Source: an uncultured Verrucomicrobiae bacterium (GTDB taxonomy: Bacteria; Verrucomicrobiota; Verrucomicrobiia; Opitutales; JABDGR01). From it: DNA of 64,000 nt. Both the position numbers and the translations under genes were made by a program. The DNA lies in contig CAVXVB010000008.1 in assembly GCA_963765205.1 (NCBI GenBank), positions 416,001-480,000 on the forward strand, written 5' to 3'. The notes below the pieces were generated by a model that was not told the DNA's origin, searched no databases, and saw only the letters and a list, made by a program, of their open reading frames with translations. This document shows positions 1 through 64,000 of this stretch, piece by piece. Positions within the stretch are counted from its first letter, which is position 1; every line of letters begins with the position of its first letter.

Positions 1-171
1 CTCGCCGGCAAAGGCGGCGGCGCCATCGCCGCAGGCCAGCATATCCGCCTTGATAAGCTGACCCCCCTCACCAACCTTTACCGCTCGATGCTCGACGTGA
101 TGGGCGCGCCGACGGAAAAACTCGGTGACAGCAACGGTAAGCTCCAGCAAATTTTCCAGTCGGCGTCGTAA
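1..171 (+). CDS. 3' end of probable DUF1552-family protein (partial)
   Basis: Frame 1 reads LAGKGGGAIAAGQHIRLDKLTPLTNLYRSMLDVMGAPTEKLGDSNGKL...*, which resembles the DUF1552 C-terminus. Confidence 0.6.
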   Translation, partial: LAGKGGGAIAAGQHIRLDKLTPLTNLYRSMLDVMGAPTEKLGDSNGKLQQIFQSAS

Positions 172-177
172 ACCCCC

Positions 178-384
178 TTCAATATCGAACATCCAACGCT
201 CAACATCCAACATCGAATGGATTTCCCGGAAGCAAGTTGTGGTGGCGTGATTGAATGTTCGAGGCATCAAGCGACCGCCAACTTTGGCCGCCTGTCATCC
301 TCTATCAGATGATGCGTAAAGTAGCCCGCCCCTGTTTTTTCATTGGATGTTGGAGGTTGAAAGTTCGATGTTGGATGTTGGACT
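178..384. repeat. Palindromic heptamer-array element (AACATCC/AACATCG family)
   Basis: Left arm aatatcgaacatccaacgctcaacatccaacatcgaatg; inverted right arm ttcattggatgttggaggttgaaagttcgatgttggatgttg. Confidence 0.85.
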
Positions 385-399
385 TTGAGATTTACCCCC

Positions 400-1872
400 A
401 TGCGTAAACTAAATTGTTTCTGGATTGGCTGGCTGGCGGCGGCGGTTTTGCGCGGGGCCAACGCCCCGGTGGCGTCGCCACCGGCCTCCGCCTCCGCTCC
501 CTCCGCGGTGCAGTCGGCAACCGACGACCTGCCCACTGATTGGATTGATCCCGACACGGGCCACCGCGTGGTGCGCCTGTCGCGCGAGGACAACACGCAA
601 AGCCTCTATTTCCACCAGAATCCCTTTACTCCCGACGGCACGCGGCTCGTCGTCACGGTGCCCAACGGCATCGCGACCATCAACCTGAAAACGCACGAAA
701 TCAAACAAGTTGCGCTGGGCACCGCGCCGACCCAACGGATTGACACGCATGACTCGACCCCAGCGGACCAGCGCATCGGGCATGTCGTGTGCGGCCGCAA
801 AACGCCGACCGTCTATTACACCAAGGGCGCGGACGTGATGGCCACCAACCTCGACACGGGTGTCTCACGCAAAATCTGCGTGCTGCCGGATGAATTGTTC
901 TGGGGAGCGGGGTTCACCGTCAATGCCGATGAGACGTTGCTGGCCGGCTCCGGCGATGCCAGTCCCGGTCCTTACGGCGCCATCGGGCCCAACTGGACGG
1001 GCAACCAGGCCCTGGGCCAGCGCATGGCGGCCCTCGTGCCCATGGTTCTGTATACGATTGATATTAAGACCGGGGAAATCAAAAAAATCTTTCGCGCCGA
1101 GCATGACTGGCTCAATCACGTGCAGTTTTCGCCGACCGACCCGAAACTGCTGATGTATTGCCATGAGGGCACCTGGAGCCAAGTGGATCGCGTCTGGCAA
1201 ATTAACGTAGTGCCGCAAACCTACACCGTCCAGACCAGCGACACACTGGATAAAATCGCCGCCGCGCACGGCACCTACGCCGCGATGGTAAAGTACACGG
1301 CCAACCTGACCTCCGACACGCTGACCCCCGGCCAGCAGATCTTGCTGCCGCCGGGGCCGCCGCGGCTCGTCCACCAGCGCACGATGCCGGGCGAAATCGC
1401 GGGACATGAATTCTGGGGCGCGGACGGCCAAAACGCCTGGTATGACCTCCAAACCCCGCAGAGCCAGGTCTTCTGGGTCGGCGGCATGAATTTGGCCACC
1501 GGCCAGCACATCCGCTACTCGCTGCCGAAAAATGAATGGTCGGTGCACTACAACGTCTCGCCCGATGGCAAATTATTCGCCGGCGACGGCGGCGGCCCGA
1601 ACAGTGTGGCCCGGGGCGACAACGGCCAGTGGATTTACCTCTTCACCCCCGACCCGACGACCGCTTCGACGATCAAGGCCGGCGATGAGGAGGTTAAAAC
1701 GATGCAATTTAAGGCCGAGCGCCTGGTCAACCTGGCCAAGCACGACTACGGCCTGGAGCCGAACGTGAGCTTCACGCCAGACATGAAGTGGATTATTTTC
1801 CGCTCGAACATGCTCGGCGCGGCGCACGGCTCGCAGGTGTTCGCGGTCGAGATCGCGAAAGCCACCCAGTAA
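400..1872 (+). CDS. Oligogalacturonate lyase family (PL22) beta-propeller with inserted LysM domain
   Basis: Signal peptide; motifs WIDPDTGHRVVRLS, SLYFHQN, WLNHVQFSP, YCHEG, GHEFW, LEPNVSFTPD; LysM-like YTVQTSDTLDKIA...LTPGQQILLP. ATG at 400 chosen. Confidence 0.85.
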   Translation: MRKLNCFWIGWLAAAVLRGANAPVASPPASASAPSAVQSATDDLPTDWIDPDTGHRVVRLSREDNTQSLYFHQNPFTPDGTRLVVTVPNGIATINLKTHEIKQVALGTAPTQRIDTHDSTPADQRIGHVVCGRKTPTVYYTKGADVMATNLDTGVSRKICVLPDELFWGAGFTVNADETLLAGSGDASPGPYGAIGPNWTGNQALGQRMAALVPMVLYTIDIKTGEIKKIFRAEHDWLNHVQFSPTDPKLLMYCHEGTWSQVDRVWQINVVPQTYTVQTSDTLDKIAAAHGTYAAMVKYTANLTSDTLTPGQQILLPPGPPRLVHQRTMPGEIAGHEFWGADGQNAWYDLQTPQSQVFWVGGMNLATGQHIRYSLPKNEWSVHYNVSPDGKLFAGDGGGPNSVARGDNGQWIYLFTPDPTTASTIKAGDEEVKTMQFKAERLVNLAKHDYGLEPNVSFTPDMKWIIFRSNMLGAAHGSQVFAVEIAKATQ

Positions 1873-1980
1873 CTTCCAACATCGAACATCGAATGAAAGG
1901 CGAAGAGGCAAGCTGCTGGTTCTTCATTGGAAGTTGGATGTTGGGCGTTGGATGTTCGATGTTGAATATTGGATGTTGAA
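1873..1980. repeat. Palindromic heptamer-array element (AACATCC/G family)
   Basis: cttccaacatcgaacatcgaatgaa ... ttcattggaagttggatgttgggcgttggatgttcgatgttg. Confidence 0.85.
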
Positions 1981-3375
1981 ATGACTTTTATGCGAAAACT
2001 ACTCCATCCCCTTTTGCTTTCACTCTGCGCGGCGCGGGCCTTCGGTGCCGACGCCGCCCCGGCCGCCGCGGACACGAATCCGCGCGAATGGATTGACCCG
2101 GACACGGGCCACCGCGTCATCCGTATTTCCGACGAGCCAAACAGCCAGAGTCTGTATTTCCATTACAACTCCTACACCCCGGAGGGCGACAAGATGGTCT
2201 TCAGCGCCCCGAGTGGGATTTGGACGCTGGACTTGAAGACGCTCGGCCAAGGTACGCCAAAGACCGATTGGATTGTGGATGGTCGCAACGCCCAGGCGGC
2301 GGGAGGCGCGGGCCGCGGGGGCCGCGGGGGCGGTGGGGGCGGTGGGGGCGTGAGTCTGCTCATGGCGGCGTTCCAGTCGCGCGATGCCTATTACACGGCG
2401 AATGGCATCCTCTACGCGGTGAATGTGGACACCAAGGTTTCGCGCATCGTCACCACGGGCCGCCCGTTCGGCGTGAACTGCAATGAAACTTACGTCGGCT
2501 CGATGGTCAACCAGGTGGACCCCACCGGCAAGGTGCAACCGCCTACGCCGCCGACCCTCATCCCTCAGCGCCAGCGCATGTTTGGCGACAAGATCGCCGC
2601 CGGCATCCCCTTGACGCCAGACGAAGAATATGCCGCGACCAAGGAGGACGGCCTCGCTCGCCGGTTGCTCAACCCCAGTTCGATGGCCTTCAATTTCACG
2701 AATTTAAAAACCAAAACCTCGGTGATCGTGGGCTATCAATACGCCTCGATTGACCACCAGCAATTTTCGCCGACCGACCCTAATCTGGTGCTTTACGCGC
2801 ACGAGGGCACCTGGCACGAGGTGGACCGCATCTGGACCATCCGCACCGACGGCTCCGACCAGCGCCTGATGTATAAGCGGCAGATGGACATGGAAATCGC
2901 CGGGCACGAATGGTGGAGCCACGATGGCCAGACCGTCTGGTTCGACTTGCAGACGCCGCGCAGCCACGATTTTTGGATCGGCGGCGTGAACGTGAAAACG
3001 GGTCGGCTCACCAAATACCACATCGAGCGCGACTGGTGGGGCGTGCATTTCAACTCCTCGCGCGACGACAAATTGTTCGCCAGTGACGGCGGCGACCCGA
3101 CCCAGGTGGCGTTTTCCCAGAACGGCGAATGGATCAATCTGTTCCGCGTGCAGCCCGACGGCAGCGTGACGCGCGAGAAGCTCGTCAACCTCTCCAAGAA
3201 CAATTACGTGACGGGCCAAGGCGGCATCGAGCCGAACGTCTCGATCACGCCGGACAGCAAATGGGTGGTGTTCCGCGCGAATATGCAGGGCGGCGTGGTG
3301 CAGGTCTATGCGGTCGAAATCGGCGGCGACCCCCAAAAAATCAGCAAGCCGGAAACGTTCGTGATGGAAAAGTAG
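1981..3375 (+). CDS. Oligogalacturonate lyase family (PL22) paralog
   Basis: Same motifs as the upstream gene (WIDPDTGHRVIRIS, HEGTWHEVDRIW, AGHEWW, IEPNVSITPD); start at 1981 or 1990. Confidence 0.85.
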   Translation: MTFMRKLLHPLLLSLCAARAFGADAAPAAADTNPREWIDPDTGHRVIRISDEPNSQSLYFHYNSYTPEGDKMVFSAPSGIWTLDLKTLGQGTPKTDWIVDGRNAQAAGGAGRGGRGGGGGGGGVSLLMAAFQSRDAYYTANGILYAVNVDTKVSRIVTTGRPFGVNCNETYVGSMVNQVDPTGKVQPPTPPTLIPQRQRMFGDKIAAGIPLTPDEEYAATKEDGLARRLLNPSSMAFNFTNLKTKTSVIVGYQYASIDHQQFSPTDPNLVLYAHEGTWHEVDRIWTIRTDGSDQRLMYKRQMDMEIAGHEWWSHDGQTVWFDLQTPRSHDFWIGGVNVKTGRLTKYHIERDWWGVHFNSSRDDKLFASDGGDPTQVAFSQNGEWINLFRVQPDGSVTREKLVNLSKNNYVTGQGGIEPNVSITPDSKWVVFRANMQGGVVQVYAVEIGGDPQKISKPETFVMEK

Positions 3376-3435
3376 GGCCGGGACGAAAACCCAAATTCAC
3401 CGCCGCCCCTCCAAAAAAAATTCCCCCAATTCCCC

Positions 3436-5997
3436 ATGCCTATCCTGCCCCATCCCACCCCGTTTCGCCTCATGCGCTGGCTGCCGTTTTTTTTACTGGC
3501 CGCGCTCACTGCGCACGCCGCCTACCAGCCGCCGGCCTCCCCGCGCGCCACATACAACTTTAATCCCGGCTGGAAATTCATGCGCCAGGATGTGCCCGAC
3601 GCCGACACCGTGAACTTCGACGACTCGCAGTGGACCAACGTCAGCCTGCCCCACACCTGGAACGACACGGACACCTACCGCGCGTTGATCAGCCATGGCG
3701 CCGGCGACCAAAGCCACCCCTACCAGGGCATTGCCTGGTATCGCAAGCATTTCAAACTACCCGCAGGCACCGAGGGCCGGAAAATTTTCCTCGAATTTGA
3801 GGGGCTGAAACAAGCGGCGCATTTTTACCTGAACGGCCAGCCCATCGGCCTCTATGAGAATGGCATCACCGCGTGCGGGTTGGATATCAGCGCACTGGTC
3901 AAGTTCGGCGGGCAGGACAACGTGCTGGCGGTGAAAGTGGACAACACCATCGAATACCAAGAGGAGGCCACCGGTACCCCCTTCGAATGGAAGTTCAGCA
4001 ACAGCAACCCGAATTTCGGCGGGCTGGACCGCGACGTTTGGTTGCACGTTATGGGGCCGGTGTATCAGACCCTGCCACTCTATGAAAATTTGAAAGCGAC
4101 GGGTGTTTACGTTTACGGAAAAAACTACGACATCCCCGGCAAAACCGCCGAGGTCCATGTCGAGTCCCAGGTGCGCAACGAGTCGGCGGCTAATGCAGCC
4201 CTCGCGCTCTCCGAAGTGGTGGTGGATGCCGACGGCGTGGTGCGGGCGCAATTCAACGGCGAATCCAAAAACCTCGCCAGCGGCCAGACGGACACGCTGA
4301 CCGCCGCCGGCCCGCTCACCAACGCGCGCTTTTGGGATTTGCATGATCCCTATCTTTACGACGTTTATTCCATCCTGAGCGTAAACGGCCAGGTGGCGGA
4401 CGTGTGCAAAATTCACACGGGCTTCCGCAAGGCCGAATTCAAGGGCGGCGCGGGCACCGGCGGAGTGTGGCTGAATGATCATTTCGTGTGGCTCACCGGC
4501 TACTCGCAGCGCGTGGTCAATGATTGGCCCGGGCTGGGCCAGGCGTATCCGGACTGGATGCATGACTTCAATGCCGCGCTGGTGCGCGCCAGCAATGGCA
4601 ATTACATCCGCTGGATGCACATTTCCACGCAGCGGGTGGATGTTACCTCGTGTGACAAATACGGCATTGCCGAGGTCTGCCCGGCCGGCGACGGCGAACA
4701 CGATGTCACCGGCCGGCAATGGGACCAACGCGTCGAGGTCATGCGCGACTCCATGATTTATTTCCGCAACCACCCGAGCATCCTTTTCTGGGAGGCGGGC
4801 AATGCCGGCATTGCTGCGGACCAAATGAAGCAGATGGTGGACCTGCGCAAAACCTTCGACCCGAACGGCGGCCGGGTCACCGGTTGCCGCTCGCTCAACG
4901 ACCCGGGGGCCATCGCCGCGGCGGAGTATTTTGGCGTCATGCTCGGCGGGCCTTACCGCGACCAAACCCGCGACCAGGCCCCGATGATCGAGACCGAGGA
5001 CTTCCGCGATGAAGGCCCGCGTGGGATTTGGGATGACTATTCGCCGCCGTCCTTTGGCTTCAAGAAAGGGCCGAACGACAGCTACAATTGGAATTCAGAG
5101 ACCTTCAGCCTCGCCGCCGTGCGCAGCTATTACCGATTCGTCACCAACCGCATTGACAATCCCGATCCCGCAAGTTCCAAGTGGTCCGCCTACGCCTCGA
5201 TTTATTGGTCGGACTCCGATGCCGACGGCCGGCAGGACAGCAGCGAGGTCTTGCGCGTCAGCGGCAAGGTGGACGGCGTGCGCCTGCCCAAGGAGATATT
5301 TTTCACCTCGCGCGTGATGCAAAGCCCGACGCCGGACCTCCACATCATCGGCCACTGGACCTATCCGGCGGGCACGAAAAAGACCGTCTATGTGATCGCC
5401 AGCGTTTGCGACGCCGTCGAATTATTCCTCAACGGCCAATCGCTGGGCGTCAACAAAGCCCCGGACAATGGCTATGTGTATGCTTTTCCGGATGTGGCGT
5501 TCGCGCCGGGGACGCTCAAGGCCGTCGCCACCCGGGGCGGGCAAGTTGTCGCGCAGCAGGAACTCAAGACCGCGGGCGAACCCAAGGCGATCAAGCTCAC
5601 CGTCCACACCGGCCCGCAAGGCCTGCAAGCCGATGGGGCTGACGTGGCCTTGATTGACTTCGAGGTGGTGGACGCGCAGGGCAACCGCTGCCCCACCGAC
5701 GAGGCGCGCGTGGACTTCGCTGTGGACGGCCCGGTCATTTGGCGCGGCGGCTTCTGCAGCGACAAGCTCGATACGACCAACAACCTTTATCTCGACACCG
5801 AGTGCGGCATCAACCGCGTGGCGATCCGCTCGACGCTCACGCCGGGCACGATTACGCTCACCGCCACGCGCGCGGGCCTCACCTCCGCGACCGTGCAAAT
5901 CCCCTCGCAGCCCGTGGACATCAAGGACGGCCTCAGCACAGCAATGCCGCCGACGTATTCCGGCTTGTCGCAGACGATTCCGGGCCTAGTGCCGTAA
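3436..5997 (+). CDS. Glycoside hydrolase family 2 (beta-galactosidase-like, DUF4982)
   Basis: VSLPHTWN, WYRKHF, FLEFEG, RNHPSILFWEAGN; start may be 3472. Confidence 0.85.
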   Translation: MPILPHPTPFRLMRWLPFFLLAALTAHAAYQPPASPRATYNFNPGWKFMRQDVPDADTVNFDDSQWTNVSLPHTWNDTDTYRALISHGAGDQSHPYQGIAWYRKHFKLPAGTEGRKIFLEFEGLKQAAHFYLNGQPIGLYENGITACGLDISALVKFGGQDNVLAVKVDNTIEYQEEATGTPFEWKFSNSNPNFGGLDRDVWLHVMGPVYQTLPLYENLKATGVYVYGKNYDIPGKTAEVHVESQVRNESAANAALALSEVVVDADGVVRAQFNGESKNLASGQTDTLTAAGPLTNARFWDLHDPYLYDVYSILSVNGQVADVCKIHTGFRKAEFKGGAGTGGVWLNDHFVWLTGYSQRVVNDWPGLGQAYPDWMHDFNAALVRASNGNYIRWMHISTQRVDVTSCDKYGIAEVCPAGDGEHDVTGRQWDQRVEVMRDSMIYFRNHPSILFWEAGNAGIAADQMKQMVDLRKTFDPNGGRVTGCRSLNDPGAIAAAEYFGVMLGGPYRDQTRDQAPMIETEDFRDEGPRGIWDDYSPPSFGFKKGPNDSYNWNSETFSLAAVRSYYRFVTNRIDNPDPASSKWSAYASIYWSDSDADGRQDSSEVLRVSGKVDGVRLPKEIFFTSRVMQSPTPDLHIIGHWTYPAGTKKTVYVIASVCDAVELFLNGQSLGVNKAPDNGYVYAFPDVAFAPGTLKAVATRGGQVVAQQELKTAGEPKAIKLTVHTGPQGLQADGADVALIDFEVVDAQGNRCPTDEARVDFAVDGPVIWRGGFCSDKLDTTNNLYLDTECGINRVAIRSTLTPGTITLTATRAGLTSATVQIPSQPVDIKDGLSTAMPPTYSGLSQTIPGLVP

Positions 5998-6081
5998 CAA
6001 GCACCCGGCGCAGTTCTTGACCCAACACGCAAACCCCCGCAACCCCCAAAAAAGCAATTTCCTGCTGCGATCAGTTTGTGG

Positions 6082-6513
6082 TCAGGCATTGGAGTTCTGC
6101 GAGCGGATGAAGGAATAGCGATAAATATCGTCGCGCCGCTGCCAGCCCCGCTTCTTCCAGTAATCATTCGTGCGGTGATTAGAGACGAAAACATCTAGGT
6201 GGGTCTTCACGATGCCGGCCTCCGCCAAACGATCCAGACAGCGGGTAACCAGCGCTTGGGCGATCCCGCGCCGGCGATGTTGCTCCTCGACGATCACATG
6301 CTGGAGGTAGCCGCGCCGGCCATCGTGGCCGCACAGGGCGCAGCCGATGACTTTCCCTCCTTCTTCAGCAACGAAGCTGAAACCGGGATTCCGCGCCAGA
6401 TAACGGGCGGCGGCTTCCTTCGAATCGGCCTCGCGAACCGCCACGCCGGGGGTTCGCTTCATCAGCGCGAGCACTTCGTCGTAATGATCGAGGGTGAGTT
6501 TCGTGATCTTCAT
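6082..6513 (-). CDS. GNAT family N-acetyltransferase
   Basis: GHDGRRGYLQH and RRRGIAQAL acetyl-CoA motif. Confidence 0.85.
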   Translation of the reverse strand: MKITKLTLDHYDEVLALMKRTPGVAVREADSKEAAARYLARNPGFSFVAEEGGKVIGCALCGHDGRRGYLQHVIVEEQHRRRGIAQALVTRCLDRLAEAGIVKTHLDVFVSNHRTNDYWKKRGWQRRDDIYRYSFIRSQNSNA

Positions 6514-6578
6514 CTTTGCCTAACGTTCAAGATTAACCCCCCACCCCGGAACCCCGGCAACCCCAAAAAAGAAAATTC

Positions 6579-7268
6579 CTATCCGTTTTTCCGGCGGTAG
6601 CGGATGGCGAAAACTATTCCGAAGATGACCAGGAGGACCATGCCAATGAGGTTGGGGATGTTGACCGACGAAGTATGCGGCGGGCCGTCCCACACCACGT
6701 CCATCAGTTCGTCGAAGGTCACGGCCTTGGCGGTGCGGTTTTGGAGGAGCACCGTTTTCCAATCGTCGGGCATCTGCGGCGGCTTGCCGGGTTTGGTGGG
6801 CGGTTGGTCATTGCCGCCGGCGATGAGGCCGTGGATGCTCAAGGCGATGGGGCCATCGTGGACGGGTGGCGGCTCGACGGCGGCAAGTTTCTGGCGCAGG
6901 GCCGCGAGCCGCTGGTCCGCCGGAGGAGGGGCAAGGGAAATGAGCCAGATGCGGGATTGCGGACCGGGTTTCACGGCGGCGACGATGTCAAGGTCATCCG
7001 GGGCGGTGGTGTTGGCGAAATATGTCTCACACACGTCTTGCAGTTTTTTAGTGTAGGTGGCCAGGTCGTCCAGCGAAGCGCGCCCGACGGTGGCGGCCTG
7101 CGGGAGGTAGAATTCCACCCCGGCGGTGTCGAAGCCTTTGGGTATGTCAACGGCTTGGCTCGCCAAAGGACTAAGAAACAAGGCCAGCGACAAGAGGAAG
7201 AATGGTTTCATTCGCAGGGTCAATTTCAGCATTTTTCGGGAATTAAGCACGCTCAAAAAACGGGCCAT
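6579..7268 (-). CDS. Hypothetical exported protein with C-terminal membrane anchor
   Basis: Signal-like MKPFFLLSLALFLSPLASQA (probable internal start); C-terminal TM followed by RRK. Confidence 0.6.
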   Translation of the reverse strand: MARFLSVLNSRKMLKLTLRMKPFFLLSLALFLSPLASQAVDIPKGFDTAGVEFYLPQAATVGRASLDDLATYTKKLQDVCETYFANTTAPDDLDIVAAVKPGPQSRIWLISLAPPPADQRLAALRQKLAAVEPPPVHDGPIALSIHGLIAGGNDQPPTKPGKPPQMPDDWKTVLLQNRTAKAVTFDELMDVVWDGPPHTSSVNIPNLIGMVLLVIFGIVFAIRYRRKNG

Positions 7269-7329
7269 CTCCCGCTTGCCAATGGCCGCCGGGATGGCGT
7301 ATATCTAGATACCCCCACCCACCCCACTC

Positions 7330-9063
7330 ATGAACCCCCTCCTTTGGAAACCCCTGGCTGCGTTGGCCGTCTTTAGTCTGGCCGTGGCCGCAACGCAACT
7401 TGACAATTCCGCGCCGGCCACCGCCGCGCCAGCGCCTTTTCCCGTGAATATTACGGTGGACGCCGCCAAAATCGTCGGTCCCTGGAAGCCGGTTTACCGT
7501 TTCTTCGGCGCGGATGAGCCGAATTACGCGACGATGAAAAACGGCACGAAGCTCATCAACGAACTCGGCCAACTACAGCCCGGCGATGTTTACTATCGCG
7601 CGCACAACTTGCTGACCACCGGCGACGGCACGCCCGCCCACAAATGGGGCAGCACCAATGCCTACACCGAGGACAAGGACGGCAATCCCATCTACAACTG
7701 GACCATTCTCGACAAAATTTTCGACACTTACCGCGCCGCCGGCATTCATCCCTATGTGGAGATCGGGTTCATGCCCGAAGCGATGTCCACCCACCCGGAA
7801 CCCTACCAGCACCACTTCGACCAGGGCGAAAGCATTTTCACCGGGTGGGCTTATCCGCCGAAGGATTACAACAAATGGGGCGAACTGGTTTACCAATGGG
7901 CCAAGCATTGCGTGGAGCGCTACGGTTTGGCCGAGGTGCAAAAATGGTATTGGGAGGTTTGGAATGAATCCAACACCCAGCGCAACGGCATCGGATATTG
8001 GAGCGGCTCGATCCCGGATTATTACAAGCTGTATGACTACGCCGCCGCCGGCGTGCGCCGTGCCATCCCAACCGCGCGGGTCGGCGGCGCGGATTCAGCC
8101 GGCAATGGCGGCGCCTGGTCGCGCAATTTCATCGAGCATTGCCTGACGGGCACCAACTACGCCACCGGCCAAGTCGGCGCGCCGTTGGACTTTTTCTCCT
8201 TCCACGCCAAGGGCCACACGCCGACGATGGTGCAGGGCCATTCGCAAATGGGCATTGACGGCCAGCTCCAGGCCATTGACGGCGGCTTCGCCATCGCGGC
8301 CTCGTATCCGCAGACGAAAGGTGAACCCATCGTCATCGGCGAATCCGACCCGGATGGGTGCGCGGCCTGCAATAACGAAGCCTTGAAGGCCTACCGCAAC
8401 AGCTCCGTGTATGCGACTTACACCGCAGCCTGCATCGCGCGCGAGTTCGAGCTGGCTGACCGCCATGGGGTCAATTTCGAAGGCGCGCTGACCTGGGCCT
8501 TCGAATTTGAGAACGAGCCGTATTTCTTCGGCGAACGCGTGCTCGCCAGCAACGGCGTGGACCTGCCCATCCTCGATGTTTTCCGCATGTATGCCAAGAT
8601 GGACGGCCAGCGCGTCGCGACCACGAGCGACCACGGCATCAGCCTCGACAACATCCTGCGCTCCGGCGTGCGGGGCGACCCGGATGTCTCGGCCCTTTCG
8701 ACCCTCGGCAAAAACAAACTCTGTGTCATGGTCTGGCATTATCACGACGACATTGTGCCCGGCCCCGACGCCACGGTGTCGCTCGACCTCTCCGGCCTGC
8801 CGAAGGACGTGACAAAAGTCAAAATCACGCACTACCGCATTGACGACACGCACAGCAATTCTTACACGGCGTGGCAGCGGATGGGTTCGCCGGCGCAACC
8901 GACGCCCGAGCAATACGCGCAACTTGAAAAATCGGGTCTCTTGGAGGAATTGGCGCCATCTGCCGGCGCCACCCCGCCCTCAGCCACGAACGGCGAATTG
9001 AAATTGCCGGCCTTCACCTTGCCCCGCGAGTCGGTGTCGCTGGTGGTCGTGGAGTGGGAATAG
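7330..9063 (+). CDS. GH39 beta-xylosidase
   Basis: Signal peptide; PYVEIGFMP, WEVWNE, GESDPDGCAAC, LTWAFEFE. Confidence 0.88.
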   Translation: MNPLLWKPLAALAVFSLAVAATQLDNSAPATAAPAPFPVNITVDAAKIVGPWKPVYRFFGADEPNYATMKNGTKLINELGQLQPGDVYYRAHNLLTTGDGTPAHKWGSTNAYTEDKDGNPIYNWTILDKIFDTYRAAGIHPYVEIGFMPEAMSTHPEPYQHHFDQGESIFTGWAYPPKDYNKWGELVYQWAKHCVERYGLAEVQKWYWEVWNESNTQRNGIGYWSGSIPDYYKLYDYAAAGVRRAIPTARVGGADSAGNGGAWSRNFIEHCLTGTNYATGQVGAPLDFFSFHAKGHTPTMVQGHSQMGIDGQLQAIDGGFAIAASYPQTKGEPIVIGESDPDGCAACNNEALKAYRNSSVYATYTAACIAREFELADRHGVNFEGALTWAFEFENEPYFFGERVLASNGVDLPILDVFRMYAKMDGQRVATTSDHGISLDNILRSGVRGDPDVSALSTLGKNKLCVMVWHYHDDIVPGPDATVSLDLSGLPKDVTKVKITHYRIDDTHSNSYTAWQRMGSPAQPTPEQYAQLEKSGLLEELAPSAGATPPSATNGELKLPAFTLPRESVSLVVVEWE

Positions 9064-9088
9064 CGTGCGGCACGACCCACTCCCGCGC

Positions 9089-9117
9089 TTGCCTTTTATA
9101 TAAAATCTGTTTTTAAT
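9089..9117 (+). promoter_or_regulatory. Putative sigma70 promoter of hicBA with palindromic operator
   Basis: TTGCCT-17 bp-TTTAAT; perfect palindrome TTTTATATAAAA at 9094-9105; ATG 6 nt downstream (leaderless-like). Confidence 0.55.
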
Positions 9118-9123
9118 TACTCC

Positions 9124-9384
9124 ATGTTTGCCGAATATCTCACCAAGGCTGCGGAAAAGGCGGAATACGAAAAAATGGAGACTGGCCGCTTTTTTGCCAC
9201 CATTCCCGGCTTCAAGGGTTTGTGGGCCGATGGCTCCACCGTTGAAGCCGCCCGCCGCGAGCTGCTGGCCACTCTCGAGGGTTGGTTACTACTCGCCATC
9301 CGTTTTGGGGATGAGGTTCCGGTGGTTGGCGGGATCAACTTGAACAAAATCGGCCATCATGCCAAAGCCCGTAAGCCGGCGTGA
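9124..9384 (+). CDS. hicB: HicB family antitoxin
   Basis: FFATIPGFKGLWADGSTVEAARREL; overlaps hicA. Confidence 0.8.
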   Translation: MFAEYLTKAAEKAEYEKMETGRFFATIPGFKGLWADGSTVEAARRELLATLEGWLLLAIRFGDEVPVVGGINLNKIGHHAKARKPA

Positions 9385-9583
9385 ATTCATCCGCCGAATG
9401 CGGGTGCTAGGCTGGGACGGTCCGCTTCCCGGTGGCCGTCATGAATTTAGGCGGCATCCGCTTACCGACATGAAAGTGCCTATTCCAAATCCCCACCGTG
9501 GCGACATTGATTGGTTGCTGACGAAGCGAGTTCTCAAGCGAGCGAGTATCCGAACAAATGACTGGGATAGGACTTCGCCGTGA
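9359..9583 (+). CDS. hicA: HicA family toxin (mRNA interferase)
   Basis: 74 aa; GGRHEF...VPIPNPHRGDI. Confidence 0.8.
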   Translation: MPKPVSRREFIRRMRVLGWDGPLPGGRHEFRRHPLTDMKVPIPNPHRGDIDWLLTKRVLKRASIRTNDWDRTSP

Positions 9584-9647
9584 AGTTGGCCGGCCCCGCT
9601 TTCCGCCCTTGCTGGAGTCTGGGAAATGTTGCAACCTAGGCTTCCCC

Positions 9648-12320
9648 ATGAAACCCCACCCTGCTGCCTATTCCGTTCGTTTTGAAAAAAAATCCTTGGT
9701 GAATTTCCTAGCCCGGTGGGCCGCCGCCGTGCTTTCCCTCGCTGCGGCGCTCCTGTCCTCATGTGCCGGGCTGCCGCCGCGCCTTGATGCGGAAGCCAGC
9801 CCGCGCGAGCGAATTAATTTCGATGCCAACTGGCGCTACATCCAGAACGACCCGGGCGACGCAGGCAATACTCTAGCCTATGCTCAAATCAAGCCCGACT
9901 TGCTGGCTAATTCCAATTTTGCCGACTACGTGGTGCGGCCCAATCCGGATCGCAACCCCGGCCAAAACGTGTCGTATGTCAAACCGGACTTTGACGACAG
10001 TTCGTGGCGGCAGTTGAATCTGCCGCACGACTGGGGCGTCGAGGGGCAGTTCGACATGAGCCTTAATGCCGCCACCGGCCACCTGAAATATTTCGGCACC
10101 GCCTGGTATCGCAAGACGTTCGCCATTCCCGCCAGCGACCAGGGCCGCCGCATCCTGCTGGATGTGGATGGCGCGATGGCCTATCCCTCGATCTGGCTCA
10201 ACGGCCAATTTCTCGGCGGCTGGGCCTATGGTTATTCTTCCTTTGAGGTGGACTTAACGCGCTACCTGAAATTCGGCGGGGACAACGTCCTCGCCATCCG
10301 GCTCGACAATCCGAATAATTCCTCGCGGTGGTATCCGGGCGGCGGGATCAACCGCAACGTGTGGCTGGTCAAGACCGACCCCGTCCACGTCGCGCACTGG
10401 GGCGTTTATGTCACGACCCCCGCCGTGACCAAGGATTCCGCCACCGTCAGCGTCAAGGTGGACGTGAGCAATGAAAACGCCGCCACCGCGAGCGCGCGCG
10501 TGCAAACTGAAATTTACGCGCTCGACGCCAACGGCCAACCCTCCGGCGCGCCCCTGGCCTCCGCCACCTCGGACAGCCTGAGCGTGGACCCCGGCGCCAT
10601 CAAATCCGCCGCGCTCTCGCTGCGGGTCGCCAATCCGAAATTATGGGATCTGCAGAATCCGAACCTCTATGCCGCCGTCACCACCGTGTTGCAGAATGGC
10701 CGGGAGGTGGACCGCACGGTCAGCAATTTCGGCATCCGTACAATCTGGTTCGATCCAAACCTAGGCTTTTTCCTCAACGGCGTGCATGTGCCGCTCAACG
10801 GCGTGTGCGACCATGCCGACCTGGGGCCGCTGGGCAGCGTGGTCAATGTGCGCGGCCTCCAGCGCCAACTCGAGATCCTCAAGGAAATGGGGTGCAACGC
10901 CATTCGCACGAGTCACAATATGCCCGCGCCCGAGTTGCTCGACCTGTGCGACAAAATGGGCATTATGGTCATGGATGAGTCGTTCGACACCTGGGACCGC
11001 GCCAAGTCCCGCAGCGACTACAACCTCCTGTGGCCCGACTGGCACACGACGGACGAACGCTGCCAAGTCCGCCGCGACCGCAACCATCCGTCGGTCATTT
11101 TGTGGAGCGTCGGCAACGAAATCGGCGACCAAGGCTCGGCACTCGGCAACCAAATCCTCGCCGAATTAATCACGACGGTTCATGCGGAAGACCCCACGCG
11201 CCGGGTCCTCACCAACAACAGCAGCAACAACGGATTTACCATTTATCCGGAGGATGAATACGCCTACGGCTACAGTTACGAGCCGCGCATCAACCCCGGT
11301 TACACGGCCTACCATCAGCAGCGACCCAACGTCGTTCTGATGAGCAGCGAGTCGGCCTCGTGTATCAGCGCGCGCGGCGTGTATGTGTTCCCGATGACAG
11401 ACAACAAGAGTGGCGGTGCCGCGCCCAATCATTTGATGAGTTCCTACGACCTCTACGCGCCGCCCTGGGCCAGCAAGCCCGACACGGAGTTTGCCGCGCT
11501 GGACCAGAATCCCTTTGCCGCGGGTGAATTTGTATGGACGGGTTTTGATTACATCGGCGAGCCGACGAACAACGGCCCCGGCGGCGGCGGGGGTGGCGCC
11601 CGCGCCGCGGGCAACGGACCACCCGACACCTCGCGCAGTTCCTACTTTGGCATCATTGACCTCGACGGTTTCAAGAAGGACCGCTTCTACCTCTACCAGG
11701 CGCGCTGGCGGCCGGATTTGCCGATGGCGCACATATTGCCACATTGGAACTGGGCCGGCCGCGAAGGCCAGGTGACGCCCGTAATGGTTTACACTTCGGG
11801 CGACGAGGCCGAGTTGTTCCTCAACGGCGTCTCGCAAGGCCGCAAAACCAAGGGCCAGTTTGAATACCGTCTGCGCTGGGACGACGTGGTTTACCAGCCC
11901 GGCGAACTGCACGTCGTCTCCTACAAAAACGGCAAGGTCTGGGCCGAGGAAACCGTCAAGACCACGGGCGCCGCCGCCCAGGTCAACCTCGCCGCCGACC
12001 GCGCCGCCATCGCCAACGACGGCTCGGACCTTTCCTACATCACTGTTTCCATCAAGGACAAGGCCGGCCTCACGGCGCCGACCGCAATGAACGCGCTCCA
12101 CTACGAAATCTCCGGCCCCGGCGAAATCGTCGCGGTAGACAATGGCGACGAGACGAGCCTCCTGCCTTTCCAAAACAGCAAGGACAGCAAAGCCTTCAAC
12201 GGCCTCGCGCTCGTCATCGTCCGCGCCAAACCCGGCCAATCCGGCAAAATCACCCTCACCGCGACTTCCGACGGCCTGACGGCGGGGACGGTGGATGTTG
12301 CGGCGAATGCGCCTGAATAA
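9648..12320 (+). CDS. GH2 beta-galactosidase (GalB-like), probable lipoprotein
   Basis: LNLPHDWG, SRWYPGGGI, NAIRTSHN, RNHPSVILWSVGNE, FVWTGFDYIGEP; start uncertain. Confidence 0.88.
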   Translation: MKPHPAAYSVRFEKKSLVNFLARWAAAVLSLAAALLSSCAGLPPRLDAEASPRERINFDANWRYIQNDPGDAGNTLAYAQIKPDLLANSNFADYVVRPNPDRNPGQNVSYVKPDFDDSSWRQLNLPHDWGVEGQFDMSLNAATGHLKYFGTAWYRKTFAIPASDQGRRILLDVDGAMAYPSIWLNGQFLGGWAYGYSSFEVDLTRYLKFGGDNVLAIRLDNPNNSSRWYPGGGINRNVWLVKTDPVHVAHWGVYVTTPAVTKDSATVSVKVDVSNENAATASARVQTEIYALDANGQPSGAPLASATSDSLSVDPGAIKSAALSLRVANPKLWDLQNPNLYAAVTTVLQNGREVDRTVSNFGIRTIWFDPNLGFFLNGVHVPLNGVCDHADLGPLGSVVNVRGLQRQLEILKEMGCNAIRTSHNMPAPELLDLCDKMGIMVMDESFDTWDRAKSRSDYNLLWPDWHTTDERCQVRRDRNHPSVILWSVGNEIGDQGSALGNQILAELITTVHAEDPTRRVLTNNSSNNGFTIYPEDEYAYGYSYEPRINPGYTAYHQQRPNVVLMSSESASCISARGVYVFPMTDNKSGGAAPNHLMSSYDLYAPPWASKPDTEFAALDQNPFAAGEFVWTGFDYIGEPTNNGPGGGGGGARAAGNGPPDTSRSSYFGIIDLDGFKKDRFYLYQARWRPDLPMAHILPHWNWAGREGQVTPVMVYTSGDEAELFLNGVSQGRKTKGQFEYRLRWDDVVYQPGELHVVSYKNGKVWAEETVKTTGAAAQVNLAADRAAIANDGSDLSYITVSIKDKAGLTAPTAMNALHYEISGPGEIVAVDNGDETSLLPFQNSKDSKAFNGLALVIVRAKPGQSGKITLTATSDGLTAGTVDVAANAPE

Positions 12321-12436
12321 TGGAAAATGAAAGATGGAAAAATAAATGCCGCCGGTCGCCAGTCCTCCCTTGTCCAAAGGCGCCATTTTGTTTGCGTGTG
12401 ATTTTTCCATTTTCCATCTTCCATTTTCCATTCTGC
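12319..12436. repeat. Palindromic heptamer-array element (ATGGAAA family)
   Basis: atggaaaatgaaagatggaaaa ... ttttccattttccatcttccattttccattctgc. Confidence 0.8.
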
Positions 12437-12438
12437 TT

Positions 12439-13305
12439 ATGTCAACTTGGCTTCTTCTCGACGGCAACAATCTCGCCTACCGCGCGTTCTACGGCATGCC
12501 GGAGCTGGCGCGCGCGGACGGCTTCCCAACGGGCGCGCTGCACGGCTGGGTGCGCACGCTTTGGATGCTCCAGGACCAGGAAAAGGGCGCGCGCGCCGTC
12601 GCCTTTTTCGATCTCGGCGCATCCACCCGGCACGAAGCATTGCTCGCCGATTACAAGGCCCAGCGCAAGGAAATGCCCCAGCCGCTCTTTCAACAATTGG
12701 AGCCCATCAAGAAGCTGACGCGCGCGCTCGGCCTCGCCGTCGTCGAGCAGCGCGGCATTGAGGCCGACGACCTGCTGGCCTCTGCGGCGCAAAAATTATC
12801 CGCCGCGGGCAACACGGTGCTCATTGTCAGTGCCGATAAAGACTTCGGCCAGCTCGTGGGCGATGGTGTCCTCCAACTCGTGCCGCCAGCGACCGCCAAC
12901 CCCAAACTCGGCTGGAAGCGGCTCAATGCCGCGGGAGTGAAGGAAAAATTCGGTGTAGGCCCCGCGCAAATTCCCGCGCTGCTCGCCCTCACCGGCGACA
13001 CGTCGGACAACATCCCCGGCCTCGACGGCGTCGGCTACAAGACCGCCGCCAAATGGCTCGACGAGTTTGGCGACCTCGACACCCTGCTGCGCCGGTGGGA
13101 CTGGGTGAAACCCGAACGCTTCCGCCCGCAACTGCGCGACGCCGGCGCGTTGATGAAACGCAATCTGGAACTCGTCACCCTCCAAACCAGCCTCGACCCC
13201 GGCCCGCTCGACCCGCCCCAGCCCGATCTCGCCGCTGCCTGCGCGCTGCTCGAGGAAATGGAAATGAAGCGCACCCTTGAAGAGGCGAGGCGGCGGCTGG
13301 GATAA
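12439..13305 (+). CDS. Standalone 5'-3' exonuclease / flap endonuclease (PolA N-terminal-like)
   Basis: LLLDGNNLAYRAFY, YKAQR, EADD, SADKD, LTGDTSDNIPGLDGVGYKTA (H3TH). Confidence 0.9.
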   Translation: MSTWLLLDGNNLAYRAFYGMPELARADGFPTGALHGWVRTLWMLQDQEKGARAVAFFDLGASTRHEALLADYKAQRKEMPQPLFQQLEPIKKLTRALGLAVVEQRGIEADDLLASAAQKLSAAGNTVLIVSADKDFGQLVGDGVLQLVPPATANPKLGWKRLNAAGVKEKFGVGPAQIPALLALTGDTSDNIPGLDGVGYKTAAKWLDEFGDLDTLLRRWDWVKPERFRPQLRDAGALMKRNLELVTLQTSLDPGPLDPPQPDLAAACALLEEMEMKRTLEEARRRLG

Positions 13306-13438
13306 AGCGCAAAAATTTTACCCAAAGAATACAAGGAGGCCATTAGTGAAGGACTTTTTTTGTGTTTATTTCGGCGGTGGGTCAATTTAGCATTACCCGC
13401 GTTTTCCGTGTTTTCCTTGGTTCAATTTTAACCTCCCC

Positions 13439-15574
13439 ATGCATTTCACTCCAATCTTGCTGATGGTGCTTGCGCAAACGCCGGCGCAAGCGCAGCCCCA
13501 CGCCTCCGCTGCCGAAGCCGGCCCGGCCCTGCCGCCAAATGTATTGTCCGTTCCCGACCACGGATGGATGCCGCTCTTCAATGGAGAAAACCTCGACGGC
13601 TGGTATACCTACCGTGTGCGCGACGGCAAAAACAACGATGTCCAGCATGTCTTCAAGGTCGAAAATGGCACGATTCATGTGCTCGACGTGCCCGACCCGG
13701 CCACACCGCAGCCCAACGGTTATCTGGCGACCAACGAGGAATTTCGCAACTACCGCGTGCGGCTCGAATACAAATGGGGCACCATTAAATTCGCCGTGCC
13801 CCGTCATCCCGACGGCCTCCCGCGCGACGCCGGCCTGCTTTACCATATGACCGGCCCCGACCGGGTCTGGCCGACTTGCGTCGAATTCCAAATTGACGAG
13901 CACACCACCGGCGACGTGTTTTTGCTGCCCAACAACCCGCCCAATCCATCCGCCGACACGTCGGTAGTCGCCAACGCCGACGGCACCCCGCGGGAACAAG
14001 GGCGCGGCGTTTATACCTTTCAGGCCGGCGGCGTGTGGGTTACCGACCATGGCCAGCGCCTCATCCGCAGCCAGCAATTCGACACCATGGATGGATGGAA
14101 CACGGTCGAGCTGTTCACGACCGAAAACAGCGGGGTCCACGTCGTGAATGGCCACGTCAATAATTTCGTGCGTAATCTGCAACTGCCCAACAACGGCGGC
14201 CCGTTGAGCCAGGGCAAAATACTCCTGCAGGAAGAAAACAACGAAGTCTTTTACCGCAAGGTCGAAATCAAGCCGCTGTTTGCGGATCGTTACGGCGGCC
14301 CGGCGTATAAGGTGCTCGTGGTTGGCGCCGCCGCGAATGATCCGGCGGCCCAAGCCGTCCAAAAACTTGGCACGGAAAACAATTTTACCGCAGACTTGGG
14401 CGATCCCGCTTCGTTCACCGCGGACAATCTGAAGCAATACAAGGCCGTGGTGGTTTTAAGTGGCGGCATCGGTGCGGTCAACTTCGGCGAGCAGCAAGCC
14501 CTCCAGGACTACCTCCACGCCGGCGGCGGTTTCGTCGCGCTGGCAGCGGCCGCCGAAGCCAAGCCCGGTTGGGATTGGTATGCCAGGCTCGTCGGCGCGG
14601 TGGTGGACAACGCGCCCACCGCCATGGCCCAGCTCAAACTTGAGGACGCCTACCATACTTCGACCTCGTCGCTGCCCCTGACCTGGTTACACGCCGACCA
14701 GTGGCCCAACTTCAAAGCCAACCCGCGCGCGCAGGTGCATGTTATCGCCACCGTGGATGAATCCACCTACACGGGCGGCACCATGGGTGCGGACCATCCG
14801 GTGGCGTGGTGCCAGTATTTCGAGGGCGGCCGCTCGTTTTACACCGCGCTCGGCTCCGCGAAAGAGGACTATTCCGACCCGCTGTTCCTGATCCACCTGC
14901 TCGGCGGCATCTGCTTTGCCGCGAACACCGATGGCGCCCCGCCGCCGGGGGCGACCGTGCTCTTTGACGGCACCGACACTTCGCACTGGGTCGGCAAGGA
15001 CAACACGACCTTCACCTGGTTGTTCCACGACGGCGTAATCGAGCCGCCGCCCGCCACCTACCCCAACGGGGTCCGCGTGATGACCGGCGACCTGCACACG
15101 AAGGAAACCTACACGGACTTTCAACTGCACGTCGAGTTCAAGGTGCCCGCCACCAATTTTGACCCCGATCGGCAAGAACAGTCGCGCGGCAACAGCGGCG
15201 TGTATATGCAAGGGCGTTACGAGAACCAGATCCTCGACAGCTACGACCACCCCATCGCGGGAATGAACGACGAGGGTGCGATTTATGGCATCAAGGACGC
15301 CGACTTTAACGCGAGCGTCCCGGCCGAAGTCTGGCAAGCCTATGACATCACTTTCCACGCCGCGCGCTGGCAGGACGGTAAAAAAATCTCCGATGCGCGG
15401 GTCACTTCGTATCTCAACGGCGTGCGCGTGCAAAATGACACGGCCATCCCCCGCTCCACTCAAAGCAGCATGATGACCGAAGGCCCCGAGCCCGGCCCGA
15501 TTGCGCTGCAGGACCACCTCAACGCCGTGCAATTCCGCTACGTTTGGGTCAAGCCGCTCACCGATTCAAAATAA
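13439..15574 (+). CDS. DUF1080 (3-keto-disaccharide hydrolase-like)-ThuA-DUF1080 secreted multidomain protein
   Basis: LFNGENLDGW and GKILLQEE; ThuA-like DESTYTGGTMGADHPVAWC...GRSFYTALG; second DUF1080 with GNSGVY and GPIALQDH. Confidence 0.75.
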   Translation: MHFTPILLMVLAQTPAQAQPHASAAEAGPALPPNVLSVPDHGWMPLFNGENLDGWYTYRVRDGKNNDVQHVFKVENGTIHVLDVPDPATPQPNGYLATNEEFRNYRVRLEYKWGTIKFAVPRHPDGLPRDAGLLYHMTGPDRVWPTCVEFQIDEHTTGDVFLLPNNPPNPSADTSVVANADGTPREQGRGVYTFQAGGVWVTDHGQRLIRSQQFDTMDGWNTVELFTTENSGVHVVNGHVNNFVRNLQLPNNGGPLSQGKILLQEENNEVFYRKVEIKPLFADRYGGPAYKVLVVGAAANDPAAQAVQKLGTENNFTADLGDPASFTADNLKQYKAVVVLSGGIGAVNFGEQQALQDYLHAGGGFVALAAAAEAKPGWDWYARLVGAVVDNAPTAMAQLKLEDAYHTSTSSLPLTWLHADQWPNFKANPRAQVHVIATVDESTYTGGTMGADHPVAWCQYFEGGRSFYTALGSAKEDYSDPLFLIHLLGGICFAANTDGAPPPGATVLFDGTDTSHWVGKDNTTFTWLFHDGVIEPPPATYPNGVRVMTGDLHTKETYTDFQLHVEFKVPATNFDPDRQEQSRGNSGVYMQGRYENQILDSYDHPIAGMNDEGAIYGIKDADFNASVPAEVWQAYDITFHAARWQDGKKISDARVTSYLNGVRVQNDTAIPRSTQSSMMTEGPEPGPIALQDHLNAVQFRYVWVKPLTDSK

Positions 15575-15584
15575 GGCGGGCGGC

Positions 15585-16253
15585 TCAATTTCTTGGTTTC
15601 TGCAAAAACTCCAGCACTTCGCGTAGGGAGCCAGCGCGGGCGGCGGCGAGTTTTTGCGCGGTGGAGGAGACGGGCGCCAGATCGGGAATCCACACCGCTC
15701 GGGCGCCCGAGGCGTGCGCGGCCTGCAGCCCCGGCTCGGAGTCCTCGAACACACCGCAATTTTCCGCCGCCGCACCCAGCGCCGCGGCCGCGCGCAGATA
15801 AATGTCCGGCGCAGGCTTGCCGCGCTCGACCTGGTCACCGCCGATGACAACGTGGAAAAATCCGCGCAGATTCGCCGCCGCCAGCTTGCGCTCGGCCTTG
15901 GGGGTGCGCGTGGAGGTTGCCACCGCACAGGGTCGGTTCTGTGCGGCGAGCCAAGCGAGCAATTCCGCCACGCCCTCCTTCACCGGGACGCCTTGCGCGA
16001 GGAAAACCTCGTAATGTTGTTCCGAGCGCGCGACCAGCCGGGTGGTCAGCGCTTCGTCGCCGACGCGCGCGGCGAGCCGCTGGAAAATGTCCGACCCGCG
16101 CCGGCCGATGAGTTCGAGGAAGGCATCTTCCGGCAGGGGCACGCCCAAGTCGTCCGCGGCGGCGTGGAGCGCGCGGCGCGAGAGGCGCTCGGTGTCGAAG
16201 AGCAGGCCATCCATATCGAAGACGAAGGCCCTGCAATCGTGGAGAAATTCCAT
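15585..16253 (-). CDS. HAD family phosphatase
   Basis: FDMDGLLFDTE, KPAPDIY, FEDSEPG. Confidence 0.9.
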   Translation of the reverse strand: MEFLHDCRAFVFDMDGLLFDTERLSRRALHAAADDLGVPLPEDAFLELIGRRGSDIFQRLAARVGDEALTTRLVARSEQHYEVFLAQGVPVKEGVAELLAWLAAQNRPCAVATSTRTPKAERKLAAANLRGFFHVVIGGDQVERGKPAPDIYLRAAAALGAAAENCGVFEDSEPGLQAAHASGARAVWIPDLAPVSSTAQKLAAARAGSLREVLEFLQKPRN

Positions 16254-16267
16254 AAAGGAGTTGTTTT

Positions 16268-16338
16268 ACCGCAAAACACACAAAGGACGCAAAAGAGAAT
16301 CGTTGTTATTCCTTTGCGTCTTTTGCGTTTTTTGCGGT
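16268..16338. repeat. Palindromic 9-mer-type repeat element
   Basis: accgcaaaacacacaaaggacgcaaaag ... ctttgcgtcttttgcgttttttgcggt. Confidence 0.7.
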
Positions 16339-16349
16339 AATAAATCCAG

Positions 16350-17105
16350 ATGCCAACGCTCGACCAAATCGCCGCCTACTGCGACCGGCGGGTGCGCGTG
16401 CGCGCCATCGCCGATTTTCCCGGCGCGCTCAACGGCTTGCAAGTATCCAATTCCGGGCGCGTGACGAAAATCGGCGCGGCGGTGGACGCCGGGATGGTGC
16501 CGTTTGCGCTGGCCGCCGCGTCGGGCGTGGACTTTCTCATCGTCCACCACGGAATGTTCTGGGATGGCGCGCAGCCCATCACCGACGAGCGCCAAGCCCG
16601 GCTGAAGGCCTTATTTGACGCCGATTGCGCGGTTTATTCCGCCCACCTGCCGCTCGATGCCCATCCGAAAATCGGCAACAACACGCTGATTGCGCGTGCG
16701 CTCGGGCTGAAGGTTTCCGGCTGGGGCATCCCCTATCAGGGCACGCTGATTGCGGCGCTCGTGGACCAGGCGCCGCCGCGCATACAGTTGAAGAAAAAAC
16801 TGGAAAAGCTTTTCCCGCGTGGCATCACGGCGCTCGAATTCGGCCCGGCCCGGCCGCGCCGGCTGGCGATCATCAGCGGCAGCGGCAGCTCGTGCGTCGC
16901 GCACCTGCGCGAAGCGGGCGCGGATACGTTGGTGACGGGCGAGCTGAAGCAGTCCGCGTTCAACGCTGCGCAGGAAGCAGGCCTCAATTTGTATATTTGC
17001 GGGCATTATGCAACGGAGATTTTCGGCGTGTGCGCGCTGGCGCGGGAGTGCGCGGCCCGGTTCCGCGTGCCCTGGGAATTTCTCGACACTGGCTGCCCGC
17101 TCTGA
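16350..17105 (+). CDS. Nif3-like (YbgI) dinuclear metal-centre protein
   Basis: [24 protein letters not shown]. Confidence 0.9.
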
Positions 17106-17118
17106 TTGCCTTGCGCCC

Positions 17119-17556
17119 ATGAAAACTTACGGACTGCTCCATGGCCCCAACCTCGACCGCCTCGGCAAACGCGAGACGGACGTTTATGGCCGCGCCACGC
17201 TGGCCGACCTCGAAGCCAAGGTGCAGGCCGAGGCGAAGGTGCTTGGCGTGAAGCTGGAATGCTTCCAGTCAAATCATGAAGGCGCGCTCATCGAGCAAAT
17301 CGCGCGCTGGGCGGACGCGGGCGTGGCCGGGCTGGTCATCAACGCCGGCGCGCTCACGCACACGAGTGTCGCGTTGCGCGACGCCCTCGCCGGCAGCAAT
17401 CTACCCTGCGTCGAGGTGCATATCTCGAACATTTACAAGCGCGAGGAGTTCCGCCACAAATCCTACACCGCCGGCGTTTGCATCGGCATCGTGTCGGGCC
17501 TGGGCATCGAAGGCTATTTCGCCGCGCTGCGGTTTCTGGCGGGAATGAAGAAATGA
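17119..17556 (+). CDS. aroQ: Type II 3-dehydroquinate dehydratase
   Basis: [40 protein letters not shown]. Confidence 0.95.
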
Positions 17557-17565
17557 CGGGTCCGC

Positions 17566-18180
17566 CTAGGAGGGACCAGAGCTGCTGCCCGCCCGGCCCA
17601 TGAACATACCCGAGTATTTGACGAGGTAGCCCACGCCGGAAAAGGCCGTCAGCCCCGCCGCCGTGACAAAGAGCCACAGGCCGGTGAGTTGGGCCATGCG
17701 CGCGGCGTGCGCATGGTGAAAATCCGCTTCGAGCGCGTGCGCAAGCAAAAGCACAGAGACACTCACCAGTTGCAGCACGGTTTTGATTTTCCCCGTGCGC
17801 TCGGCGGCGAGGACGCGGCCTTGGCTGGCCGCGACCAGGCGCAGGCCGGTGACGAGGAATTCGCGCGCAAAAATAACCAGCACCAAAAACAGCGCCCAAT
17901 CCGGCAGCAGCGGGTCGCGCGCGCCGGGCATGGGCACGAGCATCGCAATCATGAGGCCGACGACGAGCACCTTGTCTGTCAGCGCGTCCATAAGCTTGCC
18001 GAAATCCGACACAATGCGGTAGCGGCGCGCGAGGTAGCCATCGAGCCAGTCCGACACGCCGCCGAGGACAAAGACGACGAAGGCCGCCGTCGCCGCGCCG
18101 GGCAGTTGGGCGAACACCAACGCCACCACCACGAACAGCGCGGGCACGCGCGAGAGCGTGATGAGGTTGGGCCAGTTCAT
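17566..18180 (-). CDS. pgsA: CDP-diacylglycerol--glycerol-3-phosphate 3-phosphatidyltransferase
   Basis: PNLITLSR; SDWLDGYLARR...GKLMDALTDK CDP-alcohol motif. Confidence 0.88.
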   Translation of the reverse strand: MNWPNLITLSRVPALFVVVALVFAQLPGAATAAFVVFVLGGVSDWLDGYLARRYRIVSDFGKLMDALTDKVLVVGLMIAMLVPMPGARDPLLPDWALFLVLVIFAREFLVTGLRLVAASQGRVLAAERTGKIKTVLQLVSVSVLLLAHALEADFHHAHAARMAQLTGLWLFVTAAGLTAFSGVGYLVKYSGMFMGRAGSSSGPS

Positions 18181-18301
18181 GGCGGGAGCGGAGCCAGGCC
18201 CGGCGCGCGCCGCGAATCGGCTTGCGTCGGCGGACGGGACGCGGAAACTAAATCAGGCGGCAACGCCCTTGGCCAGCCGATTCGGAAACCCGCCCGCGCG
18301 C

Positions 18302-18787
18302 ATGAAACTCGCCCTCTACCCCGGCACCTTCGACCCCGTCACCCACGGCCACCTCGACATTCTCGGGCGAGCCTGCCGCCTGTTCGACGAGGTCTTGGTG
18401 GCCGTCGCGCCCAATGCGACGAAGGCGCCGCTTTTCACCGTCGAGGAGCGCCTCGCCTTGCTCGCCCCGCACGTCAAGACCTTCGCCAACGCAAAGCTGG
18501 TGCGGCTGGACGGGCTGACGGTGGACTTCGCGAAAAAGCGCGGCGCGATCGCGCTCATCCGCGGCCTGCGCGCGGTGTCGGACTTCGAATTCGAATTTCA
18601 AATGGCGCAGATGAACCGGCACCTTGACGGTTCCGTCGAGACGATTTTCCTCATGCCGAACCAGACGTTTTTCTACACCAGCTCGCAAATCGTGAAACAA
18701 GTGTGCCGGGTGGACTCCTCACGCCTCGGCCAGTTTGTGCCGGACAACGTGCTGAAAGCGCTCCGGAAGAAATTTGTGAAGAAGTAA
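18302..18787 (+). CDS. coaD: Phosphopantetheine adenylyltransferase
   Basis: YPGTFDPVTHGHLD, RGLRAVSDFEFE. Confidence 0.95.
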   Translation: MKLALYPGTFDPVTHGHLDILGRACRLFDEVLVAVAPNATKAPLFTVEERLALLAPHVKTFANAKLVRLDGLTVDFAKKRGAIALIRGLRAVSDFEFEFQMAQMNRHLDGSVETIFLMPNQTFFYTSSQIVKQVCRVDSSRLGQFVPDNVLKALRKKFVKK

Positions 18788-19020
18788 TGGTTCGCCCGAT
18801 GCCCGGCCCCGCCTCCAACGACCCCCTGCACGGCATCACGCTGGAGATGATGCTCAACCTGCTCGTGGAGGTGTATGGCTGGCGGGAAATGGGCCGGCGG
18901 ATTGACATCCGCTGCTTCCAATTCAACCCCAGCATCAAATCCAGTTTGCAGTTTTTGCGGCGCACGCCGTGGGCGCGGAAAAAAGTAGAGGAGTTGTATT
19001 TGCAGTCGCGCGGGCCGTGA
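18787..19020 (+). CDS. VF530/DUF2132 family small protein
   Basis: DPLHGITLE...YGW...IDIRCF..NPSIKSSLQFLRRTPWARKKVE. Confidence 0.85.
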   Translation: MVRPMPGPASNDPLHGITLEMMLNLLVEVYGWREMGRRIDIRCFQFNPSIKSSLQFLRRTPWARKKVEELYLQSRGP

Positions 19021-19050
19021 CTCGCCGAATTGCACCCGTCTGCGGCGGCG

Positions 19051-20625
19051 CTAACCCTGGTCGGCAACGGCGCGTAAAAAGACGGCGTCGGTCGTCTCGT
19101 CCACCACGCGCAATGCGGGATTTTTTTTCAACTCGTCGAGGAGAATCATGCGTGGTTCCAAGTCCTTGAAATAGACGATGACGCCGTGGCACGCAGCGAG
19201 GCCCTGAAGCAGGTTCGCAAAATTCCGGGCAAAGTCCGCGTCGGCCACATTGCGCACATGGATCATCGTGTAAGGCACAAGGTGAAGGTCCGTGCGCTCC
19301 GTATAAAGGTAGAGCAAGCCGGGGTAATTGGTGTAGAGCGGCAAGGCGGCGTAGCGGGTTTGCGCGAGCAAAATGGCGCGGGAGTGGTGCCAGGCGGTGT
19401 TGTTGAAATCAAGCCGATCCGCACGGGCATGGCGCAGCCAGAAAACTGCTACGCAGGCGTAGATAAGGGTGATGAGGGCCGCGAGCGCGCCCGCGCAAAG
19501 CCGGGTTGTTCGGTCGTCGGAGGTGGGGTCGCCGCGCCACAAGGCGGTCGCGCCGGCGCCGAGCAACAACAAGACAAAAACAAACGGCAAAATCTGCATG
19601 CGCTCAGACAAATCCATCACCGGGTCCAAAAACATGGCGGTGAGCAAAATCACCGCCTGGTAGATTAGCAGGCTGATCGCAATTAACATGACGGGCGCAT
19701 GCTCGCGCCAATCCCAGGCTGGCCGCCGAGTTTGGCGTCGCCATCCTTTGACCAAGAGAAACGCCAGGATTGCGGCCAGCAAACCCACCACGGCAAACAG
19801 CCCGATCTTGAAGATCGAGTGTCCATCCAAAGGAATCACCCAGCGAGTCAAGGCGGCGGCGATTTTTTGGATTTGGCTCAAGGTCAGTCCATAATACGCC
19901 GGATGGCGGTCGGCGACCACCGAAGCATGGTCCCATGACCCGATCCACGAGGCCAGCGGTGCCACGGCGATGAGGCCATAGGCTGCGGCCCGGACCAGCT
20001 TCCGCGCCCAACTGCCCGTCGTGAAAAGGAGGACAAACACGACTCCGGCGAGAATATGGGCCTCGCCCACGTAACGCGTCATCGCCACGGCGGCGGCGAC
20101 CACGGCGGCGGCGACGAGCCAGACCCAAGACTGGCGCTTTTGATATTCCAACAATAAGCCGAGGCCAAGCAACCAGAACATTAAACACAAGGCCTCCGAC
20201 ATCGCCGAGACGTAGGCCCACAAAATCACCGGAGCAAGGGTGAAAAGCAGGCAAACCGCCGCCCCCGCGACTGCGGACAGCCGCAAGCGCAGCGCGAGCG
20301 CGGCCAGCAGACAAATGCTTAAGGGAAATAGGAGCGCATCCAGCCAGCGGGCGGCGGCGGGGACATCGCCCGTCAGCTTGCTCATGGCCGCCAGCGCGGC
20401 GGGATACAGAGGTGGCCAGTGTCGAAGCGGCTCCAGGCCGCCCGCGTCATCGGCCACGAGCATAGCGCCGCCCTGCAAATAGGTGCGCGCGGCACAAACA
20501 AAAGGGGCGGAATTATTGCTGAACCCCACACCGTCGCGAGTCACCCACAGCGAGGCCCCTGCGGCGCCCACCATGAGGAAAACCAAACCCACAAGAAGAC
20601 CCCGCGAGCCGCCACATTCTTTCAT
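19051..20625 (-). CDS. Polytopic membrane protein, GT-C/PMT-like glycosyltransferase
   Basis: Many TM segments; HWPPLYP and AMSE motifs; paralog of the next gene. Confidence 0.6.
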   Translation of the reverse strand: MKECGGSRGLLVGLVFLMVGAAGASLWVTRDGVGFSNNSAPFVCAARTYLQGGAMLVADDAGGLEPLRHWPPLYPAALAAMSKLTGDVPAAARWLDALLFPLSICLLAALALRLRLSAVAGAAVCLLFTLAPVILWAYVSAMSEALCLMFWLLGLGLLLEYQKRQSWVWLVAAAVVAAAVAMTRYVGEAHILAGVVFVLLFTTGSWARKLVRAAAYGLIAVAPLASWIGSWDHASVVADRHPAYYGLTLSQIQKIAAALTRWVIPLDGHSIFKIGLFAVVGLLAAILAFLLVKGWRRQTRRPAWDWREHAPVMLIAISLLIYQAVILLTAMFLDPVMDLSERMQILPFVFVLLLLGAGATALWRGDPTSDDRTTRLCAGALAALITLIYACVAVFWLRHARADRLDFNNTAWHHSRAILLAQTRYAALPLYTNYPGLLYLYTERTDLHLVPYTMIHVRNVADADFARNFANLLQGLAACHGVIVYFKDLEPRMILLDELKKNPALRVVDETTDAVFLRAVADQG

Positions 20626-20700
20626 CCTATGACCTGTATTTTTTCGGCCCTCGTCTGTCAATGCCAAGAGCGCGGACGGGCTTCGGGTATCCCGCAGGCG

Positions 20701-22284
20701 CTAGCTGTGGTCGGCGGCGGCGCGCAGAAAGACGGCGTCGTCCGTTTCGTCCACGACCCGGAGGGCGGGATATTTTTCCAATTGTTCGACGGGGAGCATT
20801 TTTGGGTCAAGGTCCTTGAAGTAAATGATAATGCCGTGGGAAGCGGCCAGGTTTTTCGCCATCTCCGCAAGTTCGGAGTCGAGGGCGGGGTTGGCCAGGT
20901 GGCGGATCGCGTCGGAGGCGTCGGGCACATAATGGAAATCAAGGCGCCCGGAACGGAGATAGACGGGGCCGAAGTAGTTGGAATAAATCGGGGAATCGGC
21001 ATAACGCTGCTGAAGCAGGTCGAGACCCTTTGATTCGCGCCATGAGGTGTCGTTGAATTCGAGATGTTCCGCACGCGCGTTCGACAGCCACAGGACGGCG
21101 GCCACCACATAGGCAGCCATAAAAAGGACCAGGAAGGCGACCGCGCAGAATCGGGCTGCGCCGCCGGCCCGGGCCGATGCGCCCCTGGCCCACGCCGTGC
21201 CCCCGGCACCCGCCAGCAGCAAAGTCATGGTCAGGGAGTAAATATGCACTCGTTCGCCGACATACTCGGTAGCGTCAATGAACATCGCCGCCACAAAAAT
21301 GAGGCCTTCGCAGGCCATCAGGTTCACCAGCAGCAACATGGCCGGCGCTTCCGTGCGCCAATCCCATCCTACCCCCCAGCGGGATCGGTTGGAATTTTGG
21401 CACGCCACCACCACCCACGCCAGCGCCAGTACTCCCATCACCGCGAGATAGTCCAGCTTGGGTGCTGAATGTCCATCAAAAGGTGCTATCCAGCGCACAA
21501 ATGCCGCAAGCGCGGAGATCGCCTGGCTCCTGGCCAATCCGTAAATCCCGAGCTTGCGCCCCACCGCCGCGACACCCGTCGCGCTGGACTGCGCGCGCAT
21601 CCAGTAGAGCAAAGGCATCAGGGTGATTAGTGAATAGACCGCCGCGCGGCCGATTTTTCGACTCCAGGCACCGCGTGTGTAAGCAAGGACAAACAGACCG
21701 CCGACCGCCACCGGCGCGATCGCCATATAACGGCACAGCACCGCCGCAGCCAACACCAACGCCGCCCACACCAGCCACAGCCAGGATTGGCGCTGTTCGT
21801 AGCCCAACAGCAGCCACAGGCCCAGCAACCAGAAAAACAGGCACGACGATTCGCTCATTGCCATCACATGCGCCCACCAGATACCGGGCGCCAGCGCAAA
21901 GGCCGCGCACGCCAATAAACCCGCCAAAGCGGACAAGCGCAAACAACGGCCCAAGGCCGCCACCAGCAGGATGTTGATCGGAAAAAGAATCACATCAAGC
22001 CAACGCGCGGCTGATACCACGCTCCCGCTGAATTTGCTCACCGCCGCCAACAAGATAGGATACATCGGCGGCCAAACGTGTAGTTTTTCCAGGCCGCCAT
22101 GGCGGTCGGGCACCATGAAATCGCCATGTTTCAAAAACGAGCTGGCGGCGTGGGTGTAAACGGCGGAATCGGTGTTCGTCCAACCCGGTCCGACCCGCGT
22201 CACCCACCACGAACCAAGCGCCGCGAGCACCATCAGCAGGGCCACGCAAGCCAGCGTCCAGCGTGAGCTGCGGGGTTAATTCAT
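20701..22284 (-). CDS. GT-C/PMT-like membrane protein paralog; in-frame TAA at codon 3 (pseudogene, error or restart at GTG 22245)
   Basis: ATG at 22284 reads MN*PRSSRWTLACVALLMVLAALGSWWVTR, colinear with paralog MKECGGSRGLLVGLVFLMVGAAGASLWVTR. Confidence 0.6.
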
Positions 22285-22355
22285 ATCCTTGGTCTTAATT
22301 GACGGCGCTCCCGCAGTCAACTTTTGCAGCGCAAAGATTTTCACGGTTGGCAAAA

Positions 22356-23576
22356 TCAATGCATCCATTCCAAAGTGGCCACGCTTTCGATATGGCGGGT
22401 TTGGGGGAAGAGGTCAAAGGGTTGGGCGTGGAGCAGGCGGTAGCCGCCGGCGCAGAGAATTTTGAGGTCGCGCGCCTGGGTCGCGGGGTCGCAGGAGACA
22501 TAGACGATGCGCGCGGGGCCATACACAAGGAGTTGCCGCAGGAACGTCTCGTCGCAGCCCGCCCGCGGCGGGTCAATGACCGCGGCCGTTTCGCCCGGCG
22601 GGAATTTGGCCGCGGCGAAAATCCGCTCCGCGACGCCGACGAGGAATTCACTGTTTTCCGTATGGTTAAGTGCGGCGTTCAATTTCGCACGACGCACGGC
22701 GTCAGGATTGACCTCGATGCCGAGACAGCGCTCGAACTGCTTTTGCCCGCAGAGCGCGAAGACGCCGACGCCGCAATAAACGTCGAGCAAAAACCGGGCG
22801 CCACCCGCCGCGGCCTCGCCCAGCACATACGCAACCAGCTCCGGCAGGATGAACGGGTTGTTCTGAAAAAAATCTCCCGCCGCGAATTGAAAGACCGTGT
22901 CGCCGATGGCGGCGCTGGCCTGCGCCTGCGGCTCGGTGACGACGCCGGCGCGCGTCTCGCGCAGGAGCAGCGAGCCGTTGCGCTTGAGCTGGCCGGCGCG
23001 GGCGGTGAGGTCTGCGCGCACGGTGGGCAGGGCGGCATTGATGGCCTCGGTGGCAATCGGGCATTGCGGCACGTCCAGCAGCGCGCGGCGGCTGCCGGTG
23101 CGTAAAAAGCCAATGGGAAAGGAGCCGTCGCGCCGGGGCGGCTCGTAATGCGGCGTGAGTTTCGCGCGGTAGTGATAAACCCGCGGTGAGGGATGCGTCG
23201 GGCGCACGTCGGCTTCCGGCAGGCCCGCCAGCCGGGCGAGCACTTCGCGCACCTGCCGCTGTTTCCATTGGAGCTGCTCTTCATAGGCCAGGTGCTGATA
23301 CTGGCAGCCGCCGCATTCGCCAAAAAGGGGGCACTCGGGTTTGCGCCGCGCGGGTGAGGGTTTAAGCACCTCGATCAAATCCGCCTCGGAGTAATTGGCG
23401 CGGTTGCGGAAAACCCGCGCGCGCACCGTCTCACCCGGCAGCGCATAGGGCACCATCACAACCCAGCCGTCCACGCGCCCGAGGCCAACGCCCAGGTTGG
23501 TCAATGTCACAATCTCGAGGGTCAGCTCGTGGTGATAGGCGTAGGGCTTGGCTTTGAAATCGAGCGGCACAGGCAT
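22356..23576 (-). CDS. TRAM-domain RNA (uracil-5)-methyltransferase, RlmD/TrmA family
   Basis: CPLFGECGGCQYQH Fe-S motif, FFQNN, DVYCGVG, DPPRAG, YVSCDPATQARD, DLFPQTRHIE. Confidence 0.9.
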   Translation of the reverse strand: MPVPLDFKAKPYAYHHELTLEIVTLTNLGVGLGRVDGWVVMVPYALPGETVRARVFRNRANYSEADLIEVLKPSPARRKPECPLFGECGGCQYQHLAYEEQLQWKQRQVREVLARLAGLPEADVRPTHPSPRVYHYRAKLTPHYEPPRRDGSFPIGFLRTGSRRALLDVPQCPIATEAINAALPTVRADLTARAGQLKRNGSLLLRETRAGVVTEPQAQASAAIGDTVFQFAAGDFFQNNPFILPELVAYVLGEAAAGGARFLLDVYCGVGVFALCGQKQFERCLGIEVNPDAVRRAKLNAALNHTENSEFLVGVAERIFAAAKFPPGETAAVIDPPRAGCDETFLRQLLVYGPARIVYVSCDPATQARDLKILCAGGYRLLHAQPFDLFPQTRHIESVATLEWMH

Positions 23577-23704
23577 GGCGGATGGGGAATTTTGATGCGA
23601 GTCTCACAGCATGGACGAAATTCCGCCGGCTTCCGATAAATTTCTATCCCTGATTTCAATTCTGTTAATTCGGTTAATTCTGTTTAAAATGCCTCCTTTT
23701 ACCC

Positions 23705-24541
23705 ATGCCCCTTGAATTCGTCCAGAGCCGGCAGAACCCCCGCGTGCAAAACCTGGCGCGGTTGCGCGAGCGCGCGCACCGCGACGCGCAGCAGCGGTTC
23801 CTCGTCGAGGGCCGCCGCGAGCTCGAACGCGCGCTAGCCCGCGGCGTGGTCGAGGAAATCTACCTGTGCCCGGACTATTTTCGCGAACAGGCGGCGGCGG
23901 ATTTTCAGCAGATAATCGAACGCCGTAATTTGCCAGCGTGCCAGCTCGCGCCGTCTGCGTTCGACAAGGTTTCGCTACGCGAGGGGCCGGATGGTTTTCT
24001 GGGGGTGGCGCGGTCGTGGCGGCATGCGCTGGCGGACTTGCCGTTGACCGCGCCGGCTTTGGTGCTGGTGGTCGAGGCGGTCGAAAAGCCCGGCAACCTC
24101 GGCGCGTTGCTGAGGACGGCGGAGGCGGCGGGCGCGGCCGTCATCATCTGCGACCCGGTGACGGATTTGTTTAACCCGCATGTGGTGCGCAATTCGCAGG
24201 GCGCATTGTTCAGCCTGCCCTTGGCGGTCAGCGACGCTGCGGCGGCCATCGAATTTCTCCGGGCGCGGAACATCGCCATGGTGGCGACCACGCCCGATCC
24301 CGCGGCACCATGCTACTGGGACTTGAACCTGCGCGGGGCGACGGCGATTGTCGTCGGCAGCGAAAAGACCGGCCTGAGCGCGTTGTGGTTGACAGCGGCA
24401 CAGGAGCGGGCGCGCATCCCGATGGCGGGCGCGGCCGATTCGCTCAATGTCGCCTCGGCGGCGGCGATTATGCTGTTTGAAGCGGTAAGGCAAAGAAAGG
24501 CAGAATGGAAAATGGAAAATGGAAAATGGAAAAAAATCTAG
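23705..24541 (+). CDS. TrmH/SpoU family RNA 2'-O-methyltransferase
   Basis: KPGNLGALLRTA, GSEKTGLS, IPMAGAADSLNVASA; tail AEWKMENGKWKKI is encoded by a repeat. Confidence 0.9.
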   Translation: MPLEFVQSRQNPRVQNLARLRERAHRDAQQRFLVEGRRELERALARGVVEEIYLCPDYFREQAAADFQQIIERRNLPACQLAPSAFDKVSLREGPDGFLGVARSWRHALADLPLTAPALVLVVEAVEKPGNLGALLRTAEAAGAAVIICDPVTDLFNPHVVRNSQGALFSLPLAVSDAAAAIEFLRARNIAMVATTPDPAAPCYWDLNLRGATAIVVGSEKTGLSALWLTAAQERARIPMAGAADSLNVASAAAIMLFEAVRQRKAEWKMENGKWKKI

Positions 24542-24590
24542 CGGCGTGCATGTTCGTCTTTTCCGTTTTTTCCATTTATCCTTTTCCATC
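24499..24590. repeat. ATGGAAA-family palindromic repeat between convergent genes
   Basis: gcagaatggaaaatggaaaatggaaaatggaaaa ... ttttccatttatccttttccat. Confidence 0.8.
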
Positions 24591-25230
24591 ATTGGCTTAA
24601 CAATTCCACCAATTCCCGCGCGAGACGCGGGTTGGTGACGAGCGCCTGATGATGCGGCAGCTTGACGCGGACGTTGCGCCCGACGGGCAACTCCGAACTG
24701 CGCGCGGGCATGATGATAACGTCGAACGGCGTCCAATACGATGCGACCAGGATGCCAGCGAGTTGTTCGACATCGCGGGCGAGGTCTTGCAAAAAGGCAC
24801 TGCCGGGGCGCAGCTCGCGCACCCCTCGCCCGGGCAGCAGCCAGGCCATGATCGTGCCGTGATGCGGCGTGGCAAGCGTCACCAGCCGCCGCATGCGCGC
24901 GCGCCCACCATGGCGTTGGACGTAGGTCCGCGCCACGAGGCCGCCCAAGCTGTGCCCGATGACATCGCAGCGCTCACCCGGCGCCAGATTGTCCTCCAAA
25001 AACTTGCCCAACTGTAGGGAGAGTTCGTGGATGGAGACGGAGCCGTTGTTCGGCGTCAAATCGGGGGTAAACACGCGCCGCCCCGCGCGCAGAAACGCCG
25101 CGCGCAAGCGGCCCATCAGCCGGTGGTCACGGAAGATGCCATGCACGATAACCACGGGCGGCAGGCCGGCGGCGTGGTCGGCGAACGAGGGCGCGAGAGG
25201 AGTCATACTCAGTGTATTATCAATTACCAT
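24589..25230 (-). CDS. Alpha/beta-hydrolase lipase/esterase
   Basis: VHGI oxyanion motif, GHSLGG nucleophile elbow, TPHHGT. Confidence 0.85.
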   Translation of the reverse strand: MVIDNTLSMTPLAPSFADHAAGLPPVVIVHGIFRDHRLMGRLRAAFLRAGRRVFTPDLTPNNGSVSIHELSLQLGKFLEDNLAPGERCDVIGHSLGGLVARTYVQRHGGRARMRRLVTLATPHHGTIMAWLLPGRGVRELRPGSAFLQDLARDVEQLAGILVASYWTPFDVIIMPARSSELPVGRNVRVKLPHHQALVTNPRLARELVELLSQ

Positions 25231-25372
25231 GCCAGGTAGCCAGAGGGTGTCTTAACTTGCTTGTGGTGAGGCGGTTGTTGTTGGAGGTTAACCGACCGGC
25301 GGATTGAATGCGGCAATTTTCGTCGAGAAATGTGGACAAAAAATGAATAGGGGCATCCCGTTACTGACATGA

Positions 25373-25400
25373 TTGACAGCGTCCGCAGGCTTGTTATAAA
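25373..25400 (+). promoter_or_regulatory. Putative sigma70 promoter of HNH gene
   Basis: TTGACA-16 bp-TATAAA with TGn extended -10. Confidence 0.5.
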
Positions 25401-25411
25401 GAAGCTCCATT

Positions 25412-26020
25412 ATGGCCGTCGAACGACTGAACCAGCGGGTGTTGGTGCTTAACCGTTTGTGGCAGGCGGTGAACATCATCGGCGTCAAGCGGGCGTTTGG
25501 CCTGCTGATGATGGATCATGCGCAGGTGGTCCACGCCGACGATGACGCCATCGAGGTGCTCAATGCCGAGGGATGGATCGCCCATTCGCTGGCCCACCCG
25601 CCGACCGACGACCGCGACTGCATCCACACGGTGCGGATGAGACTGCGGCTGCCGTCGGTGATTTTGCTGCGCTACTACGACCGCGTGCCGGCCAAGGAAG
25701 TCAAATTCAACCGGCAAAACCTTTTCGAGCGCGACGGGCATTGCTGCCAGTATTGCGGCAAGGTTTACACGGTGAAGGAATTGAATCTGGACCATGTGAT
25801 TCCGCGCATGAACGGCGGGCGCACGTCGTGGGAAAACGTCGTCACGTCGTGCGTGCGATGCAATTCGCGCAAGGCGAACCGGATGCCGCACCAGGCGGGG
25901 ATGCATTTGCTGAAAAAGCCGACGAAGCCGAAATGGCGGCCGTTTGCCTACGCCGTCAGCACCGCCGACCGCGTCGAGCATTGGGAGCCGTTTTTGGGGG
26001 AGCTGGCGGAGGTGGATTAG
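25412..26020 (+). CDS. HNH endonuclease (McrA-like)
   Basis: VLVLN, RDGHCCQYCG, LDHVIPR..GG, WENVVTSCVRCNSRK. Confidence 0.9.
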   Translation: MAVERLNQRVLVLNRLWQAVNIIGVKRAFGLLMMDHAQVVHADDDAIEVLNAEGWIAHSLAHPPTDDRDCIHTVRMRLRLPSVILLRYYDRVPAKEVKFNRQNLFERDGHCCQYCGKVYTVKELNLDHVIPRMNGGRTSWENVVTSCVRCNSRKANRMPHQAGMHLLKKPTKPKWRPFAYAVSTADRVEHWEPFLGELAEVD

Positions 26021-26071
26021 TTTTGGGTTTGAAAATTGCGGCCGGATGTTTATCATATCTTGAAAAATCAC

Positions 26072-26281
26072 ATGAAAAATTTTACCGCCGTCGTGGAACG
26101 CTGCCCGGATACCGGACTTTATGTCGGCTATGTTCCCGGATTTCCCGGCGCGCACTCCCAGGGTGAAAACCTGGATGAATTGCAGCGCAACCTTGCGGAA
26201 GTTGTCGCGATGCTGCTGGAAGACGGGGAGCCGCGCCTGGAAGCCGAATTTGTCGGCACCCAAACCATCTCAATTGCTTGA
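26072..26281 (+). CDS. hicB: HicB family antitoxin
   Basis: YVGYVPGFPGAHSQGENLDEL. Confidence 0.85.
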   Translation: MKNFTAVVERCPDTGLYVGYVPGFPGAHSQGENLDELQRNLAEVVAMLLEDGEPRLEAEFVGTQTISIA

Positions 26282-26284
26282 GCC

Positions 26285-26512
26285 ATGGTAGGCCACCTAC
26301 CCGTGCTTAAGCCGGCTGAGGTTCTCCGTATTTTGGGGCGGTTGGGTTTTGTGCAAGTCCGGCAAAAAGGTTCGCATCGGCAATTTCGCCATCCCGACGG
26401 TCGTGGCACGACAGTCCCCGACCACCGCGGCCGCGACCTCTCGCCTTTCCTTTTACGCCAAATCGCGCGCGACATTGGCCTGACCCCGGAAGAGTTTTTG
26501 AAACATCGGTAA
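26285..26512 (+). CDS. hicA: HicA family toxin
   Basis: [26 protein letters not shown]. Confidence 0.9.
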
Positions 26513-26551
26513 TAGGAAAATTTAGATTCAAGCCGCGCAGGTTGAACGCCC

Positions 26552-27223
26552 TTACCCTTTGGACTGTTTGAGACGCGGGTGTTTGCGCGGCGCGGGTTTG
26601 GCCACGGCGACGACACCGATGCCGAGCGTCTTATCGAGGGTCCGGTCAATGAATTCCCAATTTTGGGGATACCCAGCTTTGATTTTTTGCCAGGCGCGAC
26701 TGACCGTGGCGCGGGGCAGGACAATGTCGCAGAAAGCGACCCAGCGGCAGTGGTTTTTGACTTTATCGAAATCGTGGAGGACCCATTTTTCGGCGTGGCA
26801 GGCGTCAATGAAGGCGAGGTCGTAGCGTTCGCGGCCGAGGTTGATTTCATCGGTGCGGGCGCGGCGGTAATCGGTTTTGGGAAAGCGCCAGCGGTATTCG
26901 ACGAAGTCGTAGGGGGCGGCGCTTTGGTCGTAGCCGAGGCTGTGTTGGAAAGCGGGGTTGGCGGCGCGGAGGTAGGAATCGGCCATGAAAAAGGAGCCGC
27001 CGTTGCTGACGCCGATTTCGACGTAGGTGTTCACGCGCTTTGATCCCATGAAAATTAGGAACTCGGCGAATTCGCGGGGGTTTTGGAGGAGGCGCAAATT
27101 CGAACTGGGTTTGCCTTTGAAAACAAAATGGCAATGCGGCTCCAAAAACGCAGTGAGCCAAGCCACATCGCCAAGACGGGACTGGTTTTTTCTGAAGTGG
27201 TCGTAAAGCTCGAAATATTTCAC
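26552..27223 (-). CDS. Class I SAM-dependent methyltransferase (Methyltransf_24-like)
   Basis: YVEIGVSNGGS, DLAFIDACH; GTG start assumed. Confidence 0.7.
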   Translation of the reverse strand: MKYFELYDHFRKNQSRLGDVAWLTAFLEPHCHFVFKGKPSSNLRLLQNPREFAEFLIFMGSKRVNTYVEIGVSNGGSFFMADSYLRAANPAFQHSLGYDQSAAPYDFVEYRWRFPKTDYRRARTDEINLGRERYDLAFIDACHAEKWVLHDFDKVKNHCRWVAFCDIVLPRATVSRAWQKIKAGYPQNWEFIDRTLDKTLGIGVVAVAKPAPRKHPRLKQSKG

Positions 27224-27493
27224 GTGGGGGGGAAAAGATGGAAGACAGGAGTCAGGTGATAGAAGCCGGACAGCGGGGCCGTGGGGGGTGTTGATAAAGT
27301 GGTTGGACTGGGTTGGATTTGGGCAAAAGGCGCTGAGGAGCCAAGGCACTTAGCCGCAGGTGATTTCCCCGACAATCAGAAGGCGTTTGCATTATTTTAT
27401 TTAAATACAGCACATAATTTTTTCGGAATTATGCACTTCACAAAGGCCACGCTCTGACGGCCTAAGCTGGCCGATTCCCTGATTTTGGGGCGG

Positions 27494-27625
27494 CTATTTC
27501 TTGCGGGCCTTGGCCTTCGCCGTCTTATACGGCGGGATGGCCTCTGGCTTCACTTGCACGACCCGGCGCATCAGGTCTGCGAACCTGACGGGCGGATGGC
27601 GCAATTCTTGGGATTGCGGTTTCAT
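27494..27625 (-). CDS. Small basic 43-aa IS-end ORF
   Basis: MKPQSQELRHPPVRFADLMRRVVQVKPEAIPPYKTAKAKARKK*; read manually, below the ORF-track cutoff. Confidence 0.5.
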   Translation of the reverse strand: MKPQSQELRHPPVRFADLMRRVVQVKPEAIPPYKTAKAKARKK

Positions 27626-27648
27626 GGCTACGCTGTCAAATAGCACGG

Positions 27649-27879
27649 ATGGGATATAAACGCAAGGGCGACAAAGGGGTATCCATTACCCTACCAGCAG
27701 AGCTTGTGGACTATATTGAAAAGCGAGCAAAGCGCATTAACGGGTCTAAGTCATGGTATGTCGCGGAAATTATTCGCGCGTGGGTGGATGCTGGCGGGAA
27801 GCCAATCGGAAGGCTGGATGAGAAAATGCAAAATGACGAAGATGGGCTTGGCAATCCACCGACTCAAAGTAAAAAGTGA
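27649..27879 (+). CDS. Ribbon-helix-helix (CopG/Arc-like) regulator
   Basis: VSITLPAELVDYIEKRAKRINGSKSWYVAEII. Confidence 0.75.
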   Translation: MGYKRKGDKGVSITLPAELVDYIEKRAKRINGSKSWYVAEIIRAWVDAGGKPIGRLDEKMQNDEDGLGNPPTQSKK

Positions 27880-27964
27880 TATAAAGCTGGAGCTACCGGA
27901 GCTTATGAAGCTACTGAAGTAATTTAAGTTACCGGAGCTAGTTCGGGATAATCGTGAAACCGTC

Positions 27965-27992
27965 TTGTCATTCGGTAACGTTCCCGTATTTT
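27965..27992 (+). promoter_or_regulatory. Putative promoter for the cargo operon (wHTH-tRNA-DUF6941)
   Basis: TTGTCA-16 bp-TATTTT upstream of 28023. Confidence 0.35.
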
Positions 27993-28022
27993 CTCACTAT
28001 GCCCGATGATAGACTATAAGTA

Positions 28023-28643
28023 ATGACGAAGCTCGACCTCGAAACGGCGGAGCAGCTTTTGGCATTGAGGTTGAGGCGGTATGATGAATTGAAAGTGGAA
28101 ATTGCAAATGTGACTTCTCAAATTCAATCCTTAGTTGATGACATCGGTGCCGTTAAGTTAGAGCAGGCCAATCAACAAAATCTTGATGGCGGAACGCCTG
28201 CTAAAATTGAGCGTCCTGAAATCAAGACACCGGCCAATGATGCCGACATTCGAGGGCGTGAAAAATACGGGGCGGCGCGCAAGGCAATAATTGTCCTTTT
28301 GCGCGAACAGGGGCCGCGTTTAATAACAACGGAAAAAATGCAGGCGGAATTAAAAATTCCACCTTCTACATTATATCGAAACCTTACTGATTTGCAGGCG
28401 GATGGAGTTATTTCCAAAATTGGAAACGCATGGTGTTTTAGCGCAATGATAAGTTCGTCCCCTTCCAGCTATCAGGCATACATAAATGAGCTTACAAATC
28501 AAGGCTTCATCGCAAACGTAGATTTAACTGCATCACCCCCGGCAACCATTCCCTATACTTCCCCGAAACCCCCTAAGGCTCGGGGGCCTAACATTTCCAA
28601 CAAATTTAATATGCCTCCACAAAACGGCGCGGCAACCGGGTGA
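28023..28643 (+). CDS. Coiled-coil plus winged-HTH protein with Pro-rich tail
   Basis: N-terminal heptad helix; TTEKMQAELKIPPSTLYRNLTDLQADGVISK HTH. Confidence 0.65.
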   Translation: MTKLDLETAEQLLALRLRRYDELKVEIANVTSQIQSLVDDIGAVKLEQANQQNLDGGTPAKIERPEIKTPANDADIRGREKYGAARKAIIVLLREQGPRLITTEKMQAELKIPPSTLYRNLTDLQADGVISKIGNAWCFSAMISSSPSSYQAYINELTNQGFIANVDLTASPPATIPYTSPKPPKARGPNISNKFNMPPQNGAATG

Positions 28644-28675
28644 TCCCCACTTAAGCGCGCCTCTGCAAAGAAATA

Positions 28676-28766
28676 ACCCCCTAACTCTGGCCCAACTTCG
28701 CGGGCGGAACCAGAAAGGGGGTCGGTAATCCCGAGGGGCCAGATTGCTCTGGCCGCTCGTTCTTTT
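28676..28766 (+). promoter_or_regulatory. Structured leader with intrinsic-terminator-like hairpin and alternative pairing
   Basis: ACCCCCT/AGGGGGT and TCTGG/CCAGA stem; CGAG-G-GGCCAGA/TCTGGCC-G-CTCG hairpin followed by TTCTTTT; TCTGGCCC (28686-28693) is also complementary to GGGCCAGA (28736-28743). Confidence 0.55.
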
Positions 28767-28773
28767 CCAATTA

Positions 28774-28861
28774 GCCTATGTGGTGTAACTGGCAGCCACG
28801 TCCGCCTTGGGGGCGGTTGCCTGTGTGAGCAGGCGTGTGGGTTCGACCCCCACCATAGGCA
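28774..28861 (+). tRNA. Class II tRNA-Leu-type body with Pro anticodon UGG (CCA end not encoded)
   Basis: Acceptor GCCTATG/CATAGGC, A73; D arm GTG-TAACTGGCAGC-CAC; anticodon arm TCCGC-CTTGGGG-GCGGT; variable arm GCCTGT-GTGA-GCAGGC; T arm GTGGG-TTCGACC-CCCAC. Confidence 0.9.
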
Positions 28862-28918
28862 TTTTTTATAGGATGACAAACAAAATTTTTAACCGAAAAC
28901 TTGAACGAAAATAAATTT

Positions 28919-29365
28919 ATGAAACTGGAGATTTTTACCCTTTGCGATGAAGCGCATGAAGCAAATGGAAAGCTCTATATCAATGGGGCATTCCAAAATC
29001 TTTTTTCGGCTGGCTTCCCATGTGTCCATCCAAGATTTTGTGTGGTCGCCCGCCTTAGATTTATTCCGATAGAGATTGGAGACCACGCCATCCAAGTTAC
29101 ATTCAAAAATGAAGACGGCAAAGATGTGCTATCTATCCCCGTAATTGAACAGAAGTTTTCGGTTCAAATACCCGAAGATAAAACCTCCATTGCCCTTCAC
29201 TGCATAATTCTTATTAACGCAACACAATTAGGGGCACCTGGAGAATACATGGTGGGTTTAGCCGTTGACCGTTTGGCCCAAGCAGAGCTTCCGTTGTATG
29301 TGTCTCAAATGCCCCCGCAAGCGCAATCGCCGGAGCCGCCTTCTGTTCACGACGGGCCGCATTAG
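28919..29365 (+). CDS. DUF6941-like beta-sandwich protein
   Basis: FTLCDEA...NGKLYINGAF...FP...PGEYMV pattern. Confidence 0.6.
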   Translation: MKLEIFTLCDEAHEANGKLYINGAFQNLFSAGFPCVHPRFCVVARLRFIPIEIGDHAIQVTFKNEDGKDVLSIPVIEQKFSVQIPEDKTSIALHCIILINATQLGAPGEYMVGLAVDRLAQAELPLYVSQMPPQAQSPEPPSVHDGPH

Positions 29366-29432
29366 CCCTTTTTTGCTCTTCAAATTGGGAGGTTTGGCTC
29401 ATGGCAAAAATTTATCATAACCCATATTTTTG

Positions 29433-30401
29433 TCAACCCCCTATCGTAACTGAGGCGCAGGCTGGCTCCTTATACCGCAACCGCTTGCCTTCGATGTTTT
29501 GGAGTCCGGCAATCGTGCGCGCGCCGTCAGTCAACTTGCGGGTGTTATAGCGATGATCGAACTCTGCGAGGTAGAGCGGCAAATGCTTGAGGGAAACATG
29601 ATGGAAGGTGCCGACGATACCGCGCTTGAGCAGGCTGAAAAAGCCCTCCACAGTGTTTGTGTGAACGTCACCCCGGACATACTCCCCGGCAGAGTGATTG
29701 ACCCGCGCGTGCTTAAAGCCCTTGGCCGCGCGTGGGTAGGGCCGGAATTGGTCGGTATAGACCTTTGCGCCCTCCGCCACGTTGGCCTGAATAACCGCTT
29801 TGAGGTTGTTCCCGGTGACGCACGCCATGACGCGCGAGCGGGCCTTCCCGTCGCGCTGGACAAGCGAAACGACCGGAACCTTGTTGCCAGTGTAACGACG
29901 CCCCATGCCCTTTGTTTTGCCGCCAACGTAGGTTTCGTCAATTTCCACGGTGCCGTCAAACTTCTGCCCGTCTAGCACTGGGTCTTTGAGCGCGTGGCGG
30001 ATACGGTGAGCCATAAACAGGGCCGTGCGATAGCTGCCAAGGCCCAACACCCGTTGCAATTCCAACGCGGCAACGCCCTTCTTGGCCGACGCGAACAGAT
30101 ACCAGCCGATAAACCACTTGGACAGCGGGATATGGCTGTCCTCGAAAACCGTGCCGACGGTGACGGTGAACTGCTTGTTGCACGCGCCGCACTGAATCAG
30201 GCCGGGGCGAACCTTCTTGGCCGGGTTCGCGGCAATGCGCCATAGGCTGTCCTGCTTGGCGTTGCGGCAATGGGGGCAAACCGGGCCGCTGGGCCACCGG
30301 ATGGCCTCTAGGTAGGCGCGGGCCTTGTCCTCACTGTCGAAGTGCTGCATGATTTCCGGCAGCGTGAGCGTCTCTGGGACTGGATTGAGTTGCTTATTCA
30401 T
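29433..30401 (-). CDS. IS1595-family DDE transposase
   Basis: IRWPSGPVCPHC...CGACNKQF zinc ribbon; VEIDETYVGG; YTD; HTNTVEGFFSLLKRG; YLAEFDHRYN. Confidence 0.95.
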   Translation of the reverse strand: MNKQLNPVPETLTLPEIMQHFDSEDKARAYLEAIRWPSGPVCPHCRNAKQDSLWRIAANPAKKVRPGLIQCGACNKQFTVTVGTVFEDSHIPLSKWFIGWYLFASAKKGVAALELQRVLGLGSYRTALFMAHRIRHALKDPVLDGQKFDGTVEIDETYVGGKTKGMGRRYTGNKVPVVSLVQRDGKARSRVMACVTGNNLKAVIQANVAEGAKVYTDQFRPYPRAAKGFKHARVNHSAGEYVRGDVHTNTVEGFFSLLKRGIVGTFHHVSLKHLPLYLAEFDHRYNTRKLTDGARTIAGLQNIEGKRLRYKEPACASVTIGG

Positions 30402-30407
30402 GCCCTC

Positions 30408-30435
30408 AATATAGCATAGTTCAAACCTTTGTCAA
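30408..30435 (-). promoter_or_regulatory. Transposase promoter with its -35 inside the right TIR
   Basis: Minus strand TTGACA-16 bp-TATATT (TGn extended), ATG 6 nt later; the left TIR has TTCACA at the equivalent position. Confidence 0.6.
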
Positions 30436-30703
30436 GTGCATAATTCCGAATTTTTTGGGCGGCAAGGAATGTTTTGATTTTATTCTCGAAGCGCATATAC
30501 ATAATATACCTCTTTGTGTTCAACTAGGGATCCATCATGAAGGTGAACGGCTGAAGCAAAAAAATTTAATTTTTAAGAAATTTGATAAAAGGCTCCGCAA
30601 AACTGTTGGAGAACCGCATAAATATAAATCGATTATAGAAATGCAGTACGTCAGACCAATAAAGTCAAAGGATTCGCCATAAGCACTTTTGCCCTAAAGT
30701 GAA

Positions 30704-32800
30704 TCACTGAGGTAGCTTTTTACCGTCACGTAGATTTCTATACCATGTAAGCGCCAAGAGGGGCCAAGCCCATTGGTAGGAAGTATATTTCAAATAAAAA
30801 ATTCTCGGAAAGCCCGTTCCGGTAAACCATGGATAATGCCAGGAGCCGTCGGGGTGTTGGGTTTCTAACAGGTATTGGATGCCGCGTTCAATTGAAGGGC
30901 GGTCTAGTTTCGAGTTGGGGTCGGAGTCGGTAGTGGACGCGGCGCAAGCAAGTAAACCCAGCAAGGCCCAAGCCGTTTGGGAGGCGGTGGAGGGGTGGTG
31001 TAAGTTTTTAGTTTCTAGTTTTTGGTTTTTAGTTTCGGATTGGTCGGCAGCTTTTTCCATTTTCCATTTTCCATCTTCTATTATTTCCCCGTAACTCGGC
31101 AGTTCGCCGGTGGGGCCGGTGGGGGTTACTTGGAAAAACGGGGCGCCAGCGCCGCGGGTTTGGGGGTCGTGGTAGGTCCAGCAGGATTCGCCCCAGCCGC
31201 CGTCGGGGTTTTGCATTTTCTCCAGCCAGTCGCGGGCGCGCAGGACGCGGGGTTGGGTCATGTCTTCGCCGATGAGGGCGAGGCCGCGCAGGACGTGCGA
31301 GGTGCCGTAAATATAATTGACGCCCCAGCGGCCGAACCAGGAGCCGTCGGGTTCCTGGGTGCGCCAGACGAAGTCGAGGGCGCGCTGGACGAGGGGGTCG
31401 GCGCGGGAGTGGCCGGTTTTGGCGAGGGTTTCGAGGGCGCGGCCGGTGATGTCGCTGCAGGGGGGGTCGAGGATGGCGTTGTGGTCGGCGAAGGGTACTT
31501 GTTCGAGCCAAGGGGTGGTGAGGTCGCGGTCGAAGGCGGCGAATCCGCCTTCCTTACATTGGAAGGCGCGGCACCAGGCCATGGCGCGCTGGAGGGCGGC
31601 GGCGCGGCGGGGTTCGTCGGTGGCGCGGAGGACGCGGAGGGCGAGGACGACTTGGAAGGTGTCGTCCACGTCGGGGTAATACTCGTTGTTGAATTCGAAG
31701 GCCCAGCCGGCGGCGGTGGGGAAGGAGACGGTTTCGGCCCAGTCGCCTTTGATTTTGATTTCTCGGTCGAGGAGCCAGTCGGCGGTTTTTTGGAGGCGGG
31801 GGTCGGCGGCGGGGACGCCGGAGTCGGCGAGGCATTGGGCGATGATGGCGGTGTCCCAAACGGGGGAATAACAGGGGGCGACGCGGAGGTCGCCGGGGTC
31901 GCCGCGGACAAGGCCGTCGAAGTCGCGGGTTTCCTTGGCGAAGAGGGGGTGGTCTTTGAGGCCGAGGAGTTCGAGGGCGATGAGGGTGTTCAACATGCCG
32001 GGGAAGATGGCGCCCATGCCGTCGGAGCCGTCGCCGAGGCGGGCGAGCATCCAGTCGCGCGCGGCGTCGAGGGCGCGCTGGCGGAGGAGGTCGGCGGGGA
32101 GGTGGTTGAGGACGCGGCCAAGCTGGTCGAGGGCGAGGAAGAGGTTGCGCCAGGAAAAGAATTCGTCGGAGCGGGGCAGTGACCAATCGCCGTGTTGGGT
32201 GCCACCGGGGTAAAGTTCGTCGAGCGAGGGGCAGGCGGGGAGGATGCGGACGGGTTTGTAATGGTTGATGACGGTGAGGGGGACGACGAGGTTGCGCGTC
32301 CAGGAACTCATTTTATAGATATGGAAGGGGGCCGAGGTGGGCAGGAGCATCATTTCGGCGGGGATGAGCGGGCAGTATTGCCACGGGAAGAGGCCGCACA
32401 TGGCGAGGTAGAGTTTGCCGAAGGTGTGGAGTTTGGGGATGCCGCCGAGGGCGAGGGCGCGTTCGCGGGCGCGGAGGAATTGGGGCGCGGTTGGCTCCAT
32501 GCCGGTGAGGCGGAGGGCGTGGTAGCCTTTGATGGTGGCGGCGATTTCGGCGGGGCCGCCGGGGAACTGGGGCCAGCCGCCGTCGGGGAGCTGGCGGGCG
32601 AGGATGTGGGCGCGGCAGCGTTCGTTCTGGGCTTTCCCGGGCTGGCCGGCCCAGTGGTAATAGAGGACGAAGTCGGAGACGACGGTGCTGTCCACAATCA
32701 ACTCGCACTCCCAAAAACCGCGGGGGTCGAAGCGGGAGAAGAGGTAGTCTTGGGCGCGGGCGATGGCGTCGCTGACGTTGATGCAGGCGGGAGCGGACAT
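30704..32800 (-). CDS. shc: Squalene-hopene cyclase, with ~50-aa repeat-derived insertion
   Basis: YPDVDDT (DXDD), QW repeats (QLPDGGW, QEPDGSWFGRWG, QNPDGGWGE), FTGTGFP. Confidence 0.93.
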   Translation of the reverse strand: MSAPACINVSDAIARAQDYLFSRFDPRGFWECELIVDSTVVSDFVLYYHWAGQPGKAQNERCRAHILARQLPDGGWPQFPGGPAEIAATIKGYHALRLTGMEPTAPQFLRARERALALGGIPKLHTFGKLYLAMCGLFPWQYCPLIPAEMMLLPTSAPFHIYKMSSWTRNLVVPLTVINHYKPVRILPACPSLDELYPGGTQHGDWSLPRSDEFFSWRNLFLALDQLGRVLNHLPADLLRQRALDAARDWMLARLGDGSDGMGAIFPGMLNTLIALELLGLKDHPLFAKETRDFDGLVRGDPGDLRVAPCYSPVWDTAIIAQCLADSGVPAADPRLQKTADWLLDREIKIKGDWAETVSFPTAAGWAFEFNNEYYPDVDDTFQVVLALRVLRATDEPRRAAALQRAMAWCRAFQCKEGGFAAFDRDLTTPWLEQVPFADHNAILDPPCSDITGRALETLAKTGHSRADPLVQRALDFVWRTQEPDGSWFGRWGVNYIYGTSHVLRGLALIGEDMTQPRVLRARDWLEKMQNPDGGWGESCWTYHDPQTRGAGAPFFQVTPTGPTGELPSYGEIIEDGKWKMEKAADQSETKNQKLETKNLHHPSTASQTAWALLGLLACAASTTDSDPNSKLDRPSIERGIQYLLETQHPDGSWHYPWFTGTGFPRIFYLKYTSYQWAWPLLALTWYRNLRDGKKLPQ

Positions 32801-32837
32801 GGGCAAAGTGGGGAATTTGGCGGAATCGCGCGGTGCC

Positions 32838-33021
32838 TTCAACATCCAATCCCGCAATCGCGGGAAACATCCAACATTCAACATCGAATGCCGGAAACCA
32901 AGCGCTTAACGTCCGAGATCAAACAGGCAACGCTCAACGTTTAACGCTTAACGCTCAAGTCAAAGCCGGTTATTTTGCCTTTCATTGGATGTTCGATGTT
33001 GGGAGTTCGATGTTGGATGTT
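32838..33021. repeat. Composite AACATCC/AACGCTC heptamer palindromic element
   Basis: aacatccaacattcaacatcgaatg ... aacgctcaacgtttaacgcttaacgctcaa ... ttcattggatgttcgatgttgggagttcgatgttggatgtt. Confidence 0.8.
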
Positions 33022-33058
33022 CTTAAGATACGTGGTTCAATCTTCGGCAATTCTCGCC

Positions 33059-33946
33059 ATGATTCTGATCCTGATACCAAGCCATTTTGAGGCGGAGCCG
33101 TTTCTCAAGGGGATTGCCGGAGCGCGAAAGTCGCACCATGGCGGGGCGGATATCACGCGAGGAAAGATTGGCGAAATGGACGTGACAGTCGGGGTGATTG
33201 GGATGGGTTTGCCACACGCAAAGTTAAGAGCGAAGGCGGTGGTGGAGTATTGCAGAATGGAAGATGGAAAATGGAAAAAGGAAAAAGAGGGCGAAGGGCG
33301 AAGGGCGAAGGGCGAAGGGGAACGGGGAAGAAGAATGGAAAATGGAAAATGGAAAATGGAAGAAATCGGAGGCCAACCGGAAACCCTCCTTCGCCAAGGC
33401 TACGGAGGGCAGGCTCGAAACGCGAAACCCGAAACTGTTCGCGGGATTATTCTGGCGGGATTTGCGGGGGCGCTTGAGCCGGGATTGAAGCGGGGCGATA
33501 TTTTTATAACGGCGGGGACGGAGTATTTGCTGCCGCATTTGCCGGAGGGGGAGCGGCCGCGCGCGGCCAAGCTGGCGACGGTGAACGATATCGCGGGGCC
33601 GGCGGCAAAAAGGGAATTGTTCGAGCGCGATGGCGCGCGGTTGTGCGACATGGAGCAGGCGCACATCGAGGCGGTGGCGCGTGACTTCGGCCTGCCGCTC
33701 ATCGGCATCCGCATCGTGAGCGACGAGGTGGACGAGGACCTGCCGGTCGAGACGCTGAGTCGCTACTACGACCAGGCGACGGGGACTTACACGCCGTGGA
33801 AACTGGCCGGGCACCTGATCCGGCATCCTTCTAAGATCGGGCCGCTGGCTGCGTTTGTTCGGCCTTTGTCGCCGATTCGCAACCACATGAGTGACTGCCT
33901 CCACACATGGCTGCGCCAGGCGGGGCCGCAGTTGTTTCACTCTTAA
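33059..33946 (+). CDS. hpnG: Hopanoid-associated nucleoside phosphorylase (HpnG-like) with repeat-derived insertion
   Basis: GMG, ILAGFAGALEPGLKRGDI, CDME, IRIVSD; located between shc and hpnH. Confidence 0.7.
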   Translation: MILILIPSHFEAEPFLKGIAGARKSHHGGADITRGKIGEMDVTVGVIGMGLPHAKLRAKAVVEYCRMEDGKWKKEKEGEGRRAKGEGERGRRMENGKWKMEEIGGQPETLLRQGYGGQARNAKPETVRGIILAGFAGALEPGLKRGDIFITAGTEYLLPHLPEGERPRAAKLATVNDIAGPAAKRELFERDGARLCDMEQAHIEAVARDFGLPLIGIRIVSDEVDEDLPVETLSRYYDQATGTYTPWKLAGHLIRHPSKIGPLAAFVRPLSPIRNHMSDCLHTWLRQAGPQLFHS

Positions 33947-35045
33947 CTGGGGACGTCGTGAGCGACGCCCCTACAGTAGCGCGGGCTTTGGGCGCGACGG
34001 CGCGGGCCATGGGGGGGATCGCGTCGCCCTCGGCGTCGGGGTTGAAAAAATACTTGGCGGTGCGGGCGAGGCCGCCGACGGAGCCGAACATGTCGTTGAC
34101 GGCGCTGGCTTCGTAGCCGCAGTGGACCATGCAGTCCTTGCAGCGTTCGTCCCAGCCTTTTTGGCCATAGCGGGCCCAGTCGGTGGTTTCGATGAGTTCC
34201 TTGAAGGTGGTGGCGAAGCCGTCGCCAAGGAGGTAGCAGGGCTTTTGCCAGCCGAAGACGTTGTAGGTGGGGTTGCCCCAAGGGGTGCAATCGTAGTCAA
34301 TTTTGCCCTGCAAAAAGGCGAGGAAGTTGGACGAGTGGTTGAAACGCCAGGTTTTTTTCGCGGAGCCGAGGATTTGCTTGAAGAGGGTCTTGGTGCGGCT
34401 GCGTTCGAGGAAGATTTCCTGCTCGGGGGCCTTGGCATAGGGGTAGCCGGGGGAGATCATCATGCTCTCGACGCCGAGGTCCATCATGTCGTCGAAGAAG
34501 CGGCGGACGCGGTCGGGGTTGGCGTTGTTGAAGACGGTGGTGTTGGTGGTGACGCGGAAACCGCGGGCGACAGCTTTGCGGATGGCGGCTTCGGCGATGT
34601 CGAAGGTGCCGTCGCGGCAGACGGATTTGTCGTGCTCTTCCTTCAGCCCGTCCATGTGGATGGAGAAAGTGAGTTGTTTGTGCGGCGTGAAGGAGTCGAG
34701 CTTGCGTTCGAGTAGAAGGGCGTTCGTGCAGAGGTAAATATAGCGACCTTGCTTGATGAGGCCGTCCACGATGGCGTTGATTTCGGGGTGGATGAGGGGT
34801 TCGCCACCGGCGATGCTGACGACGGGCGCGCCGCATTCCTCAGCGGCGGCGAGGGCTTGCTCGGCGGAGACGCGCTTTTTGAGGATGTGCTCGGGGTATT
34901 GAATTTTTCCGCAGCCTTCGCATTCGAGATTACAACGGAAGAGGGGCTCGAGCATGAGCACGAGCGGGTAGCGCTTGACGCCCCGGAGCTTTTGCCCGAG
35001 GACATACGACATCACTTTGAAGGCTTGGGAGACGGGAACGGCCAT
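33831..35045 (-). CDS. hpnH: Adenosyl-hopene transferase, radical SAM
   Basis: RYPLVLMLEPLFRCNLECEGCGKI, GGEPL, CTPWG, CMVHCGYE. Confidence 0.93.
   Translation of the reverse strand: MAVPVSQAFKVMSYVLGQKLRGVKRYPLVLMLEPLFRCNLECEGCGKIQYPEHILKKRVSAEQALAAAEECGAPVVSIAGGEPLIHPEINAIVDGLIKQGRYIYLCTNALLLERKLDSFTPHKQLTFSIHMDGLKEEHDKSVCRDGTFDIAEAAIRKAVARGFRVTTNTTVFNNANPDRVRRFFDDMMDLGVESMMISPGYPYAKAPEQEIFLERSRTKTLFKQILGSAKKTWRFNHSSNFLAFLQGKIDYDCTPWGNPTYNVFGWQKPCYLLGDGFATTFKELIETTDWARYGQKGWDERCKDCMVHCGYEASAVNDMFGSVGGLARTAKYFFNPDAEGDAIPPMARAVAPKARATVGASLTTSPVKSETTAAPPGAAMCGGSHSCGCESATKAEQTQPAARS
33949..33974 (-). repeat. GTAG-type REP-like hairpin inside the hpnH 3' end
   Basis: Minus strand GTAG-GGGCGTCG-CTCA-CGACGTCC. 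Confidence 0.6.
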
Positions 35046-35264
35046 AATGGCGGGCACTATCACCCGGAATGTCCCGGGTGTCAATGCTTATGCTTTAAGT
35101 GGTTGGGTGGCGGAGACTTGAAGCCGGACTTAAGCAAACGCTGTGCCGCAGATGGAGGCGGCATGGAATCCAAGCTGCACCGCAAAGGCGCGAAGGGCAA
35201 GAAGGACGTTTTTAGCCAAGGCTAACTGAACCATCGCCCGCCATCTCTATGTGGCTGAAAGGAA

Positions 35265-35949
35265 TTATTTCCTGGCGGTTTTACGGCGGCGGACGAAGGC
35301 AAGGCCCAAAGCGGATACGCCGCCAAACAGGCCAAACGTGGACGGCTCGGGTATGGCCCCGTTGGTCGTAAGGAATGAAGCATAACCCGTGCTGGCGGGA
35401 ACATTTGCTACCGTTGCCGAAAACACCCGTGGTGGAAAAAAGGAGGGTGATCGAGGAGCCATCGGAAGGTGTAATCCAAGCAGCGCTGCCGTCAGAGGCA
35501 CTCGAATCCGTATATTCCCCGTAGGCGACATTGAGGCCCACATTGGTGGCGCCGGCGTTCAGTGACGGAATCCAATAAATGGCCAAGGGGTCGCCGGCAT
35601 CCCAATTGCCCGCCAGCGTGTAGGCGGCGGAACTTTTCAGCACGTTTTCGCCATGACTGGCGTTAAACGCCAAGGGCGCGGTGATTGCCAACTGAGCGAG
35701 AATCAAGTCATTGTCAGAAAGGCCAAATTCGGCGCCGGTGGAGATGTTGCCGGGGGCGAGGGACGCGAAGCCATTGCCGGTGGTGTCCGCCACCAAGAGC
35801 ACCAATGAGCCGACCGGCACATTGGACGTGTTGGCGCCGCCGACCAAAAGGTCTTCCGCCTCAATGGAGAGAGTGACTGTGGCATGCGCGGGCAGCGCCA
35901 AGGCTGTTAAAACCGCAGACAGCGTCAGAAATTTGAAAATGGTTCTCAT
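35265..35949 (-). pseudogene. PEP-CTERM sorting-domain protein, frameshifted near 35405
   Basis: The signal peptide MRTIFKFLTLSAV... frame is separated from IPEPSTFGLFGGVSALGLAFVRRRK by one extra A (AGC AAAT GTT). Confidence 0.75.
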
Positions 35950-35971
35950 TGGGTGCAGGTCAAAAATGGGC

Positions 35972-37087
35972 TTACGGAGAAGAGAGCGGATAGGGGGGCG
36001 TGTAGGTCCAGACGACGCTGCCGGCAGTGGACTGGGCGGCGCGGCGCACAACGTAGCCATAGCCCGGCTGGAAAATCACGTCGTTGTCATGAATATTATT
36101 GTCGCTGAGGCTCAGCCAGCCGTGGTTGGTGCCGTCATTGTAATAGTAATAGATGGCGGTGGCTGATTTATTTTGGGCGACGACGGTGGGATCAAAAACC
36201 AACAACTCGTCCACAGGAGTGCCGGTGTTGGTGGCGGCAAGCACATTCTGGAGGCCGGAATTGACGAGGCTGACGGCGACGGGCACGGGGAGCGCGATGG
36301 CGTTGTCTTGCGGGGTGTGGGCGGCCAGGTTGTTGATGACAACGGATTGCGCGGACATGGGAACATTGCCGACAAGCACCAATTGGGTGTCCGTAGTGCT
36401 GGCGGGATGGCGCACAATAAACGAGGCGTCGGGCGGCAGGGGCACGTCGGGATGCAAATTGTTGTCGTTGAGGGAGAGCCAGCCCTGGTTGGTGCCATCG
36501 TTGTAATAATAATAAATCGCGGTGGCGGAGAGATTGATGCCTGGAGTCGTGGTGGGCGAAATGAGGATGGACGACCGCGGGGTGCCGTTGTTGGTTGAAT
36601 AGAGGCTGGCGCCGTTAGGGAAGAGGGTGTTGAGGGTCCAGTAGGGGATGACGCGGAAGGTGTCGCTGGTGCTGACATTGCCGACGAGGCCCGTGTCGCC
36701 GTTGTTATTGACCGTGATGGTGGTATTGCCGTTGGTGATGACGGTGTAATACGATCCAGCACGGTTGCCGGAAGTGAACTGGAGGTAGTAAGTGTTGGAC
36801 TGGGTGCCGGACACATAAACGAACTGGTTGCCGGTGAGGTTGGCGGAGGCGGAAACCGTGATGTCACTGTTGGTGCTGCCGTTGCTGGTGATGCTTTGCA
36901 CCTGGGTTTCGAGCGCGACGGGGCGGTGGAAGGGCAGGGAAATGTCGGTGTCGGAGCCGCCCTTGAGGGTGAGGGTGACGGCGCCCACGGGGTCGGTGGT
37001 CACATTCTGCGCGCGGGCGGCGCCGGCGAAAGCACCGAGGGCGGCAAGGCAAGGGAGGATGGAAAAGCAGAGGCGGCGGACATTCAT
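35972..37087 (-). CDS. TIGR02597-family exported protein
   Basis: TTDPVG, PFHRP, FRVIPYWTLNTLFP; adjacent to the PEP-CTERM gene. Confidence 0.75.
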   Translation of the reverse strand: MNVRRLCFSILPCLAALGAFAGAARAQNVTTDPVGAVTLTLKGGSDTDISLPFHRPVALETQVQSITSNGSTNSDITVSASANLTGNQFVYVSGTQSNTYYLQFTSGNRAGSYYTVITNGNTTITVNNNGDTGLVGNVSTSDTFRVIPYWTLNTLFPNGASLYSTNNGTPRSSILISPTTTPGINLSATAIYYYYNDGTNQGWLSLNDNNLHPDVPLPPDASFIVRHPASTTDTQLVLVGNVPMSAQSVVINNLAAHTPQDNAIALPVPVAVSLVNSGLQNVLAATNTGTPVDELLVFDPTVVAQNKSATAIYYYYNDGTNHGWLSLSDNNIHDNDVIFQPGYGYVVRRAAQSTAGSVVWTYTPPYPLSSP

Positions 37088-37453
37088 GGCGGGGCGATTA
37101 TTAAAAGAGATGAGGGCGAAGGCGCCAGAGCGAATGGTGGTTAAAGTGACGACCAACAAGCCGCCACCCCAGAAAGAGGCAGGCTGCGGCAAGAAGGCTG
37201 GCTCATGCTTATGGCCGTGATTTTCGTGGATTTTGACGACCAAGGCAAGCCCCATTTTGAGCCTGGAAACAGATAATTGTCTGCCGGCTCAATCACGGTT
37301 GACTTGCGGGGCGGAGGCTGGCATCGTTAGCCCTTTTCCCCACCTTCGGTTCGGCCAGCCGGGTTGCCCCAGGCGAAGCCGGGCCTCCTTCCACCCTTCC
37401 CCACCCGGGCGAATTTCTTCGTTTCTTAATTCTTCCTTCTTAATTTCTTTGCC

Positions 37454-39205
37454 ATGATCATCTGGTTCCAGCGGAATTTTGCCAAGCATAACAAGTGGAT
37501 TTTGATGGCCTTTCTGGTCGTGCTGCTGCTGTCGTTCATCGTCGGCATCGGGGCGGTGCCGCGCGGTTCGCTGACGGCGCAGCGCGAGACGAAGAAGATG
37601 TTCCTGGGCGTGGACCTGAGCAACGCGGAGGAAATGCAGGCCATGGCGCGCGCGGTGGAATTCACCTACGACCGGCTGTATGGGCAGCAGATTGAGGACC
37701 AGCGCCAACTCGGCCTGTTGCTGGACCAGCGCGTGGCGCTGAAATATCTGGCCGGGCAGTGGCAAATCCCCGACCCGACGCCCCAGCAAATCGAGGACTA
37801 TGTCCGGACCCTGCCGGCGTTCCGCGGAGCGGATGGCAAATTCAGCAACGACAGCTACGTCCTGTTCCGCGATGAGGTGCAGGCTTCGGGGAAGGACCAA
37901 AGCAACGAGGCCGCGAGCATCCTGGCGGAGGATTGCCGACTGGACCGGGTGCGGCAAATTCTGGGCGGGCCGGGCTACCGGCTGCCGGGGGATGTGCAAA
38001 CCGTCCTGATGCAGATTCAAAATTCGCAGGACACTTTCAAATATGATTTGGAGGCGGCGACGCTGGACCTGGCCAAATTCGAGCCTAAAATTGAGACCGA
38101 CCCGGCCAAGCTGCAGCCCGAGCTGCAAAAACTTTTTGACAGCGACCCGAGCAAGTTCCAGCAGCCCGCGCTGGCGCAGCTGAGCTACGTTAAATTCCCG
38201 GCAGCGACCGTGCCCGAGGCGACGGCGGAGCAACTGCACGACTACGCGACGGCGCACAAGGACAAGTATCCCGGCATCGCCACCGGAACCATGAGCGACC
38301 AGGATTGGGCGAAGGTGGCCACGGACTGGCGGGCGGACCAAAAGGACGCCGCGGTAACGGCGGCCAAGACGGCGGCGATGACCTATGCGCAGGAATTACT
38401 CAAGCTCCAGACGTCGTTGGGCAAGCCGGATTTCGCCGCCCTTTTGACAAAATATAATTTGACGATGCAGTCGCTGCCGCTGCTGACCCAGGGCCAGCCC
38501 GCGCCGGCGGATTCACCCATTGCCGACGATGTTTTGCAGCAAGTGGCCTTTAACCTGAACGCGCAGCAGTATTTCTACCCGGTGCCGATGACGGACGGGG
38601 CGGCGGCGGTGGTCTTTCTTGTTCAAAGCACGCCGGCGCGCCCTTCGACGTTCGTCGAGGCAAAAGACGCGGTGCTCAAAGCCTATACGGCGCAGGAAAA
38701 GGCGAAGCAAGTCAGCGCCCGGGGCGACGAAATGAGCGCGGCCATCGCCAAAGACCTGGCGGCGGGCAAAACCTTCCGCGAGGCCGCGCAGGCCCAGAAC
38801 CTGACGGTGAAGGATTATGCCGACGTTTCCGACGCGGGCTTGCGTGACGCGGCGATGGAAGTCATGAGTTCCACGAGCAAGGACGCCACGCCGACGACCC
38901 CGACCAGCCCGCTGGCGGCGATGGGGCGCGATTTGCTGGGAGCCCTCGCCAATCCCGACGCCAACGGCGTACCCTTTTTACTGACCCTGCATCCGGGCGA
39001 AGTGAGCAAAATGGTGCTGGGCGCGGACACGGGCGTGATATTCCATGTCACCAAGCGTGAGCCGGCGCAAATCGAGGTGGATGCGCCCGAGGTCAAGCAA
39101 TTGCAGGACTATCTGACGCAGCAGGAGGCCGCCTTTGACGCGGGCCTGAGCCTGACGCGGCTGCTGCAAGCGAATGCGCCGGCGACGAAGCCCGCAGGGA
39201 GCTAA
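37454..39205 (+). CDS. PpiD/SurA-like membrane-anchored periplasmic chaperone
   Basis: N-terminal TM; PAFRGADGKFSNDSY; TFVEAKDAV; GKTFREAA. Confidence 0.6.
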   Translation: MIIWFQRNFAKHNKWILMAFLVVLLLSFIVGIGAVPRGSLTAQRETKKMFLGVDLSNAEEMQAMARAVEFTYDRLYGQQIEDQRQLGLLLDQRVALKYLAGQWQIPDPTPQQIEDYVRTLPAFRGADGKFSNDSYVLFRDEVQASGKDQSNEAASILAEDCRLDRVRQILGGPGYRLPGDVQTVLMQIQNSQDTFKYDLEAATLDLAKFEPKIETDPAKLQPELQKLFDSDPSKFQQPALAQLSYVKFPAATVPEATAEQLHDYATAHKDKYPGIATGTMSDQDWAKVATDWRADQKDAAVTAAKTAAMTYAQELLKLQTSLGKPDFAALLTKYNLTMQSLPLLTQGQPAPADSPIADDVLQQVAFNLNAQQYFYPVPMTDGAAAVVFLVQSTPARPSTFVEAKDAVLKAYTAQEKAKQVSARGDEMSAAIAKDLAAGKTFREAAQAQNLTVKDYADVSDAGLRDAAMEVMSSTSKDATPTTPTSPLAAMGRDLLGALANPDANGVPFLLTLHPGEVSKMVLGADTGVIFHVTKREPAQIEVDAPEVKQLQDYLTQQEAAFDAGLSLTRLLQANAPATKPAGS

Positions 39206-39343
39206 GAATTTCTGATTGCTGAGTGCAGAATTCTGAAGGCTGAGTCCCGAGTGCCGAAGACAAGTTCGGGTATTATGAGATTCTTTAGCCAGAGCGCGGG
39301 CTAAAGCACTGCGCTTCGGATCGAACCAATTTGAAGACAAAGT

Positions 39344-39757
39344 CTACCGGCTCACCGCCGGGTTGTCGAAAAACACCAGCTTTTCGCGGCCGGGTTCTCC
39401 AAGCAGGGCCACCGCCCGGTTCGGGAAGAGAGAGAGCAATTGCTCATCGGAAATCGTCGGCACCGGCGGCGCACTGGCGGCGAGCGGGGCGGGATAGATT
39501 TTCAGCGAAAGGTGCGCAACGGCGAAAGTTGAAATGTTTGCTTGCGGAGTGGCCGGCTCTTTGGTCTCTCGCCAAAGCAGCACCGTGGCCAGCGCCAGCA
39601 CGGGCACAGACGCAAGCGCGGCGGAGCGCAGCGCGCGATGGCGGCGCCGGGCGCGCAAAGCGGCCAGGCTGGCGCCGAGGGAGTTTTGGCGGAGGGTTTC
39701 GAGGGTCTCGTCCGCAAAAACGTCCTTCAACAAATCATCGGGTTCGGGACGGTTCAT
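39344..39757 (-). CDS. Putative single-TM anti-sigma factor
   Basis: Overlaps the ECF sigma stop (ATGA); one TM; ISDEQLLSLFP. Confidence 0.5.
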   Translation of the reverse strand: MNRPEPDDLLKDVFADETLETLRQNSLGASLAALRARRRHRALRSAALASVPVLALATVLLWRETKEPATPQANISTFAVAHLSLKIYPAPLAASAPPVPTISDEQLLSLFPNRAVALLGEPGREKLVFFDNPAVSR

Positions 39758-40413
39758 GGTTGGCGGAGTTTGGCGAGGGCGCGTTCGCGTAATTCGCGGC
39801 GCAGGCGCAAGAGGCGCGATTCGACGGCTTTGACCGTCAAGCCGGTGCGGCTGGCGAGTTCGGCGACGGTCGCGCCGGAAAAGTATTTGCCCTGCACCAG
39901 CGCACGGTCGTCCGCGTCGAGTTCGGCGAGACATTCGTCGAGGATAGCGGTGAGACGCGCGTCGGCGGTGGCGGGCGCGGCAGGAAGTTCCCGGCGTTTG
40001 AAAAAGGCGAAACTTTGCAGGAGCGCGGCGTAGCGGGAGCGTTTGCGGCCGGCATCGCGCGCGGCATTGCGGGCGATGGCTTTGAGCCAGCACCAGAAGA
40101 CCGTTTCGTTGTCGAACGGCCGGGCGGAGCGGGCGACGCGCAGGAGCGTTTCCTGGAGGGCCTCGCGCGCCTCGTCCTCCCGCCCGCGGGCGACGACGAG
40201 GAGGAATTGGTAGAGGCGGTCGAAATACTGCGCGTGAAATTCGCGGAACGCGGCCTCGTCACCCGCCGCGAGCCGTTGCGTGAGCGCCGCGATGCCAAGG
40301 GGCGCGGCGCCATCCATCGGCATGGTTCGGCCAGCCATAGGTCGCGAAGGCGTCAAACCCAAGGAAGCAAGCGGGTGCGTGGCAGCGGAGGGGTGGGCCA
40401 TGGAGGTTGGCAA
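39754..40413 (-). CDS. ECF RNA polymerase sigma factor
   Basis: GDEAAFREF, WLKAIARN, TVKAVESRLLRLR; start uncertain. Confidence 0.88.
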   Translation of the reverse strand: MPTSMAHPSAATHPLASLGLTPSRPMAGRTMPMDGAAPLGIAALTQRLAAGDEAAFREFHAQYFDRLYQFLLVVARGREDEAREALQETLLRVARSARPFDNETVFWCWLKAIARNAARDAGRKRSRYAALLQSFAFFKRRELPAAPATADARLTAILDECLAELDADDRALVQGKYFSGATVAELASRTGLTVKAVESRLLRLRRELRERALAKLRQP

Positions 40414-40425
40414 GGAAGAAGGCGG

Positions 40426-41676
40426 TCAGGGAGAAGCGGACGGTTTATTGGCAAGAAGGCTCCAATCCACGTAAATATCGTCGCCATCCAGGAGAACCAT
40501 GTCCTTGTCCTTTTGGTTTTTCAAGAGCACGGCATCCACATCCACCTTGTAGGTGTGTAATTGTTCCTTGCCGTCTGGTCCCTTTTCCCAACGTAGCAGG
40601 TTCACGATATGCTTGGAAAAATCCGTCCAGCCGGCCATGGTGACAGCTTGCGAGACGGTCAACGGTTCGTAGGAATGCAGCACAATCCGCAATGCGGGTT
40701 GGTGCTGGATTTCGCCAGTGACAAGGACGTAGCCGTTGGTGGCGGCCCAAGCTTTGGCGACATTAGCAGTATTTTGGAGGTCGGCTTGGCTATCCGGAGC
40801 GGCAAACGGGTTGTTGTTGGTATCGGGTGTCTGGGTCAGCGCGCCAATCACTTTATTCGCCACATCGAGTTCTTGAGGCGTGCCCGTGACGACCAGCAGG
40901 TACGCGCCTTTGTGGAACTGATAATGAGGCTGGGTGGCATCCCCGAAGGTCGGGTCCAAATCTTTCAAGGTCTTGAAAATGATGTCGGACACTGCCGCCA
41001 ATTTATCCTGGATGGTTTTATCGTCGGCCTTCCCGTCGGCGGTATTGAAGTAACTGTTCAGATTATACACCGCTATTCCGCGCTCGGGAGTGTCATGCAG
41101 CCGGAGGGCAAAAATGCCTGGGCGGATTTCCTCCGAAAGAACAGCGCTATCGGAGCTGGCTTGGATGGCCGCGCAAACATCCCCGGCGGAAAACTCCGGC
41201 AAATGCAACACCAGGTCGCGCAGTTGATACTGGTCCACACCAGGGCCAAAGACGATGCTGGGGGCGAAACTGCGCTTGTTCATATAATCCAAGATATTGC
41301 CGATGGTGGCCAGGACGGTGTCTTTGCCGTTTTCCAGGATCGCTCCATGGCGAATTTCGAGGTCAAAGGGCATGGTCTTCATGTCACCGGAGGTGCCATC
41401 GAGCATCGTCACATGACCGACCACCTGGCCGCGGGAAATAATATCCTGGACGATAGGCGGCGTGACGGCCGGATGCTCGGCCGATGATGTTGACGGCGGC
41501 GGGGCCGGTGTTGCTGGCGCGGGGATGACTTCGCCCGGAAACGGGTCTCTCACGTGCATTCCATTTTGGTCCACCAACGGAGGCCCGGAGGTGGGTTGGT
41601 CAGCTGCCGCTACCGGCAGCGCTAGGAGCAGGCCGGCAAGGACAAGGCTGGAACGAAGTGCAGAAATAAATTTCAT
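40426..41676 (-). CDS. Exported hypothetical protein with C-terminal SLBB-like domain
   Basis: Signal peptide; VTGEIQ...LTVSQAVTMAGWTDFS...DMVLLDGDDIYV. Confidence 0.55.
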   Translation of the reverse strand: MKFISALRSSLVLAGLLLALPVAAADQPTSGPPLVDQNGMHVRDPFPGEVIPAPATPAPPPSTSSAEHPAVTPPIVQDIISRGQVVGHVTMLDGTSGDMKTMPFDLEIRHGAILENGKDTVLATIGNILDYMNKRSFAPSIVFGPGVDQYQLRDLVLHLPEFSAGDVCAAIQASSDSAVLSEEIRPGIFALRLHDTPERGIAVYNLNSYFNTADGKADDKTIQDKLAAVSDIIFKTLKDLDPTFGDATQPHYQFHKGAYLLVVTGTPQELDVANKVIGALTQTPDTNNNPFAAPDSQADLQNTANVAKAWAATNGYVLVTGEIQHQPALRIVLHSYEPLTVSQAVTMAGWTDFSKHIVNLLRWEKGPDGKEQLHTYKVDVDAVLLKNQKDKDMVLLDGDDIYVDWSLLANKPSASP

Positions 41677-41765
41677 GGCGGGGGATGATTGATTTCGGAT
41701 TCAGTGGTTTCATCCCACTACACGCCCGCCAGGGCGCAAATCACGTAAGTAATTCATTCAAGTCG

Positions 41766-42062
41766 TCAACCCCGGCCATAAATCGAATGGGTACCGATAT
41801 CAAGGGTGTAAATAACCTCGCCATGCACGCAGAAAACCACCCGCAAATCCTTGGCAATTTCAACGGCAAAAATCGTTTCGCCCGCACGGGCCGAAAGCGC
41901 GTGGATTTTGTGCGGGCGCAGGGCGGGATCGAATGGGTTGACTTTGAACTTGGCCCAGGCGGCACGGCTCTGTTCCTTTTGCTCGGACGGCAACGCATGG
42001 AAGTGTTTCCAGAACGTCTCCGAAGCCTTGAATTGATAAGGCTTAACCGGGGTAGGGTGCAT
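41766..42062 (-). CDS. RelE/ParE-like toxin
   Basis: FWKHFHALP...NPFDPALRPHKI...LRVVF...DIGTHSIY. Confidence 0.7.
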   Translation of the reverse strand: MHPTPVKPYQFKASETFWKHFHALPSEQKEQSRAAWAKFKVNPFDPALRPHKIHALSARAGETIFAVEIAKDLRVVFCVHGEVIYTLDIGTHSIYGRG

Positions 42063-42243
42063 GGAGAGCCTTTTCCATGTCTACGACGCGGCCTTCGGCA
42101 ATGTCCTTCAGACCTTGCAAAAACGAGGCAGGAATCGCGTCGCTCTCCGCAGCGCGGCCTGCGCGGGCAGCTTTGCGACGGGGCGGCGACGCGTGGCGAA
42201 CCTTGCGTTGCGGCGGTGCCTTGATGGCGGTCACAGGGGGCAT
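42043..42243 (-). CDS. Putative antitoxin
   Basis: 66 aa, overlaps the toxin start; FLQGLKDIAEGRVVDME. Confidence 0.55.
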   Translation of the reverse strand: MPPVTAIKAPPQRKVRHASPPRRKAARAGRAAESDAIPASFLQGLKDIAEGRVVDMEKALHAPYPG

Positions 42244-42287
42244 AATCGTAAGGATAATACAGATTTAGGGTATCCGCCAAGTCTATT

Positions 42288-42989
42288 TCAATTTCCCTTC
42301 TGTCCATAGTATGCGGTTGCACCGTGCTTACGGCGGAAATGTTTTTCGTGCAGGGCCTTGGGAATCGGAGGCATCGCGGGCTGCAATTGCAGGGTCCAGA
42401 GGGCCATTTGCGCGATGGCTTCGAGCGCGAGCGCGGTGTCCATGGCTTTCGCTGCGGAGACGCCCCAGACGAACACGCCGTGGTGGCGCACGAGGGCCGC
42501 GGGCACGTCGAGGGGGTTCAAGTCGCGGAAGCGTTCGACGATGACGTTGCCCGTTTCCCATTCGTAGTCGCGGGCGATTTCGGCGGGGGTGAGCGCGCGG
42601 GTGAGCGGCACGGGGCCGTCAAAATAATCGGCGTGGGTGGTGCCGAGGTTGGGGATTTCGCGCGCGGCCTGGGCGAAGGCGACGGCGTGGCGCGAGTGGG
42701 TGTGGACAATCGAGCGCACGCCGGTGAAAGCGCGAAACAGGCAGCGGTGCGTCGGCGTGTCGGACGAGGGGCGCAGTTTCCCGGCGACGATTTGGCCGTC
42801 CAAGTCCACCAGCACAATGTCCGCGGGTTTCAATTTCTCATACGGCACGCCGCTGGGCTTGATGGCGAAGACGCCGGCGGCGGGGTCGAGCACGCTGACG
42901 TTGCCGAAAGTAAGATCCACCAGCCCGGCCTGGGGCAGGACGCGGTTGGCGGCGCAGCATTCTTCGCGGATCGTGTAAAATTTTTTCAT
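42288..42989 (-). CDS. araD: L-ribulose-5-phosphate 4-epimerase
   Basis: TFGNVS, IKPSGV, PSSDTPTH, HTHS, GTTHADYF, RKHGATAYYGQ. Confidence 0.95.
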   Translation of the reverse strand: MKKFYTIREECCAANRVLPQAGLVDLTFGNVSVLDPAAGVFAIKPSGVPYEKLKPADIVLVDLDGQIVAGKLRPSSDTPTHRCLFRAFTGVRSIVHTHSRHAVAFAQAAREIPNLGTTHADYFDGPVPLTRALTPAEIARDYEWETGNVIVERFRDLNPLDVPAALVRHHGVFVWGVSAAKAMDTALALEAIAQMALWTLQLQPAMPPIPKALHEKHFRRKHGATAYYGQKGN

Positions 42990-43000
42990 GGAAGAGGAAG

Positions 43001-43068
43001 TAACCACGGAGGACACGGAGAGCACGGAGGGCGGATTTATAAAAATTTCTCTGTGTCCTCCGTGGTTA
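43001..43068. repeat. 9-mer palindromic repeat (CACGGAG family)
   Basis: aaccacggaggacacggagagcacggag ... ctctgtgtcctccgtggtt. Confidence 0.8.
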
Positions 43069-43078
43069 GTTTCTGGTT

Positions 43079-44593
43079 TTATACCGAACCCAGCCCCGGG
43101 GCGAGGTGGTAATACAGTTCGTTCCAGCGCAGTTCGCGCTTGGCGTTGCACATCGTGGTGTGCTCGGCGATGAGGAAAAATTCGACGCCGGCCATATCGG
43201 CGAAGTTCTCGACGTGCTCCTTCGTGAGCGCGGGGCTGAAGGCGGTGTGGTGCGCGCCGCCGGCGAGGATCCACGCCGCCGCCGCCGTCGCGAAATCGGG
43301 TTGCGGCTCCCAGACCGTGCGTGCGACCGGCAATTTCGGCAGCGTGGGGTGCGCGACGGCGGTGACTTGGTTGACAAGGAGGCGGAAGCGGTTGCCCAAA
43401 TCAACCAGCGAGGCGTTGACGGCGGGGCCGGGCGCGGCGTCGAACACGAGGCGCACGGGGTCGGCCTTGCCGCCGATGCCGAGGGGGTGGATTTCGAGGC
43501 GGGGCTGGGCGTCGGCGATGGTCGGGCAGATTTCGAGCATGTGCGCGCCGAGCACTTTGCGGTTTCCTTCCTCAAGATGATACGTGTAGTCCTCCATGAA
43601 CGACACGCCGCCAGGCAGGCCGTCGGCCATGACCTTGAACGCGCGGACGAGCGCGGCAGTTTTCCAGTCGCCTTCGGCGGAAAAGCCGTAGCCGTCGGCC
43701 ATCAGGCGCTGCACGGCGAGGCCGGGCAGTTGCGCGAGGCCGTGCAAGTCCTCGAAAGTGGTGGTGAAGCCCTTGAAGCCGCCCTCCTCCAAAAACGCGC
43801 GCAGACCCAGCTCGATTTTCGCGCCGTCGCGCAGGGCCGCGTGCCGTGCGCCGCCCTTGCGCAGTTCGGGCGCGAGCGCATATTCCTCCGCGTATTTCGC
43901 GCAGAGCCGGTCGGCGGCAGCGTCCTTGACGGCGTGGACTTTCGCGGCGAGGTCGCCGACGCCGTAGCCGTTGACGGAAAAACCGAAGGCGATTTCCGCG
44001 GAAACCTTGTCGCCCTCGGTGACAGCGACCTGGCGCATGTTGTCGCCAAAGCGCGCGAACTTGGCGCCCTGCCAGTCGTGCCACGCGCGGGCCGCGCGCA
44101 TCCACGCGCCCAGCGCGGCGAGGACATCTTTATCCGCCCAATGGCCGACGATGATTTTGCGGTCGAGGCGCAGGCGCGCGCCGATGAAGCCGAACTCGCG
44201 GTCGCCGTGGGCGGCCTGGTTGAGGTTCATGAAATCCATGTCAATCGCGTCCCACGGCAGGTCGCGGTTGAACTGGGTGTGCAGGTGCGCGAGGGGCTTG
44301 CGCAAATTTTTCAGGCCGTTGATCCACATTTTCGCGGGCGAAAACGTGTGCATCCACGCGACCAGGCCGACGCAATTCGGCGCGACATTGGCCTCGTCCA
44401 TGATCTGCGTGATTTCATCCGGGCGGGTCAGGACGGGCTTGAGGACGACCTTGAGCGGCAGTTCCTCCGCCTGGTTGAACGCGCGGGCGATGACCTGCGC
44501 GTTGGCGGCGACTTTTTTCAGCGCGGCCTCGCCGTAGAGATGCTGGCTGCCAACGAGGAACCAGCCTTCGAGGTTTTTGGGGAGGTGGATCAT
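43079..44593 (-). CDS. araA: L-arabinose isomerase
   Basis: [51 protein letters not shown]. Confidence 0.96.
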
Positions 44594-44595
44594 GG

Positions 44596-44712
44596 GGAAT
44601 GAAAAATGGAAAATGGAGGCAAAAGAGATTTAACCACGGAGAACACGGAGGGCACGGAGAAAGATAGCGTCGGCTTAAATTCCCTCCGTGTCCTCTGTGT
44701 TCTCAGTGGTTT
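44596..44712. repeat. ATGGAAA plus CACGGAG composite repeat
   Basis: aatgaaaaatggaaaatgga then aaccacggagaacacggagggcacggag ... ctccgtgtcctctgtgttctcagtggtt. Confidence 0.8.
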
Positions 44713-44717
44713 AATTT

Positions 44718-46376
44718 TCACGCGGACTCCTTGATGGCGAGCAAGTCCTTCATGACTTTACCGAGGTTGACATTGCGGACGCCGCCGAGGTTGTCGTGGA
44801 GCTTCATGTAGAGTTTGTAGAGTTTGTTGTAGGTGGCTTTTTCGGCGCGGCGCGGTTTGTAAACGACGTCCTTCCAGCCGGTCATGGCTTTTTGCGCACT
44901 CGCGAAATCGGCGTGGACGCCGGCCATGACGGACGCGGCGACGGCGGAGCCGAGCGCGCAGGCCTGGGCCGAGCGCGCGACGCGCATCTCGCGCCCGGTG
45001 GCGTCGGCGTAGATTTGCATGAGCAGGGGATTTTTCTCCGCGATGCCGCCGGCGCAGACGACCGTGCGCACCGGCACGCCGTAAGCCTCGATGCGTTCGA
45101 GGATGGCGCGCGCGCCGAAGGCGGTCGCCTCGAGGAGGGCGCGGTAGATTTCGGCGCGGGTGGTGTGGAGGGTCTGGCCGAGGAGGAGGCCGGTGAGGCG
45201 CTGGTCCACGAGAATGGTCCGGTTGCCGTTGTTCCAGTCGAGGGCGAGCAGGCCGCTCGCGCCCGGGCGCAGATGCGCGGCCTCGGCGGTGAGTTGCTCG
45301 TGCAGCGCGGCGCTGCCCTGGCACACGACCTCGACCCACCATTTGAAAATATCACCGACGGCGGACTGCCCGGCCTCGATGCCGTAATAACCCGGCAGAA
45401 TCGCGCCTTTGACGATGCCGCAGATGCCGGGAATGTCCGCCACGGTTTTTTGCGCGGAGACGACGGCGCAGTCGCACGTCGAAGTGCCAATGACTTTGAC
45501 GAGCACGCCTTCCTCGACGGCGCACCCGATGGCGCCGTAGTGCACGTCAAATTCGCCGATGGCGATGGCGAGGCCTTCCCGCAGACCAAAGCGCCGCGCC
45601 CACTCCGCGCAGAGCCGGCCGGCGGGCGTCGCAGCGTCGTAGGCCGTATCATAGAGCCGGTCGCGCAAAGCGGCGAGCCTGGGGTCGAGCGCGGCGAGAA
45701 ATTCCTTATCGGGTAACCCACCCCAGTCCTCGGCATACATGGCCTTGTGGCCGGCGGCGCAGACCCCGCGCTTAATGGCCTTCGGGTCGCGGACGCCCGC
45801 GAGCACGGACGGCACCCAATCGCAGAGTTCGACCCACGAATACGCGGCGTCGAACACGGCGGGCGCGGTGTTCAGGCAGTGCCAGATTTTGCTCCACCAC
45901 CATTCGGAGGAATAAGTGTTGCCGCATTTAGCGACATATTGCGGGCGCAGCGCGCGGGCGACGGCGGTGATTTTCGCAGCTTCGGCGTGGCCCGTGTGGT
46001 CTTTCCAGAGCCAGCATTGCGCGGCGAGATTGTCTTTGAAACGCGGGTCCAGCGCCAGCGGCAGGTTGTGTTGATCCACAGGCAACGGACTGGATCCGGT
46101 CGAGTCCACGCCAAGGCCGACGACCTGGTCGGGATGGAAGCTGTCATCCGCCTGCGCGGCCTGGGCGAGCGCGCCGCGCACGGCCTGCTCCATGCCGACG
46201 AGGTAGTCGCCCGGATGCTGGCGGGCGAGATTGTGGTCGCGTTCGTCGAGCAACACACCCTGGCGGCCGCTCGGGTAATCCACGACGCAGGTGCCGAGTT
46301 CGCGGCCATCGCGGCAGCGCACGACGAGCGCGCGCACGGAGTTGGTGCCAAAGTCCAAGCCGAGGGTAACTGCCAT
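44718..46376 (-). CDS. araB: Ribulokinase
   Basis: GLDFGTNSVRA, LWKDHT, YSSEW, CAAGHKA, LDWNNGNR. Confidence 0.95.
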   Translation of the reverse strand: MAVTLGLDFGTNSVRALVVRCRDGRELGTCVVDYPSGRQGVLLDERDHNLARQHPGDYLVGMEQAVRGALAQAAQADDSFHPDQVVGLGVDSTGSSPLPVDQHNLPLALDPRFKDNLAAQCWLWKDHTGHAEAAKITAVARALRPQYVAKCGNTYSSEWWWSKIWHCLNTAPAVFDAAYSWVELCDWVPSVLAGVRDPKAIKRGVCAAGHKAMYAEDWGGLPDKEFLAALDPRLAALRDRLYDTAYDAATPAGRLCAEWARRFGLREGLAIAIGEFDVHYGAIGCAVEEGVLVKVIGTSTCDCAVVSAQKTVADIPGICGIVKGAILPGYYGIEAGQSAVGDIFKWWVEVVCQGSAALHEQLTAEAAHLRPGASGLLALDWNNGNRTILVDQRLTGLLLGQTLHTTRAEIYRALLEATAFGARAILERIEAYGVPVRTVVCAGGIAEKNPLLMQIYADATGREMRVARSAQACALGSAVAASVMAGVHADFASAQKAMTGWKDVVYKPRRAEKATYNKLYKLYMKLHDNLGGVRNVNLGKVMKDLLAIKESA

Positions 46377-46498
46377 GGCTGACGATAAAGACTCTGCAAC
46401 GAAGACGGCAAGTCCGGGTTTCATCTTTTAAGCAGGCGCAGAAAGAATGAGGACGGTTTGGGAACAGAACATACCACCTTCTACCCCGGAGTTCAGCC

Positions 46499-46693
46499 AT
46501 GAGTGAAAACAAATTACCCCAGCCTCCCGAGTTGAACCAATCCATTCCCCCGGTGGTTGAATCAAACGTCCGGAGCGTCACCGAACATCCGCGCCGGAAT
46601 CAATTTTCGGTGGCGTTTTGGGTTATCTTGGTCGTGATTGTGATCATATTTTTTGGGCTGGTCGTAAACCTGAATAGCTTTGGCGGGTATTAA
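46499..46693 (+). CDS. Small membrane protein
   Basis: 64 aa with one hydrophobic helix. Confidence 0.4.
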   Translation: MSENKLPQPPELNQSIPPVVESNVRSVTEHPRRNQFSVAFWVILVVIVIIFFGLVVNLNSFGGY

Positions 46694-46711
46694 TCCAACC
46701 TCGCAACCACC

Positions 46712-47596
46712 ATGGCCCTGCTTGAACAAGTCACGCTATCGAGCCTGGCGTTTCTGGGCCTGTTGCTGGCGCTGTTTGCGCCGGTGGAATGGCTGGTGCC
46801 CGCGCGGAAAAACCGGGCGCAGGCTCCGCTGGCCGACTGGATCCATTTCTGGGCCAACCCGGCCATTGGCGCTGCGGTCGCGTTGACTTTGTTTGCCCTG
46901 CTCGGCGCGACGATTCGCAATTTGTTGCCAGCGTCGGTGCTCGCGTGGACGGGCGGGCAGCCGCTGGCGGTGCAGTTGATCCTCGCCGTGATGCTGGCGG
47001 AACTGTGGGGTTATCGGGCGCACCGCCTGGCCCACGCCAGCCCGTGGCTGTGGCGCTTTCACCGGGTGCATCACAGCATCGAGGAGATGCACTGGGTTTC
47101 GGCGCACCGGCAGCATCCGCTCGACGTGGTCTGGACCATCGCCGGCGCGAATCTGCCGGCGTTCGCGCTCGGCATCGGGCTGCAGCCGCTCGCGGCCTTC
47201 ATCCTGTTCGAGCGTTGTTATACCGTATTTTTGCACGCCAACCTCGACTGCACCTATGGGCCTGCGAGCCGGTTGCTTGCTTCTCCGCGCTTTCATCATT
47301 GGCACCACGACGCCGGAGGCACCGGCGCCCATCGCAATTTCGCCGGGATGTTTTCCTGCCTCGACTGGATTTTCGGCACCTACCGTGCCCCGGCCCGACC
47401 CCCGGAAAAATTTGGCCCGAAGGAAATCGCCCCCGAGGGCTATTGGAACCAAATTCTTGTCGGGAATCCTTCGCCTAAAAATATCATGCGGCCAAGAACG
47501 CAAAACGGGTTCCCGCTCCCTGCACAGTGCTTCCCACCCATCACTTCAAGGGGCGACCGTGATATTCACGCGCATAAAGCGCAGGGGATTGGATGA
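46712..47596 (+). CDS. Sterol desaturase / fatty acid hydroxylase family
   Basis: His boxes HRLAH, HRVHH, HHWHH. Confidence 0.85.
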   Translation: MALLEQVTLSSLAFLGLLLALFAPVEWLVPARKNRAQAPLADWIHFWANPAIGAAVALTLFALLGATIRNLLPASVLAWTGGQPLAVQLILAVMLAELWGYRAHRLAHASPWLWRFHRVHHSIEEMHWVSAHRQHPLDVVWTIAGANLPAFALGIGLQPLAAFILFERCYTVFLHANLDCTYGPASRLLASPRFHHWHHDAGGTGAHRNFAGMFSCLDWIFGTYRAPARPPEKFGPKEIAPEGYWNQILVGNPSPKNIMRPRTQNGFPLPAQCFPPITSRGDRDIHAHKAQGIG

Positions 47597-50500
47597 GTTG
47601 AACGGTTGGCTGTCGCGGTAAGTCACGGTTTCGGTGCCGTCGCCATTGTTCACCGGGGTGCCGACCAGCACGGCGTTCGCCGTCCAGGGGCCGGTGGCCG
47701 CATTGCTGGTTTGCGGCGTGTAGGTCAAATCACCCGGCGGGGTGCGTTCGCGGAAGGTGATGGTGAGGTAATTGACACCCCCGATGTTTTGAATGGTCAC
47801 CTGCGACAGGCCGGCCGGGCCGGTGGTGCCGCGCACGAGGGGATTAAGTCCGAAGGCATAGTCGAGGACATTGGAAAGGCTGTCGCCGTTGGGATCGGCG
47901 GTGCTGCCGCTAACCAGAGGATTGGCGAGTTGGGAGGACGTGAAAGTTTCCGCCTGCCAGGTGGCGAAGGTCAACTGGGCGACATTAACCAAGGTCTGCT
48001 GGGTAACGTCGAGCAAGGCCCCGCCCAAGAGCGGCGCGCCGAGGTTGACCGCCAGGGTTCCATTCGCGGACGAAGCGAGGGGGATGGACGCGGTTTTCGA
48101 CGCACTGTCGCCATTCGCCCAAGTGAGCGTGCCGAGGACCGGGTGACGCCGGTGAGCGCCGCGCTAGCCGCGTCCGTGGCGTAGTTGACCGAAAGCGCGC
48201 CGGAGCTGCCATCCGTGCGCGTCGCCGTCAGCACGAGCGAGTCGCCCGGAGTACCGTCGGCTGAAGCGACGCTCCATTGCACCGTGCCGGGCAAACCGGC
48301 CAGCCCGGAAAAGAAGCGCCACATCGGGGTGTCGGAGACGGTCTGAAAGTTTCCAAAGTAGCCGCCGTAGAGCAGTTCCCCGTCGGGCTGGAGCGCAAAA
48401 TCACTGACGGCGGCATTCGGTCCGGTGCTGGAAGGGAAGAGCGGGTCCGTCGCGCCGGTACTGGTTAGGCGCGCAAGGTTACTGGCGGCCGCGCCGTTGA
48501 CATGAGCGAAGCTGCCACCGACCAGGATTTTGCCATCGGGTTGCACCAGCAAGGCGTCGCAGGTGCCGTCGGTGGTTGGCGCAAAGGTCGTGTCAAGCGC
48601 GCCAGTGGAGGTGACGCGCGCCAGGCCGCCGCGGGCGACGTTGTTATAGGCGGTGAAATTTCCCGCAATCACAATGTTGCCGTCCAATTGCACGGCAATG
48701 GAATTGATGGGGAGCAGGCTGCTCGTGTTGCCGCTGGCGGTCGCACCCTGCACAATGCCATTGAAGGTCGCATCCAGAGTCCCGTTGGCATTGAGGCGGC
48801 ACAAACCTGATTTGAAGTTGACGTTACCGGGGATATAGAACTCGCCGCCGACCAGGAGTTTCCCATCGGGCTGCAGCGCCAGCGACTGCACATACCAACC
48901 AGCCGTACCATTGCCGAGAGAGGGAGACGGGCCGGTGAAGCTCGTATCGAGCGAGCCGTTCGCGTTCAAGCGCGCCAAAAAGGGGCAAGTTGTGCCATTA
49001 TAATGCAGGAAGGCACCGCCGATGACGATTTTTCCATCGGGTTGAGCGAGGGTGGCATACACGACATTGTCCGGGCCGGTCCCGGATTGAAAGGACGTGT
49101 CGAGGGAGCCGTTGGTGTTGAGCCGCGCAAGATTGTTGACGGGCGTGCCATTGACGGTGGTGAAATCTCCCCCGATGATGATTTTTCCATCAGGCTGGCG
49201 CGCGGCGTCGTAAACCACGCCCAAGTCCAGGTTCCCCTCCAAGTTTCCGGTCACACCGCCGGTGGTGTCGAAGAGAACATCCACGGTGCCGTCAGCGTTG
49301 AATCGCGCGATGCCGCCCTGGTTGTAGATGGTGGAATTCACGTCCTCCAGTTTTGAAAACCAGCCGGCGGCGACAATTTTTCCATCCGGCTGCACGATAA
49401 CGCGGTTGACGGCACTGTTGACGAAGAAAAGCGCGAAGCCCGGATCGGGTGCGCCGGGCGCGCCTAGGTCCACCGTGGCAGTGGCGTTGCCGCCAATCAC
49501 AGCGCCGGTGGGGCTGCTTAATGTCACCGTGAAGGCTTTGATGCCTCCGGCAATCGCTCCGGGAGTGATGGGGATGGTGATGGTCTTGGGGCTCGAATCG
49601 CCCGCGGCCCAGTCCACGACGCCGGATTGCGCGGTGTAATCGGCGGGCGCGGTCGCGTTGGTCACATTGGCGGTGGGAGTGGACGTGCCGTCGGAGGTGG
49701 TGTAGTTGACACTCAAAGCGGCCGCGCCGTTATCAATGCGAACCACGGTCAGGGTGGCCTGGCCGATTTGTTCATCCGCATAAAACGTGGCTTGCGACCA
49801 TTCGATGCGGGGCTGGAAAGTCACCACGAGGTCGAGGTAGGCGCCCGCGCCACTCCCGCCCTGATCCAAGGTTTTCATAGTGATGCCCGCGGCGGTGTCG
49901 TTAAAGGTGCTGCCGACTTCGAGCGCTGGATTGGTGGCGGTGGTGCCGGGGTTGGTGAGGTTGAGCAAGTTGCCCTGCTGGTTATCATTGTAACCCCAGA
50001 GGACATACGCGCCGCCGCTCAGGTTTGCGTTGCCGGAGTTGGTGCGGTAGCCAATCCAGTAATCGTGCGTGTCGTCGCGAACGATTTTCAAGGCGAGCGG
50101 GTTGGTGATGTTGGCCGCCGGATTGTCGAAGGTGTAAACCCGGTAGGTGCCGGAGGTGGAGATGGTCGTGACCGCGGTGTCGGGGATCCATTCGAGAATG
50201 CTGCGGTTCCACTGGGTGTATTGGTTGACCTCCGTCAGACCGCCGCCCATGACGTTGAAGGGGTCGCCGTATTCCACCGATGTGCCATTGGGCGAGACGG
50301 GATTGCCGTCCGTCACGGACCAGAGATTCGCGTGATTGAGGCCGAAGGTGTGGCCCATTTCGTGGGCGACCTGGCTCAAATTAAACTCCCCGTTGATCCA
50401 AAAATCCGGGCCAATGACCTCGCCGAGGCCGCCGTAGGTGATTTGCGAGTTGGGGATGTTGCCCAAGTTGGAAAACACCACGCCGATGCGGTCGTAGGAG

Positions 50501-51816
50501 GCCACGTCATACCCGGCATTGGTCGCCAACGTTTCGGCGTCGCTATGCAGAAGGGTGTTGGCGCCGGCGGTCGCATAGCTGGCCGCCGTGCCGGGCATAC
50601 GCAAGACGGGGGTGACATCGGGGGAAATGCCGTTGACGACCGCGCCGATCTGCAAGGTCGCCTGGCCGTAACTGGCCTGACTAAAAAAATCGCCCACGCC
50701 GCCCGCTTGATTGTAACGGTTGACGATGTAGTCCGTGGTGATAGGAGTGTTGGTCGTGTTGGCGACCGGGTCATAGGGGTTTACCGGCGTGCCCGGCAGG
50801 TCGGAGAAATCCACGACGATAATCAGCACTTTTTTAGTGCCATGCGTCCAGGCGGAGGTGGGGCGGCCGGTGACATCGCTGCTACCCGGCGCGCCATCGG
50901 CTTCGACTGCCGCATAGTTGGACTGCTCGGCCTTGATCAAGTTTTGCTCATACAGATTCAAGTGCGTCTGGCAGCAGAGGATGTAAATTTGCCCATTGGC
51001 CTCGACGGCGGTGGGGACGGCGAGGTTCAACCCCGCGCTGGCGTTGACGGGCGTGACGTTGCCCGAGATGACGCACACGTTGTTCACGGCCCGCGACCCG
51101 GGGAGTTCGCCCGCTTCGAGGACGCGCACGGGCGAATCGCTCACGGCCAGGGCCTGGTCCACGGCGATGCCGATGATGGATGTTTTCGGCAAGGTCGCCA
51201 GGGTGGCGCGCCGGCCATAGGCATAGACGCGGTATTCGCGGCCGTTGATGAGGGTGGAGCGGTAGTCCGCCACCGCCGCAGTGGACCCGAACGATGACGA
51301 ACCGGCGAGCAATTCCAAATCACCCTGGGCGGAGACGCGTTCCTCGAGGAACGCGAGAATTTCCGGCGGAAGCTGCTGGCGCACGACCATCGGCACCGCG
51401 TCGGCCAGGGCCTGTTCCGGATCGGTGGGGATGAGCGCGGCGAGGGCTGCGCGCCGCTGCCGCGCCAGGTTCTGCCCCTCGGCGAGCAAGCCGGCCCGTT
51501 GCGCGATGGTGGCGTTGAGGTAGCGCGCCGTCCAGTCGGCAAAGGCCGCCATGGCGGGTCGCGTTTCGGACAACCAGGCGGAAGCGATGACGGAATCAGG
51601 CGGCGGATTTTTTTCCGCCCGCACGGCCGGGGTCGGCGCGAGCCTGGTAAGCACGGGCGCGGGCGCCGCCGGCACAGGCACGGGAGTCGGGCTTGACGCC
51701 GCCAGCCGCCGCGAACGCGAGGTCGGCAACGCCGCCGACTGCGGCCGGAAAAAATAAAAACCCAGCCCCACGACTCCCACACCAAGCAGCAGCAAGACAA
51801 GCGCGCGTTTCCTCAT
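47546..51816 (-). CDS. Large secreted metalloprotease (M11/M6-like) with Calx-beta and delta-60 (DUF5122) repeats; frameshift near 48142
   Basis: HEMGHTFGLNHAN...YGDPFNVMG; repeated QPDGKI; adding one C in CCC (48141-48143) restores TPVLGTLTWANGD and joins ORF 47546-48028. Confidence 0.75.
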
Positions 51817-51880
51817 ATTTTTCCAGTATGCCCGAAAACCGGGCCAGGCTCAAGCCTAGGTTCCGTTTTGAAACTTTTTT

Positions 51881-51960
51881 TCACCGCCAAGACGCCAAGA
51901 CCGCGAAGGGTGCTCATATGCAAAAACCCTCTTTGCATTCTTCGCGACTTGGCGGTGAAT
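51881..51960. repeat. 9-mer palindromic repeat (CGCCAAGA family)
   Basis: ttcaccgccaagacgccaagaccgcgaagg ... cttcgcgacttggcggtgaa. Confidence 0.75.
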
Positions 51961-52367
51961 CAGCCCTTGCCGCAATTGATCATCCACGGCGTGCCGAACT
52001 GGTCCACCACCATGCCGAAGCGATGCGCCCAAAAGGTTTCCTGCAGGGGGCATTGCACCACGCCGCCCTCCTCCAGACTCGCAAAGATGCGCTCCGCCTT
52101 CGATGCATCTTCGAGGTGGAGCGTCACGGAAAAGCCCCGTGGCTTCTGAAAACTGGCCGGAGGCGAGTCGGAGCCTTGCAACACCTGGTCGCCGAGCGCC
52201 AGCGTGGCGTGCAGGATTTTCTGCTGCCAATCCGGCGCAGTTTGCCCGGCCATGGGCGAACTCGCGTAGGTCATCATCATCATGATCTTGCCGCCGAGGC
52301 ACTGCTCATAGAATTTAAAGGCCGCCTCGCATTGGCCGTTGAATGTCAGGTAGGGACTGATTCGCAT
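51960..52367 (-). CDS. VOC/PhnB family protein
   Basis: PYLTFNGQCEAAFKFY, HATL, TFWAHRFGMVVDQFGTPWMIN. Confidence 0.9.
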   Translation of the reverse strand: MRISPYLTFNGQCEAAFKFYEQCLGGKIMMMMTYASSPMAGQTAPDWQQKILHATLALGDQVLQGSDSPPASFQKPRGFSVTLHLEDASKAERIFASLEEGGVVQCPLQETFWAHRFGMVVDQFGTPWMINCGKG

Positions 52368-52573
52368 CGTTCCCTCGATTTAATCCCCACCCCCGACACC
52401 GGCAACCCCAAAAAGGCAATTTACCATCAGTGCGTTTAGCCGGCGATCGGGATTCAGAATGAATATGCAGTTCTTCAAAAAAATCAGGAGCTTGTTTGGT
52501 AATTTAATGTCAGAGTATAAAAGCAGTTCGAGAAGTAACTTTACTGTGTTGGCATATCTTACAGGTAAATAAC

Positions 52574-52780
52574 ATGTCCCAAAGTATGGTTAATAACGAG
52601 CCTAAAACAAAAGGGTCTCTTATCGATATTGACACCTTGGTTTTGCAAGTTCCGGACGATTTTGATAAAAGCGATGGCAGCATGGATCGGTTGTTTGATG
52701 ACATGCACCGCTCAAGCAAGGAGCTTTTCTTTAAGATGCTTTCTCCTGAGTTTTTACTAACATTGAACCCCGAATATTAG
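52574..52780 (+). pseudogene. AT-rich gene remnant resembling the TIGR04255-family C-terminus
   Basis: LIDID...LFDDMH...KELFF...L.PEY; no N-terminal part; low-GC patch. Confidence 0.35.
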
Positions 52781-53205
52781 TAAATCATGAATCACTCGAA
52801 TACAAATGCCGGTACGGTTTTTACTGAAATCAAAGAAATTCCCCATGGCTCGTGGCCGTCTTTGATGATCAAAAAATTATGGGTGGGCATAGAGCGAATC
52901 CTAGGAAATGTATTTCTATGGAAGCGCGGTTCATAGAATGGAGATAGGGTTTTTAGCGAACATTCTGCCGATACCTGTTCAAGGAATTGGCGGTAAATGG
53001 TAAACTCAACATGGCGGTAGCAGGGGCCCGCCCCTGCTACCGAGATTCCCTAGGGGCGATAACGTCCCGAGAGTTCAAAATCGCGGCCCTGGCGTGCGCT
53101 GTGTTGCTGGAGGCTTCATTTGTGGTAGTGCCGTTTTATGAACTGGTGCTGGCCAAAAAGCAAAGCAGTTGATTGAGACGGCGCCAAGGCTCTGACGGAA
53201 CCAAG

Positions 53206-54654
53206 TTAATTTCCCCCGTTGCCGGGCGCGGCGGGATTCGCGCCGCGGCCGAAGCCGCCGCCCGGGCCAAAGCCGCCGCCGTTAATGATGGCGTTTTGCA
53301 TCAAGCTTTGCATGGCGTTGCCGCCGCCCATCAGGTTGTTGAATTGCGACATGCGTTGGAGCATTTGCGGCGTGATGTTCGTGAGCGCCTGTTTTTGCAG
53401 GTCGGTGAACGTGGTGGAATTGGCGAGGTATTGATTAAAACCCGTTTGATCCTGCTGCATCCATTGCAGGGCGACGCCGAACGTCGCGCCCTGGCGCATA
53501 TTGTCATCGGTGATGGTGCCGACCCATTGCATCGCGGTGCCCGGGTCCTCCGAACTGGAACTGAGCGCGAAAATGGCGACCGAGCTGTCCTTGGTTGGCG
53601 AGGGCGGCAGTTGGTTGAGGAACTGGCCGGCGGCATCGAGGTCGTAATTGGTCCAGGACTGCATCGCCGTGGCCAGAAGCTGGCCGCCGGGCTTGCCAGG
53701 GGGATTGTTGGGGTCGGCGTTGGCATTGGCGGCTTCTTGCTGATCCATTTGTGAAGCCCAAGTGGCGGCGGCGGCGGGGTCGTTGGCGGCCCAGGCTTTG
53801 GCGACCTGGACGCCCATGGCGGTCTGTTGTTGCGGGTCGGTCAGGCTGGCGACCCAGGCCGAGGCGTCCTGGGGCGAGGCGGCGGCCCAGCTCGCGGCCA
53901 ATTGCGCATTGGCGTCATCCCGCGTCTGGCCGGCGGGCATCTGGCTGAAGAGCGCGGCGGCTTGCGAAAACTCGCCCTGGTCGGTCAGGGTGTCCGACAA
54001 GGCCTTGACGGCGGCGCTTTTCATTTGGAGGTCTTGCGCGGTGTCGCCGCTCAAGGCATTGACGGCGGCGAGCGCGCCGGCGGGATCGGAGGAGGCGTAA
54101 CCGGCGATGGCGGCGGCAAAGCGCTGCTGGTTTGTCGTGGTGGAGCCGGCACCCGGATTGTCTTTCATCCATTGGAGGGCGGCTTTGGGGTCTTGCGCAG
54201 CCCAGGCTTTGAGCGCGTCGTCCACGCCGCCTTCGCGCAGGCGCGGGACGGTGATGCTGCCGGTGGCGGCGAGAAAGCCCTGCGGGTCGCGTTGGGCCCA
54301 AGCGTCGTAAAGGGCGCCCATGAGGTCGTTGCGCCGCGAGTTGGCGGGCTGGTCTTTGAGGTCTTTCAAAGCGGCCAAGGCTTCTTCGGGGCTGAGGCCC
54401 TGTGCCCAAGCGGCGAGCATGTCCGCATCCAGTTTACCCTTGGCTTTGAGCAGGTTTTGCCAGGAGGCCGTGGAGCCGGTTTGGTCCAGCTCCAGGACGG
54501 TGTTGAGTTTGTTCGTCACCGGACGGGGTTTGGCCGCCGCAGTGCTTTTGGCCGCGGGCGCGGGGTTGTTATGATGGCCAAACCAGTAGCCGCCGAAGGC
54601 GCTGACCGCACAGGCGAGGACAAAAGTCGTGATCTTGATTAGCGGAGATTTCAT
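53206..54654 (-). CDS. Membrane-anchored helical-repeat hypothetical protein
   Basis: N-terminal TM; repeated WAxxDPxAA. Confidence 0.7.
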   Translation of the reverse strand: MKSPLIKITTFVLACAVSAFGGYWFGHHNNPAPAAKSTAAAKPRPVTNKLNTVLELDQTGSTASWQNLLKAKGKLDADMLAAWAQGLSPEEALAALKDLKDQPANSRRNDLMGALYDAWAQRDPQGFLAATGSITVPRLREGGVDDALKAWAAQDPKAALQWMKDNPGAGSTTTNQQRFAAAIAGYASSDPAGALAAVNALSGDTAQDLQMKSAAVKALSDTLTDQGEFSQAAALFSQMPAGQTRDDANAQLAASWAAASPQDASAWVASLTDPQQQTAMGVQVAKAWAANDPAAAATWASQMDQQEAANANADPNNPPGKPGGQLLATAMQSWTNYDLDAAGQFLNQLPPSPTKDSSVAIFALSSSSEDPGTAMQWVGTITDDNMRQGATFGVALQWMQQDQTGFNQYLANSTTFTDLQKQALTNITPQMLQRMSQFNNLMGGGNAMQSLMQNAIINGGGFGPGGGFGRGANPAAPGNGGN

Positions 54655-54793
54655 GATGTTTTTTTTCTAAAAATTAAGTCGGATAGAGTCGGAGTAAGTC
54701 GGAGATGGTCGGAGATGGTCGGAGAAGAAAATTTCGCGTTGAGATAATTCAAGGTGGACGTTGCCAATGTTGGCGGACAGGGGCTGGAGGCGT

Positions 54794-56290
54794 TCAGTTC
54801 CCACCCGGCGCGCCGGGTGCAGGCTCGGCGCTGTCGGGCGCGGGGGCGTAGTCGGCGGGGTTGAAGTTGGCGCCACCGGGCGCGGTGGTGGGGATGGGGG
54901 CGGGGGCGTCGGCACGCTGGCCCACCAGACCTTTGCCATTAATAATAGCGTTCTCCATCATGGTCTGGACGGCGTCGCCGCCACCGAGGGCGGTGTTGAA
55001 CTGGGTCAGGCTTTGCAGCGTGCCGGGGGGGATGCCGGCCAGCGCCGCCTTTTGGCTGTCGCTCAAGACCGGGGTGGTGCTGAGGAACTGGTTGTAGCCG
55101 GCGGGGTCCTGCTGCATCCATTCCAGCCCGACGCCGACGGTCATACCGAGGCGCATTTGCTCATCCGAAATGGAGTTGACCCATTGGAAGGCGCTGGCCG
55201 GGTCCTCCTGGCTGGCGCGCAGGGCATAGATGGCGACGGCGGGGTCTTTCGCGGGTGAAGTGGGCAGCAAATTCAGAAAGGAGCCGACGTTGTCGAGGTC
55301 GTAAGTCGTCCACGAGCGGATGGCGGTGGCGAGCAATTGGCCGGGTGGGGTGGGATTATCGGGGCCGGGGGGTTCGGCTTGGCCGTCCATTTTGGCGGCC
55401 CAGGTGGCGGCGGCGGCGGGGTCGTTCTCGGCCCAGGCTTGGGCGACTTGCGCACCAATGGTGGATTTGAGTTGCGGGTCACCGCTCAAGCCCTCGACCC
55501 AGGTGGCGGCGTCCTGCGGGGCGATTTGCGTCCAGCGCGTGGCGAGTTGGGTGAAAGCGTCGTCGCGAGTCGAGCCGGCGGGCAACTGGCTGAAGAAAGC
55601 GGAGGCTTGGGCGAAGCCGCCCTGGTCGGCGAGGGCATCCGCGAGGGCCTTGGTGGCGGCGCTTTTCATCATGCGGTCATGGACATTATCGTCATTGAGG
55701 GCGTTGACGGTGGCAAGGGCGCCGGCGGGGTCGGCGACGGCGTAGCCGGCGATGGCGGCGGCGTAGCGCTGGTCCGTGGCGGCGGTCGAGGCGGTGCCGG
55801 GATTGTCCTTGAACCATTGGAGGGCGGCCTTGGGGTCTTGGGCGGCCCAGGATTTCAAGGCCTCGTCCACGCCGCTTTCGCGCAGGCGGGGCACGGCTAT
55901 GTCGCCGGCGCCGGTGAGGAAGCCCTTGGGGTCGCGGTCGGCCCAGGCATTGTAGAGGGCGCCCAGGAGGTCGTTGCGCCGGGAATTCGCGGGTTCGCCC
56001 TTGAGCGATTTGAGGGCGTCGGCAATTTGCGCCGGGCTGAGGCTGCGCGCCCAGGCATCCAGCAAATCGGAATTTAGCGTGCCCGTCGAGGTGAGCAGGG
56101 CGCGCCAATCCACCGCCCGGTCGGAGGGGCCGCTGACCAGGATTGCGCGCAGAGAACTGGCCGGGGTGGGCCGCGCGCCAACGCCGGCACTGGCGGTGAC
56201 CGCGGAGCGCTGGCCGAGCCAATACCCGGTGACAACGCCCAGACCGGCAATGCCGGCCACGAAAACTATTTTGAGTCCGGTGGATTTCAT
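54794..56290 (-). CDS. Paralog of 53206-54654
   Basis: Shares PANSRRNDL, VPRLRE.GVD.ALK.WAAQDPKAALQW.KDNPG. Confidence 0.7.
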   Translation of the reverse strand: MKSTGLKIVFVAGIAGLGVVTGYWLGQRSAVTASAGVGARPTPASSLRAILVSGPSDRAVDWRALLTSTGTLNSDLLDAWARSLSPAQIADALKSLKGEPANSRRNDLLGALYNAWADRDPKGFLTGAGDIAVPRLRESGVDEALKSWAAQDPKAALQWFKDNPGTASTAATDQRYAAAIAGYAVADPAGALATVNALNDDNVHDRMMKSAATKALADALADQGGFAQASAFFSQLPAGSTRDDAFTQLATRWTQIAPQDAATWVEGLSGDPQLKSTIGAQVAQAWAENDPAAAATWAAKMDGQAEPPGPDNPTPPGQLLATAIRSWTTYDLDNVGSFLNLLPTSPAKDPAVAIYALRASQEDPASAFQWVNSISDEQMRLGMTVGVGLEWMQQDPAGYNQFLSTTPVLSDSQKAALAGIPPGTLQSLTQFNTALGGGDAVQTMMENAIINGKGLVGQRADAPAPIPTTAPGGANFNPADYAPAPDSAEPAPGAPGGN

Positions 56291-56626
56291 GAAGGAAATA
56301 ACCCCGCCGCCGCGATGAGGGATCGAGGTAATTATACAAGAAAATCGCCGCCATGCGAGCGCTTGTTTTTTGGCGGAGGCAAAGGCTTTGCAACCGGCAA
56401 CCGAATCGCCGGCTTATTCTGGACAAATGAGGGTAGAACCAGGCAAATCGGGCAACCTCAGTGTGCCCCTTTTCAGCCATCCTTTTCTACCCTTTTACAT
56501 AACAATCAACGCAGCGCTTCGGGGTTGTGATCGGGCTTGGCTGATCTTTATGCAGTTGGCACCGGGAGCATATGAACAGGAAAAGCCATCCCCTCATTAC
56601 ATTTGGGGGATGGAGGCGGTGAGGGA

Positions 56627-57376
56627 TTATTTCCCGAAAAGATTAACTTTACTCAGGTGGTAGGAAAAGGCCCCCAAGGCATCGCCTACTTGGTAGCCGC
56701 TGTGGCATTGGATGCAGGCCTGTTGGGCGCGCACAGCCCCGACGATGAGGCATGTTCCGTCGGCTTCCGGCTGGGTGACCACGTCCTGCCCCGTCTTGAT
56801 TTCCGCAAGCGCGCTGGTCTCGAAATCCGTCAATGGGCGGATTCCCGTGGGTGTGGCGGGTTCGTTCGGGTATGAATTGGAGCTGCGGCCGAAAGACTGA
56901 AAGGCCGAGTGGCGGTTGATGACAAAAGCGACCGGGGGGTCGTGTTTGGCGAGGCCGATTAATTCCAATTTATCCACCCGGTAGGCCTCAACCGCGGTGA
57001 TATCCGCGCCGTTCAGTTTCAGGTCCTGCGCGAGCACGAGCCGCAAGGAGGGGTCCAGTGTCATTCTCGGCGGACCCGAGAGCTGCGACCCCGCAGCGCC
57101 ATAGTCGCCAGTCCCAGCGGATCGAATATAAGTGTCGACGTAATAATTGTGCATTTGCACTTCGGAAGTCCAAATGTTGAGCAATGTGTTCTTATTCAGA
57201 TACACCTCAGACGCGGACGGCGAGGCTCCCAAGGTGATGGGCCTCGGCGGTGGCTTATAGGGTGCTGCTTCCGAGGTCGTAACCGGCGTGGTGGAATTCT
57301 GGGCCACCGTCAAAGGAATCACCCATGACCATAAAACGGCAGTCGTCACCGCGACCAACACTCGTAGAGTTTTCAT
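56627..57376 (-). CDS. Exported mono-heme c protein (DUF3365/Tll0287-like)
   Basis: Signal peptide; CIQCH, GDALGAFSY. Confidence 0.65.
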   Translation of the reverse strand: MKTLRVLVAVTTAVLWSWVIPLTVAQNSTTPVTTSEAAPYKPPPRPITLGASPSASEVYLNKNTLLNIWTSEVQMHNYYVDTYIRSAGTGDYGAAGSQLSGPPRMTLDPSLRLVLAQDLKLNGADITAVEAYRVDKLELIGLAKHDPPVAFVINRHSAFQSFGRSSNSYPNEPATPTGIRPLTDFETSALAEIKTGQDVVTQPEADGTCLIVGAVRAQQACIQCHSGYQVGDALGAFSYHLSKVNLFGK

Positions 57377-57403
57377 AGGACAGCGAAAAGGTTGCCCCAA
57401 ATA

Positions 57404-58246
57404 TTATTGCGGCTTCAGTGGCGCGTTCGGAATCGGCGCGGGCAGATTGCGTGCTGCGGGCAGAGGCGGAGTTTGATCGAACAGACTGGCTGGGCTGAGG
57501 CGGTAGGAAAAGGCCCCCAGAGCATCGCCGACTTGGTAGGTGTCGTGGCATTGGATGCACGCCGCTTGCGCCCGCACGGCCCCGACGACGAGGCGCGAGC
57601 CGTCGGCTTGCGGCTGGTCGGCCACGTTTTGGCCCGCCTTGATTTCCACCAGCGCGGATTTTTCAAAATCAGTCAATGCTCGGGTGCCGGAGATGGTCAA
57701 CGGGGCGCTGAAGCGCGTGGCCGAAGTCTGATTCGGCCGGTTAACCAAAAATCCCGAGTGGCGGTTGACGACAAAGGCGACCGGGGGGTCGTGTTTGGCG
57801 AGGCCGATTAATTCCAGCTGGTCAACTTGGTAGGTCTCGACGGCGGTAAGAACCGGGCCATCCAATTTTATTTCGTGCCCGAGCATCAGCCGCACGGAGG
57901 GATCCACCGTCATGGTGGGCACCGTCATGCGCACCCCGCCAAACCCGGCGGATTGAATGAATTTGTTGACATAAAAATTGTTCATTTGCTCCTCGGAAGT
58001 CCAAATCCTATGCAAGGCAACCTGATTCAAATGCACGAGCACTTGTGTAGTCAAACTTGACGATGCTGGATGCGGAACCGGGGGCGGCGGGGGGGATGGA
58101 AGTAACGGCGCCTTGGACAAAGCTGGCTGGGATTGTACCGCTGGAGACAACGCCTGCGAGTTTGCCTCCTGCGCGAAGGCCGCAGAGCCGGAAAGGGACC
58201 ACCAGAGGGTGGTCGCAACAAGGAGGGGTAAGCGCGGGGTATTCAT
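57404..58246 (-). CDS. Paralogous exported mono-heme c protein
   Basis: LELIGLAKHDPPVAFV and CIQCH shared with neighbour. Confidence 0.65.
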   Translation of the reverse strand: MNTPRLPLLVATTLWWSLSGSAAFAQEANSQALSPAVQSQPALSKAPLLPSPPPPPVPHPASSSLTTQVLVHLNQVALHRIWTSEEQMNNFYVNKFIQSAGFGGVRMTVPTMTVDPSVRLMLGHEIKLDGPVLTAVETYQVDQLELIGLAKHDPPVAFVVNRHSGFLVNRPNQTSATRFSAPLTISGTRALTDFEKSALVEIKAGQNVADQPQADGSRLVVGAVRAQAACIQCHDTYQVGDALGAFSYRLSPASLFDQTPPLPAARNLPAPIPNAPLKPQ

Positions 58247-58393
58247 GGGGCGCGGATTAGGGCAGCCGACCAATAGCCTATAAACGTCAGGGGAGACGAT
58301 TAGTTTTGTCAATCTGCTGTCGCTTTCCTTGGTTTGTGCTCAGGAACTGTCAGGAAAAGACTCACCTAGATCAAATCGCAAAGGACTCCTGAT

Positions 58394-60008
58394 TTACGGA
58401 ATCGTAGTGTCGGGCGCGGCCCGGCTCATGCGCACGCGCACGTCGGTGGAATTGTTGATCGAGAAGGCGGGCGGGTCGCTGGGGGCGGTGACGGCGATGA
58501 AGTCGGCGCGGTGGACGTCGTCGAGGTAGAACGATGGCCGCGGGTCGGGCGCCACGGGCTGAATCTCGACGTTGCTCAGTTCGAGGTTCTTGATATGGCG
58601 GAGGAAAAAGCCCTGCGAAGGCGTGGGGCCGAACATGGAGGGGTTCGGATACATCTTTTCGACCTCGGGCACCTGAATCGTGGACGAATCCGGGGCCGCG
58701 CCGCCGACGTGCTGCACATAGATGTCCGAGAGCTTGACGTCTTCAATGGCGTAGCCCGGAATGCCGCTGAGGATGGAACTGTAGGACGAGGGGGTGTTGT
58801 AGCTGGTGATGTTAGAGATCAGGACGCGGCGCAGGGTGCCGACCTTGGTGGTGTCCGCCGGCCCGCGCAGGCGCGCGCCCAGGCGCAGGAAGATGGGGCA
58901 GGTGTTGAGGTCGCGCATGGTGATGTTGGTGATGGCGATGTCCTCGAGCAGGCCGCCGTCCACGGTCTCGAGCGCCAGGCCCCCGCAGCCCTCGAAGACG
59001 CAGTTCGAGATGGTGATATTGATGAATCCGCCGTTGGACTCGGTGCCTAACTTGATGCGCCCGGTCCCGCCGGCGGTGCCGCTTCTTGAAGGTGCCGTCG
59101 AGCACGGTGCCCAGTTCATAGCAGCCGGTGACGTAACAGTTGGTGATATTGACGTTCTCCGTGGCCTTGGCATAGCCGAGCGCGAAGCTGGACTTGGGGC
59201 AGATGCCGTCGTCCCACGGGGAGTTCACCGTTGTATTCGAGACGCGGACGTTTTTGCAGCAGTCAATGTCCATGCCGTCGCGGTCGGTGTCAATTTTGAG
59301 GTTGTCAATGGTGAGGTTGTCCACGCCGGTGAGCAGCAGGCCGAAGTGGCCGCCCTTGAGCAGGGAGAAATCGCGGAGGATGACGTTGCGGCAGTTCTTC
59401 AGGCCGATGGTCTTGTTGCCAACGCCAGCCTGCTCGGCGGTGTAGGTGGGATACCCGCCGCGGGCCGTGCGGCCGGCCCCGAAGCTAAGGCCCCGGCCCC
59501 ACAGCAGACCGGGCCCGGTGATCGAAAAGTCGCTGATGTTCTCGCCCCAAAGCAGCGAATTGTGCCAATGGTTGTGGCCGTAGTCCTGGTAGGCGTCCCA
59601 GGCCGTCTTGGGTTCGGCGGCATCGTAGGTTCCCCCCAGGTAGCCCGTAGTCTGCCCGGGGAGGGGAGAATCCGCGGCAATGATCGTGGCGCCGTGCGAG
59701 AGGTAGAGGTCCACGCGGCTCTTCAGCCGGATGGAGAAGGAGACATAATTGCCGCTGGGGAAGACCACGGTGCCGCCACCGGCCGCCGCCGCCGCCTCGA
59801 TGGCCTGGTTGATGGCGGGCGAGTCCACCGTCGTGCCGTCGCCGGTGGCCCCGTAGGCGCGAACGTCGAAGACCGAAGGCACCGCGGGGGCAACGCCGGC
59901 CGGGGGCTGGGCGGCGGCCAAGGCAGGGAGCGTTCCAGCCGCGGAGGCGGCCAAGCCCATGCAGCTAAGTTTCAAAAGATCGCGGCGGGTGGGGTTATAG
60001 CTTTTCAT
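58394..60008 (-). pseudogene. GH28 polygalacturonase-like with Tat signal, frameshifted near 59086
   Basis: TRRDLLK; DGMDID, DDGICPKS; GRIKLGTESNGG continues in another frame; colinear with paralog 60449-62260. Confidence 0.8.
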
Positions 60009-60448
60009 GACTGAGGGGTATTCAAGAATTGTCGTTTGGGGGGTTGGGCGGATGCTTATTATTCAAAAGCCATCCTCCATGTCCATAGCCTATTGTCTAA
60101 CGGTGGCGGGCGGGGTGTATCCTGTCTATCCGTTTGCAACGGGTCTTCGAGGACAGCGCCAAAATTGACGACGGAGCCTAGCTTCCCACCCGGGGCTGCG
60201 TGCGGAAAACTCTGGGAAGTCGAAGGCGACCGGCAGATGGAGCTTGATGACTTCAACAAGCAGGCGGCGTGGGCCGGCCACGGGGATTATTTTGAGTCCC
60301 GCGCAAGCACTTGTTTTTTTGGCAAAAAAAAACCACCCCACCCTTGCAAGGAATTCTTGCACAAGGCGAGGCGAGGCCTACAATGCGACTTCCCCAGGCT
60401 GGGCGATGACCCTTATCGCCGGGCTCCCCCACCCCGTTAGCACCCCTA

Positions 60449-62260
60449 ATGAAGACTTCGTCCATTTTCCACGCGGCCGGACTTTCCGCGCTCTTGGCCC
60501 TGACCGCCTTCGTGTCACTGCAGGCCGCCGATGCGCCCGCGCCGGGAGCCAGCCCGGCCGCCCTGACGCCAGCCGCCACGCCCGCGCAAAAAGTCGCACC
60601 CGAGCTGAATCCGCAGTTGCCGGCGGGCACGACAGTTTACAATATCCGCCAATTCGGCGCGACGGGCGACGGGGTGACGATTGACTCGGACGCGGTGAAC
60701 CGGGCGATTGACGCGGCGGAAGCAAACGGCGGCGGCACGGTCTATTTCCCCGCCGGCTACTATCTTTGCTATTCGATCCACCTGAAGACGAATATCACGC
60801 TGTATCTGGACCAGGGTTCGTGGGTGATCGCCGCGGAAACGCCCGCGGTGGTGGCGGCGCTGCAACCGCGCGGGGGGCGCGGCGGCGGCGGGGGTGCTGG
60901 AGCGGGCGCGGGGGGCGGCCAACCCACGTCAGTGCAGGACCTCCTGGCCCGCATCCCGCCGGGCACCAAGATGTATGATCCGATTGAACAAAACATGTGG
61001 ACCGGCCTGCCGATGTGGAACCGGCCCACGGCGACCCCCAGCGCCTACCAGGACTTCGGCCACTGCTTCTGGCACAACAGCTTGATCTGGGGTGACAGCA
61101 TCACGAATGTTTCCATCATTGGCCCGGGCACCATCTATGGGCGCGGGTTGTCGCGCGGCGACGGGCCCACGAACCTGGGCGGCGGCAATAAATCCATTTC
61201 CTTGGTCAACTGCCGTAATGTCACCCTGCGGGACTTTACCGTGTGGCAGGGCGGCTGGTTCTGTCTGCTGGCGACGGGGGTGGACAATTTCACCATCAGC
61301 AACATCAAGGTGGACACCAACCGCGACGGCTTCGACATTGACTGCTGCCAGAACGTCCACATCTCCGACTGCACGGTGAATTCGCCGCAGGATGACGGGA
61401 TCGTGTTGAAAAGTTCCTACGCGCTGGGCTACGCGCGCCCGACGCAGAATGTGACGATTACGAATTGCCAGGTGAGCGGCTTCCAAACCGGCACGCTGCT
61501 CGACGGCACTTACAAGCCCTTTGGCGGCAATGTGGATGGGGGCGGCTCCGGCACCGGGCGGATCAAGTTTGGCACCGAGTCCAACGGCGGCTTCAAGAAC
61601 ATCACCATTTCCAACTGCGTGTTCACGCATTGCCGCGGGCTCGCCCTCGAGTCGGTGGACGGCGGCAACATCGAGGATGTGAACATCAACAATATCACGA
61701 TGCAGGACATCGTGAATTCGCCGATTTACATCCGCCTGGGCCGCCGGTTGCGCGGGCCGCAGGACACCACGACGGTCGGCGTCATCCGCCGGGTCAACAT
61801 CAGCAACGTCACGGTCTCGAACGCGGTCAACACTTCCTCGATCATCATCGCGGGCACGGTGGACCACCCGATTGAAGACGTAAACCTGAGCGATATTCGC
61901 ATCCTCTATCAGGGTAGTGGCCCCAGCGCCTGGGCGCAACTCAACCCGCCGGAGGATGAAGCGCAAAATTATCCCGAGCCGAGCCGGCTGGGCAACATGC
62001 CCGCGTATGGCCTGTTTGCGCGGCACGTCAACGGCCTGACGCTACGCAACGTGAACGTCAGCTACGCCGCGCCGGACCTGCGCCCGGCGGTGGTGTTGGA
62101 CGACGTGCAGGGGATCGAGTTTGACCAATTCAAGAGCCAGCTCGAAGCCGGCGTGCCGGAGTTCATGCTCTGGAACACGCGGGACTTCTCAGTGAGTCAT
62201 TCGCCCGGCATCGCCGACCAGCATATAGACAAGATGGACCAAGGCGTCGTGGCGAAGTGA
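60449..62260 (+). CDS. GH28 polygalacturonase-like
   Basis: FGATGDG, NRDGFDID, DDGIVLKS, GRIKFGTESNGG. Confidence 0.88.
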   Translation: MKTSSIFHAAGLSALLALTAFVSLQAADAPAPGASPAALTPAATPAQKVAPELNPQLPAGTTVYNIRQFGATGDGVTIDSDAVNRAIDAAEANGGGTVYFPAGYYLCYSIHLKTNITLYLDQGSWVIAAETPAVVAALQPRGGRGGGGGAGAGAGGGQPTSVQDLLARIPPGTKMYDPIEQNMWTGLPMWNRPTATPSAYQDFGHCFWHNSLIWGDSITNVSIIGPGTIYGRGLSRGDGPTNLGGGNKSISLVNCRNVTLRDFTVWQGGWFCLLATGVDNFTISNIKVDTNRDGFDIDCCQNVHISDCTVNSPQDDGIVLKSSYALGYARPTQNVTITNCQVSGFQTGTLLDGTYKPFGGNVDGGGSGTGRIKFGTESNGGFKNITISNCVFTHCRGLALESVDGGNIEDVNINNITMQDIVNSPIYIRLGRRLRGPQDTTTVGVIRRVNISNVTVSNAVNTSSIIIAGTVDHPIEDVNLSDIRILYQGSGPSAWAQLNPPEDEAQNYPEPSRLGNMPAYGLFARHVNGLTLRNVNVSYAAPDLRPAVVLDDVQGIEFDQFKSQLEAGVPEFMLWNTRDFSVSHSPGIADQHIDKMDQGVVAK

Positions 62261-62289
62261 TTTATTAACCCCAACCTGCCCCCGTCACC

Positions 62290-63732
62290 ATGAAGATTAA
62301 AAGCCCCCTCATCCTCGCCGCGGCCCTCACCAGCGGCGCTCTCGCCACACTCGTGGCGCAAACCGCGCCCGCCCCGGCCGTGGCCACTCCGACACCCGCG
62401 GCCAGCGCCGACTCCGCGGCGGCACCCGCCGCTAATTCCGCTCCGGCGACGGGCCGCCCGGCGCGCGGCGCGCCCGCCCCCCAGCCCATTGGCGGCATCC
62501 AGGCGGTTTCGACAACCAGTTCCTACAAATTCTTCTTCGGCACCGGCGACGCGCCCGCGGGCTATACCAAAATCACGGGCGACATGGCCTACAACGACAC
62601 CCGCGGCTACGGCTTCGATGGCGGCACAAAGGCGGAGGTCCTCTCCAAGAAGATTGACGGCCAGCCGGACGTGAACCTCGCCACGGCGGACAAGGCGTTC
62701 TTTTTCTCGACCGCGCTGCCCGAGGGGAATTACAAGGTCACGGTGACAATGGGCCACCCGGATGTGGCGACGGATGTCAGCGTCAAAGCGGAGTCGCGCC
62801 GCCTGATGCTGGAAAACGTGCAGACCAAACCCGGCGAATACGTCACCAAAACGTTCATAGTGAATATCCGCACGCCGAAATACCCCGGCGGCGTGGTCAA
62901 CCTCAAGGCGACGCGCGAGACGCAACAGGAAGCCTGGGACTGGGACAATGGCTTGACGCTGGAATTCAACGGCGATCATCCGAGCATCGCGAACCTGCAA
63001 ATTGAAAAGGTGGACGTGCCGACGGTGTTTGTCATCGGGGACTCGACCTCGTGCGACCAATCGTCCGAGCCGTTCAACAGCTGGGGCCAGAGCATCACGC
63101 GCTTTTTCAAGCCCGAGGTGGCCGTCGCCAACCATGGGGAATCCGGCGAAACGATCGGAGACTGTTTAAGCCGCCACCGTTTCGACAAAATCTGGAGCGT
63201 GATGAAACCCGGCGACTACCTTTTGGTCACATCCGGCCATAACGAACCCAATGGCAAAAACGGGAACATGACCTTTGACCAGCGCTTTTATGACGACTTT
63301 AAACGCGTGGTGGACCAGACCCGCACCCTGGGTGGCATCCCCGTGCTGGTGACGCCCATCAGCCGCGCCCCCGGTTCGCAATCACTCGGGCCTTACCCCG
63401 ACGAGCTGCGCCAACTGGCCAAGGATGACAATGTCGCCCTTATTGACCTCAACAGCGCGACGGCCACGTTTTACAAGGCGGTGCCGGATTATCATGTGGT
63501 CTTTGCCAGCCGCACCGAGGCCACCCACACGGGGGATTATGGCAGTTATGAGGTTTCCAAAATGATCATGGCGGGCATCAAGCAAAACAATTTGCCGCTG
63601 GCCAAGTCCATCGTGGATGACTTCACGGGCTATGATCCGGCGCATCCGGATGCGTTTGAGAGCTACAAGGTTGCGCCCACGCCGAAGAAGAGCGCCGCCA
63701 ACGCAGCCGCCGCGGTGCCCGATGGCAATTAA
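62290..63732 (+). CDS. Rhamnogalacturonan acetylesterase (CE12, SGNH)
   Basis: IGDST, SWGQ, NHGESG, GHNE, TH. Confidence 0.85.
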   Translation: MKIKSPLILAAALTSGALATLVAQTAPAPAVATPTPAASADSAAAPAANSAPATGRPARGAPAPQPIGGIQAVSTTSSYKFFFGTGDAPAGYTKITGDMAYNDTRGYGFDGGTKAEVLSKKIDGQPDVNLATADKAFFFSTALPEGNYKVTVTMGHPDVATDVSVKAESRRLMLENVQTKPGEYVTKTFIVNIRTPKYPGGVVNLKATRETQQEAWDWDNGLTLEFNGDHPSIANLQIEKVDVPTVFVIGDSTSCDQSSEPFNSWGQSITRFFKPEVAVANHGESGETIGDCLSRHRFDKIWSVMKPGDYLLVTSGHNEPNGKNGNMTFDQRFYDDFKRVVDQTRTLGGIPVLVTPISRAPGSQSLGPYPDELRQLAKDDNVALIDLNSATATFYKAVPDYHVVFASRTEATHTGDYGSYEVSKMIMAGIKQNNLPLAKSIVDDFTGYDPAHPDAFESYKVAPTPKKSAANAAAAVPDGN

Positions 63733-63746
63733 AGGCGCCGCTCCGC

Positions 63747-63878
63747 CAACTCCCAACATTCAACATCGAACATCCCATGCCGGACATCGAACTTTGAAAA
63801 TTGAATGAAGCGCGGAATAAAGCCGTTGCTGCTCTTCATTGGATGTTGAAAGTTGGATGTTCGATGTTGGATGCTCAA
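63747..63878. repeat. AACATCC/G palindromic heptamer element
   Basis: caacattcaacatcgaacatcc ... ttcattggatgttgaaagttggatgttcgatgttggatg. Confidence 0.85.
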
Positions 63879-63888
63879 TAATCTTCCC

Positions 63889-64000
63889 ATGCGCACCTCG
63901 CTGCTCTATGTCATGGCGTTCGCCATGGCCGCCCTATCCATCATCCCCGCCCGCGGCGCGGACCGCCCGCCGTTTTACAAGGTCTTTCAATTCCCGCCGG
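63889..64000 (+). CDS. 5' end of exported protein (partial)
   Basis: MRTSLLYVMAFAMAALSIIPARGADRPPFYKVFQFPP. Confidence 0.55.
   Translation, partial: MRTSLLYVMAFAMAALSIIPARGADRPPFYKVFQFPP

Follow-up and report, generated by a model that had tools for sequence, protein, structure and literature searches.

A single tRNA can gate genes through a rare codon, as bldA tRNA-Leu(UAA) does through TTA in Streptomyces and argU does for lambda integrase, and in both cases the tRNA is host-encoded and decodes correctly. IS1595 transporter insertion sequences such as MTnSag1 and tISCpe8 possess, in the parts of PMC5704250 and PMC12561309 consulted, a DDE transposase, inverted repeats of ~25 bp, an 8-bp target-site duplication and passenger genes, all of which are shared by the element described here. 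The passenger here, however, is a putative recoding tRNA matched to the codons of the transposase, and no such case was found in the literature searched. Allo-tRNAs (Mukai et al., PMC5389517; PMC7609411) are described in the sections covered as soil-bacterial tRNAs with a long arm and an anticodon at odds with the body, located near toxin-antitoxin and transposon genes, as is also observed here, and as missense suppressors that can kill E. coli. They differ in possessing an 8/4 or 9/3 branch and a Ser or Ala identity (G73/U73 or G3:U70), whereas the tRNA described here has a canonical 7/5 leucine body with A73 and C3-G70, and the covered sections of PMC5389517 mention no link to transposase codons. 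The tRNA-ProX of Streptomyces and Kitasatospora (PMC10404621 and PMC11415595, in part) is likewise a dual-identity, mistranslating bacterial tRNA, but with the logic reversed: a Pro body carries a non-Pro anticodon beside a dedicated ProRSx in a chromosomal operon, a combination that the tRNA here does not show, and the terms 'transpos' and 'mobile' are absent from the main text of PMC10404621. In phage stop-codon recoding, as presented in portions of Borges et al. (bioRxiv 10.1101/2021.08.26.457843) and of the work on theta ribozymes (PMC10879173), an element-borne tRNA and a matching codon time chosen genes, as proposed here; the ochre variants described below are closest to this system, and the present case differs in involving a 3-kb insertion sequence, in most elements a sense codon with an ambiguous reading, and a single target enzyme.

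The window is a stretch of 64,000 nucleotides from an uncultured Verrucomicrobiae bacterium, and contains a genuine IS1595 transposon of 3,025 bp (27424..30448) with an intact transposase (Table 1). The earlier note, made from the sequence alone, had described a recent IS1595 insertion with 23-bp terminal repeats bearing one mismatch, a perfect 8-bp target-site duplication, an intact transposase, AT-richer cargo and a recoded tRNA, and this description is borne out, the insertion being probably recent. The repeats are identical at 22/23 positions, the same octamer, AATTTTTT, lies on both sides, and the GC content is 0.483 in the cargo against 0.599 in the transposase and about 0.60 in the genome. 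The sole mismatch between the repeats falls in the promoter of the transposase, within its -35 box, and is therefore not necessarily a sign of decay. The host genome holds one copy. The empty-site alleles that the earlier note proposed to seek were found neither among 40 relatives nor as junctions bypassing the element in four runs. A contig from soil metagenome run X1, possibly the source sample of the genome itself, spans 28246-29139 with zero differing letters, and assembly error was rejected.

Table 1. Features of the IS1595 element, with positions in the window.
Feature	Position	Strand	Description
Target-site duplication, left copy	27416..27423	.	8 bp; AATTTTTT
Left terminal inverted repeat	27424..27446	+	23 bp; TTCACA, against TTGACA in the right repeat
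Basic Lys/Pro-rich ORF	27494..27625	-	43 aa; homologues in tRNA-less sister elements L562 and L557
Ribbon-helix-helix protein	27649..27879	+	76 aa; PF01402, E 7e-4, just below the curated cut-off
13-bp direct repeat pair and 9/12 promoter-like site	27891..27992	+	Before the winged-helix gene; candidate operator
Coiled-coil and winged-helix protein	28023..28643	+	206 aa; sub-threshold HTH matches only
Two leader hairpins	28676..28759 (28676-28722, 28732-28759)	+	Second terminator-like, ending 15 nt before the tRNA
tRNA, leucine body	28774..28861	+	Proline anticodon TGG at 28808-28810
DUF6941 protein	28919..29365	+	148 aa; immunoglobulin-like beta sandwich; E 1e-31
Antisense promoter-like site	29409..29436	-	10/12, consensus match only; toward DUF6941 and the tRNA
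IS1595 DDE transposase	29433..30401	-	322 aa; zinc ribbon, HTH, D155/D217/E252
Transposase CCA codons	P7 30381-3; P9 30375-7; P141 29979-81; P223 29733-5; P313 29463-5	-	
Transposase promoter	30408..30435	-	11/12, extended -10; -35 box within the right repeat
Right terminal inverted repeat	30426..30448	-	23 bp; TTGACA
Target-site duplication, right copy	30449..30456	.	8 bp; AATTTTTT

The transposase reading frame lacks internal stops and matches PF12762 (E 9e-36), PF12760 (E 1e-13) and NF033547 (196 bits, cut-off 75), and D155, E156, D217, N249 and E252 are invariant across 26 relatives. Searches of solved structures with the transposase returned only zinc-finger and generic integrase-fold matches, and a single-protein locus search returned none. 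In an AlphaFold model, P141 lies at the start of a linker helix and P7, P9 and P313 lie in the termini. Besides P7 and P141, eight prolines are shared with the sister transposase and all are encoded by CCG or CCC.

Judged by the LeuRS and ProRS identity rules in PMC9976931, the window tRNA possesses the LeuRS set of A73, A15-U48, G18G19, A20a and a long variable arm but lacks the leucine anticodon base A35, the TGG anticodon being the same in the run X1 contig. Its 7/5 acceptor branch is shared by 48 aligned relatives, all five helices covary in 48 element tRNAs, and 123/123 viral tRNAs sharing its D-arm decode leucine codons. The ProRS elements G35, G36, G37 and A73 are present and some prolylation may occur; the ProRS elements C1-G72, G15:C48 and a short variable loop are replaced by G1-C72, A15-U48 and the long arm. 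The tRNA contains a U27.U43 mismatch and its CCA end is not encoded. The host's own tRNA-Pro(TGG), on C5, has the normal tRNA-Pro form.

A survey of the kind suggested in the earlier note recovered 83 such tRNAs in GTDB genomes, of which 63 carry UGG and 20 the other three Pro anticodons. An IS1595 transposase adjoins 44/83, against 0/80 viral loci with ordinary leucine tRNAs and 3/54 in a further control; 26/83 lie within complete elements with inverted repeats and a target duplication, and the tRNA-carrying family extends to at least six phyla. Such a tRNA is carried by 8/80 close IS1595 relatives in viral contigs, so that mobile suppressors may underlie many of the 'tRNA-Pro' annotations in soil bacteria. 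A search of plasmids with the tRNA returned no match, and a search of phylum DNA led to ordinary tRNA-Leu genes in the 18 loci examined. No aminoacyl synthetase was found among the 132 cargo ORFs scanned.

The tRNA and the transposase are coupled through codon choice. CCA encodes 65/77 hinge and tail prolines in UGG elements against 11/76 in tRNA-less elements, and at core prolines the direction is reversed (5/158 against 34/369, p 0.017). Among 145 transposases under 80% identity, CCA occupies the C-terminal site in 20/32 against 1/58 tRNA-less sequences, and the hinge site in 25/36 against 5/67. The excess is present in the reading frame only and absent from the other two frames, ruling out a DNA-level motif. 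With hot columns picked on the discovery set, four held-out UGG elements found by transposase search have CCA at 8/9 hot columns and 0/18 core columns. In nine independent pairs, the C-terminal site differs in the same direction in 6.1 and in the opposite direction in 0 (median p 0.03); the hinge site taken by itself falls short of significance (p 0.25). Several UGG elements, according to tree labels, have CCA at neither site.

Relatives with an ochre anticodon have a stop at the same C-terminal site in 7/7 cases, although these represent about two lineages and 3/7 end in TAG. Readthrough in three TAA elements would append a QLxLPGF-like tail similar to the beta-clamp motif (PMC3971601). CCT is frequent at these sites in controls too, which makes the AGG/CCT match weak, and no excess of the cognate codon is seen in the one GGA, one GTC and one TGT element. 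Leu is the commonest residue at the C-terminal site of tRNA-less transposases. In tRNA-less elements with near-perfect ends, the hinge residue is Pro in 10/18 and the C-terminal residue is Leu in 0/18, so Leu is dispensable for mobility. A simple dependence, in which the transposase requires Leu at conserved-Leu positions, was rejected in its strict form: only 2 CCA codons fall in Leu-dominated columns, and tRNA-less relatives mostly have Pro or other residues there.

A leucine-type tRNA that reads CCA, together with CCA at flexible sites and its avoidance at essential prolines, suggests a private code switch. The favoured reading, to which we assign a probability of roughly 0.6 on sequence grounds, is that the tRNA acts as a naturally occurring missense suppressor and thereby switches the element's own transposase conditionally. 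By an established rule, LeuRS is blind to the anticodon, so the host enzyme would charge the tRNA with leucine, and the expressed tRNA would compete with host tRNA-Pro(UGG) to place Leu at CCA codons. Since CCA encodes some of the hinge and tail prolines but hardly any in the core, the recoded enzyme would be folded but altered rather than dead. The tRNA would be kept low because it would also mistranslate host proteins, and its repression could involve the hairpin after the upstream gene, the convergent promoters and probably the coiled-coil winged-helix protein. Activation or retargeting of transposition is very slightly preferred over damping, given that at the C-terminal site proline and the ochre stop alike shorten the KRLxYxxL end, and that Leu is commonest at this site in tRNA-less transposases. 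A broader and distinctly more tentative proposal is a widespread class of IS1595 elements with their own code switch, in which stress would free the Leu-tRNA, Pro or ochre codons in the transposase would be rewritten, and transposition would be turned on or retargeted, in some elements via a sliding-clamp motif; as the same tRNA would mistranslate the host proteome, mobilisation would be linked to an inducible toxic state. If true, no smaller replicon with a codon reassignment of its own would be known, and the element would show programmed ambiguity of a sense codon for which the target protein can be identified, something so far lacking for natural mistranslating tRNAs. With one tRNA, five codons and one gene, it would enable a direct test of mistranslation as an adaptive regulatory signal, and the family would offer natural, portable Leu suppressors of Pro and ochre codons.

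It is rather unlikely, but the best of the alternatives, that the tRNA is mainly a toxin of an addiction or abortive-infection system, mistranslating CCA proteome-wide, with the hairpin, antisense promoter and winged-helix protein as antitoxin and the transposase codons as a side effect. Odd related tRNAs are toxic in E. coli in the parts of PMC5389517 and PMC10404621 drawn on, and the cargo of tRNA elements often includes genes of toxin-antitoxin or defence type (ParE, Phd, MqsA, Fic, SocA, NYN, RelA/SpoT, ImmA/IrrE and dCTP deaminase). Against a toxin, PADLOC matches cover only the HTH stretch. CCA is, as the earlier note had supposed, rarer in the host than in AT-rich invaders (6.4 per 1000 codons against 14-17 in AT-rich viral loci, 2-3x the host level), and the tRNA and winged-helix gene also occur together without IS1595 in the prophage-like loci L166, L205 and L212. 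As to antisense control of a type I-like toxin-antitoxin kind, 25/51 elements against 10.5 expected have a -10-like motif in antisense orientation 3-13 nt beyond the tRNA; in the held-out elements the motif occurs in only 2/7, and the window has a weak version of it. A toxin would account for the avoidance of CCA in the core but not for CCA at the hot-column prolines, and does not predict the strongest signal, which is the combination of the two within the element's own transposase.

Less probable still is a translation gate in which the inserted amino acid is irrelevant: CCA at prolines prone to stalling would make transposase synthesis hinge on scarce UGG decoding, the Leu-tRNA would relieve stalling during proline starvation or tRNA-Pro cleavage, and the sites would merely tolerate Leu. 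CCA makes up 11% of host Pro codons, the hot sites are variable positions that often follow D, E or Q, and tRNA-less elements work with Pro there, all of which agree with a gate. Pro-tRNA would nevertheless still be required for the core prolines, a real tRNA-Pro could provide the decoding harmlessly, and any tolerant position would suffice, yet three sites dominate. An inert passenger, in which a tRNA-Leu(UAG) was captured and altered at one position to UGG and the codon pattern is owed to shared ancestry, would fit the U27.U43 mismatch and the clustering of the tRNA on the tree (22 changes against 43.7 shuffled), but is very improbable and largely refuted by the predominance of UGG, the covariation of the stems across phyla, a CCA codon common to transposases only about 40-50% identical, and the mirror codon pattern in a tRNA-less sister transposase of the same genome (74% identical).

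The regulatory and protein-coding cargo conforms less well to the earlier note, which had described a self-contained five-part unit of ribbon-helix-helix protein, winged-helix protein, RNA switch, tRNA and DUF6941-like protein. Such a unit was rejected as a conserved module: the parts that recur with the tRNA are the hairpin ahead of it and the coiled-coil winged-helix protein alone. The hairpins of the supposed RNA switch are present at z about -2, and a stable fold (z < -2) lies upstream of the tRNA in 31/48 elements, but the leader (28644-28773) has no match to Rfam covariance models at E up to 1 and the anti-terminator pairing of 28686-93 with 28736-43 is worse by 9 kcal/mol; the RNA switch is weakly supported and a riboswitch reading was rejected. 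The DUF6941 assignment is secure, as is evident from Table 1, whereas the two DNA-binding assignments fall under threshold, slightly so for the ribbon-helix-helix protein. The latter has no credible homologue in the fetched loci and looks like an ordinary passenger rather than a conserved partner. DUF6941 is probably also an ordinary passenger: it adjoins such a tRNA at one other locus only, and the copy in the element is the second of a host-phylum gene found in 99/201 genomes of that phylum, mostly as a single copy. A single-protein locus search with DUF6941 returned no match.

The coiled-coil winged-helix type is the commonest gene flanking these tRNAs, and its product is likely a regulator. 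Leave-one-out comparison places the window protein in this divergent family only weakly (E 6e-4, or 0.08 by alignment), an atlas search with it returned only unnamed clusters with scores under 0.9, and no CCA pattern is obvious by eye in the winged-helix genes. A sixth gene, absent from the earlier note, encodes the 43-aa basic ORF. CCA is not above controls in this ORF, which rules out its recoding, and small basic ORFs of this type are common in IS1595 elements both with and without the tRNA.

The transposon is a member of the IS1595 family. The earlier note had described an intact transposase, inverted repeats with one mismatch, an 8-bp duplication and AT-richer cargo, and all of these were borne out: AATTTTTT is present at both flanks, the transposase is intact and satisfies the IS1595 models, and GC content is 0.483 in the cargo vs 0.599 in the transposase. 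The element has a copy number of one in its genome, and a search of 40 relatives for the empty-site alleles named in the note found none. Five further complete IS1595 elements with different cargo are present in the same genome; by eye, this cargo includes an HNH protein, an RHH gene with a PEP-CTERM-like protein, and a second transposase-like insertion. At an E-value cut-off of 1e-40, the 4-Mb genome (G000) has 12 matches to the IS1595 transposase, on contigs C2, C5, C6, C8 and C9. A DUF6941 protein with 83% identity to the cargo copy (P0002) is encoded on an 8,256-bp ENA contig, which suggests a close relative of the element.

Features of the element, its surroundings and the host genome (window coordinates unless a contig is named)
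Feature	Position	Strand	Remark
IS1595 element	27424-30448		23-bp inverted repeats, 22 positions identical
Basic ORF, 43 aa	27494-27625	-	small-gene type of IS1595 elements with or without tRNA
RHH gene		+	model score slightly below cut-off
Coiled-coil and winged-helix (wHTH) protein gene	28023-28643	+	
tRNA	28774-28861	+	TGG anticodon, long arm
DUF6941 protein gene		+	
Transposase gene	29433-30401	-	322 aa
HNH nuclease, then HicB-like and HicA toxin-antitoxin pair	25412-26512		900 bp left of element
Methyltransferase and apparent hopanoid genes (squalene-hopene cyclase, HpnH)	30704-32884, 33831-35084		flank the element; names by eye from translation
Seven clustered tRNA genes, all atypical (Glu, Gly, Lys, Cys, Trp, Pro, Asn)	G000:C9:1287772-1288740		resembles a horizontally acquired tRNA array

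By its sequence, the element's tRNA is a leucine tRNA one base from UAG, because it has A73, A15-U48, G18G19 and A20a, which specify leucine in E. coli, but neither G72 nor G15:C48, which specify proline (identity rules from PMC9976931), and because its D-arm matches among the viral tRNAs listed all carry leucine anticodons (at least 123), with no non-A35 anticodon among them. A contig of soil-metagenome run X1, possibly from the same sample as the genome, spans the tRNA with zero letter differences. Elsewhere in the genome, ARAGORN (whole-genome run) lists a standard tRNA-Pro(TGG) gene as well as five genes for tRNA-Leu.

Leu-body tRNAs with odd anticodons form, on sequence comparison, a family on transposons. 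GTDB genomes yielded 84 stretches with Leu-body tRNAs and NGG anticodons, 83 of which were parsed (TGG 63, CGG 10, AGG 8, GGG 2). Of the 83, 44 have an IS1595 transposase in the flanking sequence retrieved (at most 4 kb; 8 loci were shorter), and 26 sit inside elements delimited by inverted repeats with a perfect 8-bp duplication, spread over six phyla with Acidobacteriota, Pseudomonadota and Planctomycetota foremost. Among controls, such a transposase is near 0/80 ordinary tRNA-Leu genes at viral loci (flanks of 3 kb) and 3/54 other host tRNAs. Seven of 100 viral Leu-body non-A35 tRNAs adjoin a transposase, four within full elements, and a metagenome scan for non-Pro anticodons gave 11 tRNAs beside a transposase among the 119 parsed of the matches listed (at least 120); nine of the 11 are ochre (TTA), and 20 ochre tRNAs occur among the matches listed. 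Searching in reverse from the transposase, such a tRNA was found at 8 of the best 80 of 572 confirmed viral IS1595 loci. Covariation extends to all five helices across 48 element tRNAs.

Other odd tRNAs were encountered in these scans. Intact Leu-body tRNAs with anticodon CGC (Ala GCG) make up 24 of the 119 parsed metagenome matches listed (L349, L354, L361, L393, L397, L403, L414, L423 and others), none near IS1595 and in chromosomal-looking contexts, possibly reflecting a separate lineage-wide class or GCG reassignment. Leu-body tRNAs whose anticodon is GCC (Gly) or GTC (Asp) recur (L164, L178, L209, L215, L223, L236 and metagenome loci), mostly away from IS1595 and many with a broken acceptor stem. 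Of two further loci (L481 4676-4859 and L542 5689-5775), one holds a tandem pair, Leu-body GGA and allo-like UAU, and the other has, close to a UGG element, a tRNA with anticodon CGC on a Ser-like body.

The transposase is coupled to the tRNA at the codon level. A total of 145 transposases with <80% identity were compared, excluding 12 near-copies and genes <750 nt, and were classed by the anticodon of the Leu-body tRNA (38 UGG, 87 tRNA-less, 7 ochre, 5 AGG including L519, 4 CGG, 4 other). CCA occurs in frame at 9.8 per 1000 codons in UGG elements vs 3.9 in tRNA-less controls, whose genome-derived flanks of only 1.5 kb mean that a distant tRNA could be missed; neither of the other two frames has an excess. 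The enrichment lies at the C-terminal site, the third residue past KRLxY (20/32 vs 1/58 controls), the hinge past HRIRxAM (25/36 vs 5/67) and an N-terminal proline (14/15, hardly any controls). Across five hot columns, selected on the discovery set, CCA encodes 65/77 prolines in UGG elements vs 11/76 in tRNA-less ones, and across eight core columns 5/158 vs 34/369 (p 0.017); four held-out UGG elements have CCA at 8/9 hot and 0/18 core positions. In nine independent tree pairs, with L519 labelled tRNA-less, the C-terminal site gave 6.1 in the same direction and 0 opposite (median p 0.03), and the hinge was not significant (p 0.25). The window's transposase has CCA at P7, P9, P141, P223 and P313, and CCG/CCC at the other eight prolines in common with a tRNA-less sister encoded by the same genome; the sister has CCA at two of these eight core sites. 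In an AlphaFold model (pLDDT 87.5), P141 begins the linker helix joining the HTH to the catalytic domain, P7, P9 and P313 lie within the termini, and P223 lies within a short helix.

The stop codon falls exactly at the C-terminal site in 7/7 ochre elements (4 TAA, 3 TAG; about two lineages), compared with 0/58 controls and one UGG element. Readthrough in three TAA elements would append a QLxLPGF-like tail, and QLLLF would arise in the UGG element L207 if CCA were read as Leu; both resemble the beta-clamp motif of other transposases (PMC3971601).

We consider it probable (roughly 0.6) that the tRNA recodes the element's own transposase. It would be charged with leucine, held repressed, and insert Leu at its codon, and this recoding would change transposition. 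Avoidance of CCA at core prolines argues that substitution is frequent enough to be selected against, and enrichment at fixed tolerant sites argues that the element gains from it. The tRNA would be a modulator and not an obligatory key, because tRNA-less elements with near-perfect ends retain Pro at the hinge (10/18) and lack Leu at the C-terminal site (0/18). Activation is favoured by Leu being the commonest residue of the C-terminal column in all controls (19/87) and by ochre tails being the shortest class (2 residues vs a median of ~6-7); damping is favoured by the rarity of Leu at the hinge in controls (3/87). Against recoding stand the weak CCT coupling of AGG elements, the lack of codon coupling in single GGA, GTC and TGT elements and in the small basic ORF, and several UGG elements with CCA at neither hinge nor C-terminal site.

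The remaining cargo of tRNA elements comprises varied toxin-antitoxin and defence-type genes (132/206 candidate-type ORFs scanned). A tRNA serving chiefly as an addiction or abortive-infection toxin is unlikely. A pure translation gate, in which scarce UGG decoding limits the transposase, is slightly less likely again, and an inert, hitch-hiking tRNA is very improbable.

The tRNA-bearing IS1595 element is genuine and recurs, known systems do not account for it, and the comparative evidence is strong. The host tRNAs bldA and argU gate genes through a rare codon. The element would work like phage suppressor-tRNA recoding (Borges preprint, PMC10879173), and its tRNA resembles allo-tRNAs (PMC5389517, PMC7609411) and tRNA-ProX (PMC10404621, PMC11415595) but lacks their defining features, as far as the available parts of these sources describe them. 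Within mostly open full texts without supplements (loci of this type may be present in the supplements of PMC5389517), neither an insertion sequence with a Leu-body Pro-anticodon tRNA nor anything on tRNA-matched transposase codons was found.

The five-part cargo module proposed earlier is not conserved. The coiled-coil wHTH gene adjoins many Leu-body odd tRNAs, and a stable fold lies immediately upstream of the tRNA in 31/48 elements (z -2.0 for the window's leader), but RHH recurs in no compared locus and DUF6941 follows a wHTH-tRNA pair at only one further locus (L303, short). A wHTH profile of 24 hand-picked members, trained on tRNA-bearing loci of a very divergent family, found seven more, all in tRNA-bearing elements, and 0/87 in tRNA-less ones; the window's protein fits it weakly. 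DUF6941 occurs in 99/201 phylum genomes, mostly as one copy, and no odd tRNA was seen at 16/30 loci checked; its fold is an immunoglobulin-like sandwich whose likeness to the Wzt carbohydrate-binding domain (TM ~0.5) is a lead only. An antisense -10-like motif is present downstream of the tRNA in 25/51 elements (10.5 expected; host tRNAs 7/53), in only 2/7 held-out elements, and weakly in the window's element. Three prophage-like loci on viral contigs (L166, L205, L212) pair a coiled-coil wHTH gene with a Leu-body tRNA (UGG or UUA) and have a promoter but no IS1595, and L166 and L205 have, by eye, an integrase-like ORF on the opposite strand.

Follow-up and report, generated by a model that had tools for sequence, protein, structure and literature searches.

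An IS1595-family element carrying a tRNA-Leu body with a UGG (proline) anticodon, and its apparent coupling to codons of the element's own transposase

Introduction

Allo-tRNAs are natural bacterial tRNAs in which the identity specified by the body disagrees with the anticodon, and their genes have neighbours related to transposons and to toxin-antitoxin systems (Mukai et al. 2017, PMC5389517). In the supplement to that paper, 16 rows labelled 'tRNALeu (7/5)' give the ochre anticodon UUA for sequences drawn from soil metatranscriptomes, and the supplement file gave no match (0) to a UGG anticodon. A hybrid identity involving proline is found in Streptomyces and Kitasatospora, where tRNA-ProX combines a proline body with a non-proline anticodon containing A34, and a dedicated synthetase gene, ProRSx, is needed or present (PMC11415595). 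What natural identity-mismatched bacterial tRNAs of these two kinds do is described in reviews as an open question.

Other systems place genes under the control of a particular tRNA. In phages with recoded stop codons, suppressor tRNAs decode the stops that occur in many late genes, and the bldA tRNA-Leu(UAA) of Streptomyces, a normal cognate tRNA and the sole reader of its codon, controls genes that contain TTA. As for the insertion sequences considered here, IS1595 elements with passenger genes were reportedly described by Siguier and colleagues in 2009 under the name 'transporter IS'.

The present work concerns a window of 64,000 nucleotides (positions 416,001 to 480,000 of contig CAVXVB010000008.1, assembly GCA_963765205.1) from an uncultured Verrucomicrobiae bacterium. 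A sequence-only reading of this window had proposed that an insertion sequence within it carries a chimeric tRNA, leucine-type in body and proline-type (UGG) in anticodon, which would act as a natural Pro-to-Leu mistranslator.

Results

The tRNA gene

ARAGORN identifies a single tRNA in the 64-kb window (28774-28861, plus strand, anticodon TGG) and labels it tRNA-Pro; five relatives are missed by the same program. The Rfam tRNA model matches the 88-nt gene at 41.1 bits (gathering threshold 29, E 1.5e-06); a gathering-threshold scan of the whole window with Rfam did not pick it up. Sequence, ARAGORN, fold and Rfam agree on the cloverleaf first described: the acceptor stem has 7/7 pairs with G1-C72 and A73, the D stem has 3 bp, the T arm is intact, the 19-nt variable region includes a 6-bp stem with a GUGA loop, and U27.U43 is the one stem mismatch; C32 and G38, absent from the earlier description, are able to pair. 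Folding energy is weak on its own (z -1.85); the case for a real tRNA rests on the Rfam model match and on covariation within the family. A sequencing or homopolymer error as the source of TGG was ruled out by a Logan short-read contig from run X1 (894 nt, depth 7.6), which spans 28246-29139 with 0 differences and so upholds the anticodon as first read; the other three of four runs do not reach across it. X1 may be the source sample, and the contig is therefore a check on the assembly rather than an independent occurrence.

The window tRNA has the tRNA-Leu set A73, A15:U48, G18G19, A20a and U8:A14, together with G18:U55, G19-C56, U54:A58 and a long variable arm, and the bases present predict the tertiary contacts of a leucine core; the tRNA-Leu feature it lacks is a Leu anticodon (A35), in place of which it has TGG. 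Of the tRNA-Pro features, G35, G36, G37 and A73 are present; C1-G72, G15:C48 and a short variable loop are missing, and in their stead stand G1-C72, A15/U48 and the 19-nt arm. That the body is of leucine type is corroborated by its five best matches in the host, which are the five host tRNA-Leu genes, and by viral tRNAs with the same D arm, of which 77/77 distinct sequences (at least 120 loci, among the matches listed) have Leu anticodons. The host has these five normal tRNA-Leu genes as well as normal tRNA-Pro genes, including one with UGG, so that the window tRNA is an extra gene; the host's own Pro tRNAs begin with C1. Elsewhere in the host genome lies a second, divergent seven-gene tRNA array (G000:C9:1287772-1288740).

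The element and its surroundings

The tRNA is cargo of an IS1595-family element (Table 1), as shown by a transposase with Zn-ribbon and ISXO2-type DDE domains, terminal inverted repeats and identical 8-bp flanks; carriage on an insertion sequence, part of the original proposal, is thereby established.

Table 1. Features of the element and its tRNA, with positions in the 64-kb window.
Feature	Position	Strand	Evidence or remark
8-bp target duplication, left copy (AATTTTTT)	27416..27423		
IS1595-family element with cargo, 3,025 bp	27424..30448		Single copy in genome
Terminal inverted repeat, 23 bp	27424..27446	+	Detected repeat pair 27422-27446/30426-30450
Lys/Pro-rich small ORF, 43 aa	27494..27625	-	No Pfam match
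Ribbon-helix-helix-like protein, 76 aa	27649..27879	+	PF01402, E 7e-4, just under cut-off
206-aa protein with winged-helix-like domain	28023..28643	+	HTH_24, E 2e-4, under cut-off
Terminator-like hairpin, 20 nt 5' of tRNA	28737..28754	+	Possible expression control
tRNA gene, tRNA-Leu body, UGG anticodon, without encoded CCA end	28774..28861	+	ARAGORN, fold, Rfam, short-read contig
Anticodon TGG	28808..28810	+	ARAGORN, short-read contig; anticodon loop 28806-28812
DUF6941 cargo gene	28919..29365	+	PF22091, E 1e-31
IS1595 transposase, 322 aa, intact, convergent on cargo	29433..30401	-	PF12760, PF12762
CCA codon 313, C-terminal site	29463..29465	-	Three residues past conserved Tyr
CCA codon 141, linker site	29979..29981	-	Ahead of catalytic domain
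Terminal inverted repeat, 23 bp	30426..30448	-	One mismatch versus left end
8-bp target duplication, right copy	30449..30456		Identical to left copy

About 1 kb to the left of the element lie an HNH endonuclease gene and a hicB-hicA pair (window 25412-26512), and to the right of the insertion a squalene-hopene cyclase gene with adjoining hopanoid-type genes (window 30704-35084; neighbours judged by sequence only). The count of terminator-like hairpins is no higher than in shuffled sequence, and a hairpin upstream of the tRNA reaches z <= -2 against mononucleotide shuffles in 11/23 members of the tRNA family. The Lys/Pro-rich ORF belongs to an unnamed peptide family (40-60 aa, amphipathic in the core) present at about 55 IS1595 loci, at some of which it overlaps the stop of the transposase gene; the loci include ones with and without a tRNA, and the peptide is not specific to tRNA carriers.

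The other IS1595-type transposases of the host adjoin no tRNA except ordinary host tRNAs. The host also has two further cargo-bearing IS1595 elements (G000:C9:261449-264939 and G000:C5:5416-8848), which have inverted ends and are tRNA-less. Named relatives of the window transposase come from Verrucomicrobiota assemblies, and at E 1e-80 the transposase occurs in 1/300 genomes of the order besides the host. A DNA search of 61 related genomes returned only fragments of 22-38 nt, and blastn against plasmids and phages gave only partial tRNA-Leu matches. Viral sequences held 0 matches to the exact D arm combined with a non-A35 anticodon, a single-protein locus search of viral contigs found nothing, and PADLOC, Atlas and fold searches yielded nothing specific.

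A family of leucine-type tRNAs with other anticodons

Whether UGG or other non-Leu anticodons recur among homologues had been left as a check, and its outcome is positive: divergent bodies with UGG are found in other IS1595 elements, and the homologues do not all have Leu anticodons. In 23 aligned family members, 97.8% of stem cells are paired and 21/24 pairs change on both sides, at a median identity of 59% (25 rows). Among 22 members, the leucine core is kept as A14A15 in 22, U48 in 21 and A73 in 20, and the proline features C1-G72 and G37 are found in one and seven, respectively; several family members depart from the norm in the T loop or at U33. The 88-nt gene, with its tRNA-Leu body and UGG anticodon, is thus real and no decayed one-off.

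GTDB genomes were scanned for a Leu-type D arm, a long variable arm and a non-A35 anticodon, which gave at least 121 loci. The 122 tRNAs parsed among the matches listed, a set in which some ordinary archaeal tRNA-Ser genes and single-step mutants were kept, have 29 anticodons overall, and 90 of them have both 7/7 acceptor pairs and A73; 55 of these 90 lie at least two changes from any Leu anticodon and 35 lie one step away. Per genome, the pattern is uncommon (4/391 Acidobacteriota genomes, G496 among them). Of 80 loci with flanks among the matches listed, six hold an IS1595 transposase, five of these with a Pro anticodon, and an IS1595 transposase occurs at none of at least 120 viral Leu-anticodon loci (80 with flanks). 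No IS1595 transposase lies near 11/25 UGG matches of a tRNA-first search, and many class members sit in phages or islands without IS1595, so that other roles must exist. In L135, L155, L196 and L221 the tRNA lies between inverted ends flanked by duplications; such ends were sought around 18 tRNAs without an insertion sequence and were absent from 17 and doubtful in one.

The sequences suggest that Leu-body tRNAs do not adopt the identity that matches their anticodon: G3:U70 is found in 0/23 bodies with Ala anticodons (the scan pattern fixed the D arm and not position 3/70), and A73 in 11/11 with Asp and 7/7 with Gly anticodons (the pattern left A73 free).

The class is frequent in assemblies of Gemmatimonadota and Planctomycetota. 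Some members adjoin IS1-like or DDE_Tnp_1 transposases; no codon match was seen in these transposases. Intact Leu-body tRNAs with CGC, GTC, GGA, ACC, GGC and other non-Leu anticodons occur at loci in the series L181-L301, and two related prophages (L164 and L168, tRNA at about 2960-3080) have identical tRNA bodies with AGC and TCC anticodons, respectively. Solitary Leu-like genes at L141, L150, L156, L161, L191, L192 and L206 form only the inner 4-5 acceptor pairs and are perhaps non-translating tRNA mimics; those in prophages run antisense to their neighbours behind AT-rich, promoter-like DNA.

An anticodon-blind sample of 160 IS1595 transposase loci (the best 80 of 587 and the best 80 of 330 confirmed matches) contains 15 loci whose tRNA joins UGG to a body not of proline type (13 of Leu type and two with a short arm and U73); other anticodons found are AGG, GGA, UUA, ACC and CGC. 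No Leu-anticodon tRNA was found inside a bounded element in this sample, element ends having been found for 86 loci, so that absences elsewhere are weak. The two short-arm U73 genes (L304:1112-1187 and L302:7292-7362) lie in close relatives of the window element, and that of L304, missed by ARAGORN, is identical to the window tRNA in its acceptor stem. Some IS1595 elements have two odd tRNAs each (L405:6175-6359; L449:5922-6036 and 7189-7275; L436:6099-6714; L351:5587-5756), among them an 8/4-type UAU gene, a Ser-like CGC gene and a gene with a 46-nt variable arm. Beside the IS1595 transposases of L329 (5985-6057) and L428 (2514-2582) are tRNA-like genes whose acceptor stems are of G3:U70 type and whose D arms are degenerate.

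CCA codons in the transposases of carriers

Codon usage was compared in 154 transposases that remained after broken, short and duplicate ones were removed. The first 15 carriers have 51 CCA codons against 18 expected, versus a 0.97-fold ratio in 131 non-carriers, and CCA is the most enriched of 59 codons (51/190 Pro codons in carriers against 54/823 in 82 GC3-matched non-carriers). CGG, GGG and ACG are raised as well, a sign of clade effects.

The excess peaks at two sites, one in the linker (codon 141) and one near the C-terminus (codon 313, after the Tyr of the GKRLxY motif). In the predicted structure the linker site lies past the helix that precedes the catalytic domain, at the start of a short helix; the C-terminal tail is predicted with low confidence. 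CCA occupies the linker site in 18, the C-terminal site in 14 and both in 13 of 20 carriers, as compared with nine, three and zero of 68 bounded non-carriers. Both sites were chosen on the first 15 carriers; in the five carriers found afterwards by a codon-blind scan, the linker site has CCA in 5/5 and both sites in 3/5. Nine new distinct elements reached through the tRNA replicate the pattern, with CCA exactly at the C-terminal site in 5/8 that are visible there (6/8 within one codon) and at the linker site in 6/6.

The signal is confined to the reading frame (14, 1 and 1 by frame). A frameshift signal was ruled out, as no context is shared around CCA, and an explanation by a DNA motif is weakened by a signal restricted to frame 0 whose shifts in position are of whole codons. 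Six independent pairs on well-supported branches of a FastTree phylogeny give 4.7 changes in the same direction and 0 in the opposite one (p not below 0.06). Presence of the tRNA thus appears to be coupled to particular codons of the transposase encoded by the same element.

Residues at the C-terminal site

The pattern of Leu-to-Pro substitution fits the C-terminal site only: a transposase-wide lock, in which leucine positions generally would carry proline codons, was ruled out, since only one of 300 cells across the 19 Leu columns of the sample is Pro. A set of 149 family representatives at 50% identity was examined; in those that have the motif, the commonest residue at the C-terminal position is Leu, with 43 cases against 14 of Pro and seven of Ala. 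CCA stands there in 12/17 carriers of Leu-body UGG tRNAs, against 8/111 non-carriers, and is missing in the other 5/17.

Matching codons extend to other anticodons. L340, with an AGG anticodon, has CCT at the C-terminal site, its only two CCT codons being those of the two sites; L436, with the ochre anticodon UUA, has TAA; and the fragment L571, with UGC, has GCA. The background at this site in 111 non-carriers is 17 CCT, zero TAA and one GCA. A plain Leu codon occupies the site in four non-UGG carriers (L196, L405, L563 and L584, the last at 2.5 kb), the codon of L216 (CGG anticodon) does not match, and the motif was sought but not found in L135 and L530. In the short-arm U73 loci L302 and L304, CCA lies one codon earlier and Leu is already encoded.

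In most non-carriers the residue at this site is Thr, Pro, Ile, Ala or Ser, and the transposases of three end just ahead of it with no suppressor found, so leucine is not indispensable there; where a non-carrier has CCT or a stop at this position, a hidden AGG or suppressor tRNA was sought, and none was found. The two closest IS1595 copies in the host have TCA and CCT. In 119 close homologues, taken irrespective of tRNA carriage, the C-terminal site is Pro in 67 and Leu in 22, and the linker site is Pro in 107. Non-carriers (tRNA-less loci in the series L302-L461) have A/T-ending codons at the C-terminal site in 87/108 cases against 35 expected, a bias that may mark a generally slow site.

A Leu-body tRNA with a CUA anticodon at the phage locus L131 offers a parallel, in that two in-frame TAG codons align with Leu in the homologue L187 and, judging from the alignment, look as if they are read as leucine. 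The gene in question encodes phage DNA polymerase III alpha (L131:48-2960, L187:891-3960), and two more TAG codons are common to both.

Charging and the host

Leucine identity in E. coli depends on A73 and D/T-loop contacts and does not need the anticodon (PMC9976931), and the host LeuRS is of bacterial type. According to the same source, the determinants of archaeal/eukaryal-type ProRS are the anticodon and A73, with G1-C72 in addition in A. pernix (PMC9976931). The host's only ProRS is of this type (family I), and the bases of the A. pernix set (anticodon, A73, G1-C72) are present in the window tRNA beside its Leu core and long arm, so that charging with Pro, or with both amino acids, is possible. 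The original argument that a tRNA without C1-G72 would not be prolylated is accordingly not clean in this host.

CCA makes up 11% of host Pro codons and is present in 80% of long host ORFs; the window tRNA therefore cannot be specific for the element, and its expression must be low or conditional.

Discussion

We consider it roughly an even bet (about 0.5) that a leucylated tRNA recodes the element's own transposase and so gates transposition. The tRNA gene would be transcribed at a low level, processed, supplied with CCA and charged with leucine by the host LeuRS; in competition with host tRNA-Pro(UGG), it would then place Leu at some CCA codons. The transposase keeps CCA at a position where the commonest residue of the family is Leu, and the leucine form, presumed to be the more active, would arise only upon expression of the tRNA and to the extent that this allows, which would make the tRNA a key that gates or tunes transposition. 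Mistranslation of host proteins would be a side cost, limited by weak expression and imperfect anticodon arms. With somewhat less assurance, and at slightly under even odds, we extend this to a widespread class of insertion sequences whose transposases may be under programmed sense-codon recoding by a Leu-charged, anticodon-switched tRNA, the fully active enzyme being made only when the matching codon at the C-terminal leucine position is so read; the matching codons are most often CCA, and also CCT, GCA or a TAA stop. Of the idea of a general Pro-to-Leu mistranslator, the Leu body and the recurrence of UGG stand; 'general' is doubtful, since a tRNA that appears tied to specific transposase codons implies that this is probably not the whole story.

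The other explanations are taken in declining order of probability. The tRNA, charged or not, might alter ribosome speed or drop-off at the two CCA sites and in this way limit or time transposase production. The linker site, which is not a Leu position, would fit such a codon-specific pause, as would the UGG anticodons on class I U73 bodies, the T-loop and U33 departures of several members and the preference of non-carriers for A/T-ending codons at the C-terminal site; yet we regard it as unlikely, because A73 and the Leu core are retained in 20/22 members, the C-terminal site is the Leu position of the family, and an ochre anticodon opposite TAA fits read-through better.

It is also rather improbable that the tRNA serves as a general mistranslation toxin, an addiction or abortive-infection cargo to which the transposase codons are secondary. 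Related elements carry MqsA-like plus SecB, Fic, IrrE-HTH and Schlafen-RecG genes, among others, and many members of the class lie outside IS1595; furthermore, induction of allo-tRNAs killed E. coli and allo-tRNA genes lie near toxin-antitoxin genes (PMC5389517). However, the carrier of such a toxin should shun the misread codon, and avoidance of CCA was ruled out, the elements being enriched for it instead; nor was any conserved partner gene besides the transposase found.

Slightly harder still to sustain is the view that the archaeal-type host ProRS charges the tRNA through G35, G36, A73 and G1-C72, so that the element's codons are adapted to a proline decoder of its own, which perhaps escapes toxins that target tRNA-Pro. 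Consistent with this, the host ProRS is of family I, as is that of 10/14 genomes with Pro-anticodon Leu bodies against 7/32 others, a contrast confounded by the self-selected control, which was picked with few Gemmatimonadota or Bacteroidota; the Pro codons of carriers move from CCY to CCR, and close homologues conserve Pro at both sites. In one carrier, however, the sole ProRS belongs to family II, and family I was not found in three more. CCA is not enriched at conserved Pro columns (2/48), the UUA/TAA and UGC/GCA matches cannot involve proline, and the identity features of the Ala-, Asp- and Gly-anticodon bodies (0/23, 11/11 and 7/7, as above) speak against an identity that follows the anticodon.

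A captured tRNA-Leu(UAG) decaying after a single A35G change is very improbable and for the family largely refuted: UGG is one substitution from UAG, 35/90 intact genome matches are likewise one step from a Leu anticodon, and the gene is single-copy with its U27.U43 mismatch, but the elements of the blind sample hold 15 UGG against 0 Leu anticodons, A37 is present in 14/22 members, unlike a UAG parent, and the stems covary and the codons match.

If recoding of the transposase by its cargo tRNA is real, it would be the first function for mobile mismatched tRNAs and a new layer of transposition control, by sense-codon recoding; hosts in several phyla would tolerate mobile sources of mistranslation, and many genes of this sort would be escaping annotation pipelines or receiving wrong labels from them. 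The 3-kb element pairs its tRNA with a defined target codon in a defined gene, so that the question of what a mismatched tRNA does can be put directly to experiment. For recoding work, the many anticodons found on Leu scaffolds offer a naturally occurring set of parts.

Among known systems, the window tRNA resembles allo-tRNAs in the disagreement between body and anticodon and in its location in a mobile element (PMC5389517), and the IS1595 locus L405 has an 8/4-type UAU tRNA beside its Leu-body tRNA, as in the allo-tRNA class. In contrast to allo-tRNAs, it has the canonical 7/5 fold rather than 8/4 or 9/3; A73, C3-G70 and Leu identity rather than Ser (G73/U73) or Ala (G3:U70); and a sense UGG anticodon, and it lies within a bounded IS1595 element whose transposase has the matching codon. 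The nearest precedent is the 7/5 tRNA-Leu with an ochre anticodon of Mukai et al. (PMC5389517, supplement). Like tRNA-ProX, the window tRNA is a natural bacterial tRNA of hybrid identity involving proline, in the opposite direction and as IS cargo with no co-encoded synthetase (PMC11415595).

As in recoded phages, a mobile element would supply a tRNA that its own genes need, here for a sense codon, against a competing host tRNA and at one or two sites of one gene. The likeness to bldA lies in one tRNA gating genes through a rare codon; unlike bldA, the window tRNA would alter the amino acid, and its gene is part of the very element under its proposed control. With 'transporter IS' the element shares a Zn-ribbon and DDE transposase, inverted repeats of about 23 bp, an 8-bp duplication and variable cargo, and it differs in a tRNA cargo coupled to transposase codons; neither such cargo, nor IS1595-borne mismatched tRNAs, nor a tRNA recoding its own transposase, was found in the literature searched, a scope outside which most subscription papers fall. 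The molecule is thus a variant of known mismatched tRNAs, and the system, if the gate is real, is new in kind.
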